Below, one piece after another: positions 1-33,523 of a stretch of DNA of 33,523 nt. Under the pieces are notes generated by a model. The model saw nothing but the letters and a program-made list of their open reading frames with translations, did not search any database and was not told the DNA's origin. The position numbers were made by a program, and so were the translations under genes. The stretch spans positions 15,015 to 48,537 of the forward strand of contig CAYUYV010000001.1 of NCBI GenBank assembly GCA_964449455.1, given 5' to 3'. The DNA is from an uncultured Alphaproteobacteria bacterium (lineage in GTDB: Bacteria; Pseudomonadota; Alphaproteobacteria; JAJFIK01). How positions within the stretch are numbered: the first letter of the stretch is position 1; every line of letters begins with the position of its first letter.

Positions 1-162
1 GCCAGCGTCCTGTTCCCCGATAGCCTGGCGCACCAGGGTTTCCAAGGTATCTTCCGTACCGACATCAGTGAGGCCTGGTTCAGGCAGTACCGTGATCAAA
101 AGTAGGACTATGCCGAAGCAGAGCCCGCTTCGCCGCTGAATCAGCGTTTTTACTGTCCACAT
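1..162 (-). CDS. flgA: 5' part of an exported protein, probably P-ring formation chaperone FlgA (truncated by window edge)
   Basis: ATG at 162, just after the flgG stop. The frame stays open to the edge and reads MWTVKTLIQRRSGLCFGIVLLLITVLPEPGLTD..., a basic plus hydrophobic signal-peptide-like N-terminus. The identity rests only on conserved flgF-flgG-flgA-flgH order. Confidence 0.55.
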   Translation of the reverse strand, partial: MWTVKTLIQRRSGLCFGIVLLLITVLPEPGLTDVGTEDTLETLVRQAIGEQDAG

Positions 163-166
163 CGGA

Positions 167-952
167 TTATCGCAGGTTGGATACGGTCGAGGACATCTGA
201 TCGCCGGTCTCGATGACCTTGGCATTCATTTCATAAGCACGCTGAACGGTAATGAGGTCCGTAATCTCTTCGACAATATTGACGTTCGCGGCTTCTACAT
301 AACCCTGCCGGACAGAGCCGAACCCAGCCTGACCTGGCGTCCCCGGGATCGGTTCGCCGGAGCCCTGGGTGGCCCGGTACAGATTATCCCCAATCGCTTC
401 AAGACCGGCTTCATTGATAAAGCGGATAGCCTGGATCTCACCGATCAGCCTTTGGTCCGTCTCACCACTGATTACAGCAAAGACCTCACCGGACCGATTG
501 ACCACGACATCTGTTGCAGCCTCAGGGATTACAATGCCAGGCTGGACCTGATAGCCATCCACAGTGACGATCAGCCCTTCCGGCGAGCGTTGAAACGTGC
601 CGGCCCTCGAGAATGCGGTCTCACCGCTGGGCAGTTCCACGGAAAAAAATCCTGGACCATCCATGGCAAGGTCAAGGGGATTGCTTGTGGCTGTCAGGGC
701 GCCTTGCGTGTTGATCCGGGCGACGGCCGATGGCTTGACACCCAGACCGATTTCCACACCAACCGGAACAATCGTTCCTGCATCAGAGGAAAACGTTCCT
801 TGGCGTCGCTCTGACTGATACATAAGGTCTGTAAACTCCGCCCGCCCTCTTTTGAAGGCCGTTGTGTTCGCATTGGCGATATTGTTTGCGATAACCTCTA
901 TGCTCATCTGTTGAGCCATCATCCCGGTTGCGGCAGTTTTCAAGACCTGCAT
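167..952 (-). CDS. flgG: Flagellar basal-body distal rod protein FlgG
   Basis: N-terminal IANNIANANTTAFK rod motif, FTDLMYQ, GLGVK, DLAMDGPGFF, C-terminal EAANVNIVEEITDLITVQRAYEMNAK; 261 aa. Confidence 0.97.
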   Translation of the reverse strand: MQVLKTAATGMMAQQMSIEVIANNIANANTTAFKRGRAEFTDLMYQSERRQGTFSSDAGTIVPVGVEIGLGVKPSAVARINTQGALTATSNPLDLAMDGPGFFSVELPSGETAFSRAGTFQRSPEGLIVTVDGYQVQPGIVIPEAATDVVVNRSGEVFAVISGETDQRLIGEIQAIRFINEAGLEAIGDNLYRATQGSGEPIPGTPGQAGFGSVRQGYVEAANVNIVEEITDLITVQRAYEMNAKVIETGDQMSSTVSNLR

Positions 953-997
953 CGGATATTATCCTCCTGATCATGATGGTTCTCGTTCGTGCGTTCT

Positions 998-1729
998 TCA
1001 GCTCGTGGCCCGGCCGAGACGATTGATGCTGTCTTTCTTGAGCTCATGGCCGTCCATAGCCGACCGGCTGGATTGCTCGTAAGCCCTGGCGAGCTCAATC
1101 ATTCTCGTCATTTCGACAATGGGCCGCACATTCGACCCTTCTAGAGCGCCTTGCACGAGCGAAGTTTCGAAGGCCGGTAGGGCGGTCACGCCGGTCGGTG
1201 CCTTGTACAGACTGTTCGCCTCCCGCTCGAGCACGGTCACATTCTCGAATTCATAGAGACCGATCCGACCAATGAGTTGACCATCCGCCGTAAGTGTACC
1301 ATCTCGCCCAATATCGATTTTCTCTGTTTCCGGCGGTAGGGGGATCGCTGCACCGCCGTCATCCAGAATGGGACTGCCATGGACATTGATTAAAAAACCA
1401 TCCGTAGAGAGAGAGAGTCGACCATCACGGGAGTAACGCACACCTCCATCTGGTGCCTCCACCTGCAGCCAACCTGGTCCGCGCAGGGCCACATCAAGGG
1501 GGCGTCCTGTCTGACTCATGGTGCCCGGCGTCACATCTGTGAAGGTGGCGCGGTCAATCACGAAGGAAACCGGATTGTCCCGATTGGCCTGGCTCAATGC
1601 TGTGTCGAACAAGGATCGTTCGGCGCGAAACGCCGTGGTGTTCATATTTGCCAGATTGTGGGCGATCACCTGCAACTCCCGTCTCAAGGCGACCTGCCCG
1701 GACAAACTGACATAAAGGGACGTATCCAT
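998..1729 (-). CDS. flgF: Flagellar basal-body rod protein FlgF
   Basis: IAHNLANMNTTAFR, TGRPLDVAL, LEGSNVRPIVEMTRMI; 243 aa; immediately upstream of flgG. Confidence 0.95.
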   Translation of the reverse strand: MDTSLYVSLSGQVALRRELQVIAHNLANMNTTAFRAERSLFDTALSQANRDNPVSFVIDRATFTDVTPGTMSQTGRPLDVALRGPGWLQVEAPDGGVRYSRDGRLSLSTDGFLINVHGSPILDDGGAAIPLPPETEKIDIGRDGTLTADGQLIGRIGLYEFENVTVLEREANSLYKAPTGVTALPAFETSLVQGALEGSNVRPIVEMTRMIELARAYEQSSRSAMDGHELKKDSINRLGRATS

Positions 1730-1765
1730 TCCTATGCCTTTTAAAATGGCGCGTGACAGCGCACC

Positions 1766-1785
1766 CCTTGAACCTGGTTTTAAGG
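1766..1785. promoter_or_regulatory. Candidate regulator box (imperfect palindrome CCTTGAA-N6-TTTAAGG; TTAA-N7-TTCA on minus strand)
   Basis: Lies in the flgF / motAB-operon divergent intergenic region. It is one mismatch from the CtrA box TTAA-N7-TTAA, and its core CTGGTTTTAAGG (1774-1785) recurs exactly at 10182-10193. Confidence 0.45.
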
Positions 1786-1851
1786 TAGGGGAGCTAGTTT
1801 AAGTCAGCGTTTCTTTTGGGAAGAAACAATATTTGGAGAATAAAGACAAAG

Positions 1852-3459
1852 ATGTGGCTGAATTTATGTCGAATTCTCTCTTTCGCGTCCCTTTTCGTCG
1901 TCCGTGCTCCGGTTTTACTGGCTCCGACCACGGCGTGGGCCGATCTGACGCCTGATCATAGCTGTCCGAGGGCTGCGGATCTCTTCGATGCTATGCTGGA
2001 TGCGGAAGACAACACAATCCCGTCCCTTCACGCCGTGCGGACGGCAACACTGCGGTCTATCTCAAAGCCGGATGGAAACTCCGATGCGCTTCCGGGGGAT
2101 TGGGATCCGGCGCTCGCTCTGGCCGCGTCTCATGTTGCATACGGACTCTTTCATGAGGCTCACGGATTGCGCAATGAAATTGGTGAGACATGCCGAAACG
2201 TGTCCTGGCTCCTAGGAGCATCATTGATTGCCACAGGGAGTAAAGCTGCCCTTGGGCGTCTGGAATCCGATGCCGCGGCTGGTGATCGGGCTGCGGCGCT
2301 CTGGCTCATTCTTGGAGCCTCGATCCACCAGAAGGTCGATCTGGATCGGTCCAGATTTGGAGCAGCAACAGCTCATCTTGAGTTTCTTCCCAAGCCCTTA
2401 CGGCTGGCCGGACGGCTGCATCTCGCATTCGCCGCGCTGGAGGCTGGCCAAACCACACTTGCCGAGCGGCTTGTCGAGCGGGAGATCGCAAGTGATACTG
2501 TCATTGTTCCGCTCACGGGTAGTTTTCCACCAATTGCGCTCAAATCCTTGGTGTTTGGAATATTGGCAGAAAAGGATGGGGCAATCGAGACGGCGGCCAC
2601 ACAGTATGAGAGTGCTATCGCAGGGGGGGGACGGCCGGGCATCGAGGCGGCGCTGCGCCTCCTCAATCTCCGATGGCAGGGAGATCCTGCTCTGTTGTCC
2701 CAAACCATCCGTGCTCTCGAAGATCTTCGATGGACTTGGCGGGGCGATCCGATCGAACGGCGCATCCTACTCACCCTGATCCGGGCCTATTCTCTTGGCG
2801 GCCATCCTTTGATCGCGGCAAGCCTCGCCAGTGGAATGGTGGATCGCTTTGCTCATGGTGATGGGAATACGCAAGGCCATGAGATCATTGAGGATATCAT
2901 CAGTGCAAAACTGAACCAGCCTGCGCGGTCAACGGTGGAAGCATTGTTGCGCTTTGAAGTCCTGGCGCGCTACGCCAGGCAAGTGCTCATAACTGATGGT
3001 GCGTCTGAAAGTATTATGCAGATGCTCCGCATGCTTTCTGAGCAGCATCACCTACCCATTGAGGTGCTCAGGCCTGATACCAGGGGTGAACCAATCCGAC
3101 TTCCCATGCTCGGTCTGAAGGGGCAAGCCGCCGCACGCCCCGTGGGCGTTGAAGCCACAGCATATCAGGCCCGTACATATGAGGCGGGCCCGGAGCATAC
3201 TGTCTCACCCCTGCTTGCTGCGCTCACACAGGCAAAGGGGGTGACGCCCGCCGATTATGGTCTGTCGGACGAGGAACAACAAATGATGAGTCTGCTCGAC
3301 CCATCGGTTTCCTCTATTGATCCTACGGCGGCGGACAGTCCGTTTGCGTATATTGATGAGACCCTTCAGGCAAGTGCAGATCTTCAAACTCTGGTGGATA
3401 CATATCTACTGACCTTTTTGAGGGACAGTGGCGGACAGGCGGAAGGAGCTAGCCAATGA
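1852..3459 (+). CDS. Exported, alpha-helical TPR-like flagellar motor-associated protein (MotK-like candidate)
   Basis: Signal-peptide-like N-terminus ending APTTAWA-D, Ala/Leu-rich helical segments and an LEDLRWTWRGDPIE motif. Its stop overlaps the motA start (ATGA 3456-3459). The ORF track starts at TTG 1816; ATG 1852 is preferred. Confidence 0.6.
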   Translation: MWLNLCRILSFASLFVVRAPVLLAPTTAWADLTPDHSCPRAADLFDAMLDAEDNTIPSLHAVRTATLRSISKPDGNSDALPGDWDPALALAASHVAYGLFHEAHGLRNEIGETCRNVSWLLGASLIATGSKAALGRLESDAAAGDRAAALWLILGASIHQKVDLDRSRFGAATAHLEFLPKPLRLAGRLHLAFAALEAGQTTLAERLVEREIASDTVIVPLTGSFPPIALKSLVFGILAEKDGAIETAATQYESAIAGGGRPGIEAALRLLNLRWQGDPALLSQTIRALEDLRWTWRGDPIERRILLTLIRAYSLGGHPLIAASLASGMVDRFAHGDGNTQGHEIIEDIISAKLNQPARSTVEALLRFEVLARYARQVLITDGASESIMQMLRMLSEQHHLPIEVLRPDTRGEPIRLPMLGLKGQAAARPVGVEATAYQARTYEAGPEHTVSPLLAALTQAKGVTPADYGLSDEEQQMMSLLDPSVSSIDPTAADSPFAYIDETLQASADLQTLVDTYLLTFLRDSGGQAEGASQ

Positions 3460-4340
3460 GACCAGCCTTTGGAATGGTCATCGTCATTTCAAGTATCCTC
3501 GGCGGTTATGCGGCTCTTGGAGGAAATCTTGGCGTATTGTGGAACCCCTTTGAGATCGTGATCATCTGCGGGTCCGCCATGGGTGCTTTCGTGATTGCCA
3601 ACCCGACAAAGCTCTTGAAGGACACAGCCCAGGGCATTGGGCAATTGGGCCGTGGACGCCGCTTCAAGAAGGCCGAGTATCTGGAACTGCTGTCTCTTCT
3701 TTTTGCCATTGTAAAGCAGGCCCGCACCCGCGGTCTGATGCAAATGGAAAAGGACATTGAAAAGCCATTCGAGAGCGCCCTTTTTGCGAACTATCCGACC
3801 GTACTGGCCCATAAAAAGGGTATTACATTCTTGACGGACTATCTGCGACTGATCTCTTTGGGGACGGAAAAGAGTTTTGAAATCGAAACATTGATGGATG
3901 AGGAGATTGATGTCATCACCCGGGATCGGACAAAGGCGCCCAAGGCCCTGAAAGCCCTCGGAGAAAGCCTCCCAGCTCTTGGAATTGTCGCTGCCGTTCT
4001 CGGTGTCATCAAGGCCATGTCAGCCCTCAATCAGCCTCCCGATATTCTTGGTGCCCTGATTGCTGGCGCCCTGGTCGGCACATTTTTGGGCGTTCTGCTT
4101 TCCTATGGGCTGGTGAGTCCGCTTGCCATGGCAATCCGTTCCGACCGGGAGGATGAGATGATGTATTTTCAATGCATCCGATCGGGATTGGGGGCCTATT
4201 TGCGAGGTGACCCACCACAAATCTGCGTGGAGTTTGCCAGAAAGGTCCTGCCCGAGAGCGCCCAGCCCGCATTCGATGAAGTTGAGGCCGCCATCAAGAC
4301 CACCATGTTGCCCAATCAGACAACCGCATCGGCCGCCTGA
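3456..4340 (+). CDS. motA: Flagellar stator protein MotA
   Basis: Four hydrophobic segments; EIVIICGSAMGAFVIANP, ARTRGLMQME (R90/E98 equivalents), DYLRLIS, LPALGIVAAVLGV, GALVGTFLGVLLSYG. Confidence 0.97.
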   Translation: MRPAFGMVIVISSILGGYAALGGNLGVLWNPFEIVIICGSAMGAFVIANPTKLLKDTAQGIGQLGRGRRFKKAEYLELLSLLFAIVKQARTRGLMQMEKDIEKPFESALFANYPTVLAHKKGITFLTDYLRLISLGTEKSFEIETLMDEEIDVITRDRTKAPKALKALGESLPALGIVAAVLGVIKAMSALNQPPDILGALIAGALVGTFLGVLLSYGLVSPLAMAIRSDREDEMMYFQCIRSGLGAYLRGDPPQICVEFARKVLPESAQPAFDEVEAAIKTTMLPNQTTASAA

Positions 4341-4373
4341 TGGCGCTGAATGCTTCTGACCTGGAGTGTGGAC

Positions 4374-5237
4374 ATGACGAAGCCAGAGAAACCAGTACTG
4401 GTCAGGCGCCGAAAGGTTATCCTTGATCCGCAGGATGAGGATGGCGGTGGCAGCTGGAAGATCGCTTATGCTGACTTTACCACCGCCATGATGGCGCTTT
4501 TTATCGTCCTGTGGCTGACCTCTATTACCTCAGAAGAACAGCGCGACAAACTCGCGGAGTTCTTCAACCCTATTTCGGTGTCGCGCTCCCATTCCGGCAG
4601 CGATGCAGTCCTCAATGGGCGGAGCATCGACTCCGAAGGCGGGCTTGATACCATTCCTCAAGAAACCACGAAAATGCGTGCCCAAGACGCTGAAAATCAC
4701 CCTCAGGACAAAGGGCAGCACCGGCTACCAGGTGACGCGCCATCCCCATGGGAGGTCGCGGATCAGCTCAATCAGTCCCTGAAAGCCGAAGTGTCCGTAC
4801 AAGACTTGCTTGACCAGGTTCAGATCACCACGAAAGGGGGGCGCCTTTCGGTCACCATTCTTGATTCTCCGTCCGTGTCCATGTTTCGAGTGGGAAGTGC
4901 ACAACTTGAACCGGATGCGGAAGCATTGATCCGAACCATCGGAATGACTCTCGCTTCAACACCGGGCCAAATCCGGATCGAAGGGCATACGGATGGGCGA
5001 ACCTTTCCTGCGAAGGCGCGTTACTCAAACTGGGAACTGTCCGGAGACCGGGCCAATGCGGCGCGCCGGACCCTGGAAGAGGCTGGCATCCCGGCGCATC
5101 GGATCGATCAAATTGAGGGGCACGCGGACCGGGCACTTCTGAAGCCCGAAGATCCTCTCCATGCCATGAACCGGCGCGTGGTGATCCAGTTGTTGGGAAC
5201 AAATCCGACTGCCAAACAGAGTTTGTTGCCACAATGA
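4374..5237 (+). CDS. motB: Flagellar stator protein MotB
   Basis: WKIAYADFTTAMMALFIVLWL with the ion-binding Asp; OmpA-like C-terminus IEGHTD, NWELSGDRA, NRRV. GGAG RBS precedes ATG 4374 (track start 4350). Confidence 0.96.
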   Translation: MTKPEKPVLVRRRKVILDPQDEDGGGSWKIAYADFTTAMMALFIVLWLTSITSEEQRDKLAEFFNPISVSRSHSGSDAVLNGRSIDSEGGLDTIPQETTKMRAQDAENHPQDKGQHRLPGDAPSPWEVADQLNQSLKAEVSVQDLLDQVQITTKGGRLSVTILDSPSVSMFRVGSAQLEPDAEALIRTIGMTLASTPGQIRIEGHTDGRTFPAKARYSNWELSGDRANAARRTLEEAGIPAHRIDQIEGHADRALLKPEDPLHAMNRRVVIQLLGTNPTAKQSLLPQ

Positions 5238-5336
5238 TGGTTCTCGCTTCATTTAGTCAAATGCCGGATTTTCTCCCGCTTTAATCCCTACCGGATAGAC
5301 TGTTTGTGTTGCCATGCGCATGATCAGGAGGACCAT

Positions 5337-6623
5337 ATGGCGATTTCGACGGCGCTCCAGGCCGGTGTCAGCGGGTTGCGCACCCAGGGCATGAAGCTTG
5401 CGACAATCTCGGACAATATCGCGAATTCGAACACGATCGGCTATAAGCGCCGCGATGTTCAGTTTGCCAATCTTGTCACAGGGCAAGGTGTGGGGACGAC
5501 CTACACGGCGGGCGGGACAACGGGACGCGTTCATACGGATGTTTCAGCGGAAGGGTCCCAGATTGCCTCGGATTCCGCCACGGATTTTGCCATAGCGGGA
5601 CAGGGTTTTTTCGTCGTTGGCAATGATAGTGAACCGGGGCCGAGCGGCAATCGTTTTGCGCTCACCAGGGCTGGATCCTTTAGTCCTGACGAAAACGGCA
5701 ATTTGCGGAATGCGAGCGGCTATTTCCTGCAAGGGTTTCCCTTGAGCCCTGATGGATCCTATACGAATGGAACACCATTCCTGGATGGTTTCGCATCCGT
5801 TGAAACAGTGAACATTGGAAACCTTTCATTCACGGGTGCGCCGACCACGCAGATTAGTTTTACTGGCAATCTGCCGTCACAGCAGACCGGCCTGGCCACA
5901 CCGCCCGCACCGCTCATTACCAGCATGGAATATTTCGACGAACTGGGTGGCTCAAGCCGCATCACTGCGGAGTGGCAGCCTGGGGCGATTGCCAATGAAT
6001 GGACTCTGTCTCTTTATAACGGAGCGGATACGTCAGCACCCCTTTTGGTCAGTGATACGGTGGAATTCAATGCGGGCGGGCCAAGTGCTGGGACACCATT
6101 GGCCTACGGAGCAGGGCTTGGTGTGACCGCGGATGGCACCATTGCCTTGCCCGTGAGCGCGACCCAAACCATAGACTTCTTTGTGGGAGCCGTTGGCACC
6201 TATGGCGGTGTGAGCCAATTCGATGGGGATTACACTCCGACGACAACCCGGAATGGTGCACGATCGGGCCAGCTCAGTGCACTGGAGATGCAAGAGAACG
6301 GAACACTGATCGCACTCTTTGACAATGGTGGGCAGCGTCCCGTCTGGCAGATTCCATTGGCGGATGTTGAGAATCCCAATGGCATGGCGGCCGACGACGG
6401 AAGCGCTTTCCGCCCGGACTCCGATAGTGGAGCGGTTCGTCTGCACACTGCCGGTGAGGGTCCAACCGGATCAATTATCGCCGGGGCTCTTGAAAATGCC
6501 GATGTGGACATCGCGACGGAATTGACGGATTTGATCCAGACCCAGAGGACGTTCTCCTCGAATGCGACCATTGTCCGGACGGCCGATGAAATGCTTGAGG
6601 AAGCCATCCGGCTCAAGCGTTGA
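5337..6623 (+). CDS. flgE: Flagellar hook protein FlgE
   Basis: ISDNIANSNTIGYKR, DFAIAGQGFF, TRAGSF, LENADVDIATELTDLIQTQR. AGGAGG RBS precedes ATG 5337. Confidence 0.96.
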   Translation: MAISTALQAGVSGLRTQGMKLATISDNIANSNTIGYKRRDVQFANLVTGQGVGTTYTAGGTTGRVHTDVSAEGSQIASDSATDFAIAGQGFFVVGNDSEPGPSGNRFALTRAGSFSPDENGNLRNASGYFLQGFPLSPDGSYTNGTPFLDGFASVETVNIGNLSFTGAPTTQISFTGNLPSQQTGLATPPAPLITSMEYFDELGGSSRITAEWQPGAIANEWTLSLYNGADTSAPLLVSDTVEFNAGGPSAGTPLAYGAGLGVTADGTIALPVSATQTIDFFVGAVGTYGGVSQFDGDYTPTTTRNGARSGQLSALEMQENGTLIALFDNGGQRPVWQIPLADVENPNGMAADDGSAFRPDSDSGAVRLHTAGEGPTGSIIAGALENADVDIATELTDLIQTQRTFSSNATIVRTADEMLEEAIRLKR

Positions 6624-6653
6624 TGTGATTTTCCGTGATGGGAGCGACGAGAG

Positions 6654-8132
6654 ATGGGACTGACGTCTGCCCTCCAATCTGCTGCTTCTGGCTTGACGGC
6701 CCAAGGCCAGCGTTCGGCGGCGGTGTCCGAGAATATCGCGAATGCATCCTCTCCGGGATATGTTCGTAAGGACACCATCTCCCGTTCGCTGGTCCTCAAC
6801 GGCTATGGGCAAGGCGTTGATGTGGAGCATGTAAGGGCCAAAGCGGGGGAGGGGCTGCTTCGGGATCTGCGTCAGGCTCTTTCCGACAAGGAAAGTGCTG
6901 GCGCCGAAGCCCAAGCGCTTGCCCGTCTGACAGCTGTTCATGGTAATCCTGATGAGGAACGCTCCATTGCCAGCAAAATACAGGCTTTGGAAGCTATGAT
7001 CCAGGGAGCGGCCGCGTCTCCATCCAGCCAAACGATGCTCCGCAGTGTTGTCGATGCTGCAAACTCGTTGGTTCAGACCTTTGCGTCCGTGTCTGATCAT
7101 CTTTCGGCGGAGCGGTCAGATGTCGAGACAAACATCGCTCAGCAGGTCGATATTCTCAATGGCAATCTCGACAAGATCACTGTCTTGAATGAGCGTATTT
7201 CCCGGATGGGCCATACAGGGCAGGATCCTTCTCCCCTGATCGATGAACGCGGACGATTGGTCGATGCGGTGGCCGAAGATATTCCCATTCGGACTTATGA
7301 GCGTGAGACGGGGGAAATCGTCATCATGACCAAAGGCGGGACAACGCTCCTGGACGGCGTTGCCGCTGACATTTCTTTCACCGCACTGCCGGTCCTGACG
7401 CCCGATCTGACCTATCCGTCATCATCTCCGCCCATGAGCGGGCTTTTGATTGATGGGGTCGATATTGCGCCTGTCAGTGGAGCGGCCGGCGCCTTGGACA
7501 GTGGCCGCATTGCAGGCTTGTTCGAGATACGCGATGGTGTTGTGCCGCGGTTTCAGGCTCAACTTGATTCCCTTGCCGCCCATCTTGCAGATGCATTCGA
7601 GGCAGCCGACCTGTCCGTGCCTGCCAATGGCGTTACGGGCCTGTTCATCGATTCTGCCGTCCCCGGAGCGGATGTCGATCCGACAACGGTCTCGCCTGGC
7701 CTGGCAGGGCGTCTCTTGGTCAATCCGCTCGTTGATCCATCCGCAGGGGGAGATGTAACCAAAATGCGGGACGGTATGCATGGGGTCGTCACGGCCACTG
7801 GTGATCCGACCCAGTTGATGGCGTTTCTGGATGCGTTTTCAACCCCCATGGCATTCGATACGACCTTGGGATTGGGGACAGATCTTTCCCTTGGGTCCTA
7901 TGCCGGAGCATTGATCGCGGGGCAGGAAACCATGCGTCTTGATCGGGAAGCGGCGTATGAAACAGCATCGATTGCTTACGGAACATTTGAAAGTGCAGTT
8001 TCCAATCGTACGGGTGTGAACCTGGACCTCCAATTAAAAACCCTACAGGACATCGAGACGGCCTATGGGGCGAATGCCCAGGTTCTTCAAGCCATCAATC
8101 GCATGTATGACACCCTGCTGACCATCGTTTGA
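6654..8132 (+). CDS. flgK: Hook-associated protein 1 FlgK
   Basis: AASGL...VSENIANASSPGYVRK, LIDER, SGRIAGLFEIRD, TGVNLD...AYGANAQVL; follows flgE. Confidence 0.94.
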   Translation: MGLTSALQSAASGLTAQGQRSAAVSENIANASSPGYVRKDTISRSLVLNGYGQGVDVEHVRAKAGEGLLRDLRQALSDKESAGAEAQALARLTAVHGNPDEERSIASKIQALEAMIQGAAASPSSQTMLRSVVDAANSLVQTFASVSDHLSAERSDVETNIAQQVDILNGNLDKITVLNERISRMGHTGQDPSPLIDERGRLVDAVAEDIPIRTYERETGEIVIMTKGGTTLLDGVAADISFTALPVLTPDLTYPSSSPPMSGLLIDGVDIAPVSGAAGALDSGRIAGLFEIRDGVVPRFQAQLDSLAAHLADAFEAADLSVPANGVTGLFIDSAVPGADVDPTTVSPGLAGRLLVNPLVDPSAGGDVTKMRDGMHGVVTATGDPTQLMAFLDAFSTPMAFDTTLGLGTDLSLGSYAGALIAGQETMRLDREAAYETASIAYGTFESAVSNRTGVNLDLQLKTLQDIETAYGANAQVLQAINRMYDTLLTIV

Positions 8133-8189
8133 CCGCAGGCGCAATTCCTTTGCGATGTCGTCGGTCGCCGAGCAATCCAAGGAGTGAGA

Positions 8190-9260
8190 ATGTCCGTCCC
8201 CCTGTCCACATTGTCCATGAACCAGCGGTTGGCGTCGCATATCACCAAGATCCAGACTAACCTTGCGACAAAGGGCGAAGAGATGGGGTCGGGGCGGCAC
8301 ACCGATCTTGCCGCATCGACTGGAGCGCGATTTGCTGACCTGATTGATATGAGGGCGGATTTTAACCGTCTAAACGCGCAGGCACTCGGTCTCGACGTGT
8401 TCGAAAGATCGGCCGATGCAAAACAATCAGTCATGGGTGAGTTGTCTTCCACCTTGCAGGATTTTTTGGGGTCCATGTCGCCGGCGGTCAGTGACTTGAA
8501 TGCCCTGAGCAGGGATCTGCCGACTCTCGCCCGTCAGGCCCTGGATCACATAACGGATCTTTTGAATACGCCAGACAAGGATGGATTTCTTTTTGCCGGA
8601 GTGGCTCGATCGAGCCGGCCCATGGTCGGACCGGCGGAAGGGCCGGCTCCAACGCCACGGGATTTTGTATCCGCCAATGCGCTTCCCAATCCTCCGTCTA
8701 CCCTGGCAGATGTAGCGGCGTTGACGGCGTCTTTTGACACAATGTTTGACGCCGTGTCCTTTGACGGCGTTTTCTATAACGGAGCACCAGGCGGGCCAGG
8801 GCAAGCCCGTTTGCAAATTCCAATTGGTGGGCAGACGTCTCTCGACCTCGGTCTGCAAGGGAACGATCCAGCGATCCGTGACATTCTCCAGGGCCTTTAT
8901 ATGCTCGCCGCTGTGGACGTGGGCAAGCTGCCCAATGAAATTGAGCCCCCCCTGACAGCCGATATGGATCGCAACTCGCCCTATTGGGCCTTCATGGCGG
9001 CGGCATTTGACAAGATTGCTGGCGGTGCGGAAGCCGTGAACGAAGCCCAAGCGGAGTTGGGCCGGGAACAGGCAACGGCCGAGGATCTGCGAACGGTCAT
9101 CACTTCAAAGAAGATATTGCTCAGCAGCTCCATCAACGACATCGAGCAGGTGGATCCGTTCGAGACACAGATCCGATTCGCCACCTTGCAGTCACAGCTT
9201 GAGCAGAGCTTCCAGGTCACCGCACGCCTCGCCAGCCTGTCGCTGAGCAACTATCTCTAG
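8190..9260 (+). CDS. flgL: Hook-associated protein 3 FlgL
   Basis: Flagellin-like termini: EMGSGR, LLNT..GFLFAG, VDPFETQIRFATLQSQLEQSFQVTARLASLSLSNYL. Follows flgK; GGAG RBS before ATG 8190. Confidence 0.92.
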   Translation: MSVPLSTLSMNQRLASHITKIQTNLATKGEEMGSGRHTDLAASTGARFADLIDMRADFNRLNAQALGLDVFERSADAKQSVMGELSSTLQDFLGSMSPAVSDLNALSRDLPTLARQALDHITDLLNTPDKDGFLFAGVARSSRPMVGPAEGPAPTPRDFVSANALPNPPSTLADVAALTASFDTMFDAVSFDGVFYNGAPGGPGQARLQIPIGGQTSLDLGLQGNDPAIRDILQGLYMLAAVDVGKLPNEIEPPLTADMDRNSPYWAFMAAAFDKIAGGAEAVNEAQAELGREQATAEDLRTVITSKKILLSSSINDIEQVDPFETQIRFATLQSQLEQSFQVTARLASLSLSNYL

Positions 9261-9304
9261 TCGCATCCATGCGACGGGCTGTTTAAGTGGTGAGCTGATG
9301 GGCG

Positions 9305-10018
9305 TTATGCAACGGCACGGGTCTGCTCGGCGTCACTGCCGAGCCAACCAAGACGGTATCCCCGTCCAATAACGGTCTCAATGAAACGCTCCCCACCCGT
9401 TGCATTAGCAAGTTTGCGCCGCAGTTTACAGATATAGACGTCAATCACCTTGTCGAAGGGTTGCGATCCTGTCAGGCCATAGACGGCCTCAAACAGACCT
9501 TCCTTGCTGATCACTCGCCCGCGGCGTTCCGCAAGGGCCATAAAAATACTGTGCTCCCGGCGGCTGAGCTTGACCGGGCGTCCATCCACTTCAGGATCCC
9601 GTCCGTCGAGAAAAACCGTGAGCGGCCCAATCATGACACTGACTGGTTGCTGCTCGAGGCCCCGACGGCGCACAGCGTGAATTCGCGCTGCAATCTCCTG
9701 TGCCTTCACCGGCCTGATCAAACAATCATCCGCACCGGCCTGAAGTAATTGAACGATCCTTTCCGTCTGGCGGACATTCAGCATCGCCAGGAGGGGAATC
9801 GATGAATTTCTTGCCCTCAGTGTGCTCACCACGGCAGGCTCATCTTGCGTATCTCCAAGTAAAATGGCGAGATATGGCGGCGTCATGCCGTGTGTCCAGG
9901 GCAGGGCGTCCCCATGCTCCACCATATTGATCCTGTCCACATTGATTCGAATGTCCCTTAGGGACGATGTCAGACTATCCGCAATGATATCATCTGCTTC
10001 GATAAGCAGAATGCGCAT
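9305..10018 (-). CDS. OmpR-family flagellar transcriptional regulator with pseudo-receiver domain (Rem/FtcR-like, CtrA-related DNA-binding domain)
   Basis: MRILLIE start with GGAGGAG RBS, 237 aa. Contains GADDCLIRP, IAARIHAVRRR, GPLTVFLDGRDPEVDG and the winged helix KVIDVYICKLRRKL...IETVIGRGY. Confidence 0.85.
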   Translation of the reverse strand: MRILLIEADDIIADSLTSSLRDIRINVDRINMVEHGDALPWTHGMTPPYLAILLGDTQDEPAVVSTLRARNSSIPLLAMLNVRQTERIVQLLQAGADDCLIRPVKAQEIAARIHAVRRRGLEQQPVSVMIGPLTVFLDGRDPEVDGRPVKLSRREHSIFMALAERRGRVISKEGLFEAVYGLTGSQPFDKVIDVYICKLRRKLANATGGERFIETVIGRGYRLGWLGSDAEQTRAVA

Positions 10019-10176
10019 GTGCTCCTCCGAGACCTGGTTATCCTCTTCCAGGGGGAAGTGATAGCGGGGACTGCCGAAAAAGCTCCTCATGAATCACAGA
10101 TAATCTGTATAGCATTCCAATCAAACCTGACTCACCTTCAAGAAAAGATCATTTTGGCAAAATCAGGGAGGGGCGA

Positions 10177-10193
10177 ATGAACTGGTTTTAAGG
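10177..10193. promoter_or_regulatory. Second copy of candidate regulator box (ATGAACTGGTTTTAAGG)
   Basis: Lies between the divergent regulator and flgI. Its 12-bp core is identical to 1774-1785, and TGAA precedes it in both copies. Confidence 0.45.
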
Positions 10194-10206
10194 CCGCAAG
10201 TGTAGC

Positions 10207-11370
10207 GTGCTTGCCATGATCAAGAAATATCGATGCCACGGCCTGCACTCTGTTTCTGCCCTGATGGCTCTGCATGCAATGGTCCTGTTCATGCTGATCA
10301 TCAGCACCGATGGAATCGCGGCGCGGGACCTCCGGATCAAGGATATCGTGTCCCTTGAAGGTGTCCGGTCCAACCAGCTTGTTGGCTATGGGCTCGTCGT
10401 GGGTCTTCCGGGGACGGGCGATCGTCTGAACAATGCTCCCTTCACCCAGCGCAGTCTTTCGAGCATGCTGGAAAGGCTGGGTATTTCGGTCAATGCCGAT
10501 GACATCCGTACACGAAATGTCGCGGCTGTTATGGTAACGGCCATGTTGCCGGCTTTCGCCAATGCTGGCTCGCGACTTGATGTTCAGATCGCGGCATTGG
10601 GGGATGCATCCAGCCTTCTTGGCGGTACACTGCTCGTGACACCCTTGCTCGGCGCTGACGGCGATGCCTATGCCCTGGCCCAGGGGCCGGTTCTTGTTGC
10701 CGGCTTTAATGCGCAAGGCGAAGCCGCCTCCGTCAGCAAGGGCGTGCCCACCAATGCGCGCATTCCCAATGGCGCCGTTGTGGAGAAGGAGGTGGATTTC
10801 ACCCTCGATGATGTCCATGCGCTCCAATTGTCTTTGCGCAATCCGGATTTCACCACGGCGATCCGAATTGCCGACCGGATCAATGGTGAGATTGGCAGTG
10901 GTGTGGCCCATCCAAGCGATGCTGCGACGGTTGACCTGGCGGTCCCCCGCCAGTTTCACGGCAATGTGGTGCGGTTCATCGCGGCAATTGAGACACTGAC
11001 GGTCATCACGGATCAGATTGCCCGGGTCGTTGTTGACGAGCGATCTGGTACAATCCTCATTGGAGAGAATGTCCGGGTTAGTCGGGTTGCCATAACACAG
11101 GGCTCGATCATGATCGAGGTGAACGAGACGCCCGTGGTCTCCCAACCCGCGCCGTTTTCAGAAACCGGTGAGACCACCGTTCTCCAGAGGTCGCGTGTTC
11201 GCGTAACGGAGCAACAGGGGGGCGGCTTTCGAATCGTGGAGGAGGGGACAACGCTGCAGGATCTTGTGAATGGGCTCAATGTGCTTGGCGTGCAGCCGCG
11301 CGATACGATTGCCATCCTCCAGGCCATCAAATCAGCCGGCGCGCTTCATGCGGACCTCATCGTTGAATAG
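10207..11370 (+). CDS. flgI: Flagellar P-ring protein FlgI
   Basis: RIKDIVSLEGVRSNQLVGYGLVVGLPGTGD, NVAAVMVTA, SLLGGTLLVTPL, NPDFTTA, LQAIKSAGALHA. True start may be one of the downstream ATGs. Confidence 0.97.
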   Translation: MLAMIKKYRCHGLHSVSALMALHAMVLFMLIISTDGIAARDLRIKDIVSLEGVRSNQLVGYGLVVGLPGTGDRLNNAPFTQRSLSSMLERLGISVNADDIRTRNVAAVMVTAMLPAFANAGSRLDVQIAALGDASSLLGGTLLVTPLLGADGDAYALAQGPVLVAGFNAQGEAASVSKGVPTNARIPNGAVVEKEVDFTLDDVHALQLSLRNPDFTTAIRIADRINGEIGSGVAHPSDAATVDLAVPRQFHGNVVRFIAAIETLTVITDQIARVVVDERSGTILIGENVRVSRVAITQGSIMIEVNETPVVSQPAPFSETGETTVLQRSRVRVTEQQGGGFRIVEEGTTLQDLVNGLNVLGVQPRDTIAILQAIKSAGALHADLIVE

Positions 11371-11378
11371 GGGGAAAG

Positions 11379-11714
11379 ATGAGCAGTATACAGCCCATTG
11401 ACTTGCAAACACTGGATGGAAACATCAAGAAGCCCGGCATGGTGACGACCCGCGAGGAAGCCTGGGAGGCCGCCCAGATCTTTGAGGGCATGATGCTTGG
11501 TCAGCTGATGAAACACATGATGTCTGGCCTGAAGGCGGATGGACCCTTTGGCGGAGGCTTCGCTGAGACAATGTGGCGGGATATGTTGGTCGAAAAGGCC
11601 GGCGATCAGGCATCGGTCGCGGGCGGGATCGGAATCGCTCGAGACGTCTATAAGGTGCTTGTGGCCGGTTTGGGTGACCCCGAAAGTGATCAAGTGATGA
11701 ATAACGAGGCGTGA
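11379..11714 (+). CDS. flgJ: FlgJ rod-binding protein (single domain, no muramidase)
   Basis: AAQIFEGMMLGQLMKHM, FGGGFAETMWRDML, GGIGIA; 111 aa; follows flgI. Confidence 0.88.
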   Translation: MSSIQPIDLQTLDGNIKKPGMVTTREEAWEAAQIFEGMMLGQLMKHMMSGLKADGPFGGGFAETMWRDMLVEKAGDQASVAGGIGIARDVYKVLVAGLGDPESDQVMNNEA

Positions 11715-12229
11715 GCATGGTGTGGTTTGATCGGCTCAAAGATTTTACGGCTCTTTCCGTCGACACGGAGAACGCGGAGAAACAAGACAATGTCAAAGAA
11801 AGTGTCTCTTATGAAGAGGGCATCACTGATGATGGAGATCTGTTTCGACTGATTGAAACCTTGACTGTGTCGGTGCAGGCTGATCGGAAGGACCTTGCAC
11901 AGGGTCGATGTGACGCGGTGCTTCAGCGCACATCCGAAACACAATTCCTCATCCATGAGCTGGAAGGGACGCTCCGCCGTCGAGGTGGCCAAATTCGTCT
12001 GTGGCCGGAGGCGAGAAGGCATTCTGTGGAGACGGCATTCAAAACGCTGATCACGGAGGCCCAAAAGACCTGCCATCATATTGAAGCGCTCCACACGGCT
12101 TCACGGGCCATCTCAAACCATCTGCTTGAAGCTGCCGAAAGGCAGCTCTCTGACGGCACCTATCGACGCAATGGCGAGAAGCAAACCTCAAAGCAACTCT
12201 CTTTGAGCCAATTTTCCGCCAAACTGTAG
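11711..12229 (+). CDS. FlgN-like flagellar export chaperone (putative)
   Basis: Helical 172 aa protein with C-terminal GTYRRNG, resembling the FlgN TY-x-x-x-G motif. It overlaps the flgJ stop and sits between flgJ and flagellin. Confidence 0.55.
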   Translation: MSMVWFDRLKDFTALSVDTENAEKQDNVKESVSYEEGITDDGDLFRLIETLTVSVQADRKDLAQGRCDAVLQRTSETQFLIHELEGTLRRRGGQIRLWPEARRHSVETAFKTLITEAQKTCHHIEALHTASRAISNHLLEAAERQLSDGTYRRNGEKQTSKQLSLSQFSAKL

Positions 12230-12267
12230 ATTTTACGCCGCTGAAAACGCAGCGGGTTAGTCTCATT

Positions 12268-12309
12268 GGCGCTGGCAACACGGACTGAGTGTTGTTCAGG
12301 CCCAGCGTC
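12268..12309 (+). promoter_or_regulatory. Structured flagellin 5' leader (nested stem-loop)
   Basis: GGCGCTGG(12268-75) pairs with CCAGCGTC(12302-09) and encloses CAACAC(12276-81)-GGACTGA-GTGTTG(12289-94), about 40 nt before the start codon. Confidence 0.45.
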
Positions 12310-12350
12310 AGAAGGCGCCGAAACGGACCTGTAGAAATGGGAGTTTGATC

Positions 12351-13814
12351 ATGGTCTCTATCTTGACAAACCAGTCGGCGCAAGTGGCTCTCCAGACCAT
12401 GCGCAATGTGTCGTCGAATTTGCAGGAGACGCAGAACCGCATTTCGACCGGACTTGAAGTGCGGTCGGCCAAGGATAACGCCGCCTATTTCCTTGTGGCG
12501 CAGACCGTGCGGGGCGATCTCTCCGTCCTCGAAGGATTGCGGGATAACCTGACTTTGTCGGTCAATGCGGCCAAGACGGCGACGAACGGGATCAATGCGA
12601 TTTCGGAGAATCTCAATGAGATCCAGAGCGCTCTGACAACGGCGGATACCGGCCAGGCGCTGGAAGAGCTGCAATTTGCCATCAACAATCTGGTGGAAGA
12701 AGTTGAGGGTACCATCAATGCCACATCCTTCAACGGTGTGAATCTCCTCAAAGGAAGTGGAACACAGACGGTCACGACATCGATTGTCCGTGATGGCGGA
12801 GACTTTCAGATCAACACCTTTACGCTTCGGTCCCAGGATCTGGACAACATTGTGGAAGACGCCAATCTCGATGTTCTGTACAGGACTTATGCTCCGGAGG
12901 CCGCGGAGCGGTTTGATGTTGACGGAAATGGCGCGGTCGATTTTACAAGTGCGGCGGATTCCAGCTTCTTTTCTCGCACCGTGCGGGAAGCAGTTGATAC
13001 GGATGGCAGTGGCACGATCGATGCGCCTGACTTTGCCGTCAATTTCGACATTGATGGCGACACCACCGACGATGCGCTCCAGCTTTCCGCTGAGGCGGTG
13101 GCCCAAGGGGCTGTCGAGCAATTTGAGGCCCTTGGCATAACCTTCTTCGATCGCGATGCAGGCATCATTGAAGATGCTGGTGCAAGTCAGTTCGCTGGTG
13201 TGACCAATCGAAATATTCTTGATGCTGTGGTGACGGAAGTGGCGGCAGCCGATACCTTCCTCATTTCGGCCGATGAGGATTTTCGCCAGCAGCTCGAAGA
13301 CAATGGGGTCGTGTTTAAGTTCGATGCGGCTGTTACCAGTGGCGCGGAAGCCGTTCAGCGTTTCTCCATCGACCTGACGGCGAACTCGTCCGTGATTGAC
13401 CCATCGTCCGGGACAGCCTTTACCAATCGGGAGCTCCTGGAACGGACGATTGACTCATCCTTCTTGCGCGGCGCGGCGGAGGCGTCGGGTTTCTCAGCCG
13501 TTTTGAGGAAGATCCAGGTCAATGGGCCGGATGGCAATGTGCAGGCTGGCCTGGTTCTGGCGGAATCGCTGATCTCCCGAGTCAATGTTAATTCCTCCAC
13601 GCTCGGCACATTCGAGCGTACTCTGGAGAGCCGTCAGAACTTCCTGGAGAACCTGACGGACTCCCTTGAAACGGGTGTCTCGTCCCTTGTCGAGGCGGAT
13701 CTTGATGAGGAATCGACCCGGTTGCAGGCTCTTCAGACTCAGGAACAGCTTGCCATCCAGGCCCTTACCATTGCGAACTCGCGGCCACAGAACGTTTTGT
13801 CCCTCTTCCGCTGA
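12351..13814 (+). CDS. fliC: Flagellin
   Basis: SILTNQSAQVALQTMR, TQNRISTGL..SAKDNAAYF, SFNGVNLL, C-terminal LVEADLDEESTRLQALQTQEQLAIQALTIAN..PQNVLSLFR. GGGAG RBS before ATG 12351. Confidence 0.97.
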   Translation: MVSILTNQSAQVALQTMRNVSSNLQETQNRISTGLEVRSAKDNAAYFLVAQTVRGDLSVLEGLRDNLTLSVNAAKTATNGINAISENLNEIQSALTTADTGQALEELQFAINNLVEEVEGTINATSFNGVNLLKGSGTQTVTTSIVRDGGDFQINTFTLRSQDLDNIVEDANLDVLYRTYAPEAAERFDVDGNGAVDFTSAADSSFFSRTVREAVDTDGSGTIDAPDFAVNFDIDGDTTDDALQLSAEAVAQGAVEQFEALGITFFDRDAGIIEDAGASQFAGVTNRNILDAVVTEVAAADTFLISADEDFRQQLEDNGVVFKFDAAVTSGAEAVQRFSIDLTANSSVIDPSSGTAFTNRELLERTIDSSFLRGAAEASGFSAVLRKIQVNGPDGNVQAGLVLAESLISRVNVNSSTLGTFERTLESRQNFLENLTDSLETGVSSLVEADLDEESTRLQALQTQEQLAIQALTIANSRPQNVLSLFR

Positions 13815-13829
13815 TACCGGATGATCATT

Positions 13830-13862
13830 GGAGGGCCGGCGCCAAAGGGGCGCCGGTTCTCC
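13830..13862 (+). terminator. Strong hairpin downstream of flagellin (terminator or mRNA-stabilising stem)
   Basis: GGAGGGCCGGCGCC-AAAGG-GGCGCCGGTTCTCC, a 14-bp stem with two G-U pairs and no U-tract. Confidence 0.6.
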
Positions 13863-13890
13863 GTCCCGCTAACCCGAGCCAGGACCGCCC

Positions 13891-14307
13891 ATGATGCAGC
13901 ATCGGTTTGCCGCAAACTCCTTCGCCTACAAACAAACCATTAAGGAAACCGAGAATCCACGCCAGATTGAAAGGCGAGTCTTTGCCCAGATCACCCGGGA
14001 ACTCGAAGTCTTTGGCGAAGCACAAGCCGAGCGTGAGGCGAAGCCTGTTGAAAGTGATGCCCTCGCGCGCAATCAAGCGCTTTGGGGCCACCTGATGTTC
14101 GACGTCATGGATACAGAGAATTCCCTTCCCGATGTTTTGAAAGCCCGAATCATTTCCCTAGCCCTGTTCGTGGATCGTCACACGGGTGATGTTCTGCGCG
14201 GAGAGAAATCCGTCGGTCCCTTGATCGAGCTGAATCGATGCATGATGCAGGGTCTGGACAATCGCATGCCTGACTTTTCCGCAACGGAGCCCGCCCATGG
14301 GACTTAG
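13891..14307 (+). CDS. flaF: Flagellin synthesis regulator FlaF
   Basis: AYKQ...NPRQIE, ALARNQALW, ENSLPDVLKARIISLALFV, LIELNRCMMQGL. Confidence 0.93.
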   Translation: MMQHRFAANSFAYKQTIKETENPRQIERRVFAQITRELEVFGEAQAEREAKPVESDALARNQALWGHLMFDVMDTENSLPDVLKARIISLALFVDRHTGDVLRGEKSVGPLIELNRCMMQGLDNRMPDFSATEPAHGT

Positions 14308-14725
14308 ACTGCGTTTGCGTCCCGGTGAAATGTTCGTCGTCAATGGCTGTGTCATCCAGAATGGCGAACGCCGCAACACCGTCACCATCTCCAATTTCGG
14401 TCAGGTCCTCCGTGCCCGCGACATTCTGCAGCCGGATGAGGCCAAAACGCCGGTTGCACGGATTTATCTAGCAATCCAGTCCTTTCTTCTCGATCCTGGC
14501 GAGGTCGATGACCTGGTGCCTGACCTCAATCTGGTGGCGGCCCGGTTGATTGCGAGAACGGAAGATCTTGAAATACGTCAGCGTCTTCTGGCGGCGATCC
14601 ACCATGTTCATGAGCGGGACCATTATAGTGCCCTGGCAAAATTGCGGCCGCTGCTGGCCCCCCGCTCCGTAGACGCCGCTTCAACCCTGACCGTTGATCG
14701 TGTCGTGATGGGGGGATGCCCGTGA
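14297..14725 (+). CDS. flbT: Flagellin translational regulator FlbT
   Basis: GLRLRLRPGEMFVVNGCVIQNGERR, LRARDILQPDEAKTPVARIYLAIQ, YSALAKLRPL; overlaps flaF. Confidence 0.93.
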   Translation: MGLRLRLRPGEMFVVNGCVIQNGERRNTVTISNFGQVLRARDILQPDEAKTPVARIYLAIQSFLLDPGEVDDLVPDLNLVAARLIARTEDLEIRQRLLAAIHHVHERDHYSALAKLRPLLAPRSVDAASTLTVDRVVMGGCP

Positions 14726-15513
14726 CAACCACCTTCCTGACCTATCAACGAATCTCACGGGATTATACGCAGACTGCAGAGCGGCTTGCGGAACGGACTG
14801 AAACGGCGCGACAGATCGACGAATGGCGCTCCACAATCACGAGTGTGAAAAGTGTCGACGCTCTTGTCGATAATCCGCGTCTTTATCGGTTTGCCATGAC
14901 GGCCTTTGGCCTTGAGAGCCAGATCTTTGCGAAGGGACTGATTCGGAAGGTTCTCAATGAGGGAACCGAAGATCCTCTGGCCATGGCCAACAAGCTGACG
15001 GATAAGCGGTTCAAGGCGTTTGCCGAGGCCTTTTCCTTTAAGGACGGCGAGGCTCCCTCGACATCCGATCCCGTCGCCATGGAGCGCATTGTCAATCGCT
15101 TCGTCGTGCACAAGCTTGAGACATCTGTTGGCGAAGACACCCCAGGTGCCCGCCTTGCCCTTTATTTTGAGCGGGAAGCGCCGAAGCTCACCTCGTGGTT
15201 CCAGGTTCTTGCAGACCGTGCCCTCTCGGAAGTCGTCCGAACCGTTTTGCGCCTGCCTCAAGAGGTGGCCGGACTGAATATCGATCGCTATGCGGATATT
15301 TTGGAAGAACGGCTTGACTTGGAAGATTTCCAGGATCCCGAAAAACTTGACAAATTTATCAAGCGTTTCACAGTGCTTTACGATCTCGACAATGGACCGC
15401 CACAGGCTTTCACACCGCGGGCTGCGCTGGCTGGTCCTCTTGATCCGCGGGCATCGGGTTTCGGTCTGTCTGCGGATCTCATGCTGAGCCTGGCTCAGAT
15501 ACGCCGTCAATAG
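14716..15513 (+). CDS. DUF1217-family flagellar-cluster protein
   Basis: SVDALVDNPRLYRFAMTAFGLE, KGLIRKVLNEG, ANKLTDKRF, GARLALYFER, LSEVVRTVLRLP, DPEKLDKFIKRF; typical position after flbT. Confidence 0.85.
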   Translation: MPVTTTFLTYQRISRDYTQTAERLAERTETARQIDEWRSTITSVKSVDALVDNPRLYRFAMTAFGLESQIFAKGLIRKVLNEGTEDPLAMANKLTDKRFKAFAEAFSFKDGEAPSTSDPVAMERIVNRFVVHKLETSVGEDTPGARLALYFEREAPKLTSWFQVLADRALSEVVRTVLRLPQEVAGLNIDRYADILEERLDLEDFQDPEKLDKFIKRFTVLYDLDNGPPQAFTPRAALAGPLDPRASGFGLSADLMLSLAQIRRQ

Positions 15514-16948
15514 GGCCCACCTGGAGATCCGTCGACCCAAGCGGGCCCGCTTCCGGTTCCATGATTTCAACGCGGCTGTCGTCTGGTTCGTAGCTTGCTT
15601 CGCTCGTGTCCGCCGCGTCCGGGTTCTCAAATCCCATAATGGTTCCAAGCCGGTCGAAACCTTTCGCGGCCGGCGTCGCTTCATATTCGCTTTGAGAGAA
15701 GAACGCGTCGAGCTTTGGCTTCTGGTCCACGGCCTTGTCCGTTTCCGCATCACTTCCCTTGCGATAGGCCCCCATGCGGATCAGTTCTTCGCGGTCCTGA
15801 TAAGTGGCCATGGATTTGCGCGCCGCGAGACGGACTGCGTTCTCCCAGTCTGAATGGGCACCGGGCAGCACCCGCGAGATGGAGCGGACGAGGTCGATGG
15901 CTGGATATCGGCCCTGCTCGGCAATGCTCCGGGATAAGACGAGGTGGCCATCAAGGAGGCCGCGGACGGCATCGGCGATGGGTTCATTGTGATCATCCCC
16001 CTCGACGAGGACCGTAAACACACCTGTGATGTCGCCCTGGCCCCCCATTCCCGGGCCGGCCCGTTCAAAGAGGCGGGGCAGCTCGGAAAAGACGGTCGGC
16101 GGATAACCCTTCGCCAAAGGTGGTTCGCCAGCGGACAGGCCGATTTCCCGTTGAGCCATGGCAAAGCGGGTGATGCTGTCAACCATGCACAAAACCTGTC
16201 GGCCGCGTTTGCGTTGGTCCTCGGCGATGGCCATGGTGAGATAAGCAGCACGCCGGCGCATGAGTGGCATTTCGTCGGCCGTCGCGACGACCACGACCGA
16301 CCGTGCAAGACCCTTTTCACCAAGATTCTTAACAATGAATTCATTGACCTCCCGGCCGCGTTCGCCAATCAGCCCAATGACATTAACGTCTGCGGAGGAG
16401 CGTCGGGCCAGCATGGACAAGAGCGTGGATTTACCCACGCCGGATCCGGCGAAAATGCCCATTCGCTGGCCTTCGCAGAGCGGTGCCATGGTATCCAGTG
16501 CACGGATGAATGTATCGATCTTTCGGCCAATCGGGCGCCGGGCGCAGGCATTGGGCGGCGTGTTCATTAGGGGAACAACGAATTCACCACGCGGCAAAGG
16601 GCCCTGGCCATCTATCGGTTCCGCCTTGGCGTTGATGATGCGGCCCAGCCAGCCGTCACACGGCCGGATGGTGGCCATGGTTTCGTTGAAGCGAACACTG
16701 CATCCCACGGCAATGCCATGCAGGTCTTCGGTTGCCATCAGAATGGCCCGATCCCCCCTGAAGCCCACGGTCTCGCACACCACATGGGCGCCGCCCCGGG
16801 TTTGCACCTCGCACTCATCTCCCACAGCGAGCACCCGCTCAAGACCAACGACCTCGATGGTCATGCCGAGGGCGCCGGCGACCTGGCCGCGCCAGACCGG
16901 TTTCGGCAGAGATCTGAATTCGGACGCCAACTCGTCGAGAATTTTCAT
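15479..16948 (-). CDS. fliI: Flagellar export ATPase FliI
   Basis: Walker A GIFAGSGVGKST, LIGERGREV, Walker B MVDSITRFAMAQRE, GEPP..KGYPP, YPAID. Confidence 0.97.
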   Translation of the reverse strand: MKILDELASEFRSLPKPVWRGQVAGALGMTIEVVGLERVLAVGDECEVQTRGGAHVVCETVGFRGDRAILMATEDLHGIAVGCSVRFNETMATIRPCDGWLGRIINAKAEPIDGQGPLPRGEFVVPLMNTPPNACARRPIGRKIDTFIRALDTMAPLCEGQRMGIFAGSGVGKSTLLSMLARRSSADVNVIGLIGERGREVNEFIVKNLGEKGLARSVVVVATADEMPLMRRRAAYLTMAIAEDQRKRGRQVLCMVDSITRFAMAQREIGLSAGEPPLAKGYPPTVFSELPRLFERAGPGMGGQGDITGVFTVLVEGDDHNEPIADAVRGLLDGHLVLSRSIAEQGRYPAIDLVRSISRVLPGAHSDWENAVRLAARKSMATYQDREELIRMGAYRKGSDAETDKAVDQKPKLDAFFSQSEYEATPAAKGFDRLGTIMGFENPDAADTSEASYEPDDSRVEIMEPEAGPLGSTDLQVGPIDGVSEPGSA

Positions 16949-17081
16949 AGATCGTGCCCCTGTTCGTTTCCCTGAAGATTACGGCCGAGATGTAAAAAGA
17001 CCATCAGCGAGATGCAGCAGATCTGCTAAGAGGCGAAGCAAAGGGCATCCGTGAGGGGATGAAACACGGGAGGATCGAACC

Positions 17082-17477
17082 ATGATCACGCAAGGTATCG
17101 GCCTATTTGACCTGACGGGCACACGCCTTGACTATCTGGAGACCCGTCATTCGCTCATTGCTCAGAATGTTGCTAATGGGAACACGCCGGGCTTTCAGGC
17201 AAAAGATCTCGTGGCTTTTGAAAAGGCGATGGATGTTAGCCGTCATGTGCCGGTTGACAGAACCCATTCCGCACATCTGGTTCAGGACGGCGAGACTGAT
17301 CCGTTTCGGACGGATCATCGTCCGACAGTCTGGGAGACCGTGCCAAGCGGTAACTCAGTCAATCTGGAACATGAGATGATCAAGGCATCGGAGATTGCAG
17401 GAGCCCACTCTCTTATGTCCAACATTTATGCCAAGCATATGTCCATGTTGCGCATGGGTTTTTCCACCACGACATGA
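17082..17477 (+). CDS. flgB: Proximal rod protein FlgB
   Basis: RHSLIAQNVANGNTPGFQAKD, SGNSVNLEHEM; GGAGG RBS. Confidence 0.95.
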   Translation: MITQGIGLFDLTGTRLDYLETRHSLIAQNVANGNTPGFQAKDLVAFEKAMDVSRHVPVDRTHSAHLVQDGETDPFRTDHRPTVWETVPSGNSVNLEHEMIKASEIAGAHSLMSNIYAKHMSMLRMGFSTTT

Positions 17478-17507
17478 GTTTCGTCATCATCAGCTTAGTG
17501 AGGATCT

Positions 17508-17924
17508 ATGGACCCGCTCGCTCTGACCATGCGCGTGGCCGCGGCTGGCCTTGAGGCCCAGAGCACGCGTATGCGTGTGGTCTCGGAAAATATTGCCAAT
17601 GTGAACTCGACCGGAAACGCACAGGGTGCTGACCCTTTCCGGCGAAAGACCATCCAGTTTGAAAACTTACTCGACCGAGGGATGGGCGTGCATTTCGTGC
17701 AAGTGAAGGAGATCGGAGTGGATAAGAGTCCCTTTCGCTCCGTACACAGTCCAGGACATCCAGGTGCGGACGAGAATGGTTATGTCAAACATCCCAATGT
17801 CAATTCTCTGATTGAAATGACGGATCTGCGTGAGGCCAGCCGAAGCTATGAGGCCAATCTCAATGTGATCGAACAGGCCCGAAGCATGCTGACCCGAACC
17901 GTGGGGCTCCTTGAACGAACCTAA
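17508..17924 (+). CDS. flgC: Proximal rod protein FlgC
   Basis: AAAGLEAQSTRMRVVSENIAN, PFRRK, PGHPGADENGYV.HPNVN..EM, RSYEANL. Confidence 0.97.
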   Translation: MDPLALTMRVAAAGLEAQSTRMRVVSENIANVNSTGNAQGADPFRRKTIQFENLLDRGMGVHFVQVKEIGVDKSPFRSVHSPGHPGADENGYVKHPNVNSLIEMTDLREASRSYEANLNVIEQARSMLTRTVGLLERT

Positions 17925-17975
17925 TCTTTCGTCCGAGTATCGATCGGAGCATCTACAAAAATAGGAGTGGGGCGG

Positions 17976-18293
17976 ATGATCACACCATCCATAGGCGCCG
18001 TGGCGCAACTCTATTCTGAGTCGCGCACCTTGGGCGGGGATGGTCCTGGCGCGGCGCCGGATACGGCGGCTGTGGCGGCCGATTTCGGTGCGGCCATGAA
18101 GACGGCGGCGAGCCGGGCCATGGACACAGTCAATGAGGCCGAGCGCATGAGTGTCGCCGCGGCCCAGGGTAAAGCGAGTGTGAAGGACACAGTCCATGCT
18201 ATCGTTGAGGCTGAGATGACCGTCCATGCGATCGTCTCGGTACGAAACAAGCTGGTCGACGCCTATCAGGAAATTATGCGTATGCCGATTTGA
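17976..18293 (+). CDS. fliE: Hook-basal body protein FliE
   Basis: C-terminal VRNKLVDAYQEIMRMPI; AGGAG RBS before ATG 17976. Confidence 0.95.
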   Translation: MITPSIGAVAQLYSESRTLGGDGPGAAPDTAAVAADFGAAMKTAASRAMDTVNEAERMSVAAAQGKASVKDTVHAIVEAEMTVHAIVSVRNKLVDAYQEIMRMPI

Positions 18294-18301
18294 GGCACTC
18301 C

Positions 18302-18571
18302 ATGACTGAAGCGGACATTATCCAGATCGTGCGCGACGGGCTGTGGACAACACTGCTTGTCTCACTTCCCGTTCTGCTGACGGCAACGGGGGTCGGGCTC
18401 GTGATTGCTCTCCTTCAGGCCCTGACGCAGATTCAAGAGATGACACTGACATTCGTACCCAAGATCATCGCCATCTTGATGACATTGGGGATATCACTTC
18501 CCTTCATGATGCTCACCTTGCGCCGGTTTGTTGACCTTTTGTCTGATCAGATGGTCTCCCCCCACCCGTAA
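18302..18571 (+). CDS. fliQ: Export gate protein FliQ
   Basis: VGLVIALLQALTQIQEMTLTFVPKI; GAGG RBS before ATG 18302. Confidence 0.96.
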   Translation: MTEADIIQIVRDGLWTTLLVSLPVLLTATGVGLVIALLQALTQIQEMTLTFVPKIIAILMTLGISLPFMMLTLRRFVDLLSDQMVSPHP

Positions 18572-18607
18572 GGCTGTTCACGCGGTGACTTTCCCGAAAG
18601 GTGTGCC

Positions 18608-20677
18608 ATGGCCCCTGCGCTGTCCCTTGGTTCCGGCTTTGGTCATCGGGATGTCCTGTTTGCCGCAGGGATTCTCTTTGTCCTCACAATCTTGTTCCTC
18701 CCCATTCCGGCCTGGGCGCTGGATGTTGGTCTTGCCATCTCTCTGTCATTGAGCGTCTTGATCTTGATGGTTGTTCTGTGGATCGAAAAACCGATTGCAT
18801 TTTCATCCTTCCCCATGGTCCTGCTCGTGGCAACCATGCTGCGCCTTGCACTGAATATTGCATCAACACGGCTCATTCTGTCCCAAGGGCACAATGGAAC
18901 CAATGCCGCCGGTGGTGTGATCGAAGGGTTTTCCCAGTTCATCATGGGTGGGAACTTCGTCATTGGGATTATTGTCTTTGCCATCCTGGTGATCGTAAAC
19001 TTTGTCGTCATCACCAAGGGCGCGACACGTATTGCCGAAGTGGGGGCCCGGTTCACGCTTGACGCTATACCCGGCAAGCAGATGGCGATTGATGCGGATC
19101 TTTCCGCCGGGTTGATCGACGAGACGCAGGCTCGAACCCGGCGAAAGGAGCTCGAAGACGAAAGCACCTTTTTCGGTGCCATGGATGGCGCGTCAAAATT
19201 CGTGCGCGGAGATGCAGTTGCTGGACTGATCATCACCTTCATCAATGTCCTTGGTGGGATGATCATTGGCGTTGCGCAGATGGGAATGGATACCGGTGCC
19301 GCCGCAGCCGCCTATACCACCCTGACGGTCGGCGATGGGCTTGCCAGTCAGGTTCCCGCCGTCATCGTTTCGTTGGCCGCCGGTCTTCTTGTGGCCAAAG
19401 GCGGCACTCTTGGACGGGCTGAGCAGGCCGTTATGGATCAGCTCGGGGGATATCCCAAGGCATTGGCGATGGTCAGTATCTTGCTGCTGATTTTCGCGGC
19501 TGTTCCGGGGTTGCCGGCGCTGCCTTTCTTATGCATCGCCGCGGGTATGGGCAGCTTGAGTTGGATTCTCTTCCGAAAGGCCGCCTTAGAGACACCCAAT
19601 GAAGATGACCTGGAGGATGAGGGCATTCTCGATGCGTCCAGTACGGACGAGCGTGCTGAAGATGCATTGCAGGTCGAAGATATTCAGCTTGATGTCAATC
19701 CCCAACTGGTTGCGCATATTTCACAATCGGACAAGGGGCTTTCGCCTAAAATTAAGTCCCTCAGGCGCCGATTTGCACGGGATTATGGTTTTCTGCTGCC
19801 GCCTGTGCGCATCCGGGACAATGTTTATCTGCCCCATGAAAGTTATCGCATTTCGATCCAGGATATTGAAGTGGCGACGGGGCGGATCCGGATGCAACAC
19901 TGCCTGGTGATCGACCCGGCGGGGGAAAAGATCGACATGCCCGGCGAGGAAACCCGTGAGCCCACCTTCAACATGCCGGCCGTCTGGATCGATCCTGCGC
20001 GGGCGGAGGAAGCAGAGGCGAAGGGTTACACGGTCATTGATCCCGATAGCGTGATGGCCACTCATCTTGCCGAAGTGATCAGGGATCACTTGCCCCGTCT
20101 GCTGACCTATTCAGCGCTGCAACGGCTGCTTGACAGCTTGCCTGTGGAATATCACAAGTTGCTGCACGAACTCATCCCAGGACAGATGAGTGCCGTGATG
20201 CTCCAGAGAGTTCTTCAGGCTCTTTTGGAGGAAAGACTCTCCATCCGTAACTTGCCCATCATTCTGGAGGCCGTGACAGAGGCCGTATCCTGGACGCGGA
20301 ACATCACCATGATCGCGGAGCATGTACGCTCACGCCTCAGTCCACAGATTTGCAGTGCCCTCACCGCGCCGGATGGTTTCATCCCTGTCATTACGGTATC
20401 GCCCGCATGGGAACAGAGTTTCCTGGAAGCTATCCAGATTCAGGGGCAGGATCGGACCTTTTCCATGGCGCCAAGCCGGGTAAATGACTTCATTACCCAA
20501 GCGCGGGCTCGCATTCAGGAATACTCCACCATGGACTGTTGGCCGGCGATTTTGACGAGTGCAGAAACCAGGCCCTTCGTGCGCTCCCTTCTTGAGCGGG
20601 TGAGTGCAATGACACCCGTCATTTCCCATGCGGAACTCCATGCCAAAGCCGCTGTCCGGACCGTTGGCCAAATTTGA
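18608..20677 (+). CDS. flhA: Export apparatus protein FlhA
   Basis: RLALNIASTRLIL, VITKGATRIAEVGARFTLDAIPGKQMAIDADL, FFGAMDGASKFVRGDA; 689 aa. Confidence 0.98.
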   Translation: MAPALSLGSGFGHRDVLFAAGILFVLTILFLPIPAWALDVGLAISLSLSVLILMVVLWIEKPIAFSSFPMVLLVATMLRLALNIASTRLILSQGHNGTNAAGGVIEGFSQFIMGGNFVIGIIVFAILVIVNFVVITKGATRIAEVGARFTLDAIPGKQMAIDADLSAGLIDETQARTRRKELEDESTFFGAMDGASKFVRGDAVAGLIITFINVLGGMIIGVAQMGMDTGAAAAAYTTLTVGDGLASQVPAVIVSLAAGLLVAKGGTLGRAEQAVMDQLGGYPKALAMVSILLLIFAAVPGLPALPFLCIAAGMGSLSWILFRKAALETPNEDDLEDEGILDASSTDERAEDALQVEDIQLDVNPQLVAHISQSDKGLSPKIKSLRRRFARDYGFLLPPVRIRDNVYLPHESYRISIQDIEVATGRIRMQHCLVIDPAGEKIDMPGEETREPTFNMPAVWIDPARAEEAEAKGYTVIDPDSVMATHLAEVIRDHLPRLLTYSALQRLLDSLPVEYHKLLHELIPGQMSAVMLQRVLQALLEERLSIRNLPIILEAVTEAVSWTRNITMIAEHVRSRLSPQICSALTAPDGFIPVITVSPAWEQSFLEAIQIQGQDRTFSMAPSRVNDFITQARARIQEYSTMDCWPAILTSAETRPFVRSLLERVSAMTPVISHAELHAKAAVRTVGQI

Positions 20678-20685
20678 GGTGGGCA

Positions 20686-21447
20686 ATGGATGTTGAGCAG
20701 GCCTTCTTGACCTTGATCTATCCGATACTGATCGTTTTTGCCCGTATCGGCACATTCGTGATGGTCATGCCGGCCACATCGTCCAGCTTCGTGTCCGCCC
20801 GGTTCAGGTTGGCGTTTGCCATCGCTTTGTCCGTTGCGCTCGCACCAGTCATATCGACGTCCCAGGTGCCGGTGACAATACAGATGGGGACGCTTATTCC
20901 ATTGCTTGTTGGTGAAATGATTATTGGTCTTTTCATGGGACTTATCAGCCGGTTTCTGATCTATGCTCTTTCAATGGCTGGTCAGATCATTGGGCAGAGT
21001 ATTGGGTTGTCGAATATCTTTGTCCTGCCGGGAATGGGTGATGAAGTGGCGTCAGCCCTGTCGTCTCTCTTTGCCGTGACGGGAATTGTCCTCTTCCTCG
21101 TGACGGATCTTCACCATCTGGCTATTCAGGCTGCTGCGGCAAGTTTCGTAACGCTTCCCTTGGGTGAGGTGGTGGAAATTGGTCTCCTGGCTGAGCGTCT
21201 GGCGGGAACTCTTCAGTATAGTATCGCCCTGGCTGCCGCGTTGTCCGCGCCTTTTCTCATCTTGGGCTTTCTGTTCTATCTCGCCGTGGGTCTTATCAAT
21301 CGGATGATGATGAGCCTGCCTGTCTTTTTTATCAGTTTGCCGGTTGCGCTCGGGGGTGGGATTGCCATTCTCATGGTGTTGACAGGGGCAATTCTGACCA
21401 CTTTTGCCCAAGGTATGAGAGACGGCATCCTTCTTTATGGTCCGTAG
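20686..21447 (+). CDS. fliR: Export gate protein FliR
   Basis: Highly hydrophobic; VFARIG, GEMIIGLFMG, AGQIIGQSIGL, DLHH, GLINR; lies between flhA and flhB. Confidence 0.93.
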   Translation: MDVEQAFLTLIYPILIVFARIGTFVMVMPATSSSFVSARFRLAFAIALSVALAPVISTSQVPVTIQMGTLIPLLVGEMIIGLFMGLISRFLIYALSMAGQIIGQSIGLSNIFVLPGMGDEVASALSSLFAVTGIVLFLVTDLHHLAIQAAAASFVTLPLGEVVEIGLLAERLAGTLQYSIALAAALSAPFLILGFLFYLAVGLINRMMMSLPVFFISLPVALGGGIAILMVLTGAILTTFAQGMRDGILLYGP

Positions 21448-21455
21448 GGGGCGCG

Positions 21456-22538
21456 ATGTCAGAGGACCAGGACGAAAGCCAGAAGACGGAAGAGCCGACC
21501 GAGAAGCGCCTGCGTGATGCAAGGCAGAAGGGCAATTTGCCGATCTCACGCGAAGCTGGAACGCTTCTGTCCGTCTTTGTCATGTTGATCCTGGCCGCAT
21601 TCAGCGGGCCGGATGCGGCGGCACAAATTATGGTGGTACTGAAGGGTTTGTCGGCCAATGCGCACGACATTGCCATCGGAGATGTTATCGCCGATCCCAT
21701 GGCTGTCAGCGCCGGAATTCTTTGGGCTCTTCTGCCATCCCTCGCATTGATTTTCGGGGCCTTTGCCATTGGGGGGATCGCTGCCGCCGCCGGTCAGAAT
21801 GCCATCGCTGTTGCAGGGGACCGGATCAAACCAAAACTGAGCAATATCAGTCCCATCAAGGGTGTGTCACGTCTCTTCTCCTGGTCCTCGATTATGGAGT
21901 TCCTGAAAGGCATTGTAAAGATTGTCTTGATCGGGACTGTGACGAGTATGCTCATTCTATCCGACCTGGAGCGCATGGAGCTCATGGTTGGTGCCGATCT
22001 CTCCGTACTGCCCAGCCTGATTCGTGAGGCCGCGATAGAGCTGTTGCTGGTGACACTGATTGCCAGTGCCGTGATCGCCAGTGCGGACATTCTCTGGCGG
22101 CGTTGGGACTGGCGCAAAAAGCTTCGTATGACACGCCAGGACGTGAAGGATGAGCACAAACATTCAGAGGGCGATCCCCAGATCAAGGCGCGGGTCAGGG
22201 AGATTCGGCGGGAGAGGGCCCGTAAGCGCATGATGGCGGCCGTGCCTGACTCGACTGTCATCGTTACGAACCCAACCCATTATGCCGTGGCACTTAAATA
22301 TGACCGGGGCAGGATGCCTGCTCCCATTTGTGTCGCGAAAGGCGTGGATCGGACGGCTCTTCGAATCAAAGAGGTGGCGCGCAACCATTCCGTACCCATC
22401 ATCGAGAACCGGATCCTCGCACGCGCTCTCTACGGTACCGTGGAAATCGACCAGATCATTCCGAGAGAGCACTTTGAGACAGTCGCGGAAATCATCACCT
22501 ATGTCTACAAGATCGATCAAAGAGCGGTGCACAAATGA
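21456..22538 (+). CDS. flhB: Export switch protein FlhB
   Basis: KTEEPTEKRL..AR.KG, KLRMTRQDVKDEHKHSEGDP, NPTH autocleavage motif, VAKG, LARALY. Confidence 0.98.
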   Translation: MSEDQDESQKTEEPTEKRLRDARQKGNLPISREAGTLLSVFVMLILAAFSGPDAAAQIMVVLKGLSANAHDIAIGDVIADPMAVSAGILWALLPSLALIFGAFAIGGIAAAAGQNAIAVAGDRIKPKLSNISPIKGVSRLFSWSSIMEFLKGIVKIVLIGTVTSMLILSDLERMELMVGADLSVLPSLIREAAIELLLVTLIASAVIASADILWRRWDWRKKLRMTRQDVKDEHKHSEGDPQIKARVREIRRERARKRMMAAVPDSTVIVTNPTHYAVALKYDRGRMPAPICVAKGVDRTALRIKEVARNHSVPIIENRILARALYGTVEIDQIIPREHFETVAEIITYVYKIDQRAVHK

Positions 22539-22593
22539 TTGATGGATGATGCATACCCAGCAATGGATCCTGGCAGTCACATATGTGAATCAT

Positions 22594-23277
22594 TTATGTG
22601 GGCGTGAGGCGGCGGCGTTCAGCAAAGACGCGCATGACGCTTCGCGCAAGATCAACAGGCAATTGTGAAAGGATGGGCGCTGCGCGGCGATCCGGCATAT
22701 GTTCCAGGATCTGAACGATAATTGGAACATCCATGGATTTCAGGATTTCCGCCGCAGCCTTAGGCTTCATTGATTCATAGAGCGACCGCATACGATCAAT
22801 ATCCGCTTGAGCCTCCGATTCCAGCGTTGTGACCAGGGCCTCAATGTCACGGCGGAGATCGCTAAGCTGTTTAACTTCCTGTTCGGCACGGATGATTGTG
22901 GCTTCCGCGAGGGCACGCGCCTCCTGTACGGAGCGAGCCTCATATTTCAATCGCTCTCGCTCTTGATCAAGGGCTCTCATGGTTTCGACCGGTTCAACAT
23001 AGGCGCGGGCGATGGCGGTATCGAGCGTGTCGAGATAGGAGCAGGCCGGAGCAGTGGTGGTATCGCCGTCCGTGCCCTCAATTGCAGGGTCTTGGTCTGG
23101 TGCGTCAGCGAGGAGATCCCGCGCCCAGGGCCGATCATGGGCACCGAATTCATCCGCAGTCTGCCGTGCAGTCCGTCCCATGGCATCTTCCGAACGCGCA
23201 ATGACATCGCCTGCTTTGCCGATAGAAAGGGCGGCGAGGCTGATGGCTGCTAACGAAATCATCCGTTTCGGTATCAT
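22594..23277 (-). CDS. motE: MotE-family periplasmic motility protein
   Basis: Signal-like N-terminus, coiled coil, C-terminal MgtE_N-like LYESMKPKAAAEIL...MPDRRAAPILSQL; last gene of the fliL-fliM operon. Confidence 0.8.
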   Translation of the reverse strand: MIPKRMISLAAISLAALSIGKAGDVIARSEDAMGRTARQTADEFGAHDRPWARDLLADAPDQDPAIEGTDGDTTTAPACSYLDTLDTAIARAYVEPVETMRALDQERERLKYEARSVQEARALAEATIIRAEQEVKQLSDLRRDIEALVTTLESEAQADIDRMRSLYESMKPKAAAEILKSMDVPIIVQILEHMPDRRAAPILSQLPVDLARSVMRVFAERRRLTPT

Positions 23278-23876
23278 GGGCGCTCCCCCTGATCCATCTC
23301 ACGGGTAAGGGCCGACATATCTTCCGGACCCGTGCCATTATAGGTTCGAATTGATGCCAGCAAATCTGCGACCTCCGGTCTATGCTTGGCGGATGCGTGA
23401 GGCGGAGACCATTTGCGCAAAGGGGAGCCAGCGGAGGCTTTGGCCATTGTTGTCCCCTCCGGAAGGGGGGGAGTAACGGAAGGCGGCGGAGAAGGGGGCG
23501 CAGAACTGGCGGGTAGAGGGCCCCCCGATGTGATTTCATTTCCATCCGGCTCATGTTGCGCAGCATCGGCCGACGCCGAACGTAAACGCTGTTCCGCCCG
23601 CCGACAATGGGCAAGGAGGACCCGCAGTTCCCGGTTCTGCCGCGCACAGGCGTCCATGGACTGCTCCAGTGCCGCGCCGATGGTTTTCCCCGCAATCCTC
23701 ATCTCGTCAAACAGAGTCTTGGATTTATCAACCCGTACAGAAAATTCTTCAACGAGGGCACGCATGGCGCCAAAGCTGGACTGCAGTCTTCGCAACCGTT
23801 TTTCCACACGCAAGATCTGGAAGATGAGGGCAACGATGACAAGGACGATGAGGCCGTCAAAAACGAGTGTCATCAT
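23274..23876 (-). CDS. Bitopic coiled-coil, proline-rich membrane protein (PflI-like)
   Basis: N-terminal TM (FDGLIVLVIVALIFQIL), coiled coil, Pro-rich PLPASSAPPSPPPSVTPPLP. ATG 23876 overlaps the fliM stop and its own stop overlaps the motE start. Caulobacter pflI occupies the same position. Confidence 0.65.
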   Translation of the reverse strand: MMTLVFDGLIVLVIVALIFQILRVEKRLRRLQSSFGAMRALVEEFSVRVDKSKTLFDEMRIAGKTIGAALEQSMDACARQNRELRVLLAHCRRAEQRLRSASADAAQHEPDGNEITSGGPLPASSAPPSPPPSVTPPLPEGTTMAKASAGSPLRKWSPPHASAKHRPEVADLLASIRTYNGTGPEDMSALTREMDQGERP

Positions 23877-24898
23877 AGTTTGGGTGCTCCGTCCCAATCA
23901 TTTTGGTCAAGCAGGGATCCGTCGACTTTGACAGCGATATTGCCGTTGCGCTGACCCATCTCGCCGCGGAGGAGTTCCTGGTCTCGCAGCAGGAGTCGCA
24001 CGGTTGAGTCAGGTGTCATATCGAGCACGATTTGTGTGCCCTTTTTCCAGCGCAGGGCATCTCCGAGGGTGACGCGGGATTGAGACAATACCGCGCGCAA
24101 GTCCACGGTCATTTTCATCAGTTCATGTCTGAAATGCTGTTCCCAGGCACAATCACCACCGAAACTCTCCCCCATGAACACTTGGAGCAGCATGGCGCGG
24201 ACGGGCTCAAGGGTTGCATAAGGAATGACAAGGTCCAGATAGCCGGGCTGATCATTCACGCTCACGCGCATACGGATGAGTGCTGCAACATTGGTAGCGC
24301 GGCAGATCTGGGCAAGTTGCGGCGTGGTTTCAAATTGATCAACATCGAAACGCACCGGGGAAACGGGCTCGAATGCCGTACCGAGACAGTCCGAAAGATG
24401 TTTGGAAACCCGGCGCATCAGCCGCTGTTCAATGGATGTGAGGGGCCTGATTTCGGGGGTTTTTTGCCGATGGTTTCCTGCGCCCAGCAGCACCTCAACC
24501 ATATTGCTCACGAGGCGTGTGTCGAACACGAACATGCTGGAGCCATCCCATTCCGGGGCCTTTAGCACGGCCATGGCCGTCGGTACTGGGATTGTCGAGA
24601 TGTACTCACCAAACCGTACGGGGCCGATCGATTCGACATCCATCAGGACGCCGGCCCCCATCAATTGGCGCAGGCTGTCCGTTGCGCTACGGACGAACCG
24701 ATCCATGACGACGTCCAGCATCGGAAGTCGTTCATAGTTCACGATCGTGGAATCGGCGATCAGCTGCATAACCGATGGCGGTGGATGCAACGGGGATGTT
24801 CCCGTATCGTCCAGAAGCCGATCAATGTCATTCTGCTGCAAATGCAGACTCTCCGGGGGCGAGGCTTCGGTTGCCGTGCCGGTTTGATCCATGGTCAT
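23873..24898 (-). CDS. fliM: C-ring switch protein FliM
   Basis: LQQNDIDRLL N-terminal peptide, YERLPMLDVVMDR, RFGEYI, RPLTSIE, PYATLEPVR..L, FMGESFGGD..W, C-terminal SpoA domain. Confidence 0.95.
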   Translation of the reverse strand: MTMDQTGTATEASPPESLHLQQNDIDRLLDDTGTSPLHPPPSVMQLIADSTIVNYERLPMLDVVMDRFVRSATDSLRQLMGAGVLMDVESIGPVRFGEYISTIPVPTAMAVLKAPEWDGSSMFVFDTRLVSNMVEVLLGAGNHRQKTPEIRPLTSIEQRLMRRVSKHLSDCLGTAFEPVSPVRFDVDQFETTPQLAQICRATNVAALIRMRVSVNDQPGYLDLVIPYATLEPVRAMLLQVFMGESFGGDCAWEQHFRHELMKMTVDLRAVLSQSRVTLGDALRWKKGTQIVLDMTPDSTVRLLLRDQELLRGEMGQRNGNIAVKVDGSLLDQNDWDGAPKL

Positions 24899-25416
24899 TT
24901 GATCAGCAACTCCTGTATCAGGACGTCGGACACCGCATTGTGATTCAGAATGAGGTTGAAGCGGTGACGCAAGTCGAGGCGCAGCCTTGTCAGGCCTGCC
25001 GACCCCCTAAGGTCCGTATCGGTCAGTTCGGGAAGATAGCTGTTCAGCATGTCGAGCAGATAAGGCTGTCCACGGATTACCGCGTTAACCTTTTCCGGGT
25101 CGGTAACCAACGCGATGCGCACCCGCAAATGGCCCCCATGCGCAGCACTACGATTTACAATGACGATCGGGAGGTCAAATACGGTCGTCTTTGGGTCAGC
25201 CACTGCTGAAGAGGCTTCGTCTCGGAATGACACGGCGGCCAGGATCTGCTCGGTCCAACCGTCGAAGGCGAGGCGGCCGCCTCCGGCGAACACACCCGCC
25301 AGGACGGCGCCTCCGGCCAGGGTCATGAGTCCAAGTCCCGCCAGGACCCATCCCGCGATGCGGGGACCCATCGAAGTTTGTGAAGATTTTTCAAGAGTTT
25401 CGTCCGGTGCTGCCAT
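24895..25416 (-). CDS. fliL: Basal-body-associated protein FliL
   Basis: Single N-terminal TM, DLPIVIVN, YLPEL..TDLRGSAGLTRLR..L, VSDVLIQELLIK; overlaps the fliM start. ATG 25416 preferred over track start 25464. Confidence 0.88.
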   Translation of the reverse strand: MAAPDETLEKSSQTSMGPRIAGWVLAGLGLMTLAGGAVLAGVFAGGGRLAFDGWTEQILAAVSFRDEASSAVADPKTTVFDLPIVIVNRSAAHGGHLRVRIALVTDPEKVNAVIRGQPYLLDMLNSYLPELTDTDLRGSAGLTRLRLDLRHRFNLILNHNAVSDVLIQELLIK

Positions 25417-25577
25417 AAGACTGAAAGCCCTGATCCTGTATCGCTGTCTCCTGCGAAGGGGCACCCGGATGTTCCTAGAGCAAACGGGTTTCAGGCGACT
25501 TAAGCAGGAAGATCAAAGGTCAATCCTTTGCCGGATGAAATGAATGACTCTCTTCCTGTTTCTTGGCGGGGCTTCAA

Positions 25578-27293
25578 ATGACGGCAGTGGCTGCGGACAG
25601 AACAGAGTTCGACAGTTTTATGCGAACTTTGCGTTCTCTTGGCGACAAGCGTCTCATTTTGCTTGGCGCGATGGGATTGGCGATGGTCGCTCTCATCGTA
25701 GTGATGGCTTACACAATCTCGCGGCCACAGCTTTCTTTGCTCTATGCTGATCTTCAGCCGGCCGATGCTGCAAGTGTCGTCGCGGAGATTGAGCGTATGG
25801 GGGTGCCCGTCAAGATCAGTGCCGACGGGACCCGGATTGAAGTGCCCGAGCAGCAGGTGAGCCGTGTGCGTCTTGAACTGGCAGGTCGCGGACTGCCTGC
25901 CAGCGGCACGACGGGCTATGAGCTTTTTGATGAGCAAGGATCCCTCGGCCTGACCAGTTTCATGCAGCAGGTCAATCGGGTGCGGGCTCTCGAGGGTGAG
26001 CTTGCGCGGACAATTCAGTCCCTTGAGGCCATCAAGGCCGCGCGGGTTCATCTTGTGCTGCCCGAGCGGGATGCCTTTACGCGGGAGCGCACGGAACCGA
26101 GTGCATCGGTCGTCGTGCGGGTGAGACAGGGCGGTTCCCTTGACAGGGCCCAGGCGCACACGATCCGGCATCTTGTTGCTGCCGCCGTCCCTGGTCTTGA
26201 GGTCAACCGGGTTACGGTGCTCGATGCCCGTGGCAATACGGTGCTGGCGGAAGATCAAAGCGCCTTTCAGGGATCGGGCGCATTGAGCGATCGCGCATCG
26301 GCCATTGAGGCATCGCTCACGTCAGCCATTGAAAGGCTCCTCATCCCACGGCTCGGCGCTGATAATGTCCGTGTGCAGGCCAATGTGGACCTGTCCATGG
26401 AACGGGAAATCATTCGAGAAAAGATCTTTGATCCCTCTCGCACGGCGCTGCGCTCCAGTCAGGTCGTGGAGGAAACAGAGGAATCACGGGAGCTTTCGAC
26501 CGATCAAGCAACAACCGTGGAGCAGAATCTGCCCGAAGCCGATATCCCCATCGGGGATGCCGGAACGAATCGCAATGATCTCTATCGCACCGAAGAAACG
26601 ACGAATTATGAGGTTTCATCAGTTGCCCGGGAGCGGGTTAGGGAGCCGGGCGAAGTAAAGCGGGTTACCGTTGCGGTCATGGTGAATGGCAGCTGGGCTC
26701 CGGCGGCGGATGGCACGCAGGTCTATACGCCGCGCACGGCAGAAGAACTGGAACGGATCGGGGCGCTTGTCAAATCCGCCATCGGCTTTGATGAAGCCCG
26801 TGGTGACCGCGTGACGATTGAGAATCTCCAGTTTGTCAATCTTGAGAGCACTCTGCCTCCGCTTGCTGAAGTGCCCGTATCACAGATCCTGAGCCGGAAT
26901 ATCGTCACTCTGATTCAATGGTTGGTTCTGCTCACCATCTCCATTCTGGTCTTGATCATCGGTGTACGGCCTCTAGTCGCCCGTCTTCTTGCCGCCCTTC
27001 CGGCCCGTGAAGAGTCGGCTGCACCGGTTGGCGAGTCCGCGGTTCAGGATGCAAGAGCACTGCCCCAGCCGGACAGTGCGGCGACGGAGCTGCCCCAACT
27101 GGAGGCCATGACGGATGGCCGGGCCGTGGCGACAGCATCTGTCGACGTTGCCCTTGAGCAGATGATGGAACTGCGTGCGGTGAAAGGCGAGGTCCGCGCG
27201 AGCTCGATCCGGAAATTGGGACAAATTGTGGACGAGAACCCCGAGGAAATGCTGGCGATCATGAGAAATTGGATCCACGAGGAGGCTGTTTGA
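25578..27293 (+). CDS. fliF: MS-ring protein FliF
   Basis: TM1, GYELFD...GLTSF.QQVNRVRALEGELARTI, AARVHLVLPE, SASVV, VKSAIGFDEARGD, TM2, IMRNWI. Start uncertain (25563/25578/25620). Confidence 0.96.
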   Translation: MTAVAADRTEFDSFMRTLRSLGDKRLILLGAMGLAMVALIVVMAYTISRPQLSLLYADLQPADAASVVAEIERMGVPVKISADGTRIEVPEQQVSRVRLELAGRGLPASGTTGYELFDEQGSLGLTSFMQQVNRVRALEGELARTIQSLEAIKAARVHLVLPERDAFTRERTEPSASVVVRVRQGGSLDRAQAHTIRHLVAAAVPGLEVNRVTVLDARGNTVLAEDQSAFQGSGALSDRASAIEASLTSAIERLLIPRLGADNVRVQANVDLSMEREIIREKIFDPSRTALRSSQVVEETEESRELSTDQATTVEQNLPEADIPIGDAGTNRNDLYRTEETTNYEVSSVARERVREPGEVKRVTVAVMVNGSWAPAADGTQVYTPRTAEELERIGALVKSAIGFDEARGDRVTIENLQFVNLESTLPPLAEVPVSQILSRNIVTLIQWLVLLTISILVLIIGVRPLVARLLAALPAREESAAPVGESAVQDARALPQPDSAATELPQLEAMTDGRAVATASVDVALEQMMELRAVKGEVRASSIRKLGQIVDENPEEMLAIMRNWIHEEAV

Positions 27294-27297
27294 TCCC

Positions 27298-27954
27298 ATG
27301 CGTTCCTTTCTTTTCGAGCGATCTTTTGATTGTCCGAGCCCTGAACCACCCCCTGAGCCAGCGCCGCCGCCTGAACCCACAATGACCGTTCGGGAGGCTG
27401 AGGAGAAAATCCGTACAGCGCGCCAAAAAGGCTTTGAGGCAGGTTTTGCGGACGGGGCGGCGCAAACGCGCGAAGAGCTTGGTGAACAGATCAAAACGCG
27501 GATTGCCGAGAGTCTGGAGGCCGTGCGCCACGAACTCCCCAGGGCGGATGCTGATCTGTCCGAGGTCTTGTCCGACATTGAGGTCCGGGCCACGCGAGCG
27601 GTTTTAAGCCTCTTGGCCCATTTTGCGCCGCGTCTTTCGGACGTGATCGCCAAGGGCCTCGCCCATGATTTGGTTGTCAAAGCCCTTTCGGTCGCTGGCA
27701 ACACACCGGAGCTGATCATCGAATGTTCGCCGGAGGTGGCCGAGTTCATCGAGGGCGCGTTTGGAAAGGGTGCCGCGGGCCAACCGGTGACCATCTGCTC
27801 CGAAGGGGGGCTTAAGGGCGCGGCTGTCCGGGTGCGGTGGGAATATGGCGACGTTTCCTGGGATCCGACGGCGACGGAGGCGGAGGTTGCGGCCCTGCTC
27901 GATGCGGCCGCTGACACACTGGACGGGATGGTTGGCCGCAACCACGCGGCTTGA
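27298..27954 (+). CDS. fliH: FliH/FlbE-like export ATPase regulator
   Basis: FLFERSFD N-terminus, Pro-rich linker, AxxxGxxxGxxxG repeat (ARQKGFEAGFADG), C-terminal VRWEYG; lies between fliF and fliN. Confidence 0.8.
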   Translation: MRSFLFERSFDCPSPEPPPEPAPPPEPTMTVREAEEKIRTARQKGFEAGFADGAAQTREELGEQIKTRIAESLEAVRHELPRADADLSEVLSDIEVRATRAVLSLLAHFAPRLSDVIAKGLAHDLVVKALSVAGNTPELIIECSPEVAEFIEGAFGKGAAGQPVTICSEGGLKGAAVRVRWEYGDVSWDPTATEAEVAALLDAAADTLDGMVGRNHAA

Positions 27955-27984
27955 GGCATGCATCCATAAAGGGGAGACTTGGCC

Positions 27985-28404
27985 ATGACGACTGATGATA
28001 CAAATACGGATGATCTTGACGGAGCCGAGTTTGAATCGGTAGCCTCGTCTGAGGCCAAAGCATCCTCGGTGAGTGGTTCCAGTGCCGGGCCTGGCCCAGC
28101 CAAACCAGCAAGCCCTGCGCCGGAGTCCGAGGACGGGAGGTTGGAGGCGCTCCACGCCGTGCCGGTCGATCTGCAGGTCGTGCTGGGACATGCTTCCTTG
28201 CCCGTTGCCCAGCTTTTGAAACTGAGCCGCGGTGCGGTCGTCGAGATCGATCGAAAGGTCGGCGAGTGTGTGGATATTCACGTGAACAGCCATCTCGTCG
28301 CGCGGGGGGAGGTTGTCATCCTGGATGACAACAAGCTCGGCATTACACTGACAGATATTACCAGTACACAGAGTCTTGCTGGAATCCCAGGACGAGCTGC
28401 ATGA
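27985..28404 (+). CDS. fliN: C-ring switch protein FliN
   Basis: VPVDLQVVLG..LPVAQLLKL.RGAVVEIDRKVGE.VDI.VN..LVARGEVV; GGAG RBS before ATG 27985. Confidence 0.95.
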   Translation: MTTDDTNTDDLDGAEFESVASSEAKASSVSGSSAGPGPAKPASPAPESEDGRLEALHAVPVDLQVVLGHASLPVAQLLKLSRGAVVEIDRKVGECVDIHVNSHLVARGEVVILDDNKLGITLTDITSTQSLAGIPGRAA

Positions 28405-29228
28405 TCGGATTGCTCCTCACAGTGGGTGGCAGGGGGCTGGCGCCGGCTCTTCTGCTCCTGGCATTGGCCGGCGATGCCCATGGGGCGCCGATCATGCTTC
28501 AGATCGGAGATGAGCCGGCTGCGTTCACGGGGCGTCTGTTTCAGATCATCGCCCTGATGACGGTCTTGAGTCTTGCGCCGTGGATCCTGATGACGGTCAC
28601 GAGCTTTATCAGAATCGTCATTGTCCTTTCCTTGCTCAGAACGGCGCTTGGCTTGCAGCAGACACCGCCCAATATGGTGGTGATCTCGCTGGCCCTGTTC
28701 CTGACGGCTTTCATCATGGCCCCAACGGTGGATCGGGCGTGGCAGGACGGGATCAGTCCCATGCTGAATGACTCGGTCACGCCCGAACAGGGCATTGAGC
28801 GGACCATCGCCCCGTTCAGACAGTTCATGGAGCTTGAGGTTCGGGCCAAGGACCTGGCCCTGTTCCAGTCTTTGCGCCGTTCGGGACCGGAAGGACAGGC
28901 GGGGCAGGCGGTGTCCGAAGGATCATCGGGTCTTGCAGGAAGTCTTGATGCCTTGGAGCCCCAAAGGGCGCAAAGTGACGCGCCTTTAAGCGTTCTCGTT
29001 CCGGCCTTTATCATATCCGAATTGCGGCGGGCATTTGAGATCGGATTTCTCGTCTTCATGCCCTTTCTCGTGGTCGATATTGTCGTCGCAGCCATTTTGA
29101 TGGCCATGGGAATGATGATGTTGCCGCCGGCAATCGTGTCTTTGCCGTTCAAGGTCGTGTTCTTTGTCATGATTGACGGATGGAACCTGATTGCGGGAAA
29201 TCTTGTGAAGTCATTTGCTGGCGGATAA
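28401..29228 (+). CDS. fliP: Export gate protein FliP
   Basis: TSFIRIVIVLSLLRTALG.QQTPPN, PAFIISELRRAFEIGF, MGMMMLPP..SLPFK, DGW. Confidence 0.97.
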   Translation: MIGLLLTVGGRGLAPALLLLALAGDAHGAPIMLQIGDEPAAFTGRLFQIIALMTVLSLAPWILMTVTSFIRIVIVLSLLRTALGLQQTPPNMVVISLALFLTAFIMAPTVDRAWQDGISPMLNDSVTPEQGIERTIAPFRQFMELEVRAKDLALFQSLRRSGPEGQAGQAVSEGSSGLAGSLDALEPQRAQSDAPLSVLVPAFIISELRRAFEIGFLVFMPFLVVDIVVAAILMAMGMMMLPPAIVSLPFKVVFFVMIDGWNLIAGNLVKSFAGG

Positions 29229-29273
29229 ATCGCTGGTTTGACCGGGTACAGAACACAGGTTTTGGGGTGAGCC

Positions 29274-30299
29274 ATGGGTGCGATCAAAATTCGGGACAAC
29301 TATCATGCCCTGACAGGGCCGGAGAAGGCGGCCATCATGTTCCTCACCATTGGCGAGGACCGCTCGGCGTCCATGATGGAGCGGCTCGATGAGGACGAGA
29401 TTCGCATCGTCTCAAGAGCGATGGCGGGGTTGGGCACCATAACTGCGCCCTTGCTGGAAGAACTGATTTCACAGTTTACGGAGCGTATGGCACGAGGCGG
29501 TGCTGTGATCGGCAACTATGAGAGTGCTGAGCGGATGCTGAGCAATTTCATGCCCAAGGATCGTGTCGCGGACATCATGAACTATATCCGCGGGCCGGGT
29601 GGTCGGTCCGCCTGGGAGCGGATGTCGAATGTCAATGAGACGCTCCTCGCGAAATATCTGCAAGGAGAGCATGAGCAGACCGTTGCTGTGGTTCTGTCGA
29701 AAATCGCGCCGGATCACGCGGCAAAGGTGCTTCCTCTTCTACCCCGACCCCTGGTGCGTGATGTGATGCGCCGCATGGTGTCACTTCAGTCCGTGTCCCA
29801 GGAGATTTTGGCGGATATCGAGGAGATGTTACACCGGGAACTGATGATCGATTATGCCCAGAGCCGCGGAAGCGATACCCACGAGCATCTCGCTGAAATC
29901 TTCAACAGAACCGGTCAGGAACTGCTGAATGATCTGATTACTGATCTAGAAGAGGATGAACCCGATGCCATAGGCCGGATCAAACAGCTGATGTTCACCT
30001 TCGAGGATCTTGTGGAACTTGATCCCATTTCACTCGGTACCGTCATCCGGTCTTGTGATACGGATCTGCTGGTTTATGCGCTCAAGGCCTGTGACGAGGA
30101 AACGCGACAGGTGTTCCTCTCCCATATGTCCCAAAGGGCTGGGGCAATCCTGATCGAGACCACCGAGAGCCTCGGGCCGGTTCTCAGCCGCGATGTGGAG
30201 GCGGCGAAAACGGCGATCGTCCGTAAGGCGAAGGAACTCGCTGAAGCTGGAACAATCATCATTCAGCGCGATGGGGACAGCGAGGGCATTATCTATTGA
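29274..30299 (+). CDS. fliG: Rotor/switch protein FliG
   Basis: LTGPEKAAI, WERMSNV, EHEQTVAVVLS (EHPQ variant), MFTFEDL, ALK, MSQRA, LGPV. Confidence 0.95.
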   Translation: MGAIKIRDNYHALTGPEKAAIMFLTIGEDRSASMMERLDEDEIRIVSRAMAGLGTITAPLLEELISQFTERMARGGAVIGNYESAERMLSNFMPKDRVADIMNYIRGPGGRSAWERMSNVNETLLAKYLQGEHEQTVAVVLSKIAPDHAAKVLPLLPRPLVRDVMRRMVSLQSVSQEILADIEEMLHRELMIDYAQSRGSDTHEHLAEIFNRTGQELLNDLITDLEEDEPDAIGRIKQLMFTFEDLVELDPISLGTVIRSCDTDLLVYALKACDEETRQVFLSHMSQRAGAILIETTESLGPVLSRDVEAAKTAIVRKAKELAEAGTIIIQRDGDSEGIIY

Positions 30300-30308
30300 C
30301 AGTGGAGC

Positions 30309-30377
30309 GGGCCGGGGGAGGGGAGCCCCGTCGGCCCTTTCCGCCAATCACAGTCGTGAACCGGGCGGTAAACCGCC
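30309..30377. terminator. Paired hairpins between convergent fliG and monooxygenase
   Basis: GGGCCG-GGGG...CCCC-GT-CGGCCC (30309-30337) followed by TTT, and GGCGG-TAAA-CCGCC (30364-30377). Confidence 0.5.
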
Positions 30378-30382
30378 GGCCG

Positions 30383-31888
30383 TCAGGAGTAAGTCAGGGC
30401 GTCCGTATCAAGATCGAGGGCGGGGATCTCGTCCTTTTCCCTCCAATAATCCTGGGTATGGCGCCAGTCCGGATGGTCACCCGCCTTGGGCAGCAGATGC
30501 ATGCTGCGTTTGATGTAGTTCGGGTTGAAATCGTCTTCGTCGATCCAGGGCCCGATTTTCATATTGTTCAGCCGGGCGGGGACCTGCGGTGTGACTTGCT
30601 TCACGCCCAACTCATCCATGTGTTTGAGCAGTCGGCAGACATAGTCACCCAGAAGATCAACACGAAGGGTCCAGCTGGCCCGGAAATATCCGAACACCCA
30701 CAACAGATTGGGTACACCGGTGAACATCATGCCGCGATAGGTTACCGTGTCCGACCAGTCGACCATCTTGCCATCCACCTCAAAGGGAATACCGCCGAGG
30801 ACGGACATGTTGAAGCCGGTTGCCGTGATGATGATGTCGGCCTCGATCTCTTCGCCTGATTTGAGCAGCAGGCCTTTGGGTGTGAAACGCTCGATGTGGT
30901 CCGTTCGCATGCTGGCCTTGCCGGAGGCCATGGATTTGAAAAGGTCTCCATCCGGAACGAAAGCAAGGCGCTGCTGCCACGGGCGATAATGCGGCGTCAG
31001 ATGCTTCTCCATGTCGAAATCAGGGCCGACATAGGGGCGTAAGGCCTCCAGCAGCTCCTGCTTCATCACGTCGGGCTCTTCTTTTGATCGGCGATCAAGC
31101 TCGCGCTGATTGAACAGCGCCACCCGGCGGACAATGTCGTGGATCGTCATTGGATCCACCTCGACGGCGCGCAACAAATCCGCGAGTTCATTGGCATTTT
31201 GGCCAGCGAAGAAATAGGTTGGCGAGCGTTGAACCATGGTCAGGTGTTCACAGTCCTCTGCCATCGCCGGAACAACCGTAGCGGCGGTTGCACCGGAGCC
31301 GATCAGGACCACTTTCTTGCCCTTGTAGTCGAGATTTTCCGGCCAGGTCTGAGGATGGACAATCTGCCCCTGGAAGGTTTCCATGCCCTCCCATTCGGGC
31401 GTGAAGCCCTTTTCATGCTGGTAATAGCCCTGGCACATCCACATGAAATTTGCAGTGAAATAGACTTTTTCATCCGTCTCCAGACGGGTGGCCTCGACAA
31501 TCCACATTTTGTGGTCGGAGTTCCAGGCTGCCTGGTCAATGCGGTGCCGGTACCGGATATGCTTGGCGAGGTCGTTCTCCTCGATCACCTCATCCATGTA
31601 TTTCAAGATTTCGTCCCGGGTCGCGATCGGTGCGCTCATCCAGGGTTTGAACCGGTAGCCGAAGGTGTAGAGGTCGGAGTCCGAGCGGATGCCGGGATAT
31701 TTGTGCACATGCCAAGTCCCGCCGAATGTGTCGTATTTCTCCAGGATGACGAAACTCTTGTCCGGACACTGTTGTTTCAGGTGGTAGGCCGATCCGACAC
31801 CGGAGATCCCGGCACCCGCGATCAGCACGTCGAAATGCTCCACATTGGCCTGTGCCCCAGGGAGCCCGACGGTTTCAATCCCAGACAT
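30383..31888 (-). CDS. Flavin-containing (EthA-like, Baeyer-Villiger-type) monooxygenase
   Basis: GAGISG FAD motif, FGGTW..YPGIRSDSD, fingerprint FQGQIVHPQTWP, GSGATA NADPH motif, QRSP, ATG motif. GAGG RBS supports ATG 31888 over track start 32002. Confidence 0.92.
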   Translation of the reverse strand: MSGIETVGLPGAQANVEHFDVLIAGAGISGVGSAYHLKQQCPDKSFVILEKYDTFGGTWHVHKYPGIRSDSDLYTFGYRFKPWMSAPIATRDEILKYMDEVIEENDLAKHIRYRHRIDQAAWNSDHKMWIVEATRLETDEKVYFTANFMWMCQGYYQHEKGFTPEWEGMETFQGQIVHPQTWPENLDYKGKKVVLIGSGATAATVVPAMAEDCEHLTMVQRSPTYFFAGQNANELADLLRAVEVDPMTIHDIVRRVALFNQRELDRRSKEEPDVMKQELLEALRPYVGPDFDMEKHLTPHYRPWQQRLAFVPDGDLFKSMASGKASMRTDHIERFTPKGLLLKSGEEIEADIIITATGFNMSVLGGIPFEVDGKMVDWSDTVTYRGMMFTGVPNLLWVFGYFRASWTLRVDLLGDYVCRLLKHMDELGVKQVTPQVPARLNNMKIGPWIDEDDFNPNYIKRSMHLLPKAGDHPDWRHTQDYWREKDEIPALDLDTDALTYS

Positions 31889-32093
31889 GGCTTGTTTCCT
31901 CGCCTTTCTTGGGGCATGGGCTGTAGATGCCGCGAAACATGCCCTCGGTGGACCCGCTTCGGCGCCAGGATGTCCCCCCGCGTCAGCAGAATTCGGCTTC
32001 ACAAAAGAGTGTATTCCGGCCCGTTCGCTGTGGACAAGCGCGCGGGCGTGGCTCGGGGGCTGCGGATCTCAGAAACAGAGCGAAATCCGGCAA

Positions 32094-33494
32094 TCAGCAG
32101 CCCCAGAGGCCAAGGGCCCGTTCCTGGCCGCGGATAGGATGGGTGCCGAGGGGCGTGAGCTCCTGGGCCGGGTCGTCGCCTTCGGCGCTCTCGGCCCTGG
32201 CTCGCGCCACGGCGGCATCTGTTGCAGCGATCCGTACACCAAGGGTTCGGGTCAAGTTCTCCACGCGGCTTGCCACATTGACCGTATCGCCAATGACGGC
32301 GAATTCCAGGCGGTTTGCCCCGATGTCCCCGAGCACGACAGGCCCGTAATGGAGCCCAATTCCCACTTGGAGTGGTGGCTCGCCTTTCTCGGCGCGCTCC
32401 ACATTCCAGGCGGTCACGGAGTCGGACATGGCCCGGGCGCAGGTGAGGGCGTTGCGCGCGTCCGTCCTGCCGGCCGCTGGCGTGCCAAAGGTGGCCATGA
32501 GGCCGTCGCCGAGGAATTTGTCGAGGGTGCCCCGGTGCCGGAACACTTCCGCCTCCATCCGAGTATGAAAGGCCCGCAAAGTCTCAATGACTTCCTGGGG
32601 CTGACGGTCGGCGGCAAAGCGGGTGAAGCCCACAATATCCACAAACAAGACCGCAACATTCTGCATGCGGATACTCTTGAGCGGCTCGTCATTGTTGGAG
32701 AGTTCTTCCACCACATTGGGCGAGAAATAGCGGGCCAAATTGGTGCGTTCGCGCTCAAGGCGCGCCTCGCGCATAAGAAGGCCTGAGAAGCGTTGGACCG
32801 TCGTGCCCAGAACCCAGGCGACAATGATGAAGACCACCACCTCTTGAATCCGGATCCACAACAGAAAACTGTTCGGGTCCAGAAAGTCGAGCATGACAGG
32901 CGAGTGCCCGAATGCCGCCTCAGCCGCAGCCGCGAGTTCTGGATCCGGCGTGGAGGCCAGCCAGATCAGGGTGAGCGCCCCAACCCAGCTGATTGCTGTC
33001 ATGGTTCCGATGCCACGCACGGTGCGCCAGGAATAGGCCAATGTGGCGAATGCGAGGATGACATAGAAGAATTTGAACGCCTCCGCACGCAACACCATAG
33101 GCACCGGCATGTCCGCGGCCATGAATGGATTGGGCACCGCAATCGCAATCGTCATGATGAGGATATCCGCGAAGATGAGCGCAGTTTCAGCGGTTGATCG
33201 GCCGACACGGGCAACCCGGCGCTGGAGCCATCCCACCAGGGCGAGCAAAATGATCAGCGCTTCGTAGAAAAGAGCGGTCCGAAACGAAGAGGTCAGCAGG
33301 ATCAAGACCGCAATAACGGCGAGGGCCAAAAGACGGGCTCGGAACGCCAGATCCATCCCCTCGCGCTTGTGTCGCTCCAGCGCGGCCTGGGCAAAGCGCC
33401 CGCCCGGTTCTTCGCCGCCCGGTTCTTCGCCGGACGGATCGGCGGCGGTGTCCATCCCGGAAAGCTTGTCGTCAAACGAGCGGCGCGGCGTCAT
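32094..33494 (-). CDS. Membrane-bound class III adenylate/guanylate cyclase
   Basis: About six hydrophobic segments, then LARYFSP, VLFVDIVGFT, DKFLGDGLMATFG, IGLHYG, IGDTVNVASRVE. Alternative start at 33455. Confidence 0.92.
   Translation of the reverse strand: MTPRRSFDDKLSGMDTAADPSGEEPGGEEPGGRFAQAALERHKREGMDLAFRARLLALAVIAVLILLTSSFRTALFYEALIILLALVGWLQRRVARVGRSTAETALIFADILIMTIAIAVPNPFMAADMPVPMVLRAEAFKFFYVILAFATLAYSWRTVRGIGTMTAISWVGALTLIWLASTPDPELAAAAEAAFGHSPVMLDFLDPNSFLLWIRIQEVVVFIIVAWVLGTTVQRFSGLLMREARLERERTNLARYFSPNVVEELSNNDEPLKSIRMQNVAVLFVDIVGFTRFAADRQPQEVIETLRAFHTRMEAEVFRHRGTLDKFLGDGLMATFGTPAAGRTDARNALTCARAMSDSVTAWNVERAEKGEPPLQVGIGLHYGPVVLGDIGANRLEFAVIGDTVNVASRVENLTRTLGVRIAATDAAVARARAESAEGDDPAQELTPLGTHPIRGQERALGLWGC
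33401..33430. repeat. 15-bp perfect tandem duplication inside the cyclase 5' end
   Basis: CGCCCGGTTCTTCGC occurs twice (33401-33415, 33416-33430) and encodes GEEPG-GEEPG. Confidence 0.9.
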
Positions 33495-33523
33495 GGGCAG
33501 ACCTTTCCCGACAGGACCGCCAA

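Follow-up and report, generated by a model that had tools for sequence, protein, structure and literature searches.

Rhizobial-type flagella have Rem, FtcR and LafR as their known class I regulators. FtcR of Brucella, LafR of Bradyrhizobium and ActR of Azorhizobium are homologues of Rem of Sinorhizobium meliloti, and the group carries the KEGG-type name 'flagellar system response regulator FtcR'. In the portions of the literature available, LafR is reported to act as an orphan regulator without phosphorylation (PMC8429497), FtcR is without a canonical phosphorylation site or a partner kinase (PMC13609056), and Rem, LafR and FtcR are all reported as activators. No discussion of the origin of Rem, FtcR and LafR was found in the literature searched.

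The regulator described here is encoded in the window, that is, the whole stretch of 33,523 nucleotides that was analysed. It resembles Rem in being an orphan OmpR-type protein, in having its gene within a flagellar cluster and in lacking the canonical phosphorylation machinery in its receiver; the two proteins also have in common the DGRDPE hairpin and an additional alpha2-alpha3 residue, and both have lost the aromatic residue of helix 1. The two differ in gene position. Whereas rem lies between fliK/SLT and flgE (in the order fliK - SLT - rem - flgE - flgK - flgL - flaF - flbT of S. meliloti and Phyllobacterium, which does not occur in the window), the gene studied here lies between flgL and flgI. 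CtrA differs from the regulator in its canonical receiver with D51, S79 and K101, none of which is kept, but is similar in its third helix and wing (66% identical); in addition, CtrA-type boxes occur in and near the clusters that carry members of the regulator's family, named X in this study. The same two-domain fold was found in HP1043 (2hqr), RitR (5u8k), CosR (8uvk) and GlnR (8hih), with Foldseek E values of 1e-9 to 1e-14, and these proteins can be likened to the regulator, by their entry titles only, in using the receiver as a dimerisation or other module. However, they show only 22-24% identity, belong to other lineages, are not resident in flagellar clusters and are not derived from CtrA.

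The regulator gene and its neighbours

The features discussed are listed in Table 1. According to the ORF and Pfam map, the regulator gene is inverted between flgL and flgI in the local order flgK - flgL / reg / flgI, as the first-pass annotation of this DNA had described, and the claim made there that the window holds no kinase gene also stands, as none of the 41 ORF products scanned against Pfam (from the window and the upstream 15 kb) contains a histidine-kinase domain. The regulator is an orphan OmpR-type protein encoded in a flagellar cluster with no adjacent kinase. The ATG at 10018 has a Shine-Dalgarno sequence 5 nt upstream, and the MRILL start is common to the regulator and its closest homologues; on these two grounds the ATG at 10018 was favoured over a start at 10090, and the longer ORF reaching the latter position was rejected as the real gene.

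Every sequence string on which the first-pass annotation had relied was present in the translation. These include MRILLIEADD, which contains the E7-A8-D9-D10 acidic pocket, ARIHAV, GPLTVFLDGRDPEV, LSRREH and KVIDVYICKLRRKLANATGGERFIETVIGRGY, together with YLAILLGDT, which places G55 and D56 after strand beta3, PLLAMLN, which offers no Ser/Thr after beta4, and CLIRPV, in which R102 replaces the Lys.

Table 1. Features of the regulator locus and candidate DNA sites in the window
Feature	Position	Strand	Description and basis
Regulator CDS (P0001)	9305..10018	-	237 aa plus stop; OmpR-type protein; ORF and translation
Shine-Dalgarno GGAGGA of regulator	10023..10028	-	Read from sequence
flgL (hook-associated protein)	8184..9260	+	Convergent neighbour of regulator; Pfam Flagellin_N/C
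flgI (P-ring protein)	10207..11370	+	Divergent neighbour of regulator; Pfam FlgI, 452 bits
Degenerate receiver-like domain, residues 1-120	9659..10018	-	Alignments; Pfam below cut-off; AlphaFold model
OmpR/PhoB-type winged helix-turn-helix, residues 128-225	9344..9637	-	Pfam; segment identities; indels
Candidate operator TTAAAACCAGTTCAT (towards regulator)	10177..10193	.	Regulator/flgI divergent region; CtrA-type box, 2 mismatches
Candidate operator TGAA-N7-TTAA(GG)	1769..1785	.	flgF/orf547-motA divergent region
Candidate operator TTTC-N7-TTAA	5270..5284	+	Upstream of flgE; orthologous place in G401 conserved
Candidate operator TTTC-N7-TTAA	25489..25503	+	fliL/fliF divergent region; conserved in G401

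Receiver domain

All five canonical receiver residues (D8, D9, D51, S79 and K101) are present in 23 of the 23 CtrA rows aligned, and two of the five are kept by the window protein. The D8 column is occupied by A8, with D9 retained, the S79 column by L80 and the K101 column by R102. The D51 column holds G55 in an alignment with the CtrA of the host genome and five further OmpR-type regulators, and D56 in a larger alignment; because the two place these residues differently, the Asp of the regulator is located either at the acceptor position or one residue past it. Amongst the best 120 database relatives, 118 keep no more than two of the five residues and none keeps more than three. Only 26 of them carry an Asp in the acceptor column or directly beside it. 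The G-D pair is also retained in the two closest homologues. The Pfam Response_reg model (PF00072) reached 22.2 bits against a gathering score of 30.2, over residues 59-113 only. Judged by these alignments, the receiver lacks the canonical Asp, Ser/Thr and Lys, and the earlier view that it is without phosphorylation machinery holds both for the window protein and across the receivers of family X.

In the AlphaFold model, the five receiver strands and four of the five helices are kept, while residues 31-50, which replace helix alpha2, form a variable coil of low confidence. The alpha4-beta5-alpha5 face is conserved in this degenerate receiver. A receiver homodimer was predicted with an ipSAE of 0.71 (best control 0.00) and a pLDDT of at least 80, the runs agreeing in at least 78% of contacts and the interface consisting of residues 85-120. 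In calibration, 20 of 30 proteins with structures solved as pairs passed the mark used for such predictions, as did one of 23 solved as single chains; as the model resembles solved OmpR/PhoB receiver dimers, however, the pass may reflect this likeness and not the protein's own behaviour.

DNA-binding domain

The winged helix is intact, and the Pfam Trans_reg_C match (PF00486; residues 146-223) scored 68.9 bits, above the gathering score of 26.2, with which the structure model and the Foldseek matches agree. The identity of 66% to CtrA over alpha3 and the wing (range 62-70, n = 23) compares with 30% to the Rem-like rows and 33% to other OmpR-type regulators. In this part the window protein reads DVYICKLRRKL...IETVIGRGY and Rem reads ESHISKLRKKL...IDSKRFLGY, and by this comparison the regulator carries a CtrA-type recognition helix and wing and not those of the Rem type (helix ESHISKLRKKL). 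Of the 18 X rows, 14 have a loop between alpha3 and the wing of the same length as that of all 23 CtrA rows. The beta-hairpin, with its DGRDPE motif common to Rem, and helix 1 of this domain are nevertheless Rem-like rather than CtrA-like. In the S. meliloti Rem sequence, the strings FLIGQG, GPIRVFADGRDPEI, LPRRER and VVESHISKLRKKL were read.

Kinship with CtrA and Rem/FtcR

The first-pass annotation had regarded the regulator as CtrA-derived and intermediate between CtrA and Rem/FtcR. Its likeness to CtrA was confirmed by NCBIfam, in which the CtrA model (NF045991) is the best match with 143.2 bits against 89 for the next, a lead of 54 bits; the score is below the equivalog cut-off of 350 bits and does not make the protein a CtrA. 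The full-length identity is 36-41% to CtrA and 30-32% to Rem. With Rem as query, the best match in the host genome was the regulator gene (E 1.1e-26).

A careful tree of 64 rows was built, and sequence characters were counted over 18 X, 17 Rem, 23 CtrA and six outgroup rows, the outgroup being just six OmpR-type regulators, all of one genome. The Rem group included S. meliloti (recognized by synteny), other Rhizobiaceae, Phyllobacterium, Microvirga, Methylobacterium and others. The FtcR of Brucella and the LafR of Bradyrhizobium were themselves left out of the trees, since a search of genome contigs with a profile of the Rem alignment returned close Rhizobiaceae-type Rem genes only (79-96% identity) and neither of these two. 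The grouping of X with Rem was supported at 100/100, the Rem clade at 100/100, the CtrA clade at 93/94 and the separation of CtrA, X and Rem from the six other OmpR-type regulators at 100/99. The 17 Rem-like rows form a clade (100/100) that excludes the window protein, and X joins one node lower (100/100). Trees of the single domains gave support for X with Rem of 95 for the DNA-binding domain and 99 for the receiver. Since neither domain of the regulator falls inside the Rem/FtcR crown clade in these separate trees, the protein does not nest within Rem/FtcR, and its grouping with them despite a CtrA-type recognition helix, as proposed earlier, is upheld by the trees, the alignment and the segment identities.

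Three characters are distributed in the same manner. The extra residue in the alpha2-alpha3 loop occurs in 18/18 X and 17/17 Rem rows compared with 0/23 CtrA and 0/6 outgroup rows, the DG[RQ]D[PA] motif in 18/18 X and 14/17 Rem rows compared with 0/23 and 0/6, and the aromatic residue after the helix-1 Glu is missing from 18/18 X and 17/17 Rem rows (Tyr in all 23 CtrA rows, Phe or Tyr in five of the six outgroup rows). The Rem/FtcR branch is long (4.5) and adjoins or falls within X. X therefore appears to be CtrA-derived and the closest relative of Rem/FtcR/LafR, either as a sister or as a stem group, with CtrA as the next relative in the trees, while a rival tree uniting X with CtrA and setting Rem apart was not rejected by the AU test (log-likelihood difference 15.1, p-AU 0.13). 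An evenly drawn sample of 401 genomes of the class gave no strong Rem orthologue and three matches at E <= 1e-25, all of family X; as seven candidates were scored per genome, this search says little about the distribution of Rem.

Distribution of family X and the host genome

The window regulator is not a one-off, and X is a conserved, uncharacterised family. The slot flgK-flgL / reg / flgI occurs within fla2-type flagellar clusters on Rhodobacterales plasmids, and was found to be kept in the window, in a related genome (G401), on Marinovum pMaD5 and in Roseivivax, Alloyangia and Salipiger. The gene adjoins flgL in Marinovum, Sulfitobacter, Roseivivax, Alloyangia and Salipiger, and flgI in the same genera except Sulfitobacter, whose two loci showed reg-flgL-flgK only. 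In Azospirillum, the X gene adjoins a flagellar cluster or a flagellin gene, and the flagellar clusters are located on chromids. In a genome of the same genus as the host (G364), flhA is 95% identical and the flgL-reg-flgI stretch is absent from the assembly.

Compared with the G401 orthologue, dN/dS was 0.15 over the whole regulator and 0.09 over its DNA-binding domain, which indicates purifying selection, and pN was 0.31 in the receiver versus 0.12 in the DNA-binding domain. The regulator is 68% identical between two congeneric species, as against 89-97% for flgI, flhA and fliC. Over 57 members of X at 37-74% identity, 33 positions are invariant, and the family-conserved positions are found on the alpha4-beta5-alpha5 face and in the DNA-binding domain. 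The reading frame is intact in every locus seen, and synteny is held across orders.

A canonical ctrA distinct from the regulator gene, for which the first-pass annotation had advised a search, was found on another contig (423.1 bits on NF045991), and a ChpT-type gene is also present in the host genome. Besides the FlhA gene of the window, a second one, 51% identical to it, is found on contig C55, and the genome hence has two flagellar systems.

Candidate DNA sites

The candidate site closest to the regulator is located 159-173 bp 5' of its start. Sites that likewise begin with TTAAA(A)CC are found 154-177 bp upstream in Azospirillum and in two other genomes (G357 and G185), and the site is not conserved in G401. 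The 11-mer TGGTTTTAAGG is common to this site (at 10183-10193) and to the site in the flgF/orf547-motA region, the latter being kept at the orthologous place in G401 as TGAA-N7-TTAA. The occurrence of this 11-mer twice is not significant alone, since 33 kb of DNA commonly contains repeats of that length, and at up to two mismatches there were five matches versus 3.85 expected. The pattern TTTC-N7-TTAA occurs twice in the window, both times between genes, against 0.26 expected (two were reached in 3 of 100 shuffles), this pattern and TTAAAACC having been derived from the very sequences in which they were later counted. Full TTAA-N7-TTAA boxes are not enriched in the window (two versus 1.87 expected). 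Over 135 loci, the matches of TTAAAACCRG beyond the window were confined to one Shinella Rem locus and the A. brasilense site, and as the pattern was partly derived from the latter it is without independent validation.

The Marinovum locus has two boxes at no more than one mismatch (0.30 expected), both intergenic, one of them perfect and placed between the regulator and flgI; a CtrA box with one mismatch is located upstream of flgE. In the A. brasilense locus, two overlapping boxes (0.02 expected) precede the regulator by 150-180 bp. In total, a CtrA-type box was found upstream of the regulator gene in six of 12 family loci, and the other six have no box at up to one mismatch in the 400 bp upstream. 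The suggestion in the first-pass annotation that this flagellum is uncoupled from CckA-ChpT was thus not borne out, because with such boxes in half of the loci CtrA control fits at least as well as CtrA independence. Canonical CtrA could be the binder of all the candidate sites.

Discussion

We regard it as probable, with moderate confidence, that the regulator, as a member of a CtrA-derived family, acts as a phosphorylation-independent dimeric activator of its own flagellar cluster, which it would read via CtrA-type repeats. It would be the resident transcription factor of the flagellar gene cluster in the window, and its genomic context suggests the role of a master regulator. The receiver would no longer serve as a phospho-switch and may instead have become a constitutive dimerisation module acting through the alpha4-beta5-alpha5 face, in which case its activity would be set mainly by the amount of protein. 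The dimer is predicted to bind CtrA-type direct repeats whose TTAA-like half-sites lie 11 bp apart. These repeats would be in the promoter regions of the cluster, divergent as well as upstream, and from them the dimer would activate the early flagellar operons. The box at the regulator promoter in many relatives may serve for control by the host CtrA or for autoregulation.

A broader proposal, put forward here only tentatively, is that the X proteins mimic phosphorylated CtrA, are constitutively active and are carried by horizontally mobile flagellar clusters, and that Rem, FtcR and LafR descend from such a mimic which later changed its DNA specificity. The mobile clusters would be those of the fla2 type on Rhodobacterales plasmids and those on Azospirillum chromids, and a transferred cluster with CtrA boxes could then be expressed without a matching CckA-ChpT relay in the host. 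Alternatively, the cluster may be wired beneath the host CtrA via the one box at the regulator promoter.

The regulator might also be a competitor of CtrA that occupies CtrA boxes and represses or re-times the genes, for example in cross-regulation between two flagellar systems. A recognition helix almost identical to that of CtrA, and a host with two flagellar systems, a canonical CtrA and a ChpT-type gene, are in keeping with such a role, but we consider it unlikely, given that the nearest characterised relatives (Rem, LafR and FtcR) are activators in the portions of the literature cited above. Furthermore, plasmids bring the cluster, and the gene with it, into hosts whose second systems differ, which fits a factor needed by the cluster better than a brake.

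An equally unlikely proposal is that the receiver acts as another kind of sensor, with dimerisation or DNA binding switched by a small molecule or partner protein bound to it, in which case the regulator would be an orphan without being constitutive. This would agree with a receiver that is under constraint yet evolves faster than the DNA-binding domain, with the variable, poorly modelled residues 31-50, and with atypical receivers among the fold matches, such as RitR and HP1043, for which the entry titles give non-phosphoryl switches. Against this, neither a conserved pocket nor a partner gene was identified, and the positions conserved in X are those of the alpha4-beta5-alpha5 face and the DNA-binding domain.

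An ordinary phospho-accepting regulator, in which ChpT or an unlinked kinase would phosphorylate D56, seems improbable. The position of the Asp at or next to the acceptor, the retention of D9, the conservative replacement of Lys by Arg, the G-D of the two closest homologues and the ChpT-type gene in the genome leave a small chance of some phosphorylation, but the Ser/Thr switch is a Leu, one acidic pocket residue is an Ala, an Asp near the acceptor is present in just 26 of the 120 family members, the cluster encodes no kinase and the Pfam receiver score is under the cut-off. The loss of the receiver active site and the low identity between congeners might suggest a decaying CtrA paralogue without function, but this is very improbable in view of the intact frames, the dN/dS of 0.15, the 33 invariant positions and the synteny across orders.

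If X is intermediate, as a living form that joins the derived features of Rem with the reading head of CtrA, it would make the descent of Rem, FtcR and LafR from CtrA visible and testable. Should the regulator indeed read CtrA boxes without phosphorylation, this would also explain how such clusters are transferred between hosts with their expression retained. In the available part of the relevant paper, the gene in the plasmid-borne fla2 clusters of roseobacters is drawn only as 'cheY (response regulator)' (PMC12843797), and X is a candidate for the regulator of these clusters, unnamed in that literature. Similarly, Azospirillum is stated to have no rem in the accessible part of a review (PMC8429497), and X is a candidate for the regulator, likewise unnamed there, of a second Azospirillum flagellar cluster. 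In JGI annotations, the X relatives are named CtrA, not FtcR.

Relationship of the regulator to CtrA and Rem

The OmpR-type regulator encoded in this flagellar cluster most likely acts as a dimer that activates its own cluster independently of phosphorylation, reads CtrA-like repeats and belongs to a CtrA-derived family, here called X, sister or stem to the flagellar regulators Rem, FtcR and LafR. Its receiver would form dimers without phosphorylation, and the dimer would in turn read CtrA-like repeats and activate the cluster. Precedents for activity without phosphorylation are described for LafR (PMC8429497) and FtcR (PMC13609056).

The mosaic of CtrA and Rem features described in the first-pass annotation proved real when identities were calculated by segment. 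The recognition helix and wing (residues 189-225) are 66% identical to CtrA, 30% to Rem-like proteins and 33% to the outgroup; the corresponding values are 34%, 39% and 20% for the hairpin and helix 1 (residues 121-165), and 32%, 24% and 28% for the receiver (residues 1-120). Against a CtrA model, true CtrA scored 423 bits, four X proteins 102-176 bits (CtrA being the best family for all, by 11 to 75 bits) and three Rem-like proteins 60-78 bits (CtrA being the best family for two of the three, by 2 and 11 bits). Given this stepwise drop, X is the link that exposes the kinship of Rem/FtcR with CtrA.

An IQ-TREE tree was built from 64 rows, comprising 18 X, 23 CtrA and 17 Rem-like proteins with six other OmpR-type regulators of this genome as outgroup; the set omits a CtrA sequence of one unpublished genome, and FtcR and LafR themselves are absent from the trees. 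Support was 100/100 for X+Rem, 100/100 for Rem, 93/94 for CtrA and 100/99 for CtrA+X+Rem against the small outgroup (six rows). The Rem stem is 4.5 changes per column long and X was monophyletic in just 8% of bootstrap trees; Rem arises beside or inside X. Quick trees of the separate domains also united X and Rem (99 for the receiver, 95 for the DNA-binding domain). The AU test did not reject the best tree holding X and CtrA together with Rem apart (log-likelihood difference 15.1, p 0.13).

Three rare characters support X+Rem. An extra residue in the alpha2-alpha3 loop is present in 18/18 X and 17/17 Rem sequences (CtrA 0/23, outgroup 0/6), and the hairpin motif DG[RQ]D[PA] in 18/18 X and 14/17 Rem sequences (CtrA 0/23, outgroup 0/6). 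The third is a lost aromatic residue after the helix-1 Glu, where CtrA has Tyr (23/23) and the outgroup Phe or Tyr (5/6), with His in X (17/18) and Arg in Rem (15/17). When Rem was used as a query against this genome, the top match was the window regulator, not ctrA.

The S. meliloti ctrA and putative rem were taken from PLSDB record CP090106.1 (loci L011 and L015). The record (3.7 Mb; title, plasmid pSymB of S. meliloti Ak57) includes ctrA, a chpT-like gene and the chromosomal flagellar regulon, and resembles the S. meliloti chromosome deposited as a plasmid. The regulator flanked by fliK/SLT on one side and flgE-flgK-flgL-flaF-flbT on the other, named only as a response regulator in the record, is taken here to be rem from the gene order reportedly given by Rotter 2006 and the FtcR names of its relatives. 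The remaining Rem-like entries are from Phyllobacterium, Shinella, Microvirga, Agrobacterium, Rhizobium, Hoeflea, Methylobacterium, Chelatococcus, Afifella, Starkeya, Ancylobacter and Amorphus. Microvirga plasmids (L044, L045 and L046) also bear Rem/FtcR-like genes with 46-52% identity to S. meliloti Rem; in L044 (Microvirga sp. VF16), the sole annotated one, the gene lies among plasmid backbone-like genes with no flagellar context.

Distribution of family X

The two database proteins closest to the regulator share 74% and 68% identity with it and the remainder at most 50%, and the exact DGRDP motif is found in 115 of the 120 database relatives listed. The genera represented among the named members are Azospirillum, Arenibaculum, Rhodocista, Iodidimonas, Oricola, Hyphococcus, Salipiger, Frigidibacter and Pseudoroseicyclus. 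The plasmid collection yielded 80 records at E <= 1e-20, a mixture of X members and canonical CtrA genes (Azospirillum 23 and Sulfitobacter 11 by first organism word).

On Marinovum algicola pMaD5, whose flagellar cluster serves in the literature as the reference fla2-type cluster (PMC12363192), the X gene is inverted between flgL and flgI, the same slot as in the window. This flgL/regulator/flgI order was also found in Roseivivax, Alloyangia and Salipiger, and a regulator-flgL-flgK portion was seen at two Sulfitobacter plasmid loci. The X gene of A. brasilense and of Azospirillum sp. B510 adjoins a flagellar cluster or a flagellin gene. Near the regulator in Marinovum and A. brasilense lies a gene for a sigma-70-family sigma factor (Table); none was found in the window cluster or 15 kb upstream.

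Family X is rare. Only two of 400 other alphaproteobacterial genomes, evenly drawn, contain a member (E about 1e-60), and 22 further matches at 1e-36 to 1e-37 are canonical CtrA genes. Within the organism's own order, the gene was found in 2 of 12 collection genomes, the window's own and a second of the same genus, G401, whose cluster is wholly syntenic.

Literature searches found no published description of the family. A figure comparison in a 2026 Marinovum paper labels the X gene 'cheY (response regulator)' (PMC12843797), and according to a review neither visNR nor rem is encoded by A. brasilense (PMC8429497). X is not mentioned in the text retrieved from an Azospirillum two-component system survey and the R. 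centenum genome paper. JGI automatic names are CtrA for X and FtcR for the Rem-like proteins.

Candidate binding sites and the place of CtrA

A canonical ctrA (423 bits; cut-off 350) lies elsewhere in the genome, on a different contig, and a ChpT-type phosphotransferase gene is also present. The reported lack of a kinase gene in the window was borne out, a histidine-kinase domain being found in none of 41 ORF products scanned from the window and the contig upstream.

The window shows no excess of full CtrA boxes (TTAA-N7-TTAA, at most one mismatch), with 2 found and 1.87 expected. One of the two, TGAA-N7-TTAA, lies in the flgF/orf547 divergent region and is kept at the same place in G401. The intergenic alignment of the two genomes contains conserved blocks, from which the pattern TTTC-N7-TTAA was derived post hoc; it occurs twice in the window (0.26 expected; two matches reached in 3/100 shuffles), upstream of flgE and between fliL and fliF, and once in each of the two G401 stretches at orthologous places. 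Some of the data that yielded the motif patterns also supplied the counts.

The independent Marinovum and A. brasilense clusters give clearer box signals than the window. Marinovum has two candidates (0.30 expected), a perfect one between the regulator and flgI and one with one mismatch upstream of flgE; the A. brasilense locus has two overlapping ones (0.02 expected) 150-180 bp upstream of the regulator. Within 400 bp upstream of the regulator start, allowing one mismatch, a box was present at 6 of 12 loci (Marinovum, A. brasilense, G357, Azospirillum B510, G185 and Sulfitobacter M368) against about 1.3 expected from summed per-locus shuffle frequencies, the three Azospirillum-type loci being kin. 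It was absent within that distance from the window, G401, Indioceanicola (start merely estimated), Roseivivax, Alloyangia and Salipiger. The sites of A. brasilense, G357, B510 and G185 start with TTAAA and are located 154-177 bp upstream of the regulator start; the window counterpart, TTAAAACCAGTTCAT, with two mismatches, is at 159-173 bp. TTAAAACCRG is found some 90 bp upstream of the Rem gene in one Shinella MAG, which may be chance because the other 79 Rem loci gave no match.

Judging by sequence, either CtrA or the resident regulator may bind these candidate boxes. Half of the loci have boxes at the regulator's own promoter, which points to autoregulation or a CtrA-led cascade and not to the uncoupling from the CtrA relay proposed in the first-pass annotation. 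That the regulator is instead a competitor of CtrA is less likely; the CtrA-like recognition helix would suit it.

Receiver, dimer and constraint

The start of the regulator was retained because its closest homologues begin at the same MRILL; an alternative upstream start at 10090 was set aside. In Pfam, the C-terminal Trans_reg_C match is strong (68.9 bits, residues 146-223), and the receiver is recognised only as a sub-threshold fragment (residues 59-113; 22.2 bits, cut-off 30.2). The AlphaFold model (57 family sequences, mean pLDDT 86.9) has five receiver strands and helices 1, 3, 4 and 5, then a normal winged helix-turn-helix; residues 31-50, the expected place of helix 2, are low-confidence coil. 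Its top Foldseek matches are the full-length OmpR/PhoB regulators PrrA, RpaA, CosR, VanR, HP1043 and RitR.

Residues 1-125 were predicted to pair (ipSAE 0.71, best control 0.00), with contacts agreeing by at least 78% between runs and pLDDT of at least 80; in calibration, the mark was reached by 20/30 proteins solved as pairs and 1/23 solved as single chains. The predicted interface is the alpha4-beta5-alpha5 face (residues 85-120). Solved OmpR/PhoB receivers pair in this way, so the prediction may show likeness only. A receiver that senses something else is a less probable reading than phosphorylation-independent dimerisation; it would sit with the coil at helix 2.

All strings quoted in the first-pass annotation are present in the translation. 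The receiver was compared by alignment with the CtrA proteins of this genome and of S. meliloti and with the six other OmpR-type regulators. The acidic pocket reads A8 and D9 against D8 and D9 in CtrA, the column of the CtrA acceptor D51 holds G55, followed by D56, and CtrA S79 and K101 correspond to L80 and R102. In a larger alignment D56 itself falls in the acceptor column; an Asp therefore stands at the acceptor position or one residue after it. Residual phosphorylation at D56, an unlikely reading, would accord with the larger alignment; any Asp within one column of the acceptor was found in only 26 of the 120 best database clusters. The degenerate receiver is a family trait, not peculiar to this regulator: none of the five canonical residues is kept in 28 of these 120 clusters, one in 37, two in 53, three in 2 and more than three in none. 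All five are kept in 23/23 CtrA sequences compared.

Gene decay, to which a degenerate receiver and a two-species identity of 68% (FlgI 89%, FlhA 93%, flagellin 97%) might point, is improbable beside a dN/dS against the G401 orthologue of 0.15 for the whole gene and 0.09 for the DNA-binding domain alone; the receiver is saturated at synonymous sites (pN 0.31).

Flagellar cluster

The window holds one flagellar gene cluster, beginning with flgG and flgF and, after a divide, orf547, motA, motB, flgE, flgK and flgL. The regulator stands next by itself; flgI, a rod-binding protein gene, orf172, flagellin, flaF, flbT and a DUF1217 gene follow, then fliI; orf131, flgC, fliE, fliQ, flhA, fliR and flhB; orf227, orf207, fliM and fliL; and fliF, orf218, fliN, fliP, fliG and orf187. 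Upstream on the contig the cluster goes on with flgA, flgH, flgD and fliK; its other end is at about 30860, beyond which lie genes for a flavin monooxygenase-like protein and a protein with an adenylate/guanylate cyclase domain.

Coordinates of features in the window and in compared loci
Feature	Position	Strand	Remark
Candidate box	1769-1783		TGAA-N7-TTAA
orf547	1816-3459	+	547 aa
Regulator ORF	9305-10018	-	intact, 237 codons
Ribosome-binding site of regulator	10023-10028	-	GGAGGA, read from sequence
Region upstream of flagellin gene	12230-12344
Flagellin gene	12345-13814	+	489 aa
fliI/orf131 divergent region	16949-17081
flhA	18608-20677
Flavin monooxygenase-like, adenylate/guanylate cyclase domain	32094-33494, 30383-32002	- (both)	beyond cluster end
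Second flhA	C55:17920-19953		another contig of this genome, locus L133
Sigma factor gene, Marinovum	L009 23999-24501
Sigma factor gene, A. brasilense	L010 13109-14005
Rem-like gene, Microvirga sp. VF16	L044 6959-7627
TTAAAACCRG, Shinella MAG	L085 3906-3915

A second flhA is 51% identical to that of the window, which gives the genome two flagellar systems. Within the genus, both flhA types are present in G364 and G401, and only the second in G402 and G403.

The product of orf547, upstream of motA, has no Pfam match and is only 45% identical between the window's genome and G401; a similarly sized hypothetical gene occupies its place on Marinovum pMaD5. Flagellin, the cluster's most conserved protein, has Asp-rich loops mid-protein (e.g. 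DVDGNGAVDF, DTDGSGTID) with a weak EF-hand match (E 4e-4, below the Pfam cut-off). The region directly upstream of its gene is nearly fully conserved between the two genomes, beyond most coding parts, and could act as a promoter or as a leader through which FlaF/FlbT exert control. In the fliI/orf131 divergent region, about 60 bp are near-identical between them (TTCGTTTCC.TGAAGATTACG...AGATGTAAAAAGACCATCAGC).
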